Source: Verrucomicrobiota bacterium (GTDB lineage Bacteria; Verrucomicrobiota; Verrucomicrobiia; Limisphaerales; DSYF01). Taken from it: a DNA stretch of 63,455 bases. The translations under genes and the position numbers were made by a program. Shown here piece after piece: positions 1-63,455 of the stretch; position 1 is the stretch's first letter, and every line of letters begins with the position of its first letter. Below the pieces are notes generated by a model. That model saw nothing but the letters and a program-made list of their open reading frames with translations. It did not search any database and was not told the origin of the DNA. The stretch covers positions 1-63,455 of the forward strand of contig JBEGQI010000204.1 in NCBI GenBank assembly GCA_041181065.1. Reading direction: 5' to 3'.

Positions 1-337
1 AGCCGCCGCCGACCTTGACCACCTTCCGCACCGGGCAACCCATGTTGATGTCGATGGACTGCGCGCCGTGCGCTTCAACGACGAGCGCGGCATCGCGCAT
101 CTCTTCCGGCACCGAGCCGAAGAGCTGCACCGCAAATGGCCGGTCCGCCGCGTTGGTCTCGATGAGCTTGAAAGCCTTCGCCCGCTTCTCCAGCAACGAA
201 CGTGCGTTGACCAGATCCGTGGTGCACAGGCCAACGCCACCCAGCTCGCGCACGACCAGCCGGAACGGCAGATTCGTGTAACCCGCCAGCGGCGAGAGGA
301 ACAGGTTGCTCGATAATGTCAGCGGCCCAAATTGCAT
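1..337 (-). CDS. dusB: tRNA-dihydrouridine synthase (5' part; runs off window start)
   Basis: Manual translation from ATG 337: MQFGPLTLSSNLFLSPLAGYTNLPFR...AVQLFGS...IDINMGCPVRKV, the Dus-family motifs. Not in the ORF track because it is truncated. Confidence 0.9.
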   Translation of the reverse strand, partial: MQFGPLTLSSNLFLSPLAGYTNLPFRLVVRELGGVGLCTTDLVNARSLLEKRAKAFKLIETNAADRPFAVQLFGSVPEEMRDAALVVEAHGAQSIDINMGCPVRKVVKVGGG

Positions 338-456
338 CGGCCCGCAGTATAACCATTAAGCTGCACGCGTCACGCACCGCGAATTAACAGTTTGCGCCCC
401 CGCCATCCTCCGCAATAATCCACCCACGCCGCGATCCCTGTCTCGGCCACGATTTA

Positions 457-1089
457 ATGAACGAGTGGAACATCCAGTCCCGCGCGCACGGCTGCACGTC
501 GTGCGAGCAGCCCTTTGCCGACAAGCAGAACTATCACACCGTCCTCTTCGACGACCACGCGGAGTTCCGCCGCCACGATTTGTGCGACGCCTGCTGGCAG
601 CGCGACTTCGGTCCCGACGCCCGCGAACGCAAGGGCTTCATCTCCTACTGGCACGGCACCTACGAAGCCCCGCCACCGGTGGCGGAGGTCATTCAAAAAG
701 AGAGCGCCGAGACGTTGCTCCGCAAACTCATTGAGGCGAACGATCCATCGCACGGCCCAGCGGCTTACATTTTGGCCGTGATGCTCGAACGCAAGCGCGC
801 GCTCAAGGTGAAGGAGCAACTCAAGCGCGACGGCCAACGCATCTTCATCTACGAGCAACCCAAGACCGGCGACGTGTTCACCATCACCGACCCGAACCTG
901 CAATTGAACCAGCTCGAAGCCGTTCAACGCGACGTCGCGCATCTGCTCGAACACGGCTTCAATCCCGGCGAAACCGCCGCCGCCACATCGGCACCTGCGG
1001 GCGAACTCCCGCCCGCGTTGCCGCCGGTGGAACCTGAATCCGCCATCGCCGCCGCCGAACCCGCGTCGGACGACGCCAAGCCTGCTTGA
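457..1089 (+). CDS. Hypothetical protein with two CxxC pairs (putative Zn-binding)
   Basis: 210-aa ORF, host-like codon use, CTSC and CDAC pairs; ends 7 nt before rnc. Confidence 0.75.
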   Translation: MNEWNIQSRAHGCTSCEQPFADKQNYHTVLFDDHAEFRRHDLCDACWQRDFGPDARERKGFISYWHGTYEAPPPVAEVIQKESAETLLRKLIEANDPSHGPAAYILAVMLERKRALKVKEQLKRDGQRIFIYEQPKTGDVFTITDPNLQLNQLEAVQRDVAHLLEHGFNPGETAAATSAPAGELPPALPPVEPESAIAAAEPASDDAKPA

Positions 1090-1096
1090 ATTTCAC

Positions 1097-1795
1097 GTGG
1101 CCGACCTGAGCGCACTTCAAAACCGCATCGGCTACACGTTCCAGAACGCCGAGTTGCTCCGGCTTGCGCTCACGCATCCGAGCATCGCGCACGAAGCCGG
1201 CTCGCACATCCAGACCAACCAACGCCTCGAGTTCCTCGGCGACGCCGTCCTGCAACTCATACTGACGCGGGCGCTCTACGATACTTTCCCAGGCTACGGC
1301 GAAGGCCCGTTGACCAAAGCCCGCGCCACGCTCGTCAATCGCCGCACGCTCGCGCAACACGCACGGAGCGTCGGCCTGCACGAACACATCTTCGTCAGCC
1401 GCGGCGAAGAGCAGACCGGCGGACGCACCCGCCCTTCCGCCATGGCCGACGTGTTTGAAGCCGTGGTCGGCGCGTTGTTCCTGGATGGCGGGCTCGAGGC
1501 TGCGCGCACTTTTGTGATGACAGAATTCGCGCCCCATATCAGCAACATCACCGAGCTGCCGTCCATCGATAATCCCAAGGGCGAATTGCAAGAGATGCTG
1601 CAAGCGACCTCCGCCGAGGCGCCGAAATACGAACTCATCTCCGCCTCCGGCCCCGACCACGACCGCAGTTTCGAATGCAAGGTCACCCACAGCGGCATTG
1701 AACTCGGCCGCGGCACCGGCAAGAGCAAGAAGGATGCGGAAACCGCCGCCGCGCTCGTCGCCTATCAGGCTTTGAAGCAAAGCAAGCAGGCCTGA
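1097..1795 (+). CDS. rnc: Ribonuclease III
   Basis: NQRLEFLGDAVL signature, ADVFEAVVGALFLD, C-terminal dsRBD. Confidence 0.97.
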   Translation: MADLSALQNRIGYTFQNAELLRLALTHPSIAHEAGSHIQTNQRLEFLGDAVLQLILTRALYDTFPGYGEGPLTKARATLVNRRTLAQHARSVGLHEHIFVSRGEEQTGGRTRPSAMADVFEAVVGALFLDGGLEAARTFVMTEFAPHISNITELPSIDNPKGELQEMLQATSAEAPKYELISASGPDHDRSFECKVTHSGIELGRGTGKSKKDAETAAALVAYQALKQSKQA

Positions 1796-1856
1796 CGCGA
1801 AGCCCGAAATCTATTTCGCTTCGGCTTAAGGTGGTGGTTCAGCAAAAAGTTTTCCC

Positions 1857-1873
1857 CTTAACGTCCGCTTAAG
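1857..1873 (+). promoter_or_regulatory. Putative OmpR-family (PmrA/QseB-like) direct-repeat binding site
   Basis: CTTAAC-N5-CTTAAG; GCTTAAGGTGG also occurs at 1824-1834 and 1867-1877. Confidence 0.45.
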
Positions 1874-1896
1874 GTGGCGTCGCATAGAGTGTCACC

Positions 1897-2337
1897 ATGA
1901 AAAGTGAACGCTCTCCGATCACCGCACGGTGGATGTTGGTGGACGACGACGAGCAACTTCGTCCCACCATCGCCAAGCTCATCGCCGCGCTGGCCGGGGT
2001 TGAAGTCGTGGAATTTTCTTCGGGCGCTGCCGCACTGGCCGCCCTCACGGCGGCGCCCGACACGTTCACCTTCGTCGTCAGTGACCTCGACAGCCCCCAC
2101 ATGAGCGGCATCGAATTCTGCCGGCGCCTCAAGCTCTTCCGCCCGCAACTGCAAGTGCTCCTTGCGACCGGCAGCGGACTCATCACCGAGCCCGAGGCCC
2201 TTGCTCAGGGATTTTGCGGGCTCATCCACAAACCGTTTTCCGTGGCCGCCCTGCGCCGCGTTATCGCTGCCGCAGGATTGCCCGAAGTTCACCAACCCGT
2301 TCAGGCCGGAGTTGCTCCGGTGTGCCTCGCGGCCTGA
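1897..2337 (+). CDS. Stand-alone response regulator receiver domain
   Basis: LVDDD, VVSDLDSPHMSG, LATG and HKPF receiver motifs; no output domain. Confidence 0.85.
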   Translation: MKSERSPITARWMLVDDDEQLRPTIAKLIAALAGVEVVEFSSGAAALAALTAAPDTFTFVVSDLDSPHMSGIEFCRRLKLFRPQLQVLLATGSGLITEPEALAQGFCGLIHKPFSVAALRRVIAAAGLPEVHQPVQAGVAPVCLAA

Positions 2338-2367
2338 CGCAACACAACAAACACCCAGGACACGAAC

Positions 2368-2766
2368 ATGAAAACATCACTAAAATCACTCCTCGCCCTC
2401 GCCGCGATCGGCACCGCCACGTGGCTCATCGCTCAAGACAACCAAGCCCCGATGGACGGCCCCGGTGGCGGAAATGGCCCGCACGGTCCCGGCATGGGCG
2501 GACATCGCCCGCCGCCGCCCATCGTCGCCGTGCTGGATGCGAATCACGACGGCGTCATCAGCGCGGACGAAATCGCCAACGCCAGCAAGGCGCTGCTGAA
2601 ACTCGACAAGAATGGCGACGGCAAGTTGACGCCCGAAGAGCTGCGTCCGCCGCGGCCTGAAGGTCGCGGTGAAGGCCGTGGCGAAGGACCGGGACCGGAG
2701 GGCTTTGGTCCGGAAGGCCCGGGCCCGGGCGGACCCGAGTTCGATGGCCCGCCGCCGCAGGAGTAA
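2368..2766 (+). CDS. Secreted EF-hand protein, Gly/Pro-rich
   Basis: Signal peptide; EF-hand loops DANHDGVISADE and DKNGDGKLTPEE. Confidence 0.85.
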   Translation: MKTSLKSLLALAAIGTATWLIAQDNQAPMDGPGGGNGPHGPGMGGHRPPPPIVAVLDANHDGVISADEIANASKALLKLDKNGDGKLTPEELRPPRPEGRGEGRGEGPGPEGFGPEGPGPGGPEFDGPPPQE

Positions 2767-2866
2767 TGGCTCCAAACACACGCGGATCGTCGCCAGACGA
2801 ACTGGCCACGAGCCGCTTTCCTTTCAACGCCCATTCACGCAGGCTCACCGAAACCAACCCATTGCC

Positions 2867-3859
2867 ATGAAAAACGCATTGCTCATTTCTCTGTTCGTGC
2901 TCATCAGCCAGATCGCCCAAGCGCATCCCGGACACGACGAGAGTTCGCCGCTCTTGCTGGCGGCCGCAGAAAACCCGGGCACGCTCGTCACGAAGAGTTC
3001 GTTGCCTGAAAGTCAGGTGACGATTTCCGAGGAGAGCGGCTTTCGGTGGATCCGCGGGAATGGCGTCCCGAATCATGAGACCGGCCAGTTCCCGGGACGT
3101 GGCAACCCCAACCGCATTACGGCGCAGAGTCACTCGTTCCGCGTGACATTGACGCCGCGCACCAACGCCGTGACCCGCGATGCGCGTGGGGCGTGGTTCG
3201 GCGTGGCGTTGAATGGCGTGCCATTCGAGCCGGGCACTGCGGAGTTTTGGAACGGTCAGCCCGAGTGGGTGATGGAGGCCAAGTCCGGGTTCATCAATCT
3301 CGGCATCGACGCCAGCAATGCACACGTGCAACCGACAGGCGCGTATCATTATCACGGTCTGCCGACGGGCCTCATCAAGAAGCTGGGCGGCGAAGGAACG
3401 AAGATGGTTCTCGTGGGTTACGCAGCGGATGGATTTCCGATCTACACCAGCTGGGCGCACAGCGTCGCGACCAACGCGAGCAGTGCATTGAAGCAGATGC
3501 GCTCAAGCTGGCAGTTGAAGAAAGGGACACGCGACGGCGGACCGGGCGGCACGCCCGATGGCAAATACACACGCGACTTCGAATATGTGCGTGGCAGCGG
3601 CGACTTGGATGAATGCAACGGCCGCTTCGGTGTCACGCCGGAGTATCCGCGCGGAACTTACTATTACTGCATCACGGAAGAGTTCCCGCAACTGGCGCGT
3701 TCGTGGCGCGGCACTCCGGATGCGAGCTTCACCAAACGTGGCATGGGTGGCGGTCCGGGCGGCCGCGGCCCAGGCAGGCCGGGTGGTCCGGGCGGGCTAG
3801 GCGGTCCGGGAAATCGCCCGCCGCCGCCGCCGTTTGGCGAACCGCCGCAAGGCCAATGA
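2867..3859 (+). CDS. YHYH-domain secreted protein
   Basis: Signal peptide from MKNALL, then AHPGH; GVALNGVPF, AHVQPTGAYHYH, GYAADGFPIY, DLDECNG. Confidence 0.9.
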   Translation: MKNALLISLFVLISQIAQAHPGHDESSPLLLAAAENPGTLVTKSSLPESQVTISEESGFRWIRGNGVPNHETGQFPGRGNPNRITAQSHSFRVTLTPRTNAVTRDARGAWFGVALNGVPFEPGTAEFWNGQPEWVMEAKSGFINLGIDASNAHVQPTGAYHYHGLPTGLIKKLGGEGTKMVLVGYAADGFPIYTSWAHSVATNASSALKQMRSSWQLKKGTRDGGPGGTPDGKYTRDFEYVRGSGDLDECNGRFGVTPEYPRGTYYYCITEEFPQLARSWRGTPDASFTKRGMGGGPGGRGPGRPGGPGGLGGPGNRPPPPPFGEPPQGQ

Positions 3860-3868
3860 ACGTTGCGC

Positions 3869-4852
3869 TCAGGCGCCGACAAATTTTGTCAGCTTCTGCC
3901 ACACTTCCTCCTCGGTAATCCGGTCGAGGCAGTGTGCAACGGGGAAGCGGCAGTAATCCGAGCAGGGACGAAACGGGCAAGCCTTGCCGTCGATGCTGAC
4001 CGCCGCGGATGACAGTGGCGTGAACCACTCGGAAAGTTGCGGGCCGAAGATGGAGAAGGTTGGCACGCCGCACGCCGCCGCAACGTGCCCCGGCCCGGAG
4101 TCGTTGCCGACGAAATACGCACAGTCGTCGAGCAAGGTGATGAGGAGGTCCACGCTCGATGGCACGCGCACATCCGGTTCGCCCGCCTGCTGCCACCAAC
4201 TGCGCTGCCCCGGATCACAAGCCACGACGACTTCAAAGCCCAACGCACGCAACCGGCCCGCGACGCTTTTATAGCGTTCCAACGGCCAAGTGCGAATGGG
4301 CTGGCCCGCACCGGTGTGGAGCAGGATGCGCTTGGTATCCTTGCGTCGAACCGGACCGAGCGGATCGTGCTCCGGTAATTGCAAACCGATCTCGCGGGCT
4401 GCCGTCACCCAATGTTCGTGCCGATGGGATTCAGGGGCCGGATGGGACAACGCCCGCGTGAGCAACCGCTGGCTGCCCAAGCGCGGAAAACCGATGCGCT
4501 CGGTCGCGCCGATGCAAAACATGAGCGCGTGATCGCGCGGGTCGCGCCGAGCAGAAACAGAAACGGCAAAGTTTTCTTCAGCCAGATGCCGGCGAAGTTG
4601 AGCCATGACACGCCACGGCCAGTGTTGCAGTTGATATTTTTTTCGGAAGGCCGTCCACGGGGCAGTGAAGGGAACGACCGTCACCTCGGGCCAGAAGTGC
4701 GGACGCAGTTGGGCGGCATGCGACTTGGCGAGGAGCGTGACGTCGAAGCGCTGGCCAGCGGCACGCAGGAACGGCGTGGCCAGGATGAGGTCCCCGAGAC
4801 CCCACAACTCCACGACCAGCAATCTGGGTTTGACCGTCCGCTCCGGATTCAT
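3869..4852 (-). CDS. Glycosyltransferase family 9 (heptosyltransferase-like)
   Basis: GLGDLILATP and VGNDSGPGHVAAA...FGP motifs; start taken at ATG 4852. Confidence 0.9.
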   Translation of the reverse strand: MNPERTVKPRLLVVELWGLGDLILATPFLRAAGQRFDVTLLAKSHAAQLRPHFWPEVTVVPFTAPWTAFRKKYQLQHWPWRVMAQLRRHLAEENFAVSVSARRDPRDHALMFCIGATERIGFPRLGSQRLLTRALSHPAPESHRHEHWVTAAREIGLQLPEHDPLGPVRRKDTKRILLHTGAGQPIRTWPLERYKSVAGRLRALGFEVVVACDPGQRSWWQQAGEPDVRVPSSVDLLITLLDDCAYFVGNDSGPGHVAAACGVPTFSIFGPQLSEWFTPLSSAAVSIDGKACPFRPCSDYCRFPVAHCLDRITEEEVWQKLTKFVGA

Positions 4853-4914
4853 GCGTGGCGATGCAGTTAGCGGAGTGCCCGGGGCGAGGCAATGCATTTT
4901 CTTAGCGCAGCGCC

Positions 4915-5370
4915 TCAGACGACACCCAGTTCGCGCGTGCGGCCACGTCCCAAAATCACGCGAACCCGGCGCACACCGTTGACACGCCCGGCGATCGAAC
5001 GCAACTGCTCCACAAATCGCAATGCGAGCATTTGATGGTGATGTTTGCCGTGCGTGGCGAATTCCTCAGCCACGGCCAGGTGAAGCAGCAAAATGGTTTC
5101 TGCGTCGAGCCGTGTGTAGATCATTACGCCAGCAAGTTTGGTGCGCAAGCCGGTGGAGACGGTTGCAAAGACGGTCTGCACTTCGCGACCGCTGTCGAGC
5201 CTGATTCGCAATTTGCCCTGCGCCACAACAACCTTCGGCACTCCGAATTGTTCGATGCCCTCGAGAATGGCCGCGCGCACAAGGTGCTGGCGCGGGTTCA
5301 GGAACAGGAGGTTCTCCAGTTCCCGCCGGCAGCTCGCACTGTAAATGGATGTAAATTGAACTGGGCTCAC
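4915..5370 (-). CDS. Hypothetical protein
   Basis: 151-aa ORF co-oriented upstream of the GT9 gene; plausible globular composition. Confidence 0.6.
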   Translation of the reverse strand: MSPVQFTSIYSASCRRELENLLFLNPRQHLVRAAILEGIEQFGVPKVVVAQGKLRIRLDSGREVQTVFATVSTGLRTKLAGVMIYTRLDAETILLLHLAVAEEFATHGKHHHQMLALRFVEQLRSIAGRVNGVRRVRVILGRGRTRELGVV

Positions 5371-5508
5371 GGATCGTCAGCAACGGTTGGGCAGACGCTA
5401 GGCGAAGCCAAAACTTTGGCAAATAGTGAATTCAAAGGCTCGGCTTTACACCAACTCAAGAGTTGGTTCCCTGGATTCCGCGCCAGGGACAGCTTCTTCA
5501 TTCATTCA

Positions 5509-5523
5509 TGGCACATGAGTTGC
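5509..5523 (+). promoter_or_regulatory. Sigma-54 -24/-12 promoter
   Basis: TGGCAC-ATGAG-TTGC matches TGGCAC-N5-TTGC, about 20 nt before the ORF at 5542. Confidence 0.65.
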
Positions 5524-5541
5524 GCACTCATTCTTAAGGGA

Positions 5542-5868
5542 ATGAAGATTATGGCGAAAAAGATGAATCTAATGGCGCTCTTCCAAGAGCTGGACGGTCG
5601 CGCTCGTTTGATGAATCGCCGTCCGGCGGCGCAAGCGAGCGGAGTCTATTTGATGCAGTTGCGCGCACAAAACGGCGCACTGACGCTGCCGCGCCGTCGT
5701 TTCAGCATCGCCGTGGATTTGAGCAAAACGCACCCCCTGCCCCAGTCGGTGAAGATCACCCATGTCCGCCCGGTGGATGCCAGCCCCGACCCGGGAGCCA
5801 AGCACACCTCGATCCGCATGAGCCTGCAAAAGGCGGAACTGCCCAAAGTTAGTTCAAAGGCTGGCTGA
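5542..5868 (+). CDS. Small basic hypothetical protein
   Basis: 3' part of ORF 5032-5868; several possible Met starts just after the sigma-54 site; start uncertain. Confidence 0.55.
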   Translation: MKIMAKKMNLMALFQELDGRARLMNRRPAAQASGVYLMQLRAQNGALTLPRRRFSIAVDLSKTHPLPQSVKITHVRPVDASPDPGAKHTSIRMSLQKAELPKVSSKAG

Positions 5869-5921
5869 AAACGGTGCATACCGCCGGCGGCCGGAACTCG
5901 GATTTCGGCCCACTTTGAATT

Positions 5922-6497
5922 TCAGCGAAATTCTACTTCCTCAAATCCCATCTGCAGAAAGAGCTGCTTAAGCTGGTTCTTCACCCGGTCGTCGGCCTCT
6001 TTAGCAATCCCTCCAACGCGCGCCGCCCGGGCGATATCATCAATGGCATTCTGCCGCGCGGTTTGCTCCAGATCCTTGTCAAAGGTGCGGAGCAATCCAG
6101 TCGTGCGCTCGATCACCTGCGTCTGCTTGTCGTCGAGGTAGGCATCCAGCGGACGGGCCGGCGGAAGTTTGATTGAGATTTTTTTCCCGGATACCGAGAT
6201 GTCCTCCGGCTTGAGTTTCTGCAAATCCACACCCGCCTTGACAACGCCGTGCGCGAGCAGGAGCACGCGGCTTTCGCCATACCACTTCACATCCTCCAAT
6301 ACGACGACCTTTTCGATGACATATTTGACCACGACCAACTCGGACAAGGACTGCACCTGTTTAAGCAGTGTGGCGGTGCTGTAGGTCTTGATGCCGCCGG
6401 AAGATGGCAACAATCGACCCACAAATGTTCCTAGGAGAATGCCGCCGAGCAGAAAGGTGGCGACCACAAAAAAGAGGAGTGCGCGAGCCTTGTTCAT
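5922..6497 (-). CDS. DUF4230-like membrane-anchored protein
   Basis: N-terminal TM helix; GVVKAGVDL, I.IKLPPA and LFLQMGFEEVEF pattern. Confidence 0.8.
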   Translation of the reverse strand: MNKARALLFFVVATFLLGGILLGTFVGRLLPSSGGIKTYSTATLLKQVQSLSELVVVKYVIEKVVVLEDVKWYGESRVLLLAHGVVKAGVDLQKLKPEDISVSGKKISIKLPPARPLDAYLDDKQTQVIERTTGLLRTFDKDLEQTARQNAIDDIARAARVGGIAKEADDRVKNQLKQLFLQMGFEEVEFR

Positions 6498-6591
6498 GGA
6501 GGGAATGTAACGCGATTGCCCGCGGTGCAAAGCGGATTTCACATCGTCAGTTTTCCCTTTGATGCGCGCAGCGCCGGACTAAACTATCGGC

Positions 6592-7599
6592 ATGAGTTCG
6601 ATCTCAGCCGGTCAATTCCCCATCTGCCGCCCCCGCCGTTTGCGTCAATCCGCCGCGATGCGCCGCCTCGTCGCCGAAACGCAGCTGAGCGCCAGCCAGT
6701 TGATCTACCCGCTATTTGTGCGCAGCGGCCGCAAGACGCGCATCCCCATCAGTTCGATGCCCGGTGTGTTTCAGTTATCGCTGGACGAAATGCTCAAGGA
6801 CGCCCGCACGGCCTTTGAACTCGGCGTGCCAGCGGTTCTGTTGTTCGGCATTCCCGACAAGAAGGATAAAAAAGCCTCGGGCGCTTACGCGAAGAACGGC
6901 ATCGTGCAACAAGCGGTGCGGCTGCTGAAGAAGGAGTTGCCGGCGTTGCTCGTCGTGACAGACGTGTGTCTCTGCGAATACATGGAGCACGGTCATTGCG
7001 GCATCGTGCACCAATCACCCAAGGGCGCGCGCATCTTGAATGACCCTTCGCTGAAGCTGCTCGCGCAGACGGCGGCCAGCCACGCAGAAGCCGGCGCGGA
7101 CATTGTTGCGCCCAGCGACATGATGGATGGCCGCGTGCGGGCCATCCGGGCGGAGTTGGATAAAAACGGGTTCGATGATACGCCCATCATGAGTTACGCG
7201 GCAAAGTTTGCCTCGGCTTACTACGGTCCGTTTCGCGAAGCGGCGGAATCGACGCCGAAGTTCGGCGACCGGCGCAGTTACCAGATGGATAATGCCAACG
7301 CGAATGAAGCTCTGCGCGAAGTGGCGCTAGACATCGCCGAAGGTGCGGACATCGTCATGGTGAAACCCGCCCTTGCCTACCTCGACATCATCCATCGGGT
7401 GAAGACCGAGTTCGGTTATCCGACGGCGGCCTACAACGTGAGTGCGGAGTATTCGATGATCAAGGCAGCCGCAGCCAAAGGCTGGGTGGATGAACGGGGT
7501 GTGACTTTGGAAACGTTGCTAGCGATGCGACGTGCGGGCGCGGATATCATCATCACCTACTCAGCATGTGATGCCGCAAGGTGGCTCAAACAAGGCTGA
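6592..7599 (+). CDS. hemB: Porphobilinogen synthase (ALA dehydratase)
   Basis: RPRRLR, DVCLCEYMEHGHCG Zn site, APSDMMDGR, MVKPA. Confidence 0.97.
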   Translation: MSSISAGQFPICRPRRLRQSAAMRRLVAETQLSASQLIYPLFVRSGRKTRIPISSMPGVFQLSLDEMLKDARTAFELGVPAVLLFGIPDKKDKKASGAYAKNGIVQQAVRLLKKELPALLVVTDVCLCEYMEHGHCGIVHQSPKGARILNDPSLKLLAQTAASHAEAGADIVAPSDMMDGRVRAIRAELDKNGFDDTPIMSYAAKFASAYYGPFREAAESTPKFGDRRSYQMDNANANEALREVALDIAEGADIVMVKPALAYLDIIHRVKTEFGYPTAAYNVSAEYSMIKAAAAKGWVDERGVTLETLLAMRRAGADIIITYSACDAARWLKQG

Positions 7600-7639
7600 G
7601 AAAAAATCTGCGGAGAGGGAATCGCGCCGACGATCAGGC

Positions 7640-8209
7640 TCAGGAGCCGATCGCTTTCCACGCAACGATGATGCCGATCAAGATGATCAGGCCGATGACA
7701 ATCCCGCCGATGAGGAACCAGCGGTTGACCTTGTTCGTCTTCTTCGTGAAACCGGTGTTGGCCGCCTTGAAACTCGCCGTCTTCGGCTCGGTCAGCTGAT
7801 CCATGCTCACGCCACGGGTAACGACCATGGTCTGATCCTGACGCGGTTTGCTCGTCGAAGATGAAGATGGCGCAGGTGCTGGCGCGGACATCGGCTTGGG
7901 CGCGGACGGCGCAGGTGCTGGCGTGCCGTCATCGATGCGCAACTCGACTTGTCCCAGCTTGAGAATCTGTCCGGGCTTAAGCGTGGCCTCGGTAATCTTG
8001 TCTCCGTTGATGTAACTCCCGTTGGTGGAGTTCAAATCGCGGATGACGACATCGTTGCCGCGCAAAAGGATTTCGCAGTGATGGCTGGAGACGGAGGGGT
8101 CGGCGATCTGGAAGGCATTGTCATCAACGCGCCCGACAGTTGTGGTTTCCACCTTCAACTCGTAGCTTTGCCCGGCAATCGGACCGCTGAGAACCTGCAG
8201 TTTCGCCAT
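7640..8209 (-). CDS. FHA-domain protein with C-terminal TM anchor
   Basis: VGR, SVSSHH and DLNSTNGSYING FHA motifs; Pro-rich linker; hydrophobic C-terminus. Confidence 0.9.
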   Translation of the reverse strand: MAKLQVLSGPIAGQSYELKVETTTVGRVDDNAFQIADPSVSSHHCEILLRGNDVVIRDLNSTNGSYINGDKITEATLKPGQILKLGQVELRIDDGTPAPAPSAPKPMSAPAPAPSSSSTSKPRQDQTMVVTRGVSMDQLTEPKTASFKAANTGFTKKTNKVNRWFLIGGIVIGLIILIGIIVAWKAIGS

Positions 8210-8290
8210 AGAATGATTGACCGGATTATCGAAAGGGACCGAACCAAGTCAAACGCAAAGGTGCGTTACCTGACAACCCGTTGAAGCGGG

Positions 8291-9454
8291 TCAACGATTC
8301 TTCGACAGCACCAACTCGCGGAACTCCGCGAACAATGGCGTGGAATCGTGCGGACCCGGCGAGGCTTCGGGATGATACTGCACGCAGAACACCGGCTTCG
8401 TCTTGTGGCGCATGCCTTCGACAGTCTGGTCGTTGAGATTGATGCGGTCCACTTGCACGTCCGAAGGCAACGAAGCAGCGTCCACGGCGAAGCCATGGTT
8501 CTGCGACGTGATCTCGACTTTGCCGGAATTCAAATCTTTCACGGGCTGGTTGCCGCCGCGATGACCGAACTTGAGCTTGAAGGTCTTGCCGCCGAAAGCT
8601 TGACCGAGGATCTGATGACCCAAGCAAATGCCGAACGTCGGAATGCCGGTCTTCAGCAACTCGGTGACGGTATTCACCGCGTAACCGAGCGCCGCTGGGT
8701 CGCCGGGGCCGTTGGAAAGAAAGATGCCCGCCGGCTTGTATTTCAAAACTTCCGCCGCCGTGGTCGTTGCCGGCACGATCTGCACTTTGAATCCATGCTG
8801 ACGCAGCCGGCGCGCGATGTTGTATTTCATCCCGAAGTCGAGCGCGACGATCGGAATGTCCGCCGGCGGCAGCGGCTTGCGATGGTTGCGAGCATCGAGC
8901 TTGGCGTTGCCGCGCACGAGATCGAACGCCGCGCTTTGCGCGTCCTTCTCATCCCACGCGAACGCCTGCTTGTGCGTCACTTCCTTGACGTAATCGACGC
9001 CAACCAAACCTTCCCACGCCTTTGCGCGCGCAACGGCCTCGGCAGGGGTCATGTCCTCGGTGGTGATGAATCCGTTCATCGCGCCGCGCACGCGGAGCTT
9101 CTTCGTGAGCGAGCGGGTGTCGATGCCTTGGATGCCGGGGATGCCATTCTTCGCGAGGTAATCTGGCAACGACAGGTCTGCGCGCCAGTTGCTGACGATG
9201 GGCGAAACTTCACGCACGACAAAGCCGGCGACATGCGGCTGCCACGATTCGACGTCCACTTCGTTGACGCCGTAATTGCCGATGAGCGGGTAGGTCATCG
9301 TGACGATTTGCGCCTTGTAAGACGGGTCGGTGAGGATTTCCTGATAGCCGGTCATCGAGGTGTTGAAACACACCTCGCCGCAGGCTGACGCGCGTGCGCC
9401 GAAACCTGCGCCTTGAAAAACCGTGCCGTCTTCGAGGGCCAAAATTGCTTTCAT
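8291..9454 (-). CDS. carA: Carbamoyl-phosphate synthase small subunit
   Basis: [41 protein letters not shown]. Confidence 0.97.
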
Positions 9455-9627
9455 CTCGCTCAAAACTGGCCGCGATGCTAGGGGCCGACTCTTGCCGGTC
9501 AAGAACCAATCCGGAACGCGGAATTTCTCCGAAGCAAATCTCCCGCGCCGCCCAGCTGAATCGATTCCGCGCGCGTGGTGGTTAAACAAAGTTGGCGGCT
9601 GGTGGCTGGTCGCGCTATAAACCTCGC

Positions 9628-10755
9628 GTGTTCGAACTTTTAAAGACCGATTCGTCCTCGAAGGCGCGGCTCGGGCGGCTGACCACGACGCATGGCGTCG
9701 TGGAGACGCCCGTGTTTATGTCCGTCGGCACGCAGGCCAGCGTGAAGGCCATCGACCCGCGCGAGCTGGACGAGATGGGCACGCAGATCATCCTCGGCAA
9801 CACCTACCATCTCAACATCCGCCCTGGCATGGAGATCATTCGTGCGGCGGGCGGGTTGCACAAATTCATGAATTGGGACAAGCCCATCCTCACCGACAGC
9901 GGCGGGTTCCAAGTCTTCAGCCTCGCGCAGATCCGCAAGGTCAAGGCGCACGGCGTTGAGTTCCGTTCGCATCTCGACGGCTCGTTGCTGTTTCTCGGGC
10001 CGAAGGAATCCATGGAGATTCAGCGCACGCTCGGCTCGGATATCGCGATGGTGTTCGACGAATGCCCGCCGCACGACGCACCCGCGAAGGATTTGAAAGC
10101 CGCCGTCGAACGCACGATCCGTTGGGCCAAGGAATGTCGCGAACAACCGCGCGCCGACGGGCAACTCATCTTTGGCATCGTGCAAGGCAGCAGCGACGCA
10201 CACATGCGTGAGCATTGCGCAAAGGCCATCACGGCGCTCGGCTTCGATGGTTACGCCATCGGCGGCGTGAGCGTTGGCGAACCGGAACCAGAAATGATGC
10301 GCGCGGTGGAGCTGGCCGAACCGTTTCTGCCGGCGAACCAAGCGCGTTATGCGATGGGTCTTGGCACCCCGGCGCAGATGGTGGAGATCATCGCGCGCGG
10401 CGTGGACATGTTCGATTGCGTGTTGCCGACGCGCGTCGCCCGCAACGGCACGGTCTTCACTTACAAGGGCGCCTACGTGTTGAAAGGCGGCCAATACAAG
10501 GCCGACTTCCGGCCCATCGAGGAAGGCTGCGATTGCTTCGCCTGCCAGCGCTTCACCCGCGCCTACCTGCGCCATCTCCTTAACGTCGGCGAAATCCTCG
10601 GGGCGCGGATGTTGAGCGTGCACAACACCCACATGTTTCTGCGGTTGATGCGCGATGTCCGGTCGCATCTGGCGGCGGGAACGTTCGGTGAGTTCCGGCG
10701 TGAGTTCATCGCGAACTATGTCCCCTCCCGCAAGGTGCTGGCCGAGCGCAAATAG
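9628..10755 (+). CDS. tgt: tRNA-guanine transglycosylase
   Basis: [36 protein letters not shown]-x-C-x2-C Zn site; GTG start. Confidence 0.97.
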
Positions 10756-10992
10756 TCCGCCCCGCAGCCGCGCCACAGGTCCGGTCAACCCATCGACAGC
10801 GCACACTCGACACTTGGCGCTGCCGTGAATAAGTTTTCACCAAAAATTGCTTGGCAATTTCCGTGAATAAGGCATACCAAGTCCGGGTCAATTTTAGGGT
10901 CGCAGTAATTTTTTAGCCGAACCGCCTGGGCGCTTCCTTCCTCACGACCAAGCAGTATTGGTGTAGTCCATTGGTGTATCCCTGTGCCGTGA

Positions 10993-11712
10993 ATGAACGC
11001 GCTATTCTTTTTTGCCACCGCGAATAACGAGCTTGAGCTGCTCTACATCTGGCGTCTCGCCCGACCGGAAGCCAAGATCATCATCGTTTGTCTCGCCATC
11101 TTCTCCATCATGGCGTGGTCCGTGATGGTCCGCAAAGCCATCCAGATGAGCCGGGCCAAGAAGCTCAACGGCTTCTTCAACGCCGAATTCCGCAACCAGA
11201 AGCATGTCCTCGACATCTTTGACCGGAAACTTGAGGTCGATGCCTGTCCGCTCTTCGTCGTCTATCGGGCAGGCAGCAGCGAACTGGATGCCCGGCTGAA
11301 AACTCCCGACGGGCAAGGTCGCAAAAAGTCCGTCTCACTCAAAAGCATCGAGCACGTGAAACGTCTTTTGGAAAACGCTGTGGCGCAGGAATCGTTGAAG
11401 CTGGAATCCGGCCTCATCCTGCTGGCCATTGCCGTCAGCGGCGGACCGTTCCTCGGCCTGCTCGGCACGGTCTGGGGCGTGATGAGCACTTTTGCGGGCA
11501 TCGCGAAGGAAGGCAGCGCCTCGCTGAATGCCATGGCACCCGGTGTTTCTGCCGCACTGGTCACGACAGTCGCCGGCCTCTTGGTCGCAATCCCCTCGAT
11601 GTTCGCCTACAATTACCTCGTCCATAACCTGCGCGTCCTGTCGGTCGAACTGGACAACTATGCGCAGGAGCTGATCTCCAAGATGGAGACGGAATATCTC
11701 GCTGACGAATAA
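10993..11712 (+). CDS. tolQ: TolQ (MotA/TolQ/ExbB family)
   Basis: GPFLGLLGTVWGVM, APGVSAALVTTVAGL; first gene of the tol-pal cluster. Confidence 0.9.
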   Translation: MNALFFFATANNELELLYIWRLARPEAKIIIVCLAIFSIMAWSVMVRKAIQMSRAKKLNGFFNAEFRNQKHVLDIFDRKLEVDACPLFVVYRAGSSELDARLKTPDGQGRKKSVSLKSIEHVKRLLENAVAQESLKLESGLILLAIAVSGGPFLGLLGTVWGVMSTFAGIAKEGSASLNAMAPGVSAALVTTVAGLLVAIPSMFAYNYLVHNLRVLSVELDNYAQELISKMETEYLADE

Positions 11713-11714
11713 CC

Positions 11715-12137
11715 ATGCGCCGCTTCTCCCAACGCTCGCATCTCGTGACGCTGAACGAGATCAACATCACGCCGCTACTCGATCTGGCGTTCGTGTTGTT
11801 GATCATCTTCGTCATCACGACGCCGTTGTTGGAGAATGGCATGAACCTCAAGCTGCCCAAATCGGATTCCCGCTCCGATCGCCCTGTTTCCAAGACCGAC
11901 ATCCGCACCGTGGAAGTCAGCGCGCAAGGCAGCTACATGCTGGACACCAAACGGCTGAGCATCGACGAAGTGGAACGCCAGTTGATCGCCGCTTGGAGAG
12001 CGAACACCAACACCGTCGTTTACATCCGGGCCGACGAGAATGGCCGGAACAAAGACCTTTACGAGATCATCAACCGTTGCCAGCGAAATGGCATCACCCG
12101 CTTCTCGCTGCGCACGGAACCCAAGGAGCGACGTTGA
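11715..12137 (+). CDS. tolR: TolR (ExbD/TolR family)
   Basis: EINITPLLDLAFVLLIIF, YIRAD. Confidence 0.9.
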   Translation: MRRFSQRSHLVTLNEINITPLLDLAFVLLIIFVITTPLLENGMNLKLPKSDSRSDRPVSKTDIRTVEVSAQGSYMLDTKRLSIDEVERQLIAAWRANTNTVVYIRADENGRNKDLYEIINRCQRNGITRFSLRTEPKERR

Positions 12138-12138
12138 T

Positions 12139-13044
12139 ATGGACCGCCTCACGAAGAAATGCTTCCTCGGCTCCGGCATCGTGCACGGCACCTTGGTGTT
12201 GCTGCTCATTGTCGGCCCCGCGTTGATGCCCTCGGACAGCAGCAAGGTGGACCAGTCGCAGATCTTGACGGTGATTCCCGACGTGGCGCTCTCGTCCGGT
12301 GCAACGGTCATGGGCTTCGGCACACCCAACGGTGGCAAGGCCGACCCAACGCCGCCGCCCAAAGTTCAAGTGGTGGAACCCAAACCGCCGGTGCCGCCGC
12401 CCGTCACGCGCGTCGAACCGCCGAAAGATAAACCGGTCACACCGCCCAAAACCAACGACCGCGACATCAAGGACGCGCCCAAGAACCCGACCCGCGACCC
12501 GGATGCGCTCGAATCGAACAAGTCGAAGAAGCCGCTGGTGGACGTGAAGAATTTGGTCGTGCGCGACCCTTCAAAGACGAAGCCCACCGCCAACAAGACG
12601 GCGGATACGACAGCCGCTGACGAATCCCGTGCCCGCGCCGAGGCCAAGCGCCGCGCGGACATCATCAACGCCGCCGCCGGCAGCATCCGCAGCGGGGCAT
12701 CCACGGGCGTCGAGGTCGGACCGGTAGGTCTCCCAACTGGCAGCGGGCCGAGCGTCGGCGCGTTTGGCGACATCCTGCGCACGATCTATTTCAACAACTG
12801 GCACGAACCGAGCGATGCCACGTCGGAAGATGCCGTGGTTCGCGTCACCGTAACTATCGCCCGCGATGGCTCGGTGATTTCGGGCCGCATCACCAAATCC
12901 TCCGGCGACCCCGCCGTGGATCGCACTGTCGAGCAGACGCTCCGCAACGTCACCTACGTCAAACCCTTTCCGGCGGACTGGAAGGAAAGCCAGCGCCAGT
13001 TCCAACTCAACTTCAGTCTCAAGGCCAAACGTTCCCAAGGTTAA
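12139..13044 (+). CDS. tolA: TolA / TonB-C-terminal-domain protein
   Basis: N-terminal TM helix with His, Pro/Lys-rich linker, I.RDG.V...SSG...D C-terminal domain; lies between tolR and tolB. Confidence 0.8.
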   Translation: MDRLTKKCFLGSGIVHGTLVLLLIVGPALMPSDSSKVDQSQILTVIPDVALSSGATVMGFGTPNGGKADPTPPPKVQVVEPKPPVPPPVTRVEPPKDKPVTPPKTNDRDIKDAPKNPTRDPDALESNKSKKPLVDVKNLVVRDPSKTKPTANKTADTTAADESRARAEAKRRADIINAAAGSIRSGASTGVEVGPVGLPTGSGPSVGAFGDILRTIYFNNWHEPSDATSEDAVVRVTVTIARDGSVISGRITKSSGDPAVDRTVEQTLRNVTYVKPFPADWKESQRQFQLNFSLKAKRSQG

Positions 13045-13045
13045 A

Positions 13046-14251
13046 ATGAAATCGTTCCTGAAACTCAGCCTCATTGCCGCGCTCGCATTCGCCACGGTTG
13101 CCCGCGCAGAGGACGTCATCGAAATCTCCAAGACCTACGTCCCCGGCAGCACGCCGCCCATCAAGGTCAACATCTCCGGCTTCACCGGCGAAGTGAACGA
13201 GGTGTTGAACTTCGACCTCTACGTCATGGGTTTCATCAACGTCCCGGCGGATCAGGCGCAATTCCTCATCTCGGGCAGCAACAACGGCAGCGTGCAAGGC
13301 ACCGTGACCGACCGCGCCGTGGCCAGCGTCAGCACCGGCGCCGGCAATGTGAACCGCGTCACGGGTTACACCCGGCTCAACAAGGCTTACACCGGCGGCT
13401 CGCTCCGTCGTCAAGCGCACGCCTTCGCCGATGACATCGTGCTCACGCTGACCGGCACCAAGGGCATCGCGCAAACGAAGATCGCTTTCAAGTCCGCCGC
13501 CGCCGGCAGCGGCGAGATCTACGTCAGCGACTTCGACGGCCACAATGCCCAGGCCGTCACGCACGACGGTGCCATCGTCGCAGCGCCCACATGGGTCCCC
13601 GGCCGGCTCGCGCTTTACTACACCAGCTATCGCCTCGGCAGCCCGAACATCTTCCATCACGACCTCAGCAGCGGTTCGCGCAATGCGTTCGCGCGTTATC
13701 CGGGCATGAGCACCTCCGCGGCGGTTTCACCCGATGGTTCACGCGTGGCGATGATCCTCGATAAGAGCGGCAACCCGGAACTCTGGGTCTGCAACGCGGA
13801 TGGCAGTGGTTTGAAACAATTGACCCGCACGCCCGAGGATGAATCCTCGCCGTGCTGGTCGCCGGACGGGAAATGGATTTGTTATGCCGGAAAACAAGGA
13901 GGGGTGCGTGGTCTCTACAAGGTGTCCGCCTCAGGTGGGGCGGCGCAGCGCATCTACACGAGAGGGGCGCCGAACCCGAGCGAGCCAGATTGGTCGCCGG
14001 ACGGCAAGTGGATCGTGTTCACGTCGCAGACTGGAGGGTTCCAGATCCACGTCGTGCCTGCGGAAGGTGGAACCTCCACCTTGCTGGTCGATGGCGAGGA
14101 TCCGTCGTGGGCGCCGAACTCGCGCACGGTGGTTTTCGCCAAGCGCAGCGGGGGTTCGCGCCGTCTCTCTTTGCTTGACGTGCCTACCAAACAAGTCAAG
14201 GATGCGGCCCGAATTTCGGGCAGCAATTCACAACCCAGTTGGGCCAAATGA
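13046..14251 (+). CDS. tolB: TolB beta-propeller protein
   Basis: Signal peptide, RRQAHAFAD, repeated P.WSPDG motifs. Confidence 0.92.
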   Translation: MKSFLKLSLIAALAFATVARAEDVIEISKTYVPGSTPPIKVNISGFTGEVNEVLNFDLYVMGFINVPADQAQFLISGSNNGSVQGTVTDRAVASVSTGAGNVNRVTGYTRLNKAYTGGSLRRQAHAFADDIVLTLTGTKGIAQTKIAFKSAAAGSGEIYVSDFDGHNAQAVTHDGAIVAAPTWVPGRLALYYTSYRLGSPNIFHHDLSSGSRNAFARYPGMSTSAAVSPDGSRVAMILDKSGNPELWVCNADGSGLKQLTRTPEDESSPCWSPDGKWICYAGKQGGVRGLYKVSASGGAAQRIYTRGAPNPSEPDWSPDGKWIVFTSQTGGFQIHVVPAEGGTSTLLVDGEDPSWAPNSRTVVFAKRSGGSRRLSLLDVPTKQVKDAARISGSNSQPSWAK

Positions 14252-14280
14252 CGGCCCTGCCCTAACGAAAGTCTGATACC

Positions 14281-14880
14281 ATGAAACTCATCAAACTGAC
14301 CGCAATGCTGGCGCTCGCGCTGGCGATGACCTTTGCTGCCACTGGTTGCAAACGCAAAGTATTGAATCCGACGCCGCTGCCCGGCCAACGCGCTGGCACC
14401 CCCGGCGGCACCGGCCCGCAATTCGGCGGCGACACCGGAGTTCCGCTCCGCCAAGACGATTCAGCCATTGGCAAGCAGCCCGGCGGTGGCGAACTGCCCA
14501 CCAACTGGAGCCGCGAGACGGTGAACACCGATGCCGCCCGCTTCGAAGCGCAGACCGTTTACTTCGCGCTCGACAGCCACCAGGTCCGCGACACCGAACG
14601 CATGAAGCTTGAAACCGTCGCTGCCGCGATGAACAGCCAGCCGAATCTGCTGCTCATCATCGAAGGCCATTGCGACGAACGCGGCACGGAAGAATACAAT
14701 CGCGCCCTCGGCTCCCAACGCGCCCTCTCCCTCCGCGAGGAGCTCGTGAAAGCCGGCATCAGCGGCCAGCGCATCCTCACCGAGACCTACGGTGAAGATC
14801 GTCCCGCCGTCCAAGGCCACAACGAAGCCGCATGGAGCAAGAACCGCCGCGGCGCGTTCATCGCCGCCACGCCTAAGTAA
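14281..14880 (+). CDS. pal: Peptidoglycan-associated lipoprotein
   Basis: Lipobox-like ATGC; IEGHCDERGTEEYNRALG, YGEDRP, WSKNRR. Confidence 0.95.
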   Translation: MKLIKLTAMLALALAMTFAATGCKRKVLNPTPLPGQRAGTPGGTGPQFGGDTGVPLRQDDSAIGKQPGGGELPTNWSRETVNTDAARFEAQTVYFALDSHQVRDTERMKLETVAAAMNSQPNLLLIIEGHCDERGTEEYNRALGSQRALSLREELVKAGISGQRILTETYGEDRPAVQGHNEAAWSKNRRGAFIAATPK

Positions 14881-14898
14881 CTGTCCGCTTTTCGTTCC

Positions 14899-14934
14899 AG
14901 CGCGCTTCCGCAAGGGAGCGCGCTTTTGCTTTTT
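14899..14934 (+). terminator. Rho-independent terminator after pal
   Basis: AGCGCGCTTCC-GCAA-GGGAGCGCGCT followed by TTTGCTTTTT. Confidence 0.85.
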
Positions 14935-15000
14935 GCCGGATGAAATTTGTCCGCCTTCGCCCTTGAACTTTTTCTTTGCCCCGCCATCTTCTGCGCCGCC

Positions 15001-15891
15001 ATGAGCGCACAGCCACTTCTTCAACTCGATTTGCCCGGCATCAAGAAGATCAAGAGCGGCAAAGTCCGCGAAATCTTCGACCTTGCCCACGCCTTCCTCC
15101 TCGTCGCCAGCGACCGCATCTCCGCGTTCGACGTCATCATGCCCAACGGCATCCCGCGCAAAGGCGAAGTGCTCACGCAAATTTCCCATTTCTGGTTCGA
15201 GAAATTTTCCACGCTCGTGCCGAATCACCTGCTCGCCGGCGCGAACGACCCGTTGCCCGCGAACCTGCAACCCTTCGCCGACAAACTCGCGCGCCGTTGC
15301 ATGATCGTGAAGAAGGCCAAGCCGCTCGCCATCGAGTGCATCGTGCGCGGCTACCTCAGCGGCTCCGGTTGGAAAGAATATAAGAAGTCGCAGACCGTCT
15401 GCGGCATCCAGTTGCCCGCCGGCTTGACGGAATCCGCCGAGCTGCCCGAACCCATCTTCACGCCCTCGACGAAAGCGGAAGCTGGTCACGACGAGAACAT
15501 CTCGTTCGAGCAGGCGAAGGAAATCGTCGGCGCGGACCTCGCCACGCAGGCGCGCGACCTGAGCCTGAAGATCTACAAAGCTGGACGCGATTACGCCCGC
15601 CAGCGCGGCATCATCATCGCCGACACGAAATTCGAGTTCGGCGTGTTCGAGGGAAAGCTCATCCTGATCGACGAAGTGCTGACACCCGATTCCTCGCGCT
15701 TCTGGCCCGCCGACCAATACGCGCCCGGCAAAGGCCAGCCCAGCTTCGACAAGCAATTCGTCCGCGACTACCTCGAAACTCTTACGTGGGATAAAACCCC
15801 GCCGGGTCCGGCGCTGCCCGCCGATGTCGTGGACAAAACCTCCGCGAAATATCTCGAAGCCTACGAGCGGTTGACGGGCAAGAAGCTCTAA
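15001..15891 (+). CDS. purC: SAICAR synthetase
   Basis: GKVREIF, SDRISAFD, IADTKFEFG, DEVLTPDSSRFW, SFDKQFVR. Confidence 0.97.
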   Translation: MSAQPLLQLDLPGIKKIKSGKVREIFDLAHAFLLVASDRISAFDVIMPNGIPRKGEVLTQISHFWFEKFSTLVPNHLLAGANDPLPANLQPFADKLARRCMIVKKAKPLAIECIVRGYLSGSGWKEYKKSQTVCGIQLPAGLTESAELPEPIFTPSTKAEAGHDENISFEQAKEIVGADLATQARDLSLKIYKAGRDYARQRGIIIADTKFEFGVFEGKLILIDEVLTPDSSRFWPADQYAPGKGQPSFDKQFVRDYLETLTWDKTPPGPALPADVVDKTSAKYLEAYERLTGKKL

Positions 15892-16373
15892 GCAGAGGCG
15901 GCACTCAGCAACGCCGCCAATTTCTCCAACCCCGCTTGATCCGCCGCGTCGAAGCGATTGCGCTTCGGGCTATCGAGGTCGAGCACGCCGAGCAACTGCC
16001 CGTCCTTCACCAGCGGCACAACAATCTCTGATTGCGAAGCGGCGTCGCAGGCGATGTGGCCGGGGAATTCGTGCACGTTCGGCACGAGCACGGTCTTGCG
16101 TGAGGCCGCCGCCGTGCCGCAGACGCCTTTGCCCAGCTTGATGCGCACACACGCGGGCTTGCCTTGGAAGGGACCGAGCACGAGTTCACCGTCCACGAGC
16201 CGATAAACACCAGCCCAGTTCAAATCCGGCAGCGAATGCCAGAGCAACGCGGCGGCGTTGGCGCAGTTCGCGATGAAGTCGCGCTCGCCGTGTAACAGTG
16301 CGCGCAATTGCTGCTCCAATGCCACGTAACCCGCAGCCTTGTCCAAGAAATCCATCGGCTTCAATTCGAACAT
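15888..16373 (-). CDS. msrC: GAF-domain free methionine-(R)-sulfoxide reductase
   Basis: NWAGVY, LGPFQGKPAC, GVCG, FPGHIACD, SEIVVP, LDLDSP. Confidence 0.9.
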   Translation of the reverse strand: MFELKPMDFLDKAAGYVALEQQLRALLHGERDFIANCANAAALLWHSLPDLNWAGVYRLVDGELVLGPFQGKPACVRIKLGKGVCGTAAASRKTVLVPNVHEFPGHIACDAASQSEIVVPLVKDGQLLGVLDLDSPKRNRFDAADQAGLEKLAALLSAASA

Positions 16374-16473
16374 GCCCGCAATGTGCGAAGCGGCTTTGGC
16401 CCCGTCCATTTCAATCTCTAGCCAGGTCCCGGCTTGCAGCCGATAGCATTTCCCGCGAACACTTTGCCTCGCC

Positions 16474-17028
16474 ATGCGGAACAAGAACCATATCGAGCTG
16501 CGCGGGAAGAAGGTGTTGTTGCGCCCACCGACCATGAAAGATTTTCGCGAGTTCGCGGCGATGTCAAAAGCGAGCCGGGCCGCGTTCCGGACCCTGGCCA
16601 CGACCCATTTCACACGCCAGCGGTTCGCCGAATGGATTGGTAATTGGAAACGAGACGACGCGCGCACTTTTCTCATCTGCCGCCAGCCCGACGGCGTGAT
16701 CGTCGGCAGCATGGGCTTGTTCAACATCGTCCGCCGGCAGGTGAAGACTTCGTTCATCGGCTACTCCGTTGGCGCGGCGCACCAGCGACAGGGCTACGCC
16801 ACCGAAGCTCTGCAACTCGTGTTGCGCTTCGCATTCCGAAAACTCCGGCTGCATCGCGTCGAGGCCAGCATCCAGCCACGCAATAAACCTTCGCGTGCGC
16901 TGGTCAAACGAGCCGGCTTCCAATGTGAAGGCTTGTCGCAGCGGCTCGTGAAGATCGGCGGACGCTGGCGGGACCACGAGCGTTGGGCCATCCTTGCCGA
17001 GGACTGGCGGCCCTTGCGCCGCAAGTAA
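16474..17028 (+). CDS. RimJ/RimL-family GNAT N-acetyltransferase
   Basis: QGYATEAL, LHRVEASIQPRN.PS, WRDHERW. Confidence 0.9.
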   Translation: MRNKNHIELRGKKVLLRPPTMKDFREFAAMSKASRAAFRTLATTHFTRQRFAEWIGNWKRDDARTFLICRQPDGVIVGSMGLFNIVRRQVKTSFIGYSVGAAHQRQGYATEALQLVLRFAFRKLRLHRVEASIQPRNKPSRALVKRAGFQCEGLSQRLVKIGGRWRDHERWAILAEDWRPLRRK

Positions 17029-17029
17029 G

Positions 17030-17950
17030 ATGCAAGCGCTTGTCGAAGATTTCCTCGTTTACCTGCGGCACGAACGCGGGCAGGCGGAGCACACGCAACG
17101 CACCTACGCCGCGTTGCTCGGCAAGTTCACCACCTGGGCGGAGTCGCAAGGGCTGACGGATTGGCAGCAGGTCGAGTTGTCGCACCTGATGAGGTTCCTC
17201 GAGCACGAACGCGAACGTCCGCTGGCGGACGAGCCCAAGGAATCCACCAAACGCCTCAGCAGCGAGAGCGTCTATCTGGAGATCGCCGCGCTCCGGGCGT
17301 TCTATCGGTTCGCCGAGAACGAAAAACATATCCCGCTCAACATCGCCGAGAACCTGGCGTTGCCGCGACGCTGGAAACGCCTGCCGAAAGCGCTGAACAA
17401 CTCGGAGATCAACCAACTGCTGGAACCCGAGTCCCCCGCCACGCCCGTGACGCTCTGCGATCAAGCCGTGCTCGAACTCGCCTACGCCTCCGGCCTGCGT
17501 CTGGCCGAGCTACGCGGCCTGCGCCTCGAACAGCTCCATCTTGAAGCCGGGTTCATCAATGTCATCGGCAAGGGCAACAAAGAGCGCGTCGTGCCCGTCG
17601 GCCGGAATGCGTTGGAAGCGATGAACCGTTACCTCGACGCCGGGCGACCCAAGCTCGTCACGCCCCGTTCGCCCGCGAACGTGTTCCTCACGCAACGCGG
17701 CACCTCCTTCGCCGCCGTCACCATGTGGAAGCGCATCAAGGACCGCGTCCGCCGCTCGGGCGTCGAGCGCAATGTCACGCCGCACATGTTGCGGCACAGC
17801 TTTGCGACGCACCTGCTGGAGCACGGCGCCGACCTGCGCGTCATCCAGGAATTGCTCGGACACGCCACCATCAGCACCACGCAGGTTTACACGCACGTCT
17901 CGGGCAGCCGCCTGCGCGACGTGCACCGCCGGTTTCATCCGCGCGGATAA
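17030..17950 (+). CDS. xerD: Site-specific tyrosine recombinase XerD/XerC type
   Basis: YASGLRLAEL, GKGNKERVVP, TPHMLRHSFATHLL, LGHATISTTQVYTH. Confidence 0.85.
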   Translation: MQALVEDFLVYLRHERGQAEHTQRTYAALLGKFTTWAESQGLTDWQQVELSHLMRFLEHERERPLADEPKESTKRLSSESVYLEIAALRAFYRFAENEKHIPLNIAENLALPRRWKRLPKALNNSEINQLLEPESPATPVTLCDQAVLELAYASGLRLAELRGLRLEQLHLEAGFINVIGKGNKERVVPVGRNALEAMNRYLDAGRPKLVTPRSPANVFLTQRGTSFAAVTMWKRIKDRVRRSGVERNVTPHMLRHSFATHLLEHGADLRVIQELLGHATISTTQVYTHVSGSRLRDVHRRFHPRG

Positions 17951-18004
17951 AGCAAGAATCCCATTTGCATAACCCGCCTTCCCGGTGCACTGTGTGCGCG
18001 AAGA

Positions 18005-18032
18005 GGCGCTGGCATGACAACATGCCAGCGCC
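18005..18032 (+). terminator. Perfect 12-bp hairpin downstream of xerD (terminator-like)
   Basis: GGCGCTGGCATG-ACAA-CATGCCAGCGCC followed by a weak T tract (GCTTTCGTT). Confidence 0.55.
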
Positions 18033-18064
18033 GCTTTCGTTAGAATCGTTAAATTGCTGACCTT

Positions 18065-18289
18065 CACCGGCCGGTGTTCATGACGCGGCGGACGGCAGAC
18101 CTCTCCCGATCTCTGGAGGATGGGAGCAGGCGCAACAGTCCGCCAGCCAGCCTCCGATCCCATCATGCGGCGCCTCACGCAGGCATGATCCAGTAGCAGT
18201 TCATGGCCTGCACCATTGCGGTCCGTTCTGCCGCGATTCGCAGGCTCTCCTCGGATGCAAAAGCCCACTCAGGGCTTCGTGTAGTCATG
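18065..18289 (+). ncRNA. Candidate structured RNA or 5' leader of unknown family
   Basis: Eight mutually nested 5-7 bp helices in a non-coding gap (see findings); no known family recognised. Confidence 0.3.
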
Positions 18290-18323
18290 CCCCGACCGCG
18301 CGGGTCGCTTTGCTGGCATTGCC

Positions 18324-21098
18324 GTGAAAAAAATCATCGTCGCTCTACTGGTCGCCGCGGGTCTGGCCCCGGCGCTGGCCACCATCAACACCGCGTTGCA
18401 GATGCAGCTGGGGAATCCCAGCAGCGCCACGGCCAACACGAACAACCATTTCCATTACCTCGTGCAGCGCCCGGTCTTCGCGATGGATTATTGCGATACC
18501 AATGGCGTGCCGAATTGGGTGAGCTGGGACCTGACCGCGAGCGACAGCGGGTCGGTGACGCGTTCGCCGAATTTCTATGCCGACACGAATCTGCCGCCGA
18601 ACTTCGCCCTCGTGGGGCCGAACGATTACAGCGGTTCGGGCTATGATCGCGGCCACATGTGTCCGTCGGCGGACCGCACGGATGTGGTGAGCAACAACCT
18701 CGCGGTGTTTGTGATGTCGAATATCATCCCGCAGACGTCAGAGAACAACTCGGGCGTGTGGGCGCAGTTCGAGAGCTATTGCCGCACGTTGTCGGAATCC
18801 AGCAACGAGGTGCTCATCATCTGTGGGCCGAGCGGGTTCAACGGCGCGCGCATCCCGTCCGGGCACGCGGCCATCCCGTCGAACGTGTGGAAGGTGGCCG
18901 TGATCGTGCCCAACGGCGCGGGCACGGCGTTGAGCCGGCTGACAGTCTCCAATCGGGTCATCAGCATCCGGACGCCGAACACGACGAACGCCACCACTCC
19001 CTGGCAGCAATACGTGACGACGGCACGGGCAATCGAGCTGGACACGGGGCTGAATTTCTTCGACGCGGTGCCACCCACCATCGCCTCAGCCTATCGGGCG
19101 CGGATCGACGGGCTGACGAACGCGCAGCCGCCGGTGATCGCCAGCTTCTCGCCCGTCAGTGGGGTGACCGGCAATTCGGTGGTCATCACGGGAACCAATT
19201 TTAATTCCGCCTCGGTCGTTGCGTTCAACGGGACGACCGCGACCTTCTACGTGGATTCCAACACCAAGATCACCGCTACTGTGCCGGTCGGAGCGACGAC
19301 CGGCCCGATCAGCGTGACGACGCCGGGCGGCACGGCGGTCAGTTCGACCAGCTTCACGGTCGGGCTGGTGTTCACGCCGGATCTGGCGGTTAGTTGCACG
19401 CACACGAGCACGTTCACCCAAGGTGACTTCAACCGCTCGCTGTTCATCACGGTGACCAATGCCGGCAACTCGAACAGCTTCGGCACGGTCACGCTGACCA
19501 ACTTCCTGCCGACGGGTCTGACGCTGCTGAGCATGACCGGCGCGGGCTGGACGTTTGACACCAACGCCGTCACGGCCACACGGGCGGACAATCTCGCCAC
19601 GACTTCCAGTTATCCGGCCATCACGCTCACGGTGAATGTGGCTTCCAATGCGCCGTCGATGATCACCAACACGGTGAATCTGACCGGGGGTGGCGACACG
19701 AGCCCCGGCAACAACACGGCGAGTGACATCATCCCGGTCAACTCGCTGGCGGGCGTCCCGTTGTTGCTGGCGGGCTGGGACGTGAGCGGGCAGTCGAGCT
19801 TCGGCACTTCGCCGCTGGCGCCCTCGACCGCTTCACTGAACGTCAGCGCGGGCGGATTGACGCGGGGCGCGGGCGTTTCGACCACGGGCACCGGGGCGGC
19901 GCGCGGTTGGGGCGGCAGTGCGTGGACCAACACGACATCCGCCACGGCGATCAGCTTGAACCAGTTCGCCACGTTCTCGATCGCCGCCAGCTTCGGCTAT
20001 GAAGTGTCGTTCACCGCGCTCAGCAAGTTCGACTACCGCCGTTCGGGCACGGGAGCGACCAACGGCTTGTTGCAATATCAACTGGGCTCCGGACCGTTCG
20101 TCACCATCACGAACATAACCTACCCTTCGACAAACACTGCGGGCGCGTCCGCCGGACCGATCGACCTCAGTGGTGTGGCGGAATTGCAGCACGTGCTATG
20201 GACGACGAACGTCACCTTCCGCATCGTCAACTGGAACGGCACCAGCTCGGCCGGCACGTGGTATGTCTTCGACACGGCCAGTTCCGCTGCGCCCGACCTC
20301 GCCATCATGGGCACGCTGCTTTACACGATCCCGCCGCCCGCCGACATCACGAGTCAGCCGCAGGGGCGGACGAACAATGTAGGCACGGTCGCCACCTTCA
20401 ACGTCATCGCGAGCGGGCCGGGCACGTTGCAGTATCAGTGGTATTTCAACGATACGAATGCCATCGCCAACGCCACAAACACCACGCTCATCCTCAGCAA
20501 CGTGCAGCCGTCCGACGCAGGCAATTACTCCGTGATCGTGAACAACGGCAGCCTCTCGGCGAGTTCAAACGCGACGCTCACGGTAAACCAGCTGCCGATC
20601 GTCGTGAACGATGCGTTCAACCGCTCACCCGACACGGCCCTCACCATTCCGATCATTGCCGTGCTGACCAACGACACCGATGCCGATGGCGATGCGTTGA
20701 CGCTGGCGGGCTTGAGTGAAACCAGCACGAACGGCGCGTTGATGGATCACGACGATTTTAACATCTATTACACACCGGCACCTACCAATGGCAACGTCCT
20801 GGATGTCTTCGCCTACGACATCAGCGACGGTCGCGGCGGCACGGCGAGCGGCTTCGTCTTGGTGCGGACCGTTTATCCACTAAGTCTCTCCGGAGTGTAT
20901 AATGCGGGGGGATTTACGCTCGGCGCCTCGCCAGGCGTCGCCGATGTGACGTATCTACTGCAAGTCACAACCAACTTAGCCGCGCCGAGCTGGGCGACCA
21001 TCGCCACGAATACGCCCGCGACCAACGGACCGATACAGTTCGCAGACCCGCTTGCCACCAACGCGCCGACGCGCTTCTACCGCACGCTGACACCGTAG
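18324..21098 (+). CDS. Secreted DNA/RNA non-specific endonuclease with IPT/TIG, Ig-like and cadherin-like domains
   Basis: Signal peptide; YDRGHMCPSADR and NIIPQ...N..VW..FE nuclease motifs; ITGTNF TIG repeat; ITSQP...YQWY...DAGNYSV Ig domain; NDTDADGD repeat; C-terminal RFYR. Confidence 0.9.
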   Translation: MKKIIVALLVAAGLAPALATINTALQMQLGNPSSATANTNNHFHYLVQRPVFAMDYCDTNGVPNWVSWDLTASDSGSVTRSPNFYADTNLPPNFALVGPNDYSGSGYDRGHMCPSADRTDVVSNNLAVFVMSNIIPQTSENNSGVWAQFESYCRTLSESSNEVLIICGPSGFNGARIPSGHAAIPSNVWKVAVIVPNGAGTALSRLTVSNRVISIRTPNTTNATTPWQQYVTTARAIELDTGLNFFDAVPPTIASAYRARIDGLTNAQPPVIASFSPVSGVTGNSVVITGTNFNSASVVAFNGTTATFYVDSNTKITATVPVGATTGPISVTTPGGTAVSSTSFTVGLVFTPDLAVSCTHTSTFTQGDFNRSLFITVTNAGNSNSFGTVTLTNFLPTGLTLLSMTGAGWTFDTNAVTATRADNLATTSSYPAITLTVNVASNAPSMITNTVNLTGGGDTSPGNNTASDIIPVNSLAGVPLLLAGWDVSGQSSFGTSPLAPSTASLNVSAGGLTRGAGVSTTGTGAARGWGGSAWTNTTSATAISLNQFATFSIAASFGYEVSFTALSKFDYRRSGTGATNGLLQYQLGSGPFVTITNITYPSTNTAGASAGPIDLSGVAELQHVLWTTNVTFRIVNWNGTSSAGTWYVFDTASSAAPDLAIMGTLLYTIPPPADITSQPQGRTNNVGTVATFNVIASGPGTLQYQWYFNDTNAIANATNTTLILSNVQPSDAGNYSVIVNNGSLSASSNATLTVNQLPIVVNDAFNRSPDTALTIPIIAVLTNDTDADGDALTLAGLSETSTNGALMDHDDFNIYYTPAPTNGNVLDVFAYDISDGRGGTASGFVLVRTVYPLSLSGVYNAGGFTLGASPGVADVTYLLQVTTNLAAPSWATIATNTPATNGPIQFADPLATNAPTRFYRTLTP

Positions 21099-22886
21099 TT
21101 AGCGTTTCAACCGATAATACATCTGCGCATCCAGGTTCGTCGTCGTCACGACGTTCGAGCCGTTCAGCGTGAACACCCCGAGGTTCAAACCCACCCAATT
21201 GCTCGTGAGGCTCAGGTCATTGTTCTGTTCCAGCGCGTAGGTGTAGAACTGCGGCGGCCAGAGCAATCGCACCAGCGGCGGCGTGGAGGCGTCGAGACTC
21301 AACGTCGGCGGAAAATCGAGGAAGAAGTTCGAGACGGTGGTCGCGGTGCCCGCCGGTGCAGTCAGCGCAATCGGGCCGGTGCTCGCGCCGTTGGGCACGG
21401 TGATGCGCGCGGCGTTGTCGCTGAGAACTGTGAGTGACGTGCCCGGTGTTCCCCGGAATGTGATCAGCGTCGTGCCCAGGAAGTTGGTGCCAAGAATCGT
21501 CACGTTCGTCCCCGGAAAGCCGTGCACTGGCGAGAAGCTGGTGATGATGGGCGCCGCGTAAAAGTTCGACTGCGCGTTGGCCGCCGTGCTGTTCGTTCCG
21601 CCGGGTCCAACAAGCGTCAGCGGGCCGGTCGTGAATCCACTGGGAACAGTCGCAAGGATCACATTATTGTTGCTGACCGAGAACGACGCGGTGGTGCCGT
21701 TGAACTTGAGCGAAGTGGCGTCGGTGAAGTTCGTGCCGTTGAGGGTCACGGTGGTTCCGGGCGCGCTGTTGGTCGGGGTGAAACTGACGATCCGCGGTGC
21801 CAGATAAAAGAGCGTGAGCGAAGTGGCCGTCCCGTCGGTTGTGGTGACCGTGATGGCGCCAGAAGTCGCCGATGACGGCACGGTGGCCGTGAGTTGATTG
21901 GCTGTCACGCCTGAGACAGAGGTAGATGTGGCACCGTTGAATTTCACGACCGGCGTGCCCACGTTGAGGTTGGCACCATTGATGACCACATTCGTGCCCG
22001 CTGCACCGACAGACGGCGAAAAACTGGTGATGGTCGGCAGCACGACAAAGTTGCTGGCTGAAACGGAGCCGCCGCCCGGCGCCGTAATGGTGATGACTCC
22101 GGTGGTCACACCGCCAGGAACCGTTGCGGTGATTTGATTGTTGCTATTGGTCGTGAAACTCGCGGTCAGACCGTTGAACAACACCGATGTGACCCCGATG
22201 AAGTTGGTGCCGGTGATGGCGACGTTCGTGCCGGAACGACCAGCGGACGGGTTGAATCCCGTGATGACCGTTGCTGCATAAAAGTTCGTAGGCGTGTTAT
22301 TGGTGCCAGGCGTTCCGGTGCTGGCCATCACAGTGATAGGCCCGGTGGTAACCCCAGGCGGCGCCATGGCTGAGATCTGCGTCGCGGAAGTGATCGTCGC
22401 AGAAGTGGCTTTCTTGCCGTTGAAGAGGATGCCGTTCGTGCCGGGAATTGAGCCAAGGCGGATGCCATTCATCGTGACCAGCGTCCCGCCCGAGCCGCCA
22501 GCTGGAGTAAAGCTCGTGACAAACGGACCCGGACCGACCACTTGAAAAACCTGCGGACCGAAGACGGTGGTGACGTTGCTCCGCGTAACACTGATCAAGC
22601 CGGACGTGGCGCCGACGGGAATGCCGGTGACACTGATGGCGGTGTCACCGATGACGCTGAAGCCCGCGGCTGTGCCATTGAACTTCACCGCGGTGATGGC
22701 TGGAACATTGTTGGGCGCAAAACTGCTTCCGTAGACCGTCACCGGGTCGCCCACGGCACCGATCCAACTGACACCGCCCAACGCTTCAACTCGAGCGTCA
22801 GTGATGGTTTGGGCACGGGCGGCAAAGGCAGAAAGCACGACCAAGGTGGCGGTCAGGGCACGGGCCGTCGAAAACAGTGGCTTCAT
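21099..22886 (-). CDS. Secreted multi-IPT/TIG repeat surface protein
   Basis: Signal peptide from MKPLF; about six repeats of ITSFSP..G..GT.V.I.G.NF...V.FNG...VP.GATTG.IT; C-terminal YYRL. Confidence 0.88.
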   Translation of the reverse strand: MKPLFSTARALTATLVVLSAFAARAQTITDARVEALGGVSWIGAVGDPVTVYGSSFAPNNVPAITAVKFNGTAAGFSVIGDTAISVTGIPVGATSGLISVTRSNVTTVFGPQVFQVVGPGPFVTSFTPAGGSGGTLVTMNGIRLGSIPGTNGILFNGKKATSATITSATQISAMAPPGVTTGPITVMASTGTPGTNNTPTNFYAATVITGFNPSAGRSGTNVAITGTNFIGVTSVLFNGLTASFTTNSNNQITATVPGGVTTGVITITAPGGGSVSASNFVVLPTITSFSPSVGAAGTNVVINGANLNVGTPVVKFNGATSTSVSGVTANQLTATVPSSATSGAITVTTTDGTATSLTLFYLAPRIVSFTPTNSAPGTTVTLNGTNFTDATSLKFNGTTASFSVSNNNVILATVPSGFTTGPLTLVGPGGTNSTAANAQSNFYAAPIITSFSPVHGFPGTNVTILGTNFLGTTLITFRGTPGTSLTVLSDNAARITVPNGASTGPIALTAPAGTATTVSNFFLDFPPTLSLDASTPPLVRLLWPPQFYTYALEQNNDLSLTSNWVGLNLGVFTLNGSNVVTTTNLDAQMYYRLKR

Positions 22887-23063
22887 GTTTGAAACAAGCC
22901 GTGCGGGGCGTTTCCGGCACAACGCCGTAACTCGGTTCCGCAGGACAAGCGGCATCATCTTGGCAGCCGAACCGGGGAATTCAACCCCGGGAATTGCGGA
23001 CAGGATGACAAACTTTTAATGGGAATTGCCCCCCGCCGGAGCGCGTGACTAGCATCGTGGCTC

Positions 23064-23741
23064 ATGGTTCGACTGGTCCTCTTCGACATCGACGGCACGC
23101 TGGTCCACACGGGCGGCGCGGGCGTGAAGGCGTTCGCCAAAGTCTTCGCCAGCGAATTCGGCGCCCACGACGGCATCCAGCATATGAAGTTCGCCGGGCG
23201 CACGGATGTCAGCCTAGTGCGGGAGTTCTTCAACCTGCACCAGATCCCGGCCACAAGCGCCAACTTCGAACGCTTCTTCGATCATTACGTCCACTGGCTC
23301 GACTACATCCTCGCACACAGCAAGACCGAGGAATGCCCGGGCGTCCGCGATCTCATCAACGACCTGCAAACGCAACCTGAGCCGCCGTTGCTGGGCTTGC
23401 TCACCGGCAACATCCAGCTCGGCGCGGAAATCAAGCTGCGACACTTCGGGCTCTGGGATTACTTCGAGACCGGCGGTTTTGCAGATGATGACGAAGACCG
23501 GAACAAAATCGCCGCCGCTGCCAAGCTGCGCGGCGAACGCGTGCTGGGGCGCAAGCTTGCGGGCGAAGAGATCATCGTCATCGGCGACACGCCGCTCGAT
23601 ATCCGCTGCGGGCGCGCGATTGGTGCGAAAGTTCTGGCCGTGGCGACAGGCGGTTCGCGCTACGAGGAACTGGAAGTGCACCAACCAGATTGGGTCGTGG
23701 AAGACGTGCGCGGGCTGCGAGCGGCGGAGCTTTGCCGTTAA
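23064..23741 (+). CDS. HAD-superfamily hydrolase
   Basis: LFDIDGTL, LTGN and IGDTPLD motifs. Confidence 0.92.
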   Translation: MVRLVLFDIDGTLVHTGGAGVKAFAKVFASEFGAHDGIQHMKFAGRTDVSLVREFFNLHQIPATSANFERFFDHYVHWLDYILAHSKTEECPGVRDLINDLQTQPEPPLLGLLTGNIQLGAEIKLRHFGLWDYFETGGFADDDEDRNKIAAAAKLRGERVLGRKLAGEEIIVIGDTPLDIRCGRAIGAKVLAVATGGSRYEELEVHQPDWVVEDVRGLRAAELCR

Positions 23742-24817
23742 GCCGAAGCCGCAACACTACCCGACTGCACCCGCCAGCGGTGCAACTCCAACCCGAGTTC
23801 GCGCGGCCAGTTTTCCTCGGTGCAGGTCATGAACACTTGACCGTGCGAACGATGCGCTTGTTCGAGCAATGGCAGGAAACCACTGCGACGTTTCACGTCC
23901 AGTTCGCCCATCACGTCGTCAATCAGCAGGATCGGCGCGGAGCCGTGCAACCCGGCGAGATATTCGGCCTGCGCCATCTTGAGCGCGATCGCTACGGAGC
24001 GCTTCTGACCTTCGCTGCCGAATTGCGCCGCAGGCCGCACGTTTAAGTCGAGCTGAACATCGTCGCGGTGCGGACCAACAAGCGTGGCGCGATAGGTCCG
24101 TTCGCGCGCGCGGCTGGCGGCGAGTTCGACGGCAAAATCCTTCTTCACGCTGGGCAGATATTCGATGCGCAATTCCTCGGCGTCGTTCGAGATGCGGCGG
24201 TAGGCGAGCCGGGCGAGCGGTGAGATGCGCGGGACCAGTTCGCGCCGCTGGCGCGTGATCTCGGTGCCGACGGCGATAAGCTCGCGGGAGAAACTATCGA
24301 GCGCAGCCTCGTCCAACGTGCGTTGCTTGAGCAGCGCGTTGCGCGAGCGCAATGCCTGCGCGTAACGCTGGAGCAACGTCAGATAGCCCGCTTGCGTCTG
24401 CGAGAGCAGCAGGTCGAGGAAGCGCCGACGCACGCGGCCCGTGCCTTTGATGAGCTGCAAATCCTCGGTGCAGAAGACCACCGTGCGCAATGCGCCAAGA
24501 TAGTCCGCGAGTTTCTTTACGGGCCGACCGTTCAGGCTCAGACTGCGCTCGGCGGCGGACCAATACATCTTGATGTCGGCGTTGCCCTGCCCCACGACCG
24601 AGCCGCCGACGAAGTAGCCCTTGGCGCCTTGCCGGACCATCTGCGCGCTGCCGACGCCGCGAAATGACCGCAGCGTGGCCATGAGGTAAATGGCTTCGAG
24701 GATGTTGGTTTTGCCCTGTGCGTTATCGCCGAGCAACAGGTGGAAGCCCGGAGCAAAATCAACATCCATACGCGCGTAGTTGCGGAAGTCCCGCAGTCGC
24801 AAGTGAGCCAGATGCAC
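23738..24817 (-). CDS. recF: DNA replication/repair protein RecF
   Basis: LRDFRNY, GDNAQGKTNILEAI, GPHRDD, GSEGQKR, LLIDDVMGELD; GTG start. Confidence 0.95.
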   Translation of the reverse strand: MHLAHLRLRDFRNYARMDVDFAPGFHLLLGDNAQGKTNILEAIYLMATLRSFRGVGSAQMVRQGAKGYFVGGSVVGQGNADIKMYWSAAERSLSLNGRPVKKLADYLGALRTVVFCTEDLQLIKGTGRVRRRFLDLLLSQTQAGYLTLLQRYAQALRSRNALLKQRTLDEAALDSFSRELIAVGTEITRQRRELVPRISPLARLAYRRISNDAEELRIEYLPSVKKDFAVELAASRARERTYRATLVGPHRDDVQLDLNVRPAAQFGSEGQKRSVAIALKMAQAEYLAGLHGSAPILLIDDVMGELDVKRRSGFLPLLEQAHRSHGQVFMTCTEENWPRELGLELHRWRVQSGSVAASA

Positions 24818-24892
24818 GGGCGCAAGATGCGGAGCGCGGCGCGGCGCGGCGAGATTTTTCGAGTTGTGCGGCAACCGTCGCTGCGTGAAATA

Positions 24893-25585
24893 ATGTCCGC
24901 CGTGACCGACAACCTTGAACCAAGCCCGAATCAATCGCCGCGTGTATGGCCGTGGTTCGTGCTCGCGGCGGTCGTGATCGCTGCAGTGCTGGCCTTCCTC
25001 TGGGTGAGCGCTGAGGTGCGACGCGTCAAGCAGATGCAACGCTTCGATTTTCGGACACCGAAGGAATCAACCCCTCCCCCAACGCCCGCTGCTCCGCCCG
25101 CAACCACTAACGCCGCGTTGCTACCGTTCGTGATGGCCTTGAGCGGCGGCGACACAAACGCCGGACGGAACATCTTCTTCAACAAGCCGGAGGCAAGTTG
25201 CGGCAAGTGTCATCGCGTCGGTGGTCAAGGTGGCGACAACGGCCCTGCGCTCGACGGCATCGGCTCGCGGGCGACGCGCGAGTTCGTCCTTGAATCCGTG
25301 GTCGCCCCGAATGCCACGATCACCAAAGGCTACGAGAGCGTCATCCTCCGGCTGAAGAACGGCTCGGGCGTGGTGGGCGTGTTGCGGCTGGAGACCGTCG
25401 ACACACTGGTCGTCCACACGCCAGACGATGGACCTGTCACCGTCGCAACCACGAATGTGTTGGCGCGGGCAGCAGGCGTCTCGCCGATGCCGCCGGATTT
25501 TCCCACGTTGATTTCACCGGGCGACCTGCGTGACTTGATTGCCTTCGTTTCCTCGCTCAAAACGAATGCGCCGGTGGCGCGCTAG
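24893..25585 (+). CDS. Membrane-anchored c-type cytochrome (PVC-type heme-binding domain)
   Basis: N-terminal TM helix; CGKCH, GPALDGIG, SPMP, DLIAFV. Confidence 0.85.
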   Translation: MSAVTDNLEPSPNQSPRVWPWFVLAAVVIAAVLAFLWVSAEVRRVKQMQRFDFRTPKESTPPPTPAAPPATTNAALLPFVMALSGGDTNAGRNIFFNKPEASCGKCHRVGGQGGDNGPALDGIGSRATREFVLESVVAPNATITKGYESVILRLKNGSGVVGVLRLETVDTLVVHTPDDGPVTVATTNVLARAAGVSPMPPDFPTLISPGDLRDLIAFVSSLKTNAPVAR

Positions 25586-25650
25586 AATTTCCGGCGGTTT
25601 TTCGAGTTGCCATTGACTTTCGGGTGCGCGCACACATCTTTGCGCCCGTT

Positions 25651-26406
<756 letters not shown>

Positions 26407-26617
26407 GCCCATGACGGAAGAATTGTTGCGGCCCGGCTCAATGCGTGGCCGCTTAAATTGATTCATCGCGCTGGCGGCGTGTCCGATTTCTTGCCACTCC
26501 CGCTCCGCTTGCCCACGCGCATCCGAGCCAAATCTCCCAGCCATGGGCACAATCGCAGGGTCCGCAGCTAACCAGGCCAGACTTTCCCTCGGGCACCGCA
26601 TCTGCTAGAGGACGGGT

Positions 26618-27433
26618 GTGTATCTGGAGCATTACGGGCTGAAAGAGCCGCCGTTTGCCATCACGCCGAACCCGCGGTTCCTGTTCTACAGCGCCAAGCA
26701 TCGCGAGGCCTACAACCATCTGTTGTATGGCATCCGCGAACGCAAGGGCTTTGTGCAACTCACCGGCGAGGTCGGCGCAGGCAAAACGACGCTCTGTCGC
26801 GCCATGCTTGACGCCCTCGACCAGCAATTCGCCACGGCGCTCATCTTGAATCCCGTGATGAGCCCGGACGAAATGGTCAAAGCCATCGCGATTGAATTTG
26901 GCCTCACGGTCAACGGCATGGACCGCCTTGAGACGGTGGCCGTCATCAATGAATTTCTCCTTTGGCGCGCCAGCCAAGGGCTGGATGCAGTGCTCATCAT
27001 CGATGAAGCGCAGGATCTCACCGACGAATTGCTCGAACAGGTCCGGCTGCTTTCCAACCTCGAAACCGATGACCGAAAGCTTTTGCAGATCGTGCTCATG
27101 GGTCAGCCCGAGTTGCGCGACCGCCTGAACGCGCATCAGCTCCGCCAATTGCGCCAGCGCATCACCGTGCGTTACCACCTCGGCGTGTTGTCGCGCGCGG
27201 AGATTGGCGAATACATCCAGCACCGCATCCACGTTTCGGGCGGCAACGGTCGTCCAACGTTCACCGGCCCGGCTATCTGGCGCATCCATCGTTACAGCGG
27301 CGGGGTGCCCAGGCTCGTAAACGCGGTCTGCGACAAGGCAATGCTCGCAGGCTTTGTGAACCAAACGGATGAAATCGATTTCAAAATCATCGGCCGCGCC
27401 ATCCGGGAGTTGGAAGGACAAATCGAACACTGA
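26618..27433 (+). CDS. ExeA/GspA-family AAA ATPase
   Basis: YGLKEPPF.ITP.P.F, GEVGAGKT, IIDEAQ, GQPEL, GVPRLVN..CD. Confidence 0.92.
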   Translation: MYLEHYGLKEPPFAITPNPRFLFYSAKHREAYNHLLYGIRERKGFVQLTGEVGAGKTTLCRAMLDALDQQFATALILNPVMSPDEMVKAIAIEFGLTVNGMDRLETVAVINEFLLWRASQGLDAVLIIDEAQDLTDELLEQVRLLSNLETDDRKLLQIVLMGQPELRDRLNAHQLRQLRQRITVRYHLGVLSRAEIGEYIQHRIHVSGGNGRPTFTGPAIWRIHRYSGGVPRLVNAVCDKAMLAGFVNQTDEIDFKIIGRAIRELEGQIEH

Positions 27434-27434
27434 C

Positions 27435-28004
27435 ATGAGCCTCATAAACGATGCACTGAAGCGCACGAAAGAGGCGCAGCAACTGACGCCCGCCGCCGCG
27501 AACGGACCTGAGTTGAAGACCATTGATTCCGCGACTGCTAAAACGGCGAGCAGTTCAAAGACACTGCTCTACATCATGGTCGCCTGTGTTTTTCTTGGAA
27601 ACGCCCTCATCTTTCTGCACTACTTTTTGAACGACCAGGGTAACAAGAAACCCGCACCGGCCACCGCCTCCACCAACATTGTGTCACCCCAAGTCACCGC
27701 CGCCGTCACACCGCCCTCGCCCGCTGCTGTTTCGGCCACACCTCCCGCCGCCCAACCCGCGACCAACTCCTCTTCGCTTGCAGACACAAACATCGCTACG
27801 GTCACCGCACCCGAGCCGCCAAAACCCGCACCGCTGAGACTACAAAGCATCATCTTCAACCCCCGCCGCCCCTCGGCGATGGTCAGCGGCAAATTCGTGT
27901 TCGTTGGGGACAAGGTGCAAGGCTTCCGCGTGACTGCCATCAACCAGGAATCCGTAACGTTGATCGGCAATGGCCAGACCAACGTCCTGAGTTTGCCCGA
28001 GTAG
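27435..28004 (+). CDS. ExeB/GspB-like bitopic membrane protein
   Basis: MSLINDALKR start, TM helix, Pro/Thr linker, C-terminal LQSI.F...AMVSG..V.VGD domain. Confidence 0.75.
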   Translation: MSLINDALKRTKEAQQLTPAAANGPELKTIDSATAKTASSSKTLLYIMVACVFLGNALIFLHYFLNDQGNKKPAPATASTNIVSPQVTAAVTPPSPAAVSATPPAAQPATNSSSLADTNIATVTAPEPPKPAPLRLQSIIFNPRRPSAMVSGKFVFVGDKVQGFRVTAINQESVTLIGNGQTNVLSLPE

Positions 28005-28066
28005 TGGCGCCACTACTCCTGCCGTGACTTGGCTGGACGCAACTGCTAGACACTGCGCCCGCATCG

Positions 28067-28750
28067 ATGAACCCATTGCGCGAAATGTTGCAACGTTCCT
28101 CCACGCATGCCCGCGTGGTGCCGTTCGCTTTCTTCGTCATCCTCACCGCTGGTCAGGCCGCGTTCGGTCCCGATGCGAAGTATTGGTTTTACGTCCTCAA
28201 GACTGTCGTGGGCATCTGGATCGTCTGGGAAATGCGCGCCACGGTGGCCGAGGCCCGGTGGGCCTTCAGTTGGGAGGCTGTAGTCGTGGGCGTCGTGATG
28301 TGTGTCGCGTGGATCAAGCTCGACCGCTACTACCCCATGAACCATGTGGTCATGAAACCGGTGCCCGGCGATGAATGGGTTCCCTTTGAACGGTTCAAGG
28401 ACAGTCCCACCATCGCGTGGGCACTCGTCGCCATCCGCACGTTTGGAATGACAGTCATCGTGCCGCCAATCGAGGAGGTCTTCTATCGCTCGTTCCTCTA
28501 CCGCAAGTTCATCAAGGACGACTTCGAGCAAGTGCCGATTGGATATTTTGCCGGCGCTTCGTTCGTCGCCGTCTCACTCGCATTTGGTCTGATGCACTAT
28601 CAATGGCTGCCCGGCATACTCTTCTCGATGAGTTGCCTGTGGCTTGTGTGCCGCAAGAAGCGTCTCGGCGACGCCATCACCGCCCACGCCATCACCAACT
28701 TCCTGCTCGCCATCTGGGTCGTGTGGAAGGACGACTGGAAGTTCTTCTGA
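28067..28750 (+). CDS. CPBP (CAAX-II) intramembrane glutamic protease
   Basis: PPIEEVFYR, FGLMH and AHAITN motifs; multiple TM helices. Confidence 0.9.
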   Translation: MNPLREMLQRSSTHARVVPFAFFVILTAGQAAFGPDAKYWFYVLKTVVGIWIVWEMRATVAEARWAFSWEAVVVGVVMCVAWIKLDRYYPMNHVVMKPVPGDEWVPFERFKDSPTIAWALVAIRTFGMTVIVPPIEEVFYRSFLYRKFIKDDFEQVPIGYFAGASFVAVSLAFGLMHYQWLPGILFSMSCLWLVCRKKRLGDAITAHAITNFLLAIWVVWKDDWKFF

Positions 28751-28758
28751 CCCAGAGC

Positions 28759-28817
28759 AACCGCCGATATCACAGAGCGCAAAACTTTTCTCTGTGTTCT
28801 CTGCGCTCTTTGCGGTT
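28759..28817. repeat. Intergenic imperfect inverted repeat with 9-nt periodicity
   Basis: AACCGC...CACAGAG / CTCTGTGTT-CTCTGCGCT-CTTTGCGGTT. Confidence 0.65.
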
Positions 28818-28828
28818 AAAAGTTTCCC

Positions 28829-30406
28829 ATGGTTCCGTGCGTTCTCTTTGAAGACGAACACCTGCTGGTGGTGGACAAGCCCGCCGGCGTGAACACGCAC
28901 GCACCGTCACCCTTCGCAGGTGAAGGCATCTACGATTGGCTGCGTCATCGCGAACCGCGCTGGACTACGCTCGCCATCATCCACCGTCTGGACAAGGAAA
29001 CCAGCGGCGTCATGGTCTTCGGCAAGACCATGCCGGCCAACAAGTCGCTCACAGAACAATTCGCAGGACGTGAAGTCCACAAGCAATACCTGCTGGTGAC
29101 CGACGCCCGCGTGCGCCAGGTCGAATTCACGGTCCAATCAGAGCTGGTGCGCGTAGGCGAAAAATACGCGAGCCGCGCGGGCGGCGAACCGGCGGAGACT
29201 CACTTTCGCGTTATCGAATCCAATCAGGGTCGCACACTCGTCGCCGCTTCACCTCGCACCGGACGCACGCATCAAATTCGCGTGCATGCATCCGAATCGG
29301 GCTTCCCCATTGTCGGCGACGTGCTTTACGGCGGGACCACAGCGGAGCGCGTTCACTTGCACGCGGCGGAGTTGAGTTTCAAACATCCTGTCACGGGTGA
29401 GCGCTGCCAGTTCAAATCACCAAACAACTTTGCGCCACGCGACTCCCGCACGCCGCTGATCGATGCCGATGAAACAAATGCCTGCCGAGTCATCCACGGC
29501 GCGAGCGATGGCTGGCCGGGCTGGTATGTTGAACGCTTGGGAGAATTCCTGCTCTCGCAAGCGGAACTTCCATTGACCGACCCACAGCAGCGAAAGCTGA
29601 AGGAACTCGCCGCAGCGACGGGCGCATTGGGGGCTTACCATAAGACGTTGAATCGGCAGGTGCGCCGGAGCTCAGCAGCGGACGCTTCGCCTCAGAAAGT
29701 TCTGGGCATGTCCGCACCGGAGCGATTCGAGATGCGTGAAAATGGCGTCCGCTTCGAACTCAGTTTCAACGAAGGCTACTCGGTCGGCTTGTTCCTCGAT
29801 CAACGCGACAATCGCCGCCGCTTCCTGACCGGCCATGTTGCAGCACATTTTCCCGCATGGAATTCGCGATCGGAAAGCCATCCGCCGGAAGTGCTGAACA
29901 CCTTCGCCTACACCTGCGGCTTTTCGGTGAGCGCAGCACTTGGAGGCGCACGCGTTACCAGCCTTGACCTGTCGAAAAAGTATCTTGATTGGGGCCGGCG
30001 CAACTTCGCACTCAACGGATTGGACCCGGCGCAGCATGACTTCATCTTCGGTGACACGTTCGACTGGTTCCGACGACTGGCAAAGAAAGGCCGCAAGTTC
30101 GACGCGGTGGTGCTGGACCCGCCGACGTTTTCGCAGTCAAAGGAATCCGGAGTGTTCCGCGCGGAGAAGGATTATGGCCGACTGGTGACCGCTGCGTTGG
30201 GTGTGCTCGCTGCCGACGGCCTGCTGCTCTCCTCCACGAATGCAGCCGAGTGGCCGCCGGAATACTTTGTCGCGACGATCAAAGCTACCGTCACAGCTTC
30301 CGGGCGGCGGGTCGCTCAAGAGCATTTCGTGCCGCAGCCGCTGGATTTTCCAATCACACGCGCCGAGCCTGGCTACTTGAAGACGTTCTGGTTGCGCGTG
30401 AGTTGA
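28829..30406 (+). CDS. Fusion of an RluA-family pseudouridine synthase and an RlmI/RlmK-like SAM methyltransferase
   Basis: N-terminal VDKPAG, HRLDKETSG, TGRTHQIRVH, PIVGDVLY; C-terminal GLFLDQRDNR, VLNTFAYTCGFS, VLDPPTF, YLK. Confidence 0.9.
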   Translation: MVPCVLFEDEHLLVVDKPAGVNTHAPSPFAGEGIYDWLRHREPRWTTLAIIHRLDKETSGVMVFGKTMPANKSLTEQFAGREVHKQYLLVTDARVRQVEFTVQSELVRVGEKYASRAGGEPAETHFRVIESNQGRTLVAASPRTGRTHQIRVHASESGFPIVGDVLYGGTTAERVHLHAAELSFKHPVTGERCQFKSPNNFAPRDSRTPLIDADETNACRVIHGASDGWPGWYVERLGEFLLSQAELPLTDPQQRKLKELAAATGALGAYHKTLNRQVRRSSAADASPQKVLGMSAPERFEMRENGVRFELSFNEGYSVGLFLDQRDNRRRFLTGHVAAHFPAWNSRSESHPPEVLNTFAYTCGFSVSAALGGARVTSLDLSKKYLDWGRRNFALNGLDPAQHDFIFGDTFDWFRRLAKKGRKFDAVVLDPPTFSQSKESGVFRAEKDYGRLVTAALGVLAADGLLLSSTNAAEWPPEYFVATIKATVTASGRRVAQEHFVPQPLDFPITRAEPGYLKTFWLRVS

Positions 30407-30438
30407 AAACAAAAGACCGGCCCCTTGCGAGGCCGGCC
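30406..30438 (-). terminator. Rho-independent terminator of the TonB receptor gene
   Basis: Minus strand GGCCGGCCTC-GCAA-GGGGCCGGTC followed by TTTTGTTTT. Confidence 0.8.
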
Positions 30439-30460
30439 TGCTGGCAAAAGTTCTCTCCGG

Positions 30461-33103
30461 TCAGAACTTCTTGGTGACTTCCAGATAGACGAAGCGACCG
30501 CGCGGATCGTGCGTCACGAAGTCGTAGCCTTCGCTTTCGCCGTCGGAGAACGGCGGTGCCGCGTCCGCCACATTCAGCACACCGACGGTGGCCTTGAATC
30601 CGTGCGGGAATTCGCGGGAGAGCTGCAGATCCACTGTGACCATATCATCCACCGAGGGAGCGGTGGCCTGATAGAGCTGGTCGTAACTGCTGATCCAGTT
30701 CACGGTGACGCCTGCGCCCCAGCTGCCCTTCTCCCAGAAGAGGCTGCCCACGCCGCGCCACTCTGGATACTGATAGGTTCCGCGATACTCGGTGAACGGC
30801 TCGCCTTGCGCCGTTTGATCTTTCCAACTGTAGAGCCAAGTGAAGTCACCCGTGAAGGTGAATTGACCAAGGTCCGTCGGCCGAACATAGGTGCCGCCAA
30901 AGTCGATGAATTGGACTTTGCGCGCGCCTAAGTTGGCCCAGGTGTTGGTCAGTGTGCTGATCTCGTGGGTGTTCGGGTCGCGGACCACGTTGTTGGGGAA
31001 GTTCTGCAACACATAGTAAGGATCGTAATCGGCGATGGCACTCTTCTGATGGATATAGCCCCAATCAATGGAAAGGGTCAGGCCCGGAACCTTCTTGGGT
31101 TCGTAGACGATACCCGCGCTCCAGTTGTCGGAGGTTTCCGGTTCGAGAGTCGGATTGCCGGAGTTGATGACGCGGTATTCGTGGGGTTGGTTGTAATACG
31201 GCGACGCCGGATCCTGGTCATCAATGAACTCAAGGAACGAGGTGGATTGGCCAAGGTAGAGCTCTTGCAACGACGGCGCACGGAAGCCCTGACCGTATGA
31301 ACCGCGCAGAACGATCTCTTCTGTGGGGCGATACTTCAGACCAATTTTTGGAGTCCAATGGGTGCCAAAGTCGCTGTAATGGTCCATGCGACCCGCGAGT
31401 TGCAGATCGAGGCTGTGTATGAGTTTACTTTCGTTGTCCCGGCCGACCAGTGGAATGGCAAGTTCAACAAAGGCGGCGCCCGCCTCGCGCGAACCAGCAC
31501 CTGAAGAGGCGCCCAAAGATACGACGTGCTCAGAAGCGCTGATAGGATCGGACTGGTCGTTGTAGCGTTCACGACGACCGTCAACACCGAGTGCAACCAT
31601 CAAGTCTCCGCCAGGCATCTTGAAGAGCGGGCCGTTCGCCTTGACGTCGCCGTAGAGCAGTTCGGTCTCGCCACGCCGCCAAGTCTCGGTCTTCAAGCTC
31701 TCGATTAGCGCGACGCTGTTACCGCCAGGGACTGCTGGAGCGAAGATGTTTAGCGCGGTGGCTGGATCGGTGCTATTCAGCGCCGCTTGAACCGCGTCTG
31801 CATTCAAGTAATTGCGGCCGTGATCTTCGGTGACGACTTTGTTGTAGAGGAAAGTCGTCTCCGCTTCCCAATCGTGGGTCATGTGGAACTTAAGCCCAGG
31901 AGAGAACCGGACGGCATCCGTGTTGATGTCATTGATGCGCGGACCTGCCTCAAGCAGACGGCGACGGAAGGTGACGTCCACTCCAAAGGGGTTATAGGGA
32001 TTGCTGGCAGGAACGATGAACAATGTGTTGCCAGGATAGCCGAAAAGATTCGGCGGCTGGTCACCGCTCATCGGCGTGGGGGCCTGCTGACTGTGCGTCC
32101 AAGCATTACGGAAGGAGGCCTCCATCTCCAAATCCACCCAGTCTTCCAGTTTGCGGGTGACCGTGCCCATGAACCCCCAGCGAGTCGTCTCGGGAACCAT
32201 GGAGATGTAGGGGTTGTAGTCGAAGTAATTTCCAGTGATGTCATCGGAGAACGTGCCGTCGGCATTCACCTGCGCGACGCCGCTCGGAAAGGTGCCGTAA
32301 CTGCCGCCATTCAGCGGGTCAAAGTTCGGCGTGAAAATCCAGGCCGGGTATGGCCCAAGGCTGCTGCTGAAATCGTAGCCGCCCTGGCTCTCGTGGTTCG
32401 CACTGCGCGAATACGATCGGTCACGGAGGAAGATCGCCTCGCGATGATAGTAATCCGCCGAGAACAAGGCGCTGGTTTTCTCATCCTTCATGCCAGTGAC
32501 GACACTGTAGGATTGTTCAAATGCATCCTTGTCCGTGGTGTTGCCAAAACGGGCGGTGATCTCCGTCCCGCTATAGTCTTTCTTCAGGATAATGTTCACA
32601 ACGCCAGCAATGGCATCCGACCCATAAATCGCCGACGCGCCATCCTTCAGAACTTCGATACGTTCGACCGCAGCCGTCGGGAGCGTGTTCAGGTCCACGA
32701 AGGCGTCGGAGATGTTCTCGCCGAAGCCATACGGTGCCAAGCGATGGCCATTCAATAGGACCAGAGTGGCCTTGGAGCCCAAACCGCGCAACGATATGGC
32801 GGCCGAACCTGGGGCAAAACCGTTCTGGAACTTGTCATCCAGCGACGCTGTGTTTTGCGGCAGCTTGCGCAACACCTCCGTCACGGTCGCCGCACCCTGC
32901 TTCTGGATGTCGTCAGCCGTGATGGTCTTCACCGGCGAAGGGCCGACCGCTTCCACTGTGGGAATCATCGAGCCGGTCACGACGACGCGCGGGATTTCCG
33001 TGGGCTTGTTGGTGGATTGCAAATCGGTCGTAGGTGTTTGGGCGATGACAGACGCACCGACCGCTAGGTGCGCTACCCATCCGAGCAGCATTTTTTTACT
33101 CAT
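30461..33103 (-). CDS. TonB-dependent outer-membrane receptor
   Basis: VVVTGS TonB box, LRGLG...LLNGHR, ERIEVLKDGASAIYGSDAIAGVVNII, GFRAPSL, C-terminal Phe. Confidence 0.95.
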   Translation of the reverse strand: MSKKMLLGWVAHLAVGASVIAQTPTTDLQSTNKPTEIPRVVVTGSMIPTVEAVGPSPVKTITADDIQKQGAATVTEVLRKLPQNTASLDDKFQNGFAPGSAAISLRGLGSKATLVLLNGHRLAPYGFGENISDAFVDLNTLPTAAVERIEVLKDGASAIYGSDAIAGVVNIILKKDYSGTEITARFGNTTDKDAFEQSYSVVTGMKDEKTSALFSADYYHREAIFLRDRSYSRSANHESQGGYDFSSSLGPYPAWIFTPNFDPLNGGSYGTFPSGVAQVNADGTFSDDITGNYFDYNPYISMVPETTRWGFMGTVTRKLEDWVDLEMEASFRNAWTHSQQAPTPMSGDQPPNLFGYPGNTLFIVPASNPYNPFGVDVTFRRRLLEAGPRINDINTDAVRFSPGLKFHMTHDWEAETTFLYNKVVTEDHGRNYLNADAVQAALNSTDPATALNIFAPAVPGGNSVALIESLKTETWRRGETELLYGDVKANGPLFKMPGGDLMVALGVDGRRERYNDQSDPISASEHVVSLGASSGAGSREAGAAFVELAIPLVGRDNESKLIHSLDLQLAGRMDHYSDFGTHWTPKIGLKYRPTEEIVLRGSYGQGFRAPSLQELYLGQSTSFLEFIDDQDPASPYYNQPHEYRVINSGNPTLEPETSDNWSAGIVYEPKKVPGLTLSIDWGYIHQKSAIADYDPYYVLQNFPNNVVRDPNTHEISTLTNTWANLGARKVQFIDFGGTYVRPTDLGQFTFTGDFTWLYSWKDQTAQGEPFTEYRGTYQYPEWRGVGSLFWEKGSWGAGVTVNWISSYDQLYQATAPSVDDMVTVDLQLSREFPHGFKATVGVLNVADAAPPFSDGESEGYDFVTHDPRGRFVYLEVTKKF

Positions 33104-33226
33104 AGACTAACTTTGGTTTTTGAAGGTGAGCCCCGAACTTCTGATTTTCCTAGGCCCATGTCATATCAATTAGAACCCGCGCAAGTTGTCGGCAAGTATT
33201 TTTTTTACCTAATACCGGAAATCGGG

Positions 33227-33254
33227 TTGCACACTTCCGTGAGACGCATAGCTT
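33227..33254 (+). promoter_or_regulatory. Putative sigma-70 promoter for tonB-exbBD
   Basis: TTGCAC-16 nt-TAGCTT in an AT-rich divergent intergenic region. Confidence 0.35.
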
Positions 33255-33376
33255 GGATATGCCTCGTTCTCAGAAGCAGAGTCGGGTCAGTCAGAAACAA
33301 TGCACAACAAGAGTGCGCCGTCCTCAGGGTGTTGCCGGTGGCAAACCGGAACGCTTCAAGCCATGGCTTTTCCCCG

Positions 33377-34108
33377 ATGAGTTCCCTTGATCCAAACAGC
33401 GCAACGTTGAACGCCCAAGACACGGGGAATGAACTCGTCCTGCGCGACGACCTCGCTCGCCTCTGTCTGCCCTCCGAATATCGCGATTCCAATCGCATAC
33501 TCGCGTGGACCAATTCCATCTGCGCCCTGTTCCTGGCCATCGGCGCCGTGGGATTGAAGTCACCGCGCGTGCATGTCCGGGAAATTGCGAAAGCAGAAGA
33601 CGTGGTGCCCGTCATTTTCAACCAACCGGAAGAACCGCAACCCGCTCCGCCGGAACAGAAGCAGGACGAACCGCCCCCCGCAAGTCCACTCGAAGACACG
33701 CCAGTCGTCGCCACGGTCGTGGCTATCAATTCACCTGCCGTTGCCTTCGCCGTGCCAGTGAAGGGCCCCGTGATCCTCGCCCCCGCGAGATTTGCCGACC
33801 CCGCACCAGCCAAGAGCAGTGGAGACCAAGCCGTCCGGCGCGCCACCCGCTTCAATCCCACCGCCGGGGACCGCAGCACGCCACAGCCTGAGTATCCGCG
33901 TCTGGCGCTGATGCGCGGTTACGAAGGCAAGGTGACCGTCAATTTCACCGTGGAACCTTCCGGAACCGTCACCAAGGTGGAACTGGCACAAAGCTCCGGG
34001 TTCAGCGTGCTTGATGAAGCAGCGCTCGGCACAATCCGAAATCGCTGGCGGTTCGCTCCCGGTGAACTCCGTTACCATTACGTCGAGATCGTTTTTCAAC
34101 TGAAGTAA
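33377..34108 (+). CDS. tonB: Energy transducer TonB
   Basis: TM helix, Pro/Glu linker, PEYP..A...GYEG.V, SSG..VLD.AA, WRF.P. Confidence 0.88.
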   Translation: MSSLDPNSATLNAQDTGNELVLRDDLARLCLPSEYRDSNRILAWTNSICALFLAIGAVGLKSPRVHVREIAKAEDVVPVIFNQPEEPQPAPPEQKQDEPPPASPLEDTPVVATVVAINSPAVAFAVPVKGPVILAPARFADPAPAKSSGDQAVRRATRFNPTAGDRSTPQPEYPRLALMRGYEGKVTVNFTVEPSGTVTKVELAQSSGFSVLDEAALGTIRNRWRFAPGELRYHYVEIVFQLK

Positions 34109-34153
34109 ACCCGGCCGCATACGACAGCCTACAGAACAAACCCAGAACACAAC

Positions 34154-34807
34154 ATGCTCGCAAACATCCTCATCAAATACTTCGAAGCTGGCGGCCCCAT
34201 CATGTGGCCCATCCTCATCACTGGCATCGCCGCCGTCGCCGTCGTCGGCGAACGCGTCTTCTGGTGGAGCCGCGAAAGCAAACGCCGCGACCCCGGCACG
34301 CTCGAAAAAGTTTTTGCTGCCATTGAAGTCGGTGATTTCCGGAAAGCCGGCGAATTCTGCAAAGACTCCACCGACCCGATCATCCGCATGATCTGGCACG
34401 GCATGAACCACCATCACTCCTCGCTCCAAGGCGCGCTGCAAGTCGCCGCCGGCGCGGAACTCCAGAAAGCCGGACGCTTCCTCGTCGTCATGGACACCCT
34501 CGTCACCCTTGCGCCCTTGCTCGGTTTGCTCGGCACCGTGTCCGGCATTTTCCGCACCTTCATCGCCCTTGGCAGCCAGAGCGTCGAAGGCGCCATGGGC
34601 TCCATCACCGGCGGCATCGGCGAAGCGCTCATCGCAACCATGTGCGGTCTCGGCATTGCCATCCTCGCGCTCATCCCGTTCAACTACTTCACCCAACGTT
34701 GCGCCCGGCTCCAATTCGAACTCGAATCCGCCGCCACCAACGTCGAGGTCATGGTCGCCGCGGCCAAGAACCGCGGCTTCGAGACGCAAGAATTCCGCCG
34801 GCCCTGA
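34154..34807 (+). CDS. exbB: ExbB proton channel
   Basis: GGPIMWPI, APLLGLLGTVSGI, GIGEALIAT..GL. Confidence 0.9.
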   Translation: MLANILIKYFEAGGPIMWPILITGIAAVAVVGERVFWWSRESKRRDPGTLEKVFAAIEVGDFRKAGEFCKDSTDPIIRMIWHGMNHHHSSLQGALQVAAGAELQKAGRFLVVMDTLVTLAPLLGLLGTVSGIFRTFIALGSQSVEGAMGSITGGIGEALIATMCGLGIAILALIPFNYFTQRCARLQFELESAATNVEVMVAAAKNRGFETQEFRRP

Positions 34808-34825
34808 ACCCCCGCAAGGCCTCCC

Positions 34826-35248
34826 ATGAAAATCGGCTCACCGCTCCCGCACAAAAAAGCGCGCATCGAGATCATCCCGCTCATCGACATCATGTTCTTC
34901 CTGCTCGCCTCCTTCATGATGGCGAGCCTGACAATGATCAAGATGCAGTCCATCAAGATGGATCTCCCCACCGCCACCGCCGCCACCCGCGACTTCAAGC
35001 CCGACATCATCAACATCGACGTGGACCCGCATGGGGAAATCTTCGTGGAAAAAAAACAGTTCAACGTCGTCGAACTGCACAGCTACCTCTCGAACAAATA
35101 CCATCTGAACACCAACGTCCCCGTTTACATCAGCGGCGACAAAGATGCCAAACACGGCGCCATCATCCGCGTGCTCGACATCGTCCGGCGGGAAGGCATC
35201 CAGAAAGTGAGCTTCGCCATCAACCCCGCGCCCGCGAAGCAGGAGTAA
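34826..35248 (+). CDS. exbD: ExbD
   Basis: IEIIPLIDIMFFLL, ISGD. Confidence 0.9.
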   Translation: MKIGSPLPHKKARIEIIPLIDIMFFLLASFMMASLTMIKMQSIKMDLPTATAATRDFKPDIINIDVDPHGEIFVEKKQFNVVELHSYLSNKYHLNTNVPVYISGDKDAKHGAIIRVLDIVRREGIQKVSFAINPAPAKQE

Positions 35249-35263
35249 GGCGCGCGGCGGGCT

Positions 35264-35839
35264 TCAACCACGCCAGCCCCAGCGCCATTGCAGATGCGAC
35301 TGGGGGCCGGGCTTGCTGTTGTTGGTGGCGCGCTTGTTCAATTGCTCCTGCTGCTCGTTCCACTTCTTCACGAGGTCGTTGTAATCCGTCACCGTCTTGT
35401 TGAGTCGTTCCACGATCTCGTTGCGCTCAACCGCCAGCTTCTTCATCTCCTCGTTCTGCGCTTTGATGCTCTCGTTCTGCTTGGCGATGCTGTCGTTCGC
35501 GGTCTCGAGCGCGGCTTTGTAGTTCTCAACCTGTTTGCTCATCAGCTCGAACTGCTGGTCGTTCTTCTGCAACTGCACCTTGAGCCGCGCGACCTCGGCC
35601 TTGTTCGTCTTGAGTTCGGTCGTGACCTCGTTCTTCAATCCGTCGATGCGCACGACCTCCGCCTCGAGCCGCTTCACGGATGCATCCAGGTTCTGTGAGG
35701 TCTCGCGCTGCTTCTGGAGATCGTCGGTCAGGACTTGGATGTCCGTGCGCAACTTCGCTTCACGATGCCATTGGAATGCGACCAGCCCGCACAGCGCCAG
35801 CGCGAAGAAGATGAGGAGGTTCTGCAAAAAGTTCTTCAT
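35264..35839 (-). CDS. Membrane-anchored coiled-coil hypothetical protein
   Basis: N-terminal hydrophobic helix, then a heptad-rich Q/K/E/N segment. Confidence 0.8.
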   Translation of the reverse strand: MKNFLQNLLIFFALALCGLVAFQWHREAKLRTDIQVLTDDLQKQRETSQNLDASVKRLEAEVVRIDGLKNEVTTELKTNKAEVARLKVQLQKNDQQFELMSKQVENYKAALETANDSIAKQNESIKAQNEEMKKLAVERNEIVERLNKTVTDYNDLVKKWNEQQEQLNKRATNNSKPGPQSHLQWRWGWRG

Positions 35840-35902
35840 GCAGGTGAATCAGTCGCAACTTCAGGGCAACATGTCAATGCCGGGCGCTGCGCGCCTGCCG
35901 CA

Positions 35903-37684
35903 TCAAAGGCCCTCGGGGAAAATCTCCGGCGCCGCACCGTGCGCCAGATTCATGCAAGCCTGCAGGATCTCCGCAGAGAATTCGCAACCCAGCGCAAACT
36001 CTGCCAACGCCCGCGCCTCGCTAATCTTTAGCCGACGGATGAGGAACTTGATCTGCGGCACAATCGGCGGCGCAACACTGAGTTCGTCCACCCCCAGCCC
36101 GAGCAGCAACGGCACCAACACCGGGTCGCCAGCCATCTCGCCACACACGCCGACCCAGTTGCCAGCCTGATGGGCCGCATCGACTGAGAGTTTGATCAAA
36201 CGCACGATGGCCGGGTGCGTTGGCTCGTAGAGGTGGGCGATCTTTTCGTTCGTGCGATCCACCGCCAGCGAATACTGGATGAGGTCATTCGTGCCCAAGC
36301 TGAAAAACTTGGTGTGCCGCGCGAGGGTGTCAGCGATCATCACCGCTGACGGCACCTCGATCATGATGCCGACCTCAAGATTCTCGTCGAACGGCAGCTT
36401 CTCCGCGCGCAACTGCGCCTTGCATTCTTCCAGCAACGCGCGAGCGCCAATCAGTTCGTCGAGGCCGGAGATCATCGGGAACATCATCTTCACATTGCCC
36501 TGGGCGCTGGCGCGCAGGATGGCGCGAAGTTGCGTGCGGAACAGATCGCGTTCCTCCAGACAGAACCGGATCGCCCGCCAGCCCATGAACGGATTCATCT
36601 CATTGGGCACATCGATCTTCGAACGGAACTTGTCACCGCCCAAGTCGAGCGTGCGAATGACCACGGGATCAGGCTTCAGCGCCTCGGCCACGGCCTTGTA
36701 AGATTCGTATTGTTCCTGTTCGCTCGGCACGCTCTCGTGATTGATGAACAGGTATTCGGTGCGGAACAACCCCACGCCCTCGGCGCCCCCTTCACGGATG
36801 GACGCTGAATCGTCGGCATGCTCGATGTTGCCGGAAAGTGTGACGCGATGGCCGTCGAGCGTGATGGCGGGTTTGGCAAGCGTTTCGCGCAGCTTCTCAT
36901 CCAGCGACCGCTGCCGTCGCGCCAGCTGACCGTATTGGTAAAGGGTCGCGTCGGTCGGATTGACGATGAGCAGACCGTTGACGCCGTCGATGAGAACATA
37001 ATCGCCCGCTCGCAGTTCGGTGGTGATCGTCTTGAGCCCGACGACCGCCGGAATCTTCATCGAGCGCGCCATGATCGCCGTATGCGAGGTGCGGCTGCCG
37101 ACATCTGTAGCGAAACCGAGCACCTTGTCCCGATCCAGCTGCGCCGTCTGGGAAGGGGCCAGATCGTGCGCCACGATGATGCACGGTTCCTTCAACTTGC
37201 GCAGCATGTCGCCATCGTCACCCGCACCGGCAAGATTGTTCAATACCCGCGTGGCAATGTCCCGGATGTCCGCCGCACGCTCCCGAAGATAATCATCATC
37301 CACCGCCGCCAGCGACGCCGCGTAACGTTCGGAGACATTATGATAGGCGAACTCGGCGTTGACCTTCTCATTCTGGATGGCGCGCAACACCTCGTTGTTC
37401 ACTTCGGGATCATCCAGCACCAGCAGGTGCGCCTCAAAGATGCTCGCGTGATCGGAACCGGACTTGCCGGCAACGCGACGCTGCAATTCGTTCAACTGCT
37501 GACGCGTCACCACGAGCGCCTGTTTGAAGCGCAACACCTCGGCGGCGATCGCCGATTCAGAAAGGTTGTGGCGGGCGGCAGAGACCTGCGATTTTCCCAA
37601 CACCACGACACGCCCTTGGCTGACGCCGGGGGAAACGGCGACACCTTGAAAGCTTCTCTCGCTGGATGCGGGAACGGCTGACAT
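35903..37684 (-). CDS. ptsI: PTS enzyme I (PEP-protein phosphotransferase)
   Basis: GSRTSHTAIMAR, GVGLFRTEY, RTLDLGGDK, GTNDLIQY, GVCGEMAGD. Confidence 0.95.
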   Translation of the reverse strand: MSAVPASSERSFQGVAVSPGVSQGRVVVLGKSQVSAARHNLSESAIAAEVLRFKQALVVTRQQLNELQRRVAGKSGSDHASIFEAHLLVLDDPEVNNEVLRAIQNEKVNAEFAYHNVSERYAASLAAVDDDYLRERAADIRDIATRVLNNLAGAGDDGDMLRKLKEPCIIVAHDLAPSQTAQLDRDKVLGFATDVGSRTSHTAIMARSMKIPAVVGLKTITTELRAGDYVLIDGVNGLLIVNPTDATLYQYGQLARRQRSLDEKLRETLAKPAITLDGHRVTLSGNIEHADDSASIREGGAEGVGLFRTEYLFINHESVPSEQEQYESYKAVAEALKPDPVVIRTLDLGGDKFRSKIDVPNEMNPFMGWRAIRFCLEERDLFRTQLRAILRASAQGNVKMMFPMISGLDELIGARALLEECKAQLRAEKLPFDENLEVGIMIEVPSAVMIADTLARHTKFFSLGTNDLIQYSLAVDRTNEKIAHLYEPTHPAIVRLIKLSVDAAHQAGNWVGVCGEMAGDPVLVPLLLGLGVDELSVAPPIVPQIKFLIRRLKISEARALAEFALGCEFSAEILQACMNLAHGAAPEIFPEGL

Positions 37685-37790
37685 CAACGACAGCATTGCG
37701 GATTCGCAGACGACTTGGAAAGCATTTCTTCCAATCCGGCCGCCCGTTTTCTCCTTTTGCCGGTTTTCGCCCGTTGGCAACATCCCGCCC

Positions 37791-38399
37791 ATGGGCATTT
37801 CGCTGCAACAATTCGAGCAGATGAAAGCGCGCGTGAGTTCGCCGCAACGCGCCAGCAAGCCCGTTTCCACATCGGCCGAACGTCTCGCCCCGACGGTCAG
37901 CACCGTGATCCTCGGCATCGACCCTTCGCTGCGCGGGACCGGCTTCGGCGTCATCCGTTGCAACAAGGCGCAGGTTGAACTGCTCACCTGCGGCACCATC
38001 AGCTGCCCGCCAGCGTGGGAAAAATCCCGTTGCCTCGCGAAGATTTCCCGCACGCTGCGCGACGTGCTCCAGTCGCATCCGCCGGAAACCTGCGTGGTGG
38101 AAGGTTTGTTCTTCGCCCAGAATCTCAAGACCGCCATCATCATGGGTGAAGCTCGCGGGGCCGCGCTCGCCGCCGTGGCCGAAGCGGGCGTAGAAATCTT
38201 CGAACTCGCCCCGCGCAAAGTGAAACAAGCCATCGTCGGCTACGGCGCCGCCCAAAAACTCGCCGTCGCCAAGATGGTGCAACGCATGTTGAACCTCGCC
38301 GAACCGCCCGCGCCCGACGCCGCCGACGCACTCGCGCTCGCGCTCGCCCACGCGCAGAGCCGCAGCCGGTTCAACGTCACTGCGCCCAAACGAATTTAG
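37791..38399 (+). CDS. ruvC: Holliday junction resolvase RuvC
   Basis: ILGIDP, VEGLFF, GEARG, VKQAIVGYG.A.K, DAADALA; short N-terminal extension. Confidence 0.95.
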   Translation: MGISLQQFEQMKARVSSPQRASKPVSTSAERLAPTVSTVILGIDPSLRGTGFGVIRCNKAQVELLTCGTISCPPAWEKSRCLAKISRTLRDVLQSHPPETCVVEGLFFAQNLKTAIIMGEARGAALAAVAEAGVEIFELAPRKVKQAIVGYGAAQKLAVAKMVQRMLNLAEPPAPDAADALALALAHAQSRSRFNVTAPKRI

Positions 38400-38401
38400 T
38401 C

Positions 38402-39004
38402 ATGATCACCTTTCTCAAAGGCAAACTCGTCGAAGCCCTGCCCACGCAGGCCATCGTCGATGTCCACGGCGTCGGCTATGAAGTCCTCCTGCCGTTGTCC
38501 TCCTTCGACAAACTGCCCGCGCCCGGCAACGACGTGTTGATCCTCACGCACCTTGCCGTCCGCGAGGATGCCCATGTGCTCTACGGATTCATGACCGCTG
38601 CCGAACGTGATTTGTTCCGCCTGCTCATCAACACCGTCAGCGGTATCGGCCCCAAGATCGCGCTCAATGTGCTCAGCGGCATGAACGTCACCGCCTTCCG
38701 CGGCGCAGTGGCCAGCGGCGATGTGAAATCGCTCTCACAGATCTCCGGTGTCGGGCGCAAGACCGCGGAACGCATCGTCGTTGAACTCAAGGACAAGATC
38801 GGTGCCGCGGGCGCACTCGAGGCCGCCAGCGACAAACGCACGCTCAGTTCCGCGGACCAAAAGCTCAACGACGCCGTCCTGGCCTTGATGGCGCTCGGGT
38901 TCAAACAGCCGGACGCGCACGATGCCGTGCGCGGCGCGCTGGCTGTGCTCGGCGAGGACGCAACCGTGGAAAGCCTTGTGCGCGCCTGTCTCAAGAAGGG
39001 CTGA
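38402..39004 (+). CDS. ruvA: Holliday junction branch migration protein RuvA
   Basis: VHGVGYEV, VREDA..LYGF, VSGIGPK, GVGRKTAERIVVELK. Confidence 0.97.
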   Translation: MITFLKGKLVEALPTQAIVDVHGVGYEVLLPLSSFDKLPAPGNDVLILTHLAVREDAHVLYGFMTAAERDLFRLLINTVSGIGPKIALNVLSGMNVTAFRGAVASGDVKSLSQISGVGRKTAERIVVELKDKIGAAGALEAASDKRTLSSADQKLNDAVLALMALGFKQPDAHDAVRGALAVLGEDATVESLVRACLKKG

Positions 39005-39006
39005 CG

Positions 39007-39711
39007 ATGGCCGAAGTTCCAGCACCCCACCCCGCCCCGCGCAAACGCGTCAGCGGCGTGGTCGTGCCCAACGCCCCCTCGCGCGGCCAACGCGCACTCG
39101 CATGGATTGCCTCCATGCTCATGCGCCTCCTCGCGTTGACCCTGCGTTATCGGGTCGTGCGTCCGGGGAAAATTCCCGAAACCCCCGTCATCTTTGCCCT
39201 CTGGCACAATCGCCTCGCGCTGTGCATGAAAGCCTACCGCAGCATAGCCCGGCCCGGTCACGCAGATGACCGGCTCGCTGCGCTCATCAGCGCCAGCAAG
39301 GATGGCGCCTTCCTCGCCGCCATTCTCGAAAACTTCCGCGTGCAACCCGTGCGCGGTTCGTCCAGTCGCCGCGGCGCCCAAGCGTTGATCGAACTCACCA
39401 GCTGCGCTGAACGCGGCTGCGACCTCGCCGTAACTCCCGACGGACCGCGCGGCCCGTGCTACGTCGTCCAAGACGGTGTGTTGACCCTCGCACAACTGAC
39501 CGGCTCCCCTATCATCCCGTTCGGCTACAAGTTAAGTTGGAAGATCAGCCTTAAGAGTTGGGACCGTTTTCAAATCCCGCTGCCGTTCGCCCGCTGCGAC
39601 ATGATCCTCGGTAAACCCATCACCGTCCCGCGCGAAGCGACCGAACAGCAACGCGCCCAACTCCGCCAGCAACTGCACGACGCTCTGATGGAAACCACTC
39701 GTGGCGACTGA
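39007..39711 (+). CDS. DUF374 / lysophospholipid acyltransferase-family protein
   Basis: FALWH, ISASKDG, VRGSSSR, TPDGPRGP, SWDRFQIPLPF. Confidence 0.9.
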   Translation: MAEVPAPHPAPRKRVSGVVVPNAPSRGQRALAWIASMLMRLLALTLRYRVVRPGKIPETPVIFALWHNRLALCMKAYRSIARPGHADDRLAALISASKDGAFLAAILENFRVQPVRGSSSRRGAQALIELTSCAERGCDLAVTPDGPRGPCYVVQDGVLTLAQLTGSPIIPFGYKLSWKISLKSWDRFQIPLPFARCDMILGKPITVPREATEQQRAQLRQQLHDALMETTRGD

Positions 39712-39742
39712 CCGATGGAATTTTGGAAGAGCTGCGCAGAAA

Positions 39743-39768
39743 GGCTGAATTAGGTGCCTAATCCAGCC
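39743..39768. terminator. Hairpin between convergent genes
   Basis: GGCTGAATTAG-GTGC-CTAATCCAGCC (one mismatch). Confidence 0.4.
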
Positions 39769-39823
39769 AACACCACCTCAAACGACACCCAGTCTCCGAG
39801 ATTAGCACCTGGCTGATTTCCCA

Positions 39824-40711
39824 CTACGCCTGACGAAACTCCTGCACGCTGCGGACGAAATCATCCGGCACGCCGAAGTCGAAGCGCTGGGCGTTTGTCA
39901 TTTCGAGCGCGAGATAGCCTTCGCGCTGGCGCTGGATTTCTTGGGCGCGGGTCAGTTGGAATTCGCCGTTGTCGCGCACGTTGTCGCGGATCATCTCGGC
40001 GAGGATGTCGTAAATGCTGGGCGCGAGCAGGTGCATGCCGAACCAGCCCAGCCACGTCCCGGCGGGCAAGCCGTCCACGTGCAACTTCTCCTGTGCCACC
40101 GCCACGGCAGGCTTCTCGATGATGAGCGAGATGTCGATGAGGCGCGGGTTGTGGGTGTGGCGAGTGCCGGCGATCGTGCCGTAGCCTTTCAACTCATCCG
40201 CCGTGATGCGATTCACGGCCGACACGGAACGGCCAGCGCTTTCGCCGGCCATCCGCGCGAGTTCGGTGAAAGGCGAAACGGGTTTGCCGCGGAACAGATG
40301 ATCGCCGAGGCAGAGCAGGACGGGCTCGCCGTTCGCGAAGCTTTTGCTCTGGAAGACGGCGTGGCCGTAGCCTTCTGCCGAGTGTTGCACGGCGAAGGAG
40401 ACGCGCTGGGCGAAACCACGCATCTGCTCGGCCTCGCACAGGAGCGCCGGATATTTTGCGAGGCGCTTGAGGTAATCGTCGCCGGGGCCGTTCAGGTAGG
40501 CGCGGATCATCTCGTCCTCGCCGGGCTGGACGATGATGCAGAGTTCCTGGATGCCGGCGGCTTCGAGTTCGAGCAGGTGATAATGGAACAGCGCGCGCGC
40601 GATGCCGTCGGGGCCGACGACGGGGAACAATTCCTTCTTCACCGCGTGCGACGCGGGAAAGTGGCGCGTGCCGAGTCCGGCCACGGGGATGACGGCTTTG
40701 CGGATGGTCAT
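39824..40711 (-). CDS. Sugar-1-phosphate uridylyltransferase (GalU-like)
   Basis: KAVIPVAGLGTR..PAS...KKEL, Q...EGYGHAV, LGDH, IEKP, GEFQLT. Confidence 0.88.
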   Translation of the reverse strand: MTIRKAVIPVAGLGTRHFPASHAVKKELFPVVGPDGIARALFHYHLLELEAAGIQELCIIVQPGEDEMIRAYLNGPGDDYLKRLAKYPALLCEAEQMRGFAQRVSFAVQHSAEGYGHAVFQSKSFANGEPVLLCLGDHLFRGKPVSPFTELARMAGESAGRSVSAVNRITADELKGYGTIAGTRHTHNPRLIDISLIIEKPAVAVAQEKLHVDGLPAGTWLGWFGMHLLAPSIYDILAEMIRDNVRDNGEFQLTRAQEIQRQREGYLALEMTNAQRFDFGVPDDFVRSVQEFRQA

Positions 40712-40733
40712 GGGAAATCGAAGTCCGATGCTG

Positions 40734-41123
40734 TCACTTGGCGTCTGTATAAACGATGGCGGTGCATCGCGTAGTATTGTAGTCGTCAGCCATGTAAAGG
40801 CCGCCCGCGATGATCCCGCCAGACGACTGCTTTTCAGCGCCCAGTAAAATTATTCCTTGTGCTCCTATCTCGCGAGCTTTCGCGATCATCCGCTGGGTCA
40901 GGTCGGCTTCCGAATTCTTCCAACCTTCCTCAGCTGTGATGAGCGCGACTTCCTTGTATGGGCGCTTTATTGCAAGTGGGCTGGTGTAAACGTCTATGTT
41001 CGCCTCGGTTGGTTGGCGCTTAATGGTGTCGAATCTTGCGACGTTAACTGTCGGCGACGCACATCCCGCAAGAATCAGCAACGCAACCAGCTGAAAGATT
41101 GCTTTGGTCTTTTTCATACGCAT
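40734..41123 (-). CDS. Small lipoprotein, lower GC
   Basis: Lipobox LAGC; RPYKEVA and KAREIGAQGII. Confidence 0.7.
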   Translation of the reverse strand: MRMKKTKAIFQLVALLILAGCASPTVNVARFDTIKRQPTEANIDVYTSPLAIKRPYKEVALITAEEGWKNSEADLTQRMIAKAREIGAQGIILLGAEKQSSGGIIAGGLYMADDYNTTRCTAIVYTDAK

Positions 41124-41188
41124 TCGTGGGTTCGTAGTTTGGAAAATTTAGCTGTTGCGGATGGACGTTATGGAAATTGGGAAATCAT

Positions 41189-41641
41189 TTAACGTCCGTC
41201 CACAAATCCAGTGATAACACGGCTTGGCCCCCGCTTCGGGAGATAAACAACTCGCGCGTTCAGTTGCGAGAAATGAATGACCACTACAGTGCGATGACCT
41301 CTCTGATTGATGCCCTGAAAACGGAAAGAGTGCGGAGCGAGGAAATCTGCCTTATGCACGAGGATGTCGCCGACTTGGATTACTACGTCGTGATCCGCCG
41401 GAGCCACACTTGATATTTCCTCTATTGACCGCTTGAGCGCCAGCCAAGTTGCCAACCCGGAATGCGAGCGAGATGCAAGTTCGCCTCGAAGTATCTCCGC
41501 TGCGTGAGTAATGCGGTGGTGCGCGACTGAGTTCGCACCATGAATATCCATGCATGCTCGAAGCATCTCGCGCAGTTCCGCCTCGGAAGCGGATTGGTAG
41601 CTGCATTCCTGAACCGACTTTATTGCGTCATCGTAGTCCAT
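41189..41641 (-). CDS. Hypothetical protein, lower GC (C-terminus resembles DUF6173)
   Basis: F.G....G....V.IHFSQLN...LPK....R..GF pattern, recognised by eye only. Confidence 0.55.
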   Translation of the reverse strand: MDYDDAIKSVQECSYQSASEAELREMLRACMDIHGANSVAHHRITHAAEILRGELASRSHSGLATWLALKRSIEEISSVAPADHDVVIQVGDILVHKADFLAPHSFRFQGINQRGHRTVVVIHFSQLNARVVYLPKRGPSRVITGFVDGR

Positions 41642-41680
41642 GGATATTGGCTTTGAGCAAGGTTGGCATTTTCTTCACCT

Positions 41681-43126
41681 TCACACCTCCCGTCGCTGCC
41701 AGCCGTGCGCGCCGAAGACGTAGCGGCGGGCGCCGAATTCCAGTGCGCCGGGTGACGTGCCTTCGAAGATGTCCGGCATCACGCCGATGCGGCGGGAATA
41801 TTCGGTCGCGATCTGCGGGATGTGTTCCTTGAGCGCGTCGAGCTTGCCGAAGACGGCCACGGTGCCGCCGGTGCCGCCGCCGGTGATCTTCGCGCCGTAA
41901 AGCCCCTCCTTCGCGCCGCGCTTTTGCACGGCTTCGACGAGGAAGTCCACTTCGTCCACGGAGAGATGGCAGTTCTCCTTGTAGCTGGCGTGGGCGCCAT
42001 ACATGCACTCGCCCGCGGTGATGAGCGCTTTCTCGTCGCCGGCTTTCGCGGCGCGGAGGGCGTCCATGAACTTGAGCACGCGGTCGTTTTCCTCGACCGG
42101 ATGCCGCGTCGGGCCGACGACGCGATACGTGGCGTCAGGCTGGATGGTCGTGACGGGATCGTCGTGCGTCTTGAAGCGCTTGAGGAATTCCGAGCCGAGG
42201 ATGGCTTCGGGGATTTCCTTCTCGTAGCCGTCGCGGAATTCCTTGGGCGAAAGTTCGGTGAGATAATTCAACGCGGCGCGACCCGTGCGGGCGCGGATTT
42301 CGTTGATGATCTTCTTGCCCATGAACGCGCCGATGCGGGTGTCGGCGTATGGATTCGCCGCAACCGAGTGGCGCACCATCGAGTTGATGCCGACAAAGCC
42401 GGTGCCGGGCGGAATCTCCACCGAGCCCATGACCTGCCCGGGCCGGCAAAGGATGTGCGTGAGGCAACCCTCGCGTCCGCTGACGATGGCGGTCTGGTCC
42501 ATGATGCCGCAGGGCGCGCCGACGACGTGGTTCTCGGCCATTTGCCCGAGCCGCGCAATGCGCGCACCGTCGAGATTCAAGCCGAGGTAGGCGTTGAGGC
42601 ATTGCAATGTGCCGACTTCAACGGCGGCGGAACTGCCGATGCCAACGTTCATCGGCACCGCGCTGACGAGCAGCAGATTGAAACCGTAGGGCATCTTCAC
42701 CGATTCCTCGCGGAGCAATGTGAAGATGCTCCCGCCGATGTAAGCGGCCCAAGACGTAAGCGGGTTGGCCTGACAGAAATTCCGCACCTGTGAATATTCC
42801 GCGAGCCCGTCGCCGGATTGGAAGTAATCCAGCGGGATGCGCGTCTCGATGGGCAACGCGCGTTGGCCGACTTGCACGGTGCGGATGCGCAGCGTGCGGT
42901 CCGTGCGCGGCTGGAGCGCCATGAGCATGCCGCGACCCAGCACGGCTTCGCAGACGTTGGCGCCGGAGTAGTCCGCGATACCGCCCATGACGTCGAGGCG
43001 CGCGGGCACGCGGGCGATCCAGATTTCACCGCCACCGAAAAAGCTCGCGAGGCCGGACATGTCGCTGTTCGGCTTGACCAGCATCTTTTCGAATTCACCG
43101 AGTTCGTAGGGGGTTCCTTTTTCCAT
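41681..43126 (-). CDS. GHMP sugar kinase (galactokinase/L-arabinokinase-like)
   Basis: PARLDVMGGIADYSG, VPMNVGIGSSAA, AENHVVGAPCGIMDQ, GAKITGGGTGG. Confidence 0.9.
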   Translation of the reverse strand: MEKGTPYELGEFEKMLVKPNSDMSGLASFFGGGEIWIARVPARLDVMGGIADYSGANVCEAVLGRGMLMALQPRTDRTLRIRTVQVGQRALPIETRIPLDYFQSGDGLAEYSQVRNFCQANPLTSWAAYIGGSIFTLLREESVKMPYGFNLLLVSAVPMNVGIGSSAAVEVGTLQCLNAYLGLNLDGARIARLGQMAENHVVGAPCGIMDQTAIVSGREGCLTHILCRPGQVMGSVEIPPGTGFVGINSMVRHSVAANPYADTRIGAFMGKKIINEIRARTGRAALNYLTELSPKEFRDGYEKEIPEAILGSEFLKRFKTHDDPVTTIQPDATYRVVGPTRHPVEENDRVLKFMDALRAAKAGDEKALITAGECMYGAHASYKENCHLSVDEVDFLVEAVQKRGAKEGLYGAKITGGGTGGTVAVFGKLDALKEHIPQIATEYSRRIGVMPDIFEGTSPGALEFGARRYVFGAHGWQRREV

Positions 43127-43294
43127 GCGATGCGTATGCGTTGATTGAAGGTGAAATTTGCCAGAGCCGCGCGGAGGGGTCACGCGGGAAAAACCCGGGG
43201 CATAGGACAGGAGAAAACTCCAAAGCAAGCGCGAACGAACTCGCTCCAGGTTTGTGGCTTGGAATTCGCCTGGGCTCACCAGCATTATCTCCGC

Positions 43295-44353
43295 ATGAAC
43301 AATCCACTCCGCATCGGCGTGCTCGGAGCGGCAGGCATTCTCCGCAAGAAGAACTGGCAGGCCATCCAAAGCTCAGGCAATGCGGTCATTGCGGCGCTCG
43401 CGACCCGCGACCTCGCGCGCACGCGGGAGTTCATCGCGGAGCGGCAGGCCGCTGCACCATTTGCGAAGCCGCCCTTGGCCCACGCGAGTTATGAGGCGTT
43501 GCTGGCGGATAAAAGCATCGAGGCCATTTATCTTCCGCTCCCGACGGTGTTGCGAAAGGAGTGGGTGATCCGCGCCGCTGACGCGGGCAAACATGTCATC
43601 GCCGAAAAACCCTGCGCCGTGAGCGCCGCCGATTTACGCGAGATGCAGTCAGCCTGTCGGCGCAATCGCGTGCAGTTCATGGACGGCGTGATGTTCCAAC
43701 ACAACCCGCGGCTCCCAAAGCTACGTGCCATCCTCGACGATTCGGTGCGCATCGGCCCGCTGCGGCGCATTACGTCCGTCTTCAGCTTTCTCGGCACGGG
43801 TGATTTTCACGAACGCAACATCCGCGTGCAGCAATCGCTCGAACCTTTCGGTTGCCTTGGCGATCTCGGCTGGTATCCGCTGCGCTTTGCGTTGTGGGTG
43901 ATGCATTGGAAGCTGCCGCGCGCTGTGACGGGTCGCATCCTTGCGTGCGATGCGGGCGCCGCGCCGAAGGATTTTTCCGGCGAACTCTTCTTCGATGATG
44001 GCGTTTCCGCGAGCTTCCATTGTTCGTTCCATGCGTTGAACCAGCAATGGACCAACGTCAGCGGCGCCAATGGCGCTGTCCGCGTTCCCGATTTTGTGCT
44101 GCCCAAGTCGGACATTCCCATCGCTTGGGAAGTGAACGACATGCCGGTGTTCAAGCGGGACACGAGCATTTACCTCGGCACGGAAACGACGCCGGAATCG
44201 CAGGAAACGCGAATGTTCCGGAACTTCGTGGATCAAGTGCGGTCCGGCTCGATGAATGAGGAGTGGTTTGAGTCCGCGTTGAAGACGCAGCAAGTCATGG
44301 ATGCCTGCATGGCCTCGGCGCGCGCAGGCAGCGCGGTGGTTGAAGTCCATTGA
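43295..44353 (+). CDS. Gfo/Idh/MocA-family oxidoreductase
   Basis: IGVLGAAGI, GKHVIAEKP, G.LGDLGWY. Confidence 0.92.
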   Translation: MNNPLRIGVLGAAGILRKKNWQAIQSSGNAVIAALATRDLARTREFIAERQAAAPFAKPPLAHASYEALLADKSIEAIYLPLPTVLRKEWVIRAADAGKHVIAEKPCAVSAADLREMQSACRRNRVQFMDGVMFQHNPRLPKLRAILDDSVRIGPLRRITSVFSFLGTGDFHERNIRVQQSLEPFGCLGDLGWYPLRFALWVMHWKLPRAVTGRILACDAGAAPKDFSGELFFDDGVSASFHCSFHALNQQWTNVSGANGAVRVPDFVLPKSDIPIAWEVNDMPVFKRDTSIYLGTETTPESQETRMFRNFVDQVRSGSMNEEWFESALKTQQVMDACMASARAGSAVVEVH

Positions 44354-44356
44354 GCC

Positions 44357-45124
44357 ATGCGTCGGACTTCGTCAACGTTCTTGGTTTGCCTCGGTCTATT
44401 GGCGGCGGCCGCGAGATCGTTCAGCGCAGATTCTGATCCGGCGCATCAACAGGTTCACACCGAAAAACCGCAGCCGTGGCCGGGCGGTGTGATTCCCTAC
44501 GACGACTCAAAGCTCGACGCGCATCAGAAGGAGATGGTCCGCCGCGCGATGCAACGCTGGCTCGACACTGGCGCCAACATCCGGTTCGTGCCGCGCACGA
44601 ACGAGGTTGAATACGTCTTTTTCACAGGCCGCACCGATGCGGGCAACAACACCAGCCATGTCGGTTTCCGCCAAGGCCAGCGAACAGACATCAACATCAC
44701 TGCATTCTGGTGGCGCGAGCTGGAGTGGATGCCGGTGCACGAACTCGGCCATGTGTTGGGCTTCTTCCACGAACATCAACGGTGGGACCGCGATGGTTTC
44801 GTGACGATCCATTACGAGAACATCAAGCCGGGCCGCGCGCACGACTACGATTGGATCGCCAAGACGAACTGGATCGAGAGCAGCACGGGTTACGATTACC
44901 GTTCCATCATGCACTACCGCGTATGCTGGGCGTCCGATTGTGAAGCGAAATGCAAGGACGGCGACGGCAGCAGCCCGTGCGCGGTGATCGACCCGAAGGG
45001 AACTAACTTTGACGGCGTCATTGGTCAGTGGGGCGACAACGGTGTGAGCGCAACCGATGCGGAACGCTTGCGGCTCGTTTACGGGACGCGCACGGGCTTG
45101 GCGACGCCACCCAATCAGCGTTAA
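44357..45124 (+). CDS. Secreted astacin-family (M12A) metallopeptidase
   Basis: WPGGVIPY, HELGHVLGFFHEHQR.DRD, YDYRSIMHY Met-turn. Confidence 0.92.
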   Translation: MRRTSSTFLVCLGLLAAAARSFSADSDPAHQQVHTEKPQPWPGGVIPYDDSKLDAHQKEMVRRAMQRWLDTGANIRFVPRTNEVEYVFFTGRTDAGNNTSHVGFRQGQRTDINITAFWWRELEWMPVHELGHVLGFFHEHQRWDRDGFVTIHYENIKPGRAHDYDWIAKTNWIESSTGYDYRSIMHYRVCWASDCEAKCKDGDGSSPCAVIDPKGTNFDGVIGQWGDNGVSATDAERLRLVYGTRTGLATPPNQR

Positions 45125-45717
45125 GCCGCCGGTTCGTCCGGTGCTTTCACTACCAGAAACCGCATCACGTTGTCGCCGTGCGTGAGCACCTTCCGCTCGT
45201 GCCACATCGCGGGAATTTCCAACGTATCGCGCCTGGCGTGTCCGAGGATCAGCAAACCGTCCGGCGCAAGGACAAGCGGCAGGCTGGTTTCGTCCATGAG
45301 CTTTTGTGCGAGCGAAGTTGAGCGACGCCCGACGTTCTTGTCGCCGTAAGGCGGGTCGGCCATGACGATGTCGAACTTCTCCCCGCTCGCGGCGATCTGC
45401 GGCAACGCGAGGAACACGTCCTGCACGCGCGCGTGAAAGAATGCCGCACCATAACCCGCAGCTTCGGCATTGCGACGGATGAACTCGGCATGGCGCGGTG
45501 ACTTCTCGATGCACGTGGCCGACTTGCAACCGCGGCTTAACGATTCGAGGCTCAACGCGCCCGATCCGGCGAAGAGCTCCAGCACACGCGCATCGAGAAT
45601 GCGTCCGCCAAGGCTGTTGAACACAGCCTGCTTGACACGATCGGGCGTGGGGCGGACGTCCATGCCTTTCGGCACTCGCAGAATCCGCCGCGCGGCTTGG
45701 CCACCAGTGATGCGCAT
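45121..45717 (-). CDS. rsmD: 16S rRNA m2G966 methyltransferase
   Basis: MRITGG, RPTPDRVK.AVFN, LELFAGSG...ESLSRG, DPPY. Confidence 0.93.
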   Translation of the reverse strand: MRITGGQAARRILRVPKGMDVRPTPDRVKQAVFNSLGGRILDARVLELFAGSGALSLESLSRGCKSATCIEKSPRHAEFIRRNAEAAGYGAAFFHARVQDVFLALPQIAASGEKFDIVMADPPYGDKNVGRRSTSLAQKLMDETSLPLVLAPDGLLILGHARRDTLEIPAMWHERKVLTHGDNVMRFLVVKAPDEPAA

Positions 45718-45799
45718 GGCGGGAGACTAACCGCGAAACGCGCTCGATGGAAAATAAACTTCGCTTGCTCCATCCCTTCCGCTTCGGAAACATGCACGC

Positions 45800-46666
45800 A
45801 TGAAATCGGCGAATCGCATCGGCATTATCGGCGGCACTGGACTTTATCAAATCGACGGCTTCACGAACCAGAAATGGGTGAAGGTTAAAACCCCGTTCGG
45901 CCCGACGTCGGATGATCTACTCACGGGCAAGATCGCCGGGCGCGACGTCGTCTTCCTTGCGCGCCACGCCCGCGGACACCGCATCCTCCCGAGCGAGTTG
46001 AACCATCGCGCCAACATCTGGGCGATGAAAAGCCTCGGCGTTTCGTGGATCATCAGCGTCAGCGCCGTTGGTTCGTTGCAGGCGAAACTCGCGCCCGGCC
46101 ATGTCGTGCTCGTGGACCAGTTCCTCGACCGCACCAAGCGCAGCCATGAACACACGTTCTTCGGACGCGGCATCGTCGGGCACGTCGCCTTTGCGCATCC
46201 GGTCTGCGAGGACTTGCGCGGGTTGCTCCTAAAATCCGCCCGTGCCTGCAAAGCCCGCGTCCACGACGGCGGCACCTATGTGAACATGGAAGGCCCCGCG
46301 TTCAGCACGCGCGCCGAATCGCTCACGAACCACAAGGCGGGCTACAGCGTCATCGGCATGACGAATCTCGGCGAGGCCAAGTGCGCCCGTGAAGCGGAAA
46401 TCTCCTATTCCACGATGGCGATGGTGACGGACTACGATTGCTGGAACGAAGACCACGACCACGTCACGGTCGAGATGATCATCGAGTGCCTGCACAAGAA
46501 CGCCGCCACCGCCAAGCGCATCATCCTCGACGTCGTCCCGCGCATGCCGACAGAGCCGACCTTCAAGAGCCACCGCGCGTTGAAGAACGCCATCATGACC
46601 GACAAGAAACTCTGGCCGAAGAAGACAGTGGCGGAGCTGAAGCCGATTCTGGCGAAGTATCTATAA
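45800..46666 (+). CDS. mtnP: S-methyl-5'-thioadenosine phosphorylase
   Basis: IGIIGGTG, TPFG, ARH, EGPAFSTRAES, IGMT, VTDYDCW. Confidence 0.93.
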   Translation: MKSANRIGIIGGTGLYQIDGFTNQKWVKVKTPFGPTSDDLLTGKIAGRDVVFLARHARGHRILPSELNHRANIWAMKSLGVSWIISVSAVGSLQAKLAPGHVVLVDQFLDRTKRSHEHTFFGRGIVGHVAFAHPVCEDLRGLLLKSARACKARVHDGGTYVNMEGPAFSTRAESLTNHKAGYSVIGMTNLGEAKCAREAEISYSTMAMVTDYDCWNEDHDHVTVEMIIECLHKNAATAKRIILDVVPRMPTEPTFKSHRALKNAIMTDKKLWPKKTVAELKPILAKYL

Positions 46667-46685
46667 TCTCTTTCTCAAAGTCGAA

Positions 46686-46988
46686 GTGCCGTCACAAATT
46701 CCTAAAATCAGTTCCGAGGAGATGGCCGCTAAAATAACAGCCCTGTTCCCGGACGCAGAAATCCAACACGAAACAATCAATCCTGAGTATGGTTCCTGGA
46801 GGCTTCGGGTTCGGCGAGGCAAAATGGATTTTGAGTATGTGTGGGGTCCGCTAAGTGGATTTGGTGGGTCAGACCTTGCCCGGCCCACCACGCCAGATGA
46901 TACGCCATTCGATTACGCGGACGCTGGATTTAATTCGTTGAACGAGGCTTTGGACTATTTGAAAGCCACCGCCAAGAAATACAACTGA
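46686..46988 (+). CDS. Small acidic hypothetical protein, lower GC
   Basis: 100-aa ORF filling the mtnP-ridA gap, AT-rich codon use. Confidence 0.6.
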   Translation: MPSQIPKISSEEMAAKITALFPDAEIQHETINPEYGSWRLRVRRGKMDFEYVWGPLSGFGGSDLARPTTPDDTPFDYADAGFNSLNEALDYLKATAKKYN

Positions 46989-47073
46989 AGTCTGCGCGAG
47001 CTTACGTTGGCAGCTTCAGCAATCGCAAAACTTGCACGACACCCTCAAAGCCGTTAAACCTCGCGCCACATTT

Positions 47074-47457
47074 ATGGCAACCAAAACCATCATCAAACCT
47101 GCGAAGTCACCGACTGCGGTCGGCCCCTACAACCACGCCGTGCGCGTCGGCGACCTTCTCTTCTGCGCCGGGCAGATCCCGATCGAGCCCGCCACCGGCA
47201 ACCTCGTCGCGGGTGACATCAAAGTGCAGACCGAGCGCGTGCTGCAAAACGTGAAGGCCATCCTCGACGACCAAGGGCTCACGTTCGCGAACGTCGTGAA
47301 GAGCACGGTGTTCCTCACCAACCTCGGCGACTTCGCCGGCATGAACGAAATCTACGCGAAGTATTTTACCGGCGATTTCCCGGCGCGCTCCACCATCCAG
47401 GTCGCCGCGCTGCCCAAGGCCGCGAACGTTGAGATCGAAGTCATCGCGCACTTCTAA
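47074..47457 (+). CDS. ridA: RidA-family enamine/imine deaminase
   Basis: AVGPY, GQIP, MNEIYAKYF, PARSTIQVAALP, VEIE. Confidence 0.93.
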   Translation: MATKTIIKPAKSPTAVGPYNHAVRVGDLLFCAGQIPIEPATGNLVAGDIKVQTERVLQNVKAILDDQGLTFANVVKSTVFLTNLGDFAGMNEIYAKYFTGDFPARSTIQVAALPKAANVEIEVIAHF

Positions 47458-47478
47458 GCGGAAGCTGAATTCATATCC

Positions 47479-47515
47479 CGAGCCGTCCGGCGCAAGCTGG
47501 GCGGCTCGTTTGTTT
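47479..47515 (+). terminator. Rho-independent terminator after ridA
   Basis: CGAGCCGTCCGGC-GCAA-GCTGGGCGGCTCG followed by TTTGTTT. Confidence 0.8.
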
Positions 47516-47531
47516 GTGCGGGGCGCCGCCT

Positions 47532-48299
47532 TTACTCCGGGCAGATGCGGCCGAATTGCGTGCGTTCCACCCAGCCGTGACCGAAGCTGGTGCGGATGAG
47601 GAGATAGTTGCCGCGCGAGCGTTCGATGCGGGCGGGCTCGCCGGCGTTGAGCATCGTCACGGTCTGCGCGTCGCGCGTCGGCGTCAGGCGCACCGGCGTG
47701 TTGGATTCCAGCACGAAGCCGATCTGCGCGCGGGAATTCACGCCGAGCATCGCGGGGATGCACATGAGGAAGACCGCCAAGCCAAGCGCGGCACACGCTT
47801 GCTGCCAACTGCGCCGCTTCCAGCGAAACACCGTCGGCAACATCACGAACGCCACCGCCATCCAGAAGCTGAAGCCCGCGAGCCACGCCCATGCGTTCAC
47901 GGGCAGCCACGTGGACGCGACCTCGTGCCACATCAATCGCGGCGCCTCGAGCTGCGCCACCTTGCGCGCGAAGGCGAGGTTTTCGCGCGCGGCTTCATTG
48001 GCCGGATCGACCCAGAGCGCGCGTTCCCAAGCGAGCACAGCAAAACCTTTCCGTCCGCGTTGCCATTCGGCGAGGCCGTAATTCTGGAACGCACCGCTCG
48101 AAGGCGCGCGCGCGGCATCCGAGGCGAAGGCGTGCGCCGCCCGGGCGTAATCGCCGCTGCGAAAGGCTGCTGCACCATTCGTGAACTCGCTGGCAAAAGC
48201 CGCGAAGCTGAACAGCATCAGCCAAAGGAGAACGCCAACCCGGAGACGCCCAACCCATGCGCTCGTCGTGGAATGCTTGGCGTGAAATTCAGGGCTCAC
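47532..48299 (-). CDS. BatE-like TPR/TM/SH3 protein
   Basis: TPR (F..G.Y..A, NYG, WERA...P, ARENL), TM helices, C-terminal GWV; GTG start overlaps the upstream TGA. Confidence 0.8.
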   Translation of the reverse strand: MSPEFHAKHSTTSAWVGRLRVGVLLWLMLFSFAAFASEFTNGAAAFRSGDYARAAHAFASDAARAPSSGAFQNYGLAEWQRGRKGFAVLAWERALWVDPANEAARENLAFARKVAQLEAPRLMWHEVASTWLPVNAWAWLAGFSFWMAVAFVMLPTVFRWKRRSWQQACAALGLAVFLMCIPAMLGVNSRAQIGFVLESNTPVRLTPTRDAQTVTMLNAGEPARIERSRGNYLLIRTSFGHGWVERTQFGRICPE

Positions 48300-50218
48300 A
48301 ACTTGGCCTCCAGTTGAGCGAGCACGCGGTCCAATTCGCCGCGCAACGCGAGCACATCCGTCGCGCCGGGCGGTTGACCCGCGAAGCGTTCGGCATCCGC
48401 GGCAGCGAAGATGCGCCGCACGGCCTGCGTTGCGTTCGTCGCGTCGGCTCCGTCCAGCAACGGCACCACGTCGCTGCTGACCAACGCGCGCGGCTCGGCG
48501 GGATAATGCGGAGCGCAGGCGGCCCGCATCGCGTTCACGGCACACGCGGCGAAGCGCGAGGTGTCGCCGAGCGCCGCTGCCTTGCGGACGGCGGCCCACT
48601 CGCGCCGCAACGCACGCCGGGCGCGACGACGCAGCATCACTTCGGGATGCGCTTCATGGAATCGCCGGCGCCGGTCCCACGCCCAAAGCGCAGCGAACAA
48701 CACTGCGGGCGCGACCTGCACGACCGGGAACCACGGCGCGCGTTGCACGGGCAGCAAGGTTGCCATCGACTTGCCCGGTTGCGCGGCGAGCCCGCTGAGC
48801 TTCGGTTCGCGCTCAGTTCCAGTTGCGGTTGCGTTCGTCGATGCAAACGCGGCGACATCCACGGGCGCAGCTCCGGGCGACACTTTCACCGGCACCGACG
48901 GCACGCTGGCGTCCACGTAGTCGCCTTTGTCCGGATCGAAGAAGCTGAATGGAATCCGCGGCGTGACTTTGTTGGTTTCGCTGGTGGGGATGAGCGTCCA
49001 TGAGAACGTCGTGAAGCCCTGCGCTTGGATGAGTTGTGGCGGCATGGCATCGACCGGTCCGGCGAACACTTGCCAGCCCGGAACCGTCGGCGGTTTGGGC
49101 GGCGTGAGTCGCAGCAGGTTGCCATCGCCGCGGACGCGGACCGACAACGTGACGGGCTCGCCGACGCGAAGGGCGTTCACGGCGAGCTGGGGCGGATCGA
49201 GTTTGAAATGACCGATGCCGCCGGTGTAGCCCGGCAGTTCGCGCTCGCGCGGCAACGGACGCACGTCGAGCGTGACGGGCTCGGAGTCGAGGAGAATCTG
49301 CGGTTGCGGCCCGCCGGGCAACGAGATGGTGCCCTGGATCGTGATGCCGCCACCGAGAAAGGCCGATTGCAGATTGCCCGTGAACGCCTGCGCGGAGACG
49401 TCGAGCTTGCCGGGCTTCAACGGCGTAAGGCTCGACTCGCAAACGACGGACGCATAGTTGCTGTTGTATTCGGGAAAGATCCGCATCTGCTGGCCCATGA
49501 ATTGGCCGGGGAGAAAGCCGTCACCGTTCAGCTTGAGCGAATTGAGGATGGTGATGCCCGAGGGCGCGCCCGGCTCCACGATGCGCACGTTCACGAGCTG
49601 ACCGACGAACGGATTTTTGTTCGGCACATCCAGGAGCAGATGTTTTCGCGGCAGCACGGGCGGGAGATTTTCCCCCACGACTTGTAGCGTCGCGGCTGGC
49701 ACGGTCACAGGCTTGTCGTAAACGTAAACGATGAAGCGCGGAACGGTGAACGAGCCCGTGTTGGTCACGGTAACGCGGTAGTTAAAACCAGCGCGCGGCT
49801 GCATCATCGCGCCGGTCTGCGCCATCGATTGCCCGCGCGCGCTTGGTCGCAAGTTGAGCTGCGGCGGCGCAATGACATCTTCCGGCCACTGGATGGAGTC
49901 AATGAGTGCGTTGAACGAGATGCGATACGTCGCCACGTCGCCCGCGCGGATGATCGGTGGATCGAACGAGGCGGTGGCTTCGACGGGCGTGGTGGTGTCG
50001 ATGCTCGGCTGCGGCGAAAGCATGATGGCCGCGGGATTGGGCTGCTGGGGTTGTTGGGCGGAGGCGCTGAAAATGAACAAGGCAACTAAAGCGCACCCGA
50101 GCGCCACCTTCTTAATCTTAATCACAATCTTACTCATCATCCACTGCTTCAACCCGCAGGGATTAAGATCAAGAGTAAGATTACGATTAAGAGAGAGTGA
50201 GGTCATTGTGCGCTTCAC
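48296..50218 (-). CDS. BatD-like protein
   Basis: V.PLP......GYTGGIG.F, VGEPVTL.V.V.G.GNL, FSFFDP..G.Y, late TM helix; GTG 50218 overlaps the upstream TGA (alternative ATG starts downstream). Confidence 0.82.
   Translation of the reverse strand: MKRTMTSLSLNRNLTLDLNPCGLKQWMMSKIVIKIKKVALGCALVALFIFSASAQQPQQPNPAAIMLSPQPSIDTTTPVEATASFDPPIIRAGDVATYRISFNALIDSIQWPEDVIAPPQLNLRPSARGQSMAQTGAMMQPRAGFNYRVTVTNTGSFTVPRFIVYVYDKPVTVPAATLQVVGENLPPVLPRKHLLLDVPNKNPFVGQLVNVRIVEPGAPSGITILNSLKLNGDGFLPGQFMGQQMRIFPEYNSNYASVVCESSLTPLKPGKLDVSAQAFTGNLQSAFLGGGITIQGTISLPGGPQPQILLDSEPVTLDVRPLPRERELPGYTGGIGHFKLDPPQLAVNALRVGEPVTLSVRVRGDGNLLRLTPPKPPTVPGWQVFAGPVDAMPPQLIQAQGFTTFSWTLIPTSETNKVTPRIPFSFFDPDKGDYVDASVPSVPVKVSPGAAPVDVAAFASTNATATGTEREPKLSGLAAQPGKSMATLLPVQRAPWFPVVQVAPAVLFAALWAWDRRRRFHEAHPEVMLRRRARRALRREWAAVRKAAALGDTSRFAACAVNAMRAACAPHYPAEPRALVSSDVVPLLDGADATNATQAVRRIFAAADAERFAGQPPGATDVLALRGELDRVLAQLEAKL
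50110..50192. repeat. Hexamer-periodic inverted repeat (ATCTTA/TAAGAT family) in the 5' end of the batD-like gene
   Basis: TCTTAATCTTAATCACAATCTTACTC...GATTAAGATCAAGAGTAAGATTACGATTAAGA; related copy at 58410-58483. Confidence 0.85.
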
Positions 50219-51222
50219 CAATTCGGACGCTTCGGATCCTTCGACTTGCCTTCTTCGCCCATGCCCATCGGCAGGCGCTTGTCGCCGTCGCGACGCAGCC
50301 CGTTCAGCAATTGCCCTGCTTCCTCAGCTGACATCTTCTTTTCTTCGCCCGCCTTGCCAGCCGACTCGGTCATCTCGGGGCGCATGCCGCCGGGTTCTTC
50401 TTCGTCCTCTTCCTCCTCGCCGTTGCCGCCGGGTGGCGCATCAGGCGCAGGGACCTGGCCCTTGAGCTGATTCAACTTGTCGCCGAGCTGCTTCCCGGCC
50501 TGCTGCATTGCGGCCATCGCCTGCTGCATCTCGCGGATCATGTCGATGAGCTTCGCGATGTGACGGTTCACGATGTCGGCGTTCTTCGCGGCATCCTTGT
50601 CCGCGGGGCTCAACTCCGCCGCGCTCTGAAAATCTCCCGCCGCGCGCTGCCATTTCAATAGCGTGTTGCCGCAAACCTCCATCGCGGCCTTCACCGCTTT
50701 GGTTGCGGACTTCAACTCCTTCTTCGCGCCGCGCCCGCGCTGATACGCGGCAACCATCTGCTGCACGTCATTGCTCACCAACGCCGCGTCCGCCGCCTGG
50801 CTCGCTTCATTGGCCTGCGCGGCGGCGCGTTGTCCACGGGCAGCAGCCTGCGCATGCTCGGCCTGCTTCTTCAACTCCTCGATGCCCTGCGCGAACCGGA
50901 CTTCCCCGAGATTGTAAAGCGCCTTGGGCTGCAATCCCTCATCCTGGCTGGCGAGCGCCGATTGCAGGAACGCCTCCGCTTCCCGCAGCTTGCCCGCCTG
51001 CAACATCCGCGTGCCGGCGTTAAAGAACTCGCGCGGCGTTTGCGGCGCCGGCTCGGGCTTCGTGGCGGGAACGTTTGTTCCCGGAAGCGCGACCGGCGTC
51101 TTATTCGTCGCAAGTGAAGCTGTGGCTGAATTCAAAATTAAAAATGAAAAATGAAAAAACAGACAGAGGCCGCGTGCCCGCGTCCGCCATTTTGCTTCTT
51201 GAATTTTTAACTTTGAATTCAT
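50215..51222 (-). CDS. BatC-like TPR protein
   Basis: FNAG...G.L.EA, ALYNLG, DA.KN, Gln/Glu-rich tail, MSAEEA.QLL, terminal NW. Confidence 0.8.
   Translation of the reverse strand: MNSKLKIQEAKWRTRARGLCLFFHFSFLILNSATASLATNKTPVALPGTNVPATKPEPAPQTPREFFNAGTRMLQAGKLREAEAFLQSALASQDEGLQPKALYNLGEVRFAQGIEELKKQAEHAQAAARGQRAAAQANEASQAADAALVSNDVQQMVAAYQRGRGAKKELKSATKAVKAAMEVCGNTLLKWQRAAGDFQSAAELSPADKDAAKNADIVNRHIAKLIDMIREMQQAMAAMQQAGKQLGDKLNQLKGQVPAPDAPPGGNGEEEEDEEEPGGMRPEMTESAGKAGEEKKMSAEEAGQLLNGLRRDGDKRLPMGMGEEGKSKDPKRPNW
51127..51221. repeat. AT-rich heptamer-periodic inverted repeat in the 5' end of the batC-like gene
   Basis: TGAATTCAAAATTAAAAAT versus reverse complement of the other arm TGAATTCAAAGTTAAAAAT (one mismatch). 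Confidence 0.85.
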
Positions 51223-52232
51223 GGCTTACGCCTCGTCCCCACGAGCGACTCCACCACGACCAGCAACAGCACGGCAGCGACCGACCAGTGAAACCGATCC
51301 ACGCCGCGTTTGATGGCGCCGGTGGCACTGGTGGCGAGCTGCGATTCGATCGCGCCGCGCACGCGGGCCAAGCCCTCGCCGAGCGGCCCGAGCGGATGAT
51401 ACGCGCCCTTCGTGGCGCCCGCCACTGCGCGCAACGTCGCTTCATCAAGCTGGCTGCGCACGACTTCGCCCTTGCTGTCGCGCAGGAGCGTCAGCTGACC
51501 TTGCTCGTTCAACACGCGGATCTCCGTTCCTGCCGGTGTGCCGACGCCAACGGTGAATACGACCACGCCGTTCGTCGCGAGCGCTTCGGCTTTTTTCACG
51601 CCGCCTTTTTCCAGATCTTCGCCGTCGGTCAGCAACACGATGATTTTGCGCTTCGCCTTTTTGTCCATCGCGCGATACGCCTCGTCGAGTGCGCGACCAA
51701 TATCCGTGCCGGGGACGGGAATGGTCCGCTCGTCGAGCGCGTTCAACGTTTCGTGGAATGCCTCGTGGTCCGGCGTGAGCGGGCATTGCAGGAACGCCTG
51801 CCCCGCGAACGCCACCAAGCCGAGGCGTCCCGAGTTGTGGTGCCGCGTGAATTCCTGGATCGCGAGTTTCGCGCGTTGCAACCGGTTCGGCGTCACGTCG
51901 GCGGCGAGCATGCTGCGCGAGCAATCGAGCGCGAACACCACGTCCTCGCCCGCGAGCTGCGTCTCGCGTTGCTGCTCCTCGCCCCATTGCGGCCGCGCCA
52001 ACGCCAGCCCGATGCCGCCCACGGCCAGCACGAGCAACACTTCCTTGAACACGCGCCGCGCCGGGCTGTGCGAACGTGTGAGTTCCGCGACGAACTCCGG
52101 CGCCGCTACGCGCGACAACTGCCGTCGGCGCATCGCCGCCGAGTAACGTTGCAAAGCAACGAGCGCCAGCGGCCCGAGGAACGCGAGCCACAGCCAGGCA
52201 GGTTCGGCAAAATGGGGATTGGCAAAACTCAC
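51219..52232 (-). CDS. BatB-like VWA protein
   Basis: ALARPQWG, DCSRSMLA.DV.PNRL, FAGQAF..CPLT.D, LTDGED; GTG start. Confidence 0.9.
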   Translation of the reverse strand: MSFANPHFAEPAWLWLAFLGPLALVALQRYSAAMRRRQLSRVAAPEFVAELTRSHSPARRVFKEVLLVLAVGGIGLALARPQWGEEQQRETQLAGEDVVFALDCSRSMLAADVTPNRLQRAKLAIQEFTRHHNSGRLGLVAFAGQAFLQCPLTPDHEAFHETLNALDERTIPVPGTDIGRALDEAYRAMDKKAKRKIIVLLTDGEDLEKGGVKKAEALATNGVVVFTVGVGTPAGTEIRVLNEQGQLTLLRDSKGEVVRSQLDEATLRAVAGATKGAYHPLGPLGEGLARVRGAIESQLATSATGAIKRGVDRFHWSVAAVLLLVVVESLVGTRRKP

Positions 52233-53269
52233 GGCACCCTCCGATAACGTGTGTTCGCCAGCACGAGTTCCAACGCAAGCAATCCGAGCGCCGCGCAGAG
52301 CGGCCATTGGAACAACGGCGTGTAAGTCGTGAAGCGCCGCAGCTTGATCTCCGTTTTCTCCAGCCGGTTGATGTCGTTGTAGATCTCCTGCAACTGGCTG
52401 CGGTTCGACGCGCGATACGAGCGCGCGTGCGACAACGCGGACATCTTCGCCAGCACGTCGTAGTTCGCGGGCTGGATGGTCATCGAGGGGATGATGTTGC
52501 CCGCCTCGTCGAGGATGAGTTTGCCGGTGTTCGCATCGAAGTAAGGCAGGCGGCATGGTTGATCCACGCCGATGCCGATGGTGTAAACCTTCACGCCCAC
52601 GGCGGCGGCGAGTTGCGCGGACGGCACGGGATCGACCTCGCCTTTGTTGTTGTCACCGTCGGTCAACATGATGATGACGCGGCTCTTGCTCTCCTTCTGA
52701 TCCTTCAACCGCTTCGTGGCGGAGACCGTCGCGTCGCCGATGGCCGTGCCGACTTCGATCACGGAACCGACATGCAAACGGTGCAAGTTCTCGACGAGCC
52801 AGTCGTGGTTCAACGTCAGCGGGCTGCACAGATACGGCACGCCGGAGAACGCGATCAACCCGATGCGATCATCCGGGCGTTTGCGGATGAAATCCTCCAG
52901 CACGCTGCGCGCGATGTCATAACGCGTCGTGCGTTCGCCGGGCTTGGCCATGTCCAGCGCGATCATCGACCACGACAAATCCACGACGAGCATGATGTCG
53001 ATGCCGCTGGTGTTCGTCTCCGTTTGGTCATTCGCAAAGCGCGGTCCCGCCAACGCCACGATGAGGAAGGCCACCGTCAGCAAGCGCAGGAAGAGCAACA
53101 GGCGTCCCGCGGCTGCGCGAGCCGTGGCGCCGGCTGCGCGAGCGATGTCCGCGCTGGAGAACAGAACCGCCGACAACTTCCCGACCCGTCCGCGCAGGAA
53201 CGCATACACCGGCAGCAACGCCAGCAGCGCGAGCAGGAACGGATATTGGAACTGGAAGTGTTCGGTCAT
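52229..53269 (-). CDS. BatA-like VWA protein
   Basis: GIDIML.VDLS.SM, DRIGLIAFSG, GTAIGD, LTDGDNN, I..LEKT. Confidence 0.9.
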   Translation of the reverse strand: MTEHFQFQYPFLLALLALLPVYAFLRGRVGKLSAVLFSSADIARAAGATARAAAGRLLLFLRLLTVAFLIVALAGPRFANDQTETNTSGIDIMLVVDLSWSMIALDMAKPGERTTRYDIARSVLEDFIRKRPDDRIGLIAFSGVPYLCSPLTLNHDWLVENLHRLHVGSVIEVGTAIGDATVSATKRLKDQKESKSRVIIMLTDGDNNKGEVDPVPSAQLAAAVGVKVYTIGIGVDQPCRLPYFDANTGKLILDEAGNIIPSMTIQPANYDVLAKMSALSHARSYRASNRSQLQEIYNDINRLEKTEIKLRRFTTYTPLFQWPLCAALGLLALELVLANTRYRRVP

Positions 53270-53883
53270 GCGGGCTTCAGCGCTTGTGCTTGCTCGCGAA
53301 GTTTGGCGCGGCGGGCTTCAGCCAGTTCAACCAGGGCCAGCGCGCGGCTCGCGGCGCTAAGCGGAGTGGTGTTGGTCGTGGGCGCAAACTTTCGTTCGTC
53401 ACAGCTGTGCAAGAATTCTGCGAGCTTGGCGGAGAGTTCAGGGTCGATTTGCGGATGAGCATTGATCGCGGCGCAGAACTCAGCCGTGTTCATCTCGCCC
53501 GATGGCAGCGCGAACGCCGCTGCCACGTAGCGCCGTAGCGTTTGCGAAATGCGGCTGAGCACGTCGCCGGTCTCGGGCAGCGTGGCGAGCCGGGCGAGTT
53601 CGTTGCGGGCGATGACTTCGGGCGGCGTGGTCACCTTGGGCTTCGGGCGCAACACCAGCCAGAGCAGCGCACCGATCGCCGCAAGCGCCACGAACCCGAG
53701 GACGATGATCAGCGCCGCATGCTGTTCCCAAAATGTCGGCTGGATTTCCGGCAACGGCGGCGACAGCGGTGGGATTTCGTCGGCGGGCTTTGATGACGGC
53801 AGGGCAAAAGCGGCGGGCGCGAGCAGCAGTGAGAAAGCCGCGAACCGCAGTCGCCAATCGCCAATCGCCGGAATCGAATTCAC
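53266..53883 (-). CDS. Bat-operon membrane protein (DUF4381-like)
   Basis: Signal peptide, Pro-rich segment, TM helix, LRRY...F, E.NT.EF, D..KFA. Confidence 0.75.
   Translation of the reverse strand: MNSIPAIGDWRLRFAAFSLLLAPAAFALPSSKPADEIPPLSPPLPEIQPTFWEQHAALIIVLGFVALAAIGALLWLVLRPKPKVTTPPEVIARNELARLATLPETGDVLSRISQTLRRYVAAAFALPSGEMNTAEFCAAINAHPQIDPELSAKLAEFLHSCDERKFAPTTNTTPLSAASRALALVELAEARRAKLREQAQALKPA
53851..53869. repeat. Short heptamer tandem repeat (TCGCCAA) in the 5' coding end
   Basis: TCGCCAA-TCGCCAA-TCGCC, read within AIGDWRLR on the minus strand. Confidence 0.45.
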
Positions 53884-54836
53884 CCGCGCCTCCTGCCTTT
53901 GCGGGTTTCAAAAAAGCGCTGGAGGGTTTGCGCGAAGGAATCGGCGGTGTTGAAGCGCAACGTCTCGACGCCAGCACGGTTCAAAGCGCGGTCTAAGTCG
54001 GCGAGGCGATTCGCGTTGGTGCGCGCAAAGCGTTCGCGCACGGCGGCGCTGGCGGAATCCAGTTCGAGCAATTCGCCGGTCTCGGCGTCCTCAATGGTGA
54101 GCAAGCCGGCGACGGGCAACGAATCTTCGCGCGGATCGTGCAGGTGCAGGCAGACGAGGTCGTGACGGGCGTTGGTGAGGCCGAGTTCCTGGATGACGTC
54201 GCGGTTTGTAGTCCCGCCTTTAGGCGGTTCGGCAGACGCGGACCGCCTGAAGGCGGGACTACGAACGGATTCAAAACTGTGCAGAAAATCCGTCATCAGG
54301 AACGTGATCGAGCGGCGTTTGACGACGTGGTTCACGAAGTTCAGCGCGGCGGGGATGTTTGTGCCCTTGTGCTTTGGCTCGAACGCGAGCATTTCGCGGA
54401 GCACGCGCAGAATGTGACGCCGTCCTTTGCGCGGCGGGAGATAAAGTTCAACCTCATCCGTGAACAGGAGCAGGCCAACTTTGTCGCTGCTGCGCGAGGC
54501 GGAGATGGCGAGGGTGGCGGCGATCTCGGTGGCGAATTCGCGTTTCGTCCGGCGCAGCGAGCCGAACGCGGACGACGCTGAGATGTCCACGGCGAGCACG
54601 ACGGCGAGTTCGCGTTCCTCGCGGTAACGCTTCACGAACGGGCGGCCCATGCGATTGGTGACGTTCCAATCGATGCTGCGCACGTCGTCGCCGGGCATGT
54701 ATTCGCGCAACTCCTCGAAGTCCATGCCGCGGCCCTTGAAGCGGCTGAGGTAGGCGCCCACCATCGTGTCGTTCACGAGACGGTTGGTGCGCACCTCGAC
54801 GCGACGGACGGTGGCGAGGAGTTCGGAGAGGTTCAT
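53880..54836 (-). CDS. DUF58 protein (MoxR/Bat-associated)
   Basis: S.FKGRGMDFEELREY.PGDDVR.IDWNVT, VDISAS, DKVGL, TDF, HD. Confidence 0.93.
   Translation of the reverse strand: MNLSELLATVRRVEVRTNRLVNDTMVGAYLSRFKGRGMDFEELREYMPGDDVRSIDWNVTNRMGRPFVKRYREERELAVVLAVDISASSAFGSLRRTKREFATEIAATLAISASRSSDKVGLLLFTDEVELYLPPRKGRRHILRVLREMLAFEPKHKGTNIPAALNFVNHVVKRRSITFLMTDFLHSFESVRSPAFRRSASAEPPKGGTTNRDVIQELGLTNARHDLVCLHLHDPREDSLPVAGLLTIEDAETGELLELDSASAAVRERFARTNANRLADLDRALNRAGVETLRFNTADSFAQTLQRFFETRKGRRRG
54204..54266. repeat. GTAG-type REP doublet inserted in frame in the DUF58 gene
   Basis: GTTTGTAGTCCCGCCTTTAGGCGGT...ACCGCCTGAAGGCGGGACTACGAAC; 63 bp = 21 codons. Confidence 0.9.
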
Positions 54837-55027
54837 GGCTTGCCGACGCGCAGTGGGGCAGTCTTCAAGACTGCCATTAGGGGCTTCCAGCCCTCGTTGA
54901 TGCGGCTGAAATCCTCACCTGCTTGGAAACACGCTCGCGGGCTAGAAGCCCGCCCAGACAGGCTTGAAGCCTGCCCCACTAGGCAACATTGGCGCTCGCC
55001 TTCCGACTTCGGATTGAACAGTTCCAT
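54833..55027 (-). CDS. Possible 64-aa repeat-derived ORF bridging the GH35 gene and DUF58
   Basis: ATG 7 nt after the GH35 stop; its TGA overlaps the DUF58 ATG; mostly REP sequence. Confidence 0.3.
   Translation of the reverse strand: MELFNPKSEGERQCCLVGQASSLSGRASSPRACFQAGEDFSRINEGWKPLMAVLKTAPLRVGKP
54852..54980. repeat. GTGG-type REP/REPIN-like composite palindrome
   Basis: AGTGGGGCAGTCTTCAAGACTGCC...GACAGGCTTGAAGCCTGCCCCACT, with inner hairpins GGGCTTCCAGCCC and GCGGGCTAGAAGCCCGC. Confidence 0.88.
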
Positions 55028-55034
55028 GCGGACG

Positions 55035-57449
55035 TTACTTGGTGACCAAGCCATCTCCCACGTAAACCTTGTAATCCTTGATGCGGCCGCCGCCCTGGCC
55101 TTGGCGCGGGGTGTAGCGGAAGCCGCCGACTTCGCGGGACTGGCCGAGGTCGAGGATGAGGCGGTGCGGGTGGTTCGGCTTCTTGTCGCTCCACTCGGTG
55201 TGCCAGAAGTTGGCGGTCTGGCCGTCAATCGCGTTCTCGGCGGTGCCGTCTTCCTTCGCGCGCTCCTCGCTGTCCACGTAGGCGATGGTCCAGCCTTCGT
55301 GGCTGAGCGGCTTGCCGTCGGCGTCGAGCAGTTCGAGTTCGGCGATGGCGGCGTAGGGTTGGCCGTCCTGTGCGCTCAACGACTCGAAGCAGAAGTAACG
55401 ACCTTTCGCCCCGGCGTTGAGTTTCACCTCCATTTGCGCCGCGCCGGGGATGAACGAAGAGGCCAGCGTGGCTTGAGCGGAATCGAGACGCAACTTCACC
55501 TCGGAGCGGCGAGAGCGGGCGAAATCTTTTTCCGGATGAAGCTCGTCGAGAATCGGGTGGTCGAGCGCGGCGATGACCGGAGCACCAGGAATGTAAAGCG
55601 AAAGCGCAGTCCCGCCCTTGTTTTCCAGCCCTCGACCCTCGGTTTGCCACTCTGGGCCGATCAGATCGAGAATAACTACCTCGTTCTTACCGTTCTTCAG
55701 CCACGCACCTGGGATATACATTGTCTGTTGCGGGCCGATGTTCCAATAGCGGCCGAGATTGTGGCCGTTGACCCACGCGTAGCCTTTGCCCCACGGGCGC
55801 ATGTCGAGCCACGTGTCGCCGGGCTTATCAATGCTCACCGTGGCGCGATAGAATGCCGGAGTGTTCGAGAACAACCCGCCCCGATAGCTCAACTTGGCGA
55901 GCATCTTTTCATCCAAAGGCAGCTTGTAGATGTTCCAGTTGGTTAGGGTTTCAGTGCTCTTTGCACTGGTGAACTTGATCGGTCCTTCGAGGCCTTTTCG
56001 GTCGTGCACCTCCGTGCCGAAATTCACGCGTCCCATCGCTTCAACGAGAATTCCTGCGGAGTGAATGATAGGATCGTATGCGAGTCGGTATTTGGGCAAT
56101 CGCACTTTGTAGTTCCGGTTCCTGCGGTCCATGACTCCAACACGCGCTCCGTCAAAATACACGTATCCAACATCTTTTACGTCAGATGCTTCAAGGACGC
56201 CTTCGCTCTTTGGGTAGGATTTCAACTGGTAAAGCACCAGACCGAAGGCCTGGTCGTATTGCTCGAAGTTCCGCGGCTGCACATCCGTGACGGGCTCCGG
56301 CAGATTCATGAACAGCGGAGCAAACTCCTTTACGAACACCGGCGGAATCGAGATCACCGGATTCTTCGCAGGCGGTTCGGGAATGGTTTCGCCGGGGAGC
56401 AGGTATTTCCGGAACAGCTCGCGCGTCTTGAAGAATTTGTCCGTCGTCCAGCCGGCTTCGCTGATGGGCGCGTCGTAGTCGTAGCTCGACGTGTCGGGCT
56501 TGAAGGGCCGGTCCGCACCGCTCCAGAAGCCGAAGCTCGTCCCGCCGTGCGCCATGTAGATGCTGAACGACGCGCCGCTCTTGAGCATGTATTCGAGGTC
56601 TTTCAGGTATTGATCGGTCTTGCCGAGATGATGCGGCGAGCCCCAGGTGTCGAACCAGCCGGGATAGAATTCACCGCACATGAGCGGGCCTTGCGGGAGG
56701 ATTTCGCGCAGCGCCTTGAAACCCGCAACGGGATCGGAGCCAAAGTTCACGACGGGGAACAGGTCTTTGCGGTAGCCGTTCTTGAGCGCGTAAGGCGGAT
56801 TGCACGCGAAGAGCGGCACGTCGAAGCCGGCGTCGATCATCGTCTGCCGGAGTTCGCCCATGTATTCGGCGTCCTTGCCATAGAAGCCGTATTCGTTCTC
56901 GACTTGGACCATGAGGATGGGGCCGCCTTTGGTGACTTGCAACGGGCCGAGCACGCGGCCGACTTCCTTGAGGTAACGCTTCGCGGCGTCGAGATAGCGC
57001 GGATCGCGGGTGCGGAGCTTGATGTCGTCTTGCTTGAGGAGCCACCACGGGAGGCCGCCCATCTCCCATTCAGCGCATGCGTAAGGGCCGGGGCGGAGCA
57101 TGACCCACAAGCCTTCCTCCTGCGCGATGCGGCAGAACTCCGCAGCGTCGGCCTGGCCGGACCAGTTGAATTCGCCGGGGCGCGGCTCGTGGAGGTTCCA
57201 GAAGAGATAGGCGCAAACGGTGTTCAAGCCCATGGCCTTGGCCATCTGCAAACGGTGGCGCCAATATTCTTTCGGCACGCGCGGCGCGTGGACTTCACCG
57301 CAGCGGATCTGGAAGCGCTGGCCGTCGAGGAGGAAATCATTCGTGCCGATGGCGAAGGTGTGCGCTGGCTTCGCGGGCGCGGCGGGTTGTGCGGCACACG
57401 CGGTGAAGGAAGCGAGGGCGACACAAGCGAAAAGAGCTTTCAGGCGCAT
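55035..57449 (-). CDS. GH35 beta-galactosidase with C-terminal F5/8 type C (CBM32-like) domain
   Basis: AMGLNTV..Y.FWN.HEP, LRPGPY.CAEWE.GG, QVENEYG, EFYPGWF, YMAHGGT.FG, SYDYDAPI; NAIDG...FWHT, YTPRQ. Confidence 0.93.
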   Translation of the reverse strand: MRLKALFACVALASFTACAAQPAAPAKPAHTFAIGTNDFLLDGQRFQIRCGEVHAPRVPKEYWRHRLQMAKAMGLNTVCAYLFWNLHEPRPGEFNWSGQADAAEFCRIAQEEGLWVMLRPGPYACAEWEMGGLPWWLLKQDDIKLRTRDPRYLDAAKRYLKEVGRVLGPLQVTKGGPILMVQVENEYGFYGKDAEYMGELRQTMIDAGFDVPLFACNPPYALKNGYRKDLFPVVNFGSDPVAGFKALREILPQGPLMCGEFYPGWFDTWGSPHHLGKTDQYLKDLEYMLKSGASFSIYMAHGGTSFGFWSGADRPFKPDTSSYDYDAPISEAGWTTDKFFKTRELFRKYLLPGETIPEPPAKNPVISIPPVFVKEFAPLFMNLPEPVTDVQPRNFEQYDQAFGLVLYQLKSYPKSEGVLEASDVKDVGYVYFDGARVGVMDRRNRNYKVRLPKYRLAYDPIIHSAGILVEAMGRVNFGTEVHDRKGLEGPIKFTSAKSTETLTNWNIYKLPLDEKMLAKLSYRGGLFSNTPAFYRATVSIDKPGDTWLDMRPWGKGYAWVNGHNLGRYWNIGPQQTMYIPGAWLKNGKNEVVILDLIGPEWQTEGRGLENKGGTALSLYIPGAPVIAALDHPILDELHPEKDFARSRRSEVKLRLDSAQATLASSFIPGAAQMEVKLNAGAKGRYFCFESLSAQDGQPYAAIAELELLDADGKPLSHEGWTIAYVDSEERAKEDGTAENAIDGQTANFWHTEWSDKKPNHPHRLILDLGQSREVGGFRYTPRQGQGGGRIKDYKVYVGDGLVTK

Positions 57450-57456
57450 GAGGAAA

Positions 57457-57490
57457 TTTTGCTTTGCGATTTTTGATTTACGGTTTTCGC
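57457..57490. repeat. Degenerate heptamer-periodic tract just upstream of the GH35 start
   Basis: TTTTGCTTTGCGATTTTTGATTTACGGTTTTCG. Confidence 0.45.
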
Positions 57491-57656
57491 GATGGTTGCG
57501 GATGCACAAACCGTATTCGCCGGGGAAAATGTTGTCGAGATTGGTTTGAGATCGACCGGGCCAAATCACGAAATGCCCGGAGCGCCAGGAACGTCCGCTG
57601 ATTTTGAAGCGAGATTGCCACGTGACCACTGCTGCAAGCTGTGGCATGGTGCGCGC

Positions 57657-58415
57657 GTGACGACATCTGAAGCCATCCAGTTGCTCGAGAAGTTCCGCGC
57701 GGGCAAGGCCAGTCGCGACGCGGTGCTGCAAGCCTTCCAAGCCGCGCCGGTGGCCAATCTCGGCTTTGCCTCCGTCGACACCCACCGCGCGCTGCGCAGC
57801 GGTTTTCCCGAGGTCATCTTCGGCGCCGGCAAAACGCCCGAGCAAGTCGCGAAGATCGCCGCGAAGCTCGTCGAGAAGAACGGCCGTGTGCTCATCACGC
57901 GCGTCACCGCTGAACACGCCAAGGCGGTTCGCAGAAAATTCAAACACGCCGTCCATCATGAGATGGGCCGTTGCATCACGATTGAGAAGAAGCCGCTCAC
58001 GAAACGTCCCGGCACGGTGGCCGTGATCTGCGCGGGCACGAGCGATTTGCCCGTCGCCGAGGAAGCCGCGCTCACCGCAGAGATCATGGGCAACCGCGTC
58101 GAGCGCATCTGGGATGTCGGCGTGGCGGGGTTGCATCGGTTGCTTGCCCGGCTCGAAACCATCCAGCGCGCGAACGTGCTCGTGGTCGTTGCTGGCATGG
58201 AAGGTGCGTTGCCAAGTGTAGTGGCGGGCCTCGTCGCGAAGCCGGTCATCGCCGTGCCGACGAGCATCGGTTACGGCGCGAGCTTCGGCGGATTGGCCGC
58301 GTTGCTCGGCATGTTGAACAGTTGCGGCAGCGGCGTGACGGTGGTGAACATCGACAACGGTTTCGGCGCCGGTTACGCGGCGAGCCAGATCAATGCGTTA
58401 GCGGCCAGTTCTTAA
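57657..58415 (+). CDS. larB: Nickel-pincer cofactor biosynthesis protein LarB
   Basis: D.HR..R.GFPEV.FG.GK, AGTSDLPVAEEA, DVGVAGLHR, AGMEGALPS, PTS.GYG, VVNIDNGFGA. Confidence 0.93.
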   Translation: MTTSEAIQLLEKFRAGKASRDAVLQAFQAAPVANLGFASVDTHRALRSGFPEVIFGAGKTPEQVAKIAAKLVEKNGRVLITRVTAEHAKAVRRKFKHAVHHEMGRCITIEKKPLTKRPGTVAVICAGTSDLPVAEEAALTAEIMGNRVERIWDVGVAGLHRLLARLETIQRANVLVVVAGMEGALPSVVAGLVAKPVIAVPTSIGYGASFGGLAALLGMLNSCGSGVTVVNIDNGFGAGYAASQINALAASS

Positions 58416-58483
58416 TCGTAATCATAATCTTACTCTTAATCTCCCCACCAAAAGGGGATTAAGATTACGAGTAAGATTAAGAG
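58410..58483. repeat. Hexamer-periodic inverted repeat (ATCTTA/TAAGAT family) between larB and larC
   Basis: TCTTAATCGTAATCATAATCTTACTCTTAATC-...-GATTAAGATTACGAGTAAGATTAAGAG. Confidence 0.88.
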
Positions 58484-58492
58484 CTAGAGCAG

Positions 58493-59929
58493 ATGAAAAC
58501 ACTTTACCTCGACATATTCAGCGGCATCAGCGGCGACATGTTCATCGGCGCGCTGATCGACCTTGGCGTCAGCGAACACCAGATCAAATACAAGGTTGCC
58601 GAGCTGGGCGTTGACGGCTACCGCATCAATGTCGCGCGCAAGGAAAAGTCAGGCATCTCAGGCGTGAAGTTCGACGTGGAACTGGAGCTTGGGCACGAGC
58701 ACAGCCATGCGCATGACCATGCTCACCCTCACACCCACGCGCATCCACATGTGCATGCTCATCCGCACGTGAAGGGCAAATCGCATCCGACCGGCACGCA
58801 GATCCTGAACGCGAGCTTCAGCAAAGTGCTGCCTACGCCTAGCAAGTCCGCCACGGAACAGGAGCACACCCACCACGTCGAACGCAACTTCACCGGCATC
58901 TGCGAAATGATCTCGGCGAGCAAGCTCTCGGATTGGGTGAAGGAGAAGTCGATTGCGGTGTTCAAGCGCATTGCCGTCGCGGAAGGCAAGATCCACGGCA
59001 AGCCGCCGGAGCAGGTTCACTTTCATGAAGTCGGCGCCATCGATTCCATCGTGGACATCGTGGGCGCGTGCGTTGCGCTAGAGATCCTGGGTAAACCGCG
59101 CGTGCTGGCCGCGAACGTGCAAGAAGGCAGCGGCTGGGTGAAGTGCGCACACGGACGTTTCCCTGTTCCGACGCCCGCGACGCTGGCCATCCTTGGCGCG
59201 CGCGGCGTTTCTGTCACGCAATGTGACGAGCCGCACGAGCTGGTAACGCCCACCGGTGCTGCGTTGTTGGCGGAGTTCGTCGAAGCATTTGGTCCGATGC
59301 AGGGTTTGGTGCCAGAGAAGATTGGCTTCGGCCTCGGCACGCGTGACAATAAGACGCGCCCCAATGTGCTGCGGGCGGTGCTTGGGGAAGTGAAGGCGGA
59401 AACATCGAACACTGACCATCGAACACCGTGCGTCGAAGTGACAGCAGCAGCTCCACGTGCTGCTTCGAACTCCGCACTCGGCTGGGAGACCGACACCATT
59501 GCGGTGCTCGAAACAAATCTCGACGACATCAACGCCGAGTTGCTCGGTGCGTTCGTTGAAAAAGCTTTGGCACTGGGCGCGCTCGATGTCTTCCACACGC
59601 CGATCCAAATGAAGAAGAATCGTCCGGCGGTGCTGCTCACCGTATTGTGCGCTGAAGCGGACGCTGACAAGTTCAGCGAGTTGATGCTGCGCGAGACCAC
59701 GGCGTTTGGCGTGCGGCGGAGCCTGTCGGAGCGCCGCAAATTGCAGCGCGAGTTCGTGCAGGTCCCGACGGCTTTTGGCGCGATCACTGTCAAAGTCGGC
59801 AAGCTCGGCGAGGAAATTGTTCAGGCAGCGCCGGAATACGAATCGTGCCGCGCGGCAGCGGAGCAATTCAAGGTGCCGGTGAAATCCGTTTACGAAGCCG
59901 CCATCGGAGCACTGCACGCGGGGCATTGA
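58493..59929 (+). CDS. larC: Nickel insertion protein LarC
   Basis: SGISGDM..GALID, His-rich tract, VHFHEVGA.DSI.DI, ELVTPTGAA, LETNLDD, MKKNRP, ETT.FG.R, PEYE. Confidence 0.95.
   Translation: MKTLYLDIFSGISGDMFIGALIDLGVSEHQIKYKVAELGVDGYRINVARKEKSGISGVKFDVELELGHEHSHAHDHAHPHTHAHPHVHAHPHVKGKSHPTGTQILNASFSKVLPTPSKSATEQEHTHHVERNFTGICEMISASKLSDWVKEKSIAVFKRIAVAEGKIHGKPPEQVHFHEVGAIDSIVDIVGACVALEILGKPRVLAANVQEGSGWVKCAHGRFPVPTPATLAILGARGVSVTQCDEPHELVTPTGAALLAEFVEAFGPMQGLVPEKIGFGLGTRDNKTRPNVLRAVLGEVKAETSNTDHRTPCVEVTAAAPRAASNSALGWETDTIAVLETNLDDINAELLGAFVEKALALGALDVFHTPIQMKKNRPAVLLTVLCAEADADKFSELMLRETTAFGVRRSLSERRKLQREFVQVPTAFGAITVKVGKLGEEIVQAAPEYESCRAAAEQFKVPVKSVYEAAIGALHAGH
59401..59428. repeat. Heptamer tandem repeat in the larC interdomain linker
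   Basis: AACATCG-AACACTG-ACCATCG-AACACCG. Confidence 0.6.
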
Positions 59930-59988
59930 GCAACGAGGGCCATCTTGATGTGAAGTCGTCCGGTGGTGGCGACGTCCATTCCCGCGTC

Positions 59989-60810
59989 ATGAATTTGAAT
60001 TGCATCGTTTTCTTCAGCCTCGCGCTGGTTGCCGCCCGGCTCAACGCCGCCGAGCCAACTGCGGCATTGCCCAGCAATCCGACTGACACTCTCCCCGCGC
60101 TGACAAATGGCCAGCGCTGGGAGTTGGTTTTTCAGGATGAATTTAACAGCGCGCAGATCGACACTAACAAATGGGAGATCATGGGCGACGCGCGTCGCCG
60201 CGACGACTGGTGGTTGAAAGAGAATTCGTTTCTCGACGGCAAAGGCAACCTCGTCATCCGCACCAAGCAGACGCCCGAGCGTCGTTCCAGCGGCTGCGTG
60301 CGGACGAAAGGAAAGTTTGAGCACGCGTTCGGATACTGGGTCGCGCGGATGCAATTGCAGAAACAGCCGGGGCATTGGACTGCGTTCTGGCTGATGTCGG
60401 ACAAAGTGTTCAAGGTCGGCAACGCTGGCCGCGACGGGACAGAGATCGACATCTGCGAGTTCCCGTATCTCGACGGGCGTTACGAAATCAACCTGCATTG
60501 GGATGGCTACGGACGCGAGCATCGGAACGCCGGACAGAAGATCAAAGCGCCAGGCATCACGGAGGGATTCCACACCTTCGCGCTGTGGTGGACGCCGACG
60601 GAATACATCTTCTACTGCGACGGCAAAGAACAGTGGCGCACAAGCGCGGGCGGCGTCTGCCAGCAACCGCTTTACGCCAAGTTCAGCGTCGAGATAGGCA
60701 CTTGGGCCGGCGACCTGAAGCAAGCAAAGCTGCCCGACCAATTCCTCGTGGACTACGTGCGCGTTTATGATGCGGTCGGCACAACCAATCCGCCCGCCAA
60801 GCGCGACTGA
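59989..60810 (+). CDS. Secreted glycoside hydrolase family 16
   Basis: W.LVFQDEF, W.AFW, catalytic EIDICE, FHTF...W, VDYVRVY. Confidence 0.92.
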   Translation: MNLNCIVFFSLALVAARLNAAEPTAALPSNPTDTLPALTNGQRWELVFQDEFNSAQIDTNKWEIMGDARRRDDWWLKENSFLDGKGNLVIRTKQTPERRSSGCVRTKGKFEHAFGYWVARMQLQKQPGHWTAFWLMSDKVFKVGNAGRDGTEIDICEFPYLDGRYEINLHWDGYGREHRNAGQKIKAPGITEGFHTFALWWTPTEYIFYCDGKEQWRTSAGGVCQQPLYAKFSVEIGTWAGDLKQAKLPDQFLVDYVRVYDAVGTTNPPAKRD

Positions 60811-60858
60811 GCCACGCACGTCCTTGCCACGCGGCACAGGCTCCCGGATACTCCGCAC

Positions 60859-61776
60859 GTGCAACCGACCATTGCCCAGCTTGCGGAAAAGTTAGTCGAG
60901 TCTTACACGAAGCTCGGCGGCATCAACCATGTGGACGGGAAAAATCTCCCGTCGAAGAAAGCTGTCGCCGCGATCACCTGCGACCTGCTCTGCCTGTTGT
61001 TTCCCGGATTCTTTGAAGAGCAATTGCTGCACTCTTCCGAGCTGAAGGCGAATGCGGAAAACCTGTTGAGCTCCGTTCGCGCCCGATTGGAAACGGAAAT
61101 AGCCAAGGCGCTGGAATACAATCCGCCCGCCGGCTCAACAAAAAAGGAAGCAAGGTCCTCCGCACAAAACCTCACGCTGCAGTTCCTAAACGCCCTGCCC
61201 GGCTTGCGAGAACTGCTCCAGACCGACATCGATGCCGCCTACAATGGCGATCCCGCCGCGCTCAGCCGCGAGGAAGTCATCGTGGCGTATCCTTTCGTGG
61301 AGGGCATCGCCGTGCAACGCATGGCGCACGCGCTCTATCGCAAGGACGTGCCGCTCATCCCGCGCATCATGACCGAGTGGGCGCACACGCGGACCGGCAT
61401 GGATTTGCATCCCGGCGCCCGGATTGGCACCCATTTCTTCGTGGACCATTGCACCGGCACCGTCATCGGCGAGACGACGGACATCGGCAATCACGTGAAG
61501 ATGTATCAAGGCGTTGGTCTAGTGGCGCGTTCGCTGGCGGCGGGCCAGCAATTGCGCGGCAAAAAGCGCCATCCCACGCTCGAGGACCGGGTAACCATCT
61601 ACGCTGGCGCGACGATCGTGGGCGGCGAAACGGTCGTGGGCGCAGACAGCACCATTGGCGCGAGCGTGTTTCTCACCCACAGCGTGCCGCCGTTCTCGCT
61701 GGTCGTGCAGGACGACCCGAATGTGAAGATCATGAGCAAGAAAGAGCGGCCTAATATTCCGGACTTTCAAATCTAG
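60859..61776 (+). CDS. cysE: Serine O-acetyltransferase (CysE/EpsC type)
   Basis: AAYNGDPAA, AH..TG.D.HPGA.IG, DH.TG.VIGET, KRHPT; GTG start. Confidence 0.85.
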   Translation: MQPTIAQLAEKLVESYTKLGGINHVDGKNLPSKKAVAAITCDLLCLLFPGFFEEQLLHSSELKANAENLLSSVRARLETEIAKALEYNPPAGSTKKEARSSAQNLTLQFLNALPGLRELLQTDIDAAYNGDPAALSREEVIVAYPFVEGIAVQRMAHALYRKDVPLIPRIMTEWAHTRTGMDLHPGARIGTHFFVDHCTGTVIGETTDIGNHVKMYQGVGLVARSLAAGQQLRGKKRHPTLEDRVTIYAGATIVGGETVVGADSTIGASVFLTHSVPPFSLVVQDDPNVKIMSKKERPNIPDFQI

Positions 61777-61804
61777 GCCGCGTGCCGCGGTGTATAATTC
61801 CCCC

Positions 61805-61832
61805 TTGCCAGCGGCCGTTTTGTGCCTATTCT
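61805..61832 (+). promoter_or_regulatory. Putative sigma-70 promoter of rpsA
   Basis: TTGCCA-16 nt-TATTCT. Confidence 0.5.
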
Positions 61833-62005
61833 CCCGGTTCGCCTGAGCCCGCGTGTGCGGTGCTCGTGAGAGGCTGAGAAAAAATAGTTAACCGAGTCAC
61901 CTAACCTTCAACCTCCGTTGCCCCGCAACGCGGTTCGTTAGGCAATGGAGCTTCCAAGCCCCGCTTGCAAGTTCCCTCCGTCCGTAGAAAGAAAAGTAAG
62001 TCATT

Positions 62006-63455
<1,450 letters not shown>

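Follow-up and report, generated by a model that had tools for sequence, protein, structure and literature searches.

In this operon, the loop of the DUF58 protein and the start regions of those Bat proteins that are predicted to be exported are, on balance, best read as swappable slots that have been refilled repeatedly by mobile repeats and on which the proteins probably depend. That these spots are likely swappable follows from the presence of different, unrelated repeats, or of none, at the same spots in relatives. The window is the whole stretch of 63,455 nt that was analysed, and the feature under study lies at 47532..55027. Among the window genes, DUF58, BatA, BatD and a second VWA protein have Pfam matches, while the names BatB, BatC and BatE are presumed from gene order. 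Genes and repeat elements are arranged as follows.

54852..54980, unstranded: compound GTGG-type REP hairpin, intergenic (arms 78% complementary, z −6.0)
53880..54836, minus strand: DUF58 / vWA protein, 318 aa (Pfam PF01882, E 4e-72)
54204..54266, unstranded: GTAG REP dimer, 63 nt, in frame in DUF58 (arms 89% complementary, folding z −7.1)
53266..53883, minus strand: g2, orphan predicted membrane/exported protein, 205 aa (GTG overlap start)
53848..53869, minus strand: TCGCCAA run, a single heptamer arm (GGCGATT x3) in g2 (z +1.05)
52229..53269, minus strand: BatA, N-terminal anchor and VWA (PF07584, PF13519); no repeat, internal control
51219..52232, minus strand: BatB-like VWA protein (PF13519); no repeat, internal control
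51127..51221, unstranded: heptamer IR of the AAAATKC class, BatB/BatC junction (arms 81% complementary, z −5.6)
50215..51222, minus strand: BatC-position protein, 335 aa, residues 1-32 repeat-encoded
50110..50192, unstranded: hexamer IR (CTTAAT/ATTAAG), BatD start region (arms 85% complementary, z −4.7)
48296..50218, minus strand: BatD, up to 640 aa, start uncertain (PF13584)
47532..48299, minus strand: BatE-position protein, weak TPR and SH3 matches; no repeat

All six junctions from DUF58 to batE proved to be the 4-nt ATGA/GTGA stop-start overlaps that the sequence-only reading had proposed (53880-83 GTGA, 53266-69 ATGA, 52229-32 GTGA, 51219-22 ATGA, 50215-18 GTGA and 48296-99 GTGA), and after each of them the frame is open to the next stop. 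Four repeats lie inside open frames; the fifth, the GTGG element, lies outside genes just upstream of the operon, 16 nt ahead of the DUF58 ATG. Of the claim that several palindromic families lie in frame, the four sites in open frames stand, but the TCGCCAA run consists of three units, is not palindromic and forms no hairpin (z +1.05). We infer from the sequence that the repeats are translated. The GTAG dimer would then encode DUF58 residues of about 191-211, and the TCGCCAA arm would contribute PAIGDWRL to the putative n-region of g2, for which the GTG at the overlap is the sole in-frame start (ATG/GTG/TTG) ahead of codon 44. The heptamer IR carries the stop codon of BatB in its left arm, which also overlaps the start of BatC and supplies a Lys-rich n-region. 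Its right arm (51133-51159) spells FFHFSFLIL; no other stretch of BatC forms a hydrophobic window, and the predicted signal peptide has this one as its sole hydrophobic core. Another operon of the same genus (L002) holds a heptamer IR at the same BatC position with the same loop length. No Pfam or NCBIfam match was obtained for the BatC-position protein. The arms of the hexamer IR span 50116-50141 and 50167-50192, and the right arm encodes MMSKIVIKIKK directly ahead of the native BatD h-region; since BatD has several in-frame starts (50218, 50206, 50152, 50140, 50137, 50125 and 50107), this IR is firmly coding in its right arm only. Its units ATGATG and ATTGTG are absent from all other copies, and the predicted fold retains base pairing at these substitutions. 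The operon region has four predicted hairpins, with folding energies of −36 to −79 kcal/mol. The five sites in 7.5 kb compare with 0.17 expected and represent the highest repeat density in the genome, as counted with detectors of which three out of four were built from the window's own elements.

Four of the five families are multicopy in the genome; the TCGCCAA run is low-copy, with two other plausible copies among four pattern matches genome-wide. The GTAG REP, a GTAG-tagged short palindrome occurring as an inverted dimer (54204-54266) as is typical of REPs, has 25 loci in the genome, 14 of them inside genes predicted with our own gene model, and is thus not predominantly extragenic here. 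Four of the seven GTGG-type loci also lie inside predicted genes. The BatD copy is the only one inside a gene among 17 hexamer IR loci, as is the BatC copy among three full AAAATKC heptamer IRs. In the 14 genes, the GTAG copies give a recurring peptide, VVPPxGG...PPKGGTT, and related readings. The exact GTAG pattern was found in 21 of 121 genomes of the order and in at least 122 stretches across several phyla, and just 8 of 67 GTAG dimers elsewhere sit in a frame that is open for 300 nt on both sides. Inverted repeats, a MITE trait, are present, and orthologues are 75-79% identical at the nucleotide level and hold other occupants, so there is no clean empty site for calling a target-site duplication. 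A sample that may be the source of this genome gave, in two runs, contigs that matched the window and offered no empty allele or informative joint; they are not independent evidence.

The comparison covered 72 orthologous operons, of which 67 had a DUF58 loop that could be scored. The loop is extended in 31 and of ancestral length in 36, and a palindrome score of at least 10 was reached by 16 of the 31 extended loops and by none of the 36 others. Labelled by eye in 22 rows, the extended loops comprise about eight families. Arm complementarity has decayed in many filled loops (15/31 score below 10), and 6 of the 31 show no clear palindrome. Filled status follows the tree and occupant identity does not: on the BatA tree, a quick tree with SH-aLRT support only and related operons that are not independent, filled status requires 7 changes against 22.5 when shuffled (0 of 500 shuffles as low), whereas the commonest occupant family requires 9 changes for 10 rows against 7.6. 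The operons L012 and L047 are 95% identical in batA at the nucleotide level and have unrelated loop occupants, and L007, L025 and L030 hold three different ones. Loop occupancy is not explained by supply, since five empty-loop genomes have 0, 10, 11, 79 and 322 matches to the CCCTC pattern and five filled-loop genomes, four of them filled by the CCCTC family, have 2-19. The non-repeat linker has a median of 6.3 aa in 25 filled loops versus 11 aa in the 36 empty ones, a measure in which several 9-nt arms counted as repeat may be chance; in the window three non-repeat residues (FES) are left, compared with 7-12 aa in the 36 empty orthologues, and some filled loops retain 9-13. The 8-aa linker of L067, sister to a filled loop, suggests a possible reversion of the slot to empty.

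In an AlphaFold2 model of DUF58 with a mean pLDDT of 73, the insert (pLDDT <50) lies between helices 184-192 and 214-225. This model replaced a first one from 8 sequences, which was too weak (pLDDT 48.6). A sequence search returned no solved structure of a DUF58 relative. D84, S86, S88, T159 and D183 are invariant in 53 sequences, and we take them to be a MIDAS motif.

At the gene junctions, of which 91 of 438 were not scorable, repeats can be read in frame from an earlier start at 47 of 48 signal-peptide junctions and at 3 of 16 BatA/BatB junctions, and no later start follows the repeat at 36/48 and 1/16, respectively. With a stricter rule for starts, the in-frame counts are 45/48 and 1/16, 11 operons contributing to both classes. 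BatA and BatB keep their own ATG and the junction repeats stay outside their proteins; at the BatE junction, repeats occur in 5 of 48 orthologues. The g2 arrays represent 12 unit classes among 14. Heptamer elements mostly start no further than about 20 nt from the stop of the preceding gene, so that where genes overlap by RTGA they lie just after the start of the next one, and the A-rich arm comes first in 26 of 29 junction heptamer IRs. A strand-specific YRR motif, considered at first as what fixes arm orientation, is present on both strands and was discarded for that reason in favour of measuring the orientation directly. Two families occur together at 9 of 235 junctions and at none of the controls, as scored with a noisy motif library that gave 33 single hits in controls, which weakly suggests that elements may be stacked at junctions. 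The putative signal peptides, judged from hydropathy alone, have K/R-rich n-regions and hydropathy windows of 2.1-3.1. Where the h-window is made by a repeat it is weaker, with a median of 2.1 (n=9) against 2.6 (n=159) for h-windows without repeats, and the h-window lies mainly within the repeat in just 9 of 48 cases. In the window BatC, the best hydrophobic window after the repeat reaches 0.69 versus 2.1 in the repeat, and the only later start is a TTG at the end of the h-region.

These comparisons support the claim that several families insert at gene junctions and in a tolerant loop. Orthologues hold other DNA at the sites and not the same peptide without the palindrome, and neither DUF58 nor BatC is affected by objections from downstream starts, single-copy sequence or conserved peptides. 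The g2 repeat is followed by no in-frame start and differs from what orthologues carry, but it belongs to a low-copy family; in BatD, the GTG at 50107 just after the repeat is available as a start but would leave no basic n-region. Co-option as protein sequence applies in a structural sense, in that a repeat now serves as linker or h-region; no particular repeat or peptide is conserved, as occupants turn over even between operons that are 95% identical in batA.

The swapping is not bat-specific. Repeats made of different heptamers occupy the ArgRS linker in 10 of 30 sequences without gain in length (median 90 versus 90 nt), and repeats are found in AlaRS (8/28), where they lengthen the protein rather than replace sequence, and in homoserine dehydrogenase (Hsd; 6/29). 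In this order, repeats thereby confound both the calling of starts and the alignment of loops.

Repeats of comparable builds flank RAYT-like, four-helix-bundle and GxxExxY genes, but a search of the window's own genome and related loci gave no cognate mobiliser for its GTAG, hexamer or AAAATKC families. The GTAGTCCCGCC family (GTAG-type REP) was absent beside the two Y1_Tnp matches of this genome, at 30 loci and at 13 further loci, no RAYT was present at 87 repeat loci, and no RAYT-like ORF lies in the 1.25 kb that separate the REP clusters of L133. For the GTGG family (GTAGGGCAGG), a RAYT-like gene in L141 sits between dimers of a similar kind; it scores 67.5 bits with NF047646, below the cut-off of 80. 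Arrays of 6-8-mers were seen in 23 of 30 four-helix-bundle loci, and none of the 30 had an AAAATKC or hexamer flank. The 2 + 4 four-helix-bundle and GxxExxY genes of this genome (93% complete) are, by eye, flanked by other unit classes, and DUF559 was not found in it. The four-helix-bundle proteins weakly resemble the DGR accessory protein Avd.

We consider a sequence of recurrent insertion, filtering for frame and structural dependence, with no family-specific function implied, to be the probable explanation. RAYT-like, four-helix-bundle and GxxExxY proteins would mobilise the repeats that flank their genes, and heptamer elements would land near the upstream stop, i.e. just inside the next gene at RTGA overlaps. 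Purifying selection would keep them in frame at signal-peptide genes and outside BatA/BatB. An empty cassette would spell a polar/basic and then a hydrophobic stretch, resembling a signal peptide, because a 7-mer array encodes the same heptapeptide in all frames and is usually arranged with the A-rich arm in front. After trimming of the former linker or h-region, clean loss would be harmful and the slot inherited, and new elements would insert into or beside the old occupant and displace it.

Under pure tolerance, insertions are independent and those in frame at tolerant sites survive, with neither dependence nor preference for filled sites. The repeat-free state of 36/67 DUF58 orthologues and of most junctions, the occurrence of 22 heptamer arrays and 14 GTAG copies within other, unrelated genes of the genome and the AlaRS inserts that merely lengthen the protein fit this view, and the accessible parts of Di Nocera 2013 (PMC3733652) read intragenic REPs as neutral linker insertions. 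We nevertheless regard it as unlikely, as filled status clusters on the tree and occupant identity does not, the loop is filled in genomes with 2-19 copies and empty in one with 322, the ancestral linker has been shortened and the window BatC has no other h-region. If instead an mRNA hairpin acting in translational coupling, processing or subunit stoichiometry were the selected trait, any palindrome would suffice; yet many occupants, such as those of the window g2 and the ArgRS arrays, are single arms without a hairpin, 15 of the 31 filled loops score below 10 and about half of the orthologues are empty. This makes a hairpin trait very unlikely despite the four predicted hairpins and the pairing of the unique BatD substitutions. 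The portions available of two further papers interpret the interchangeable heptamer classes of the Nostoc trnL P6b stem in this way (PMC4476775) and report Beggiatoa heptamers clustered ahead of start codons (PMC4679880).

Exchange of occupants by homologous recombination in conserved flanks, without new insertion, would explain near-identical CCCTC inserts on distant branches (L012, L014, L030 and L065) and the synonymous differences between L012 and L047 just upstream of the loop, and such small-segment replacement is common in bacteria according to the part seen of PMC2884548. We hold it to be highly improbable: about eight families must each have entered the loop once anyway, the pattern recurs in four unlinked genes, and the occupant families are present elsewhere in the host genomes where checked. 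Finally, the N-terminal repeats could be untranslated, with true starts downstream. The BatA/BatB junctions behave so (15/16), BatD has its GTG after the repeat, and Di Nocera 2013 in its accessible text warns of this for 5' REPs (PMC3733652). As g2 has no ATG, GTG or TTG before codon 44, BatC just the TTG at the h-region end, frames are open in 47/48 and the DUF58 insert is internal, an annotation artefact is extremely improbable.

Small dispersed repeats reportedly treated by Elhai in 2008 are probably a close precedent. Published cases include in-frame REPs in Opitutus, the Rickettsia elements and an intron stem in which heptamers replace one another, and we compare them here with the accessible portions of each source. 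GTAG/CGTC intragenic REPs are most numerous in Opitutus terrae, a Verrucomicrobia genome in which GTAG-tagged dimers lie in frame and add 20-30 aa in presumed loops, as here; those portions describe insertions per genome rather than one site refilled across orthologues or loss of a native linker, and the terms DUF58, von Willebrand and BatD are absent from four text supplements (PMC3733652). Rickettsia palindromic elements are fused in frame into unrelated genes and have been proposed as a source of protein sequence (PMC10969869, PMC3184786). The recurring peptide is shared with the GTAG copies, but those elements are about 105-150 bp long versus 63 bp for the window's internal element, a resemblance only in how they work, whereas here fixed sites are occupied in turn by many families of 20-280 nt, some of them heptamer arms that are not palindromic. 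In the Nostoc trnL intron P6b, one heptamer class has been replaced repeatedly and independently by another at a fixed position (PMC4476775); there the slot is the stem of a non-coding RNA and alternates between two classes, while the present slots are linkers and signal peptides of proteins and take 8-12 or more classes of several repeat types. Short 7-mer arrays before starts and within genes, and four-unit heptamers within and between genes, are described for Beggiatoaceae and Geobacter; the text available does not connect them with four-helix-bundle genes, signal peptides or replacement at individual sites (PMC4679880, PMC2700814). The four-helix-bundle (PF05635/TIGR02436) and GxxExxY (PF13366) cassettes are enclosed by 7-9-mer inverted arrays. 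Gene-less junction elements share this architecture, with the purine-rich arm first and the common unit classes AAAGTCC, AGGTTGC and AACACTG, whereas the window elements, unlike the cassettes, carry no gene. A literature search that covered few subscription papers returned nothing on these cassettes, on repeat-made signal peptides or on occupant swapping in protein slots.

A wider process, in which RAYT HUH nucleases and four-helix-bundle proteins target repeat-holding sites genome-wide and overwrite linkers and signal peptides at about constant length, seems quite unlikely; if true, it would provide a steady supply of export signals and loop variants, one of them just after the DUF58 metal-site Asp. 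In-frame palindromes are usually seen as one-off tolerated accidents, whereas here the same positions are refilled by unrelated families and the native linker or signal core is sometimes gone. The slots may thus offer a natural many-allele series for the open question of whether functional protein sequence arises from small repeats in bacteria, and one that also bears on target choice by REP-like and heptamer repeats. The signal-peptide genes and BatA/BatB form a built-in control within one operon, which would make export and deletion tests straightforward.

The repeat pattern of the bat operon is a real feature. The 4-nt stop-start overlaps proposed in the sequence-only reading were borne out, with six RTGA junctions joining seven minus-strand genes. 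Pfam supported DUF58/VWA, BatA, a second VWA protein and BatD; the names of the remaining genes (g2, BatB, BatC, BatE) are positional. The operon is bounded by the following genes:

53880-54836, minus strand: DUF58, first operon gene (Pfam)
47532-48299, minus strand: last operon gene, in the BatE position (name positional)

The repeats had also been described as palindromic. Four of them form real hairpins, with folding z-scores of −4.7 to −7.1, but the TCGCCAA run in g2 does not; as a palindrome it was ruled out, being a single three-unit heptamer arm (z +1.05). A second window copy of the hexamer inverted repeat (IR), at 58411-58481, overlaps the stop of an ORF ending at 58415, and the next start lies 11 nt beyond. 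Directly upstream of DUF58 is a GH35 beta-galactosidase gene (55035-57443); a rough MoxR C-terminal motif is missing there and occurs upstream in 43 of the 63 loci whose flank is long enough.

For comparison, 72 orthologous operons were fetched, 12 from a first set and 60 from 65 further genomes. With the window included, the DUF58 loop could be scored in 67 of 73, four having no such gene in the fetched stretch and two being cut by contig ends. Loop length was 26-31 aa in 36 orthologues and 35-85 aa in 31, every one in frame, and 22 of the long loops sorted by eye into eight families. On a quick BatA tree the filled, repeat-extended state was clustered (7 changes vs 22.5 in shuffled data, 0/500 as low); the identity of the occupying family showed no clustering. 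L012 and L047 carry unrelated DUF58-loop elements despite 95% identity in batA, and the window's element is unlike those of all three nearest kin. Matches to the commonest family numbered 0-322 per genome in five empty-loop genomes and 2-19 in five filled-loop genomes; repeat supply does not explain occupancy. In an AlphaFold2 model of DUF58 (53 sequences, mean pLDDT 73) the core was predicted with confidence and the insert at 191-211 with low confidence; this insert starts 8 residues beyond the invariant D183, presumably the last MIDAS residue.

At the gene junctions, 347 of 438 cases were scored; the others were missing (56), fused or misassigned (16), without anchor motif (16) or too long (3), and several unscored g2 rows likewise carry in-frame repeats. 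BatB and BatC form a single ORF at most of 14 junctions classed as fused or misassigned (L007, L011, L012 and other relatives' loci). The 14 g2 arrays span 12 unit classes. Because 7 is coprime with 3, a heptamer array spells one heptapeptide in every frame. In 26 of 29 IRs the A-rich arm leads and codes for polar or basic residues, the second arm being more hydrophobic. The best hydrophobic window was mainly repeat-encoded in 9 of 48 cases, including window BatC, L007 BatD and L072 g2, and such windows were weaker than those of repeat-free leaders (2.1 vs 2.6). In window BatC the repeat codes for FFHFSFLIL, and hydropathy after it never exceeds 0.69. In window BatD the right arm of the hexamer IR, two units of which were found in this copy alone, supplies MMSKIVIKIKK in the predicted frame. 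The BatC leader of L014, MNEKSKISNVKW...HAVFFVLNS, is similar to those that repeats encode in the window and in L002, with its DNA palindrome largely decayed (IR score 9); it is possibly an older, domesticated case.

We consider the most likely reading, with somewhat better than even confidence, to be one in which repeats would insert recurrently near stop codons and in variable loops, and purifying selection would keep inserts with intact frame and export competence. The native segment would be trimmed away after insertion, and one occupant would then be displaced by the next. Filled loops had a median of 6.3 residues outside the palindrome (n = 25, six loops without clear IR excluded) vs 11 in empty loops, and the window loop has 3 left. 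Pure tolerance of inserts is the foremost of the alternatives, itself rather unlikely. Selection for an mRNA hairpin, which four of the window repeats could form, is still less probable. Recombination of segments between lineages is quite improbable.

Mis-called start codons are the least credible explanation. At repeat-bearing junctions the frame was open from a start preceding the repeat in 47/48 cases for g2, BatC, BatD and BatE vs 3/16 for BatA and BatB (45/48 vs 1/16 when only an ATG/GTG close to the upstream stop was accepted), with 11 operons present in both classes and kin rows not independent. BatA and BatB retain their own start downstream of the element; window BatD has several candidate in-frame starts. 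On the preferred reading of recurrent insertion and displacement, the observed patterns suggest that the repeats may be mobilised, translated and depended upon, and hint that successive occupants might be stacked.

The search for cognate mobilisers was answered in part. At locus L141 of a relative, a RAYT-like gene (67.5 bits, cut-off 80) lies between dimers of the same type as at the operon head, but neither the own genome nor the relatives' loci examined yielded a cognate gene for the GTAG, hexamer or AAAATKC repeats of the window. The own genome holds two four-helix-bundle and four GxxExxY genes; by eye, the 7-9-mer inverted arrays on their flanks belong to other unit classes. It also has two Y1_Tnp matches, neither flanked by the window's REPs. 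Two more RAYT-like genes, absent from the Pfam matches (contig positions G000:C340:355-675 and G000:C206:1999-2307), are each flanked by their own GTAGGG-type palindromes, and at one of the two these belong to the GTAGGG family that occupies the DUF58 loop in four relatives. Of the 30 best-matching four-helix-bundle loci in relatives, 23 have arrays of this kind. The four-helix-bundle protein at L098:1501-1809 (G000:C193) shows a weak similarity to the DGR Avd model NF033474 (E 1.8e-4), falling well short of the cut-off. At G000:C87:4457-4804, a GxxExxY gene carrying 9-mer inverted arrays has on either side a copy of the initial ~55 nt of a DUF58 paralogue, an arrangement resembling a long target duplication.

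In the own genome (3.97 Mb, 93% complete; genes predicted with a purpose-built dicodon model), the GTAG family occurs at 25 loci, 14 within predicted genes in open frames, and the GTGG type at 7, 4 within genes. By the distribution of the GTAG repeat, the host is probably a verrucomicrobium. Heptamer arrays number 42, vs 1 and 0 in two shuffled genomes; 27 are within predicted genes, 22 of them internal. The intragenic GTAG copies and heptamer arrays show in-frame colonisation to be genome-wide. The hexamer IR (17 loci) and the full AAAATKC heptamer IR (3 loci) are intragenic solely in BatD and BatC, respectively. Repeat density peaks at the bat operon, with 5 sites vs 0.17 expected by detectors that are partly post hoc.

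As far as the accessible parts of these papers go, in-frame repeats as in the window operon have precedents in the GTAG REPs of O. terrae (PMC3733652) and in RPEs (PMC10969869, PMC3184786), and heptamer arrays close to starts and within genes are also published (PMC4679880, PMC2700814). The accessible part of PMC4476775 describes replacement of one heptamer class by another in an intron stem, whereas in the window operon replacement concerns protein slots. The literature searched yielded no account of one occupant replacing another in a protein slot, a point on which subscription papers and further supplement rows could bear.

At four further own-genome insertion sites, orthologues carry other repeats at the same place. 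In the three housekeeping enzymes among them, the loop occupant varies from relative to relative, as a heptamer array or a palindrome. These sites were all picked for their own-genome insert, so that the survey covers insert-bearing sites and the counts include the own-genome copy. Repeats were present in 10/30 ArgRS linkers (L371-L400), with a different-looking heptamer in each and length unchanged, in 8/28 AlaRS (L285-L312), adding to a 5-aa loop, in 6/29 homoserine dehydrogenases (L315-L344) and, by detector, in 2/18 for the fourth gene. Judged from these comparisons, repeat swapping is not confined to the bat operon.
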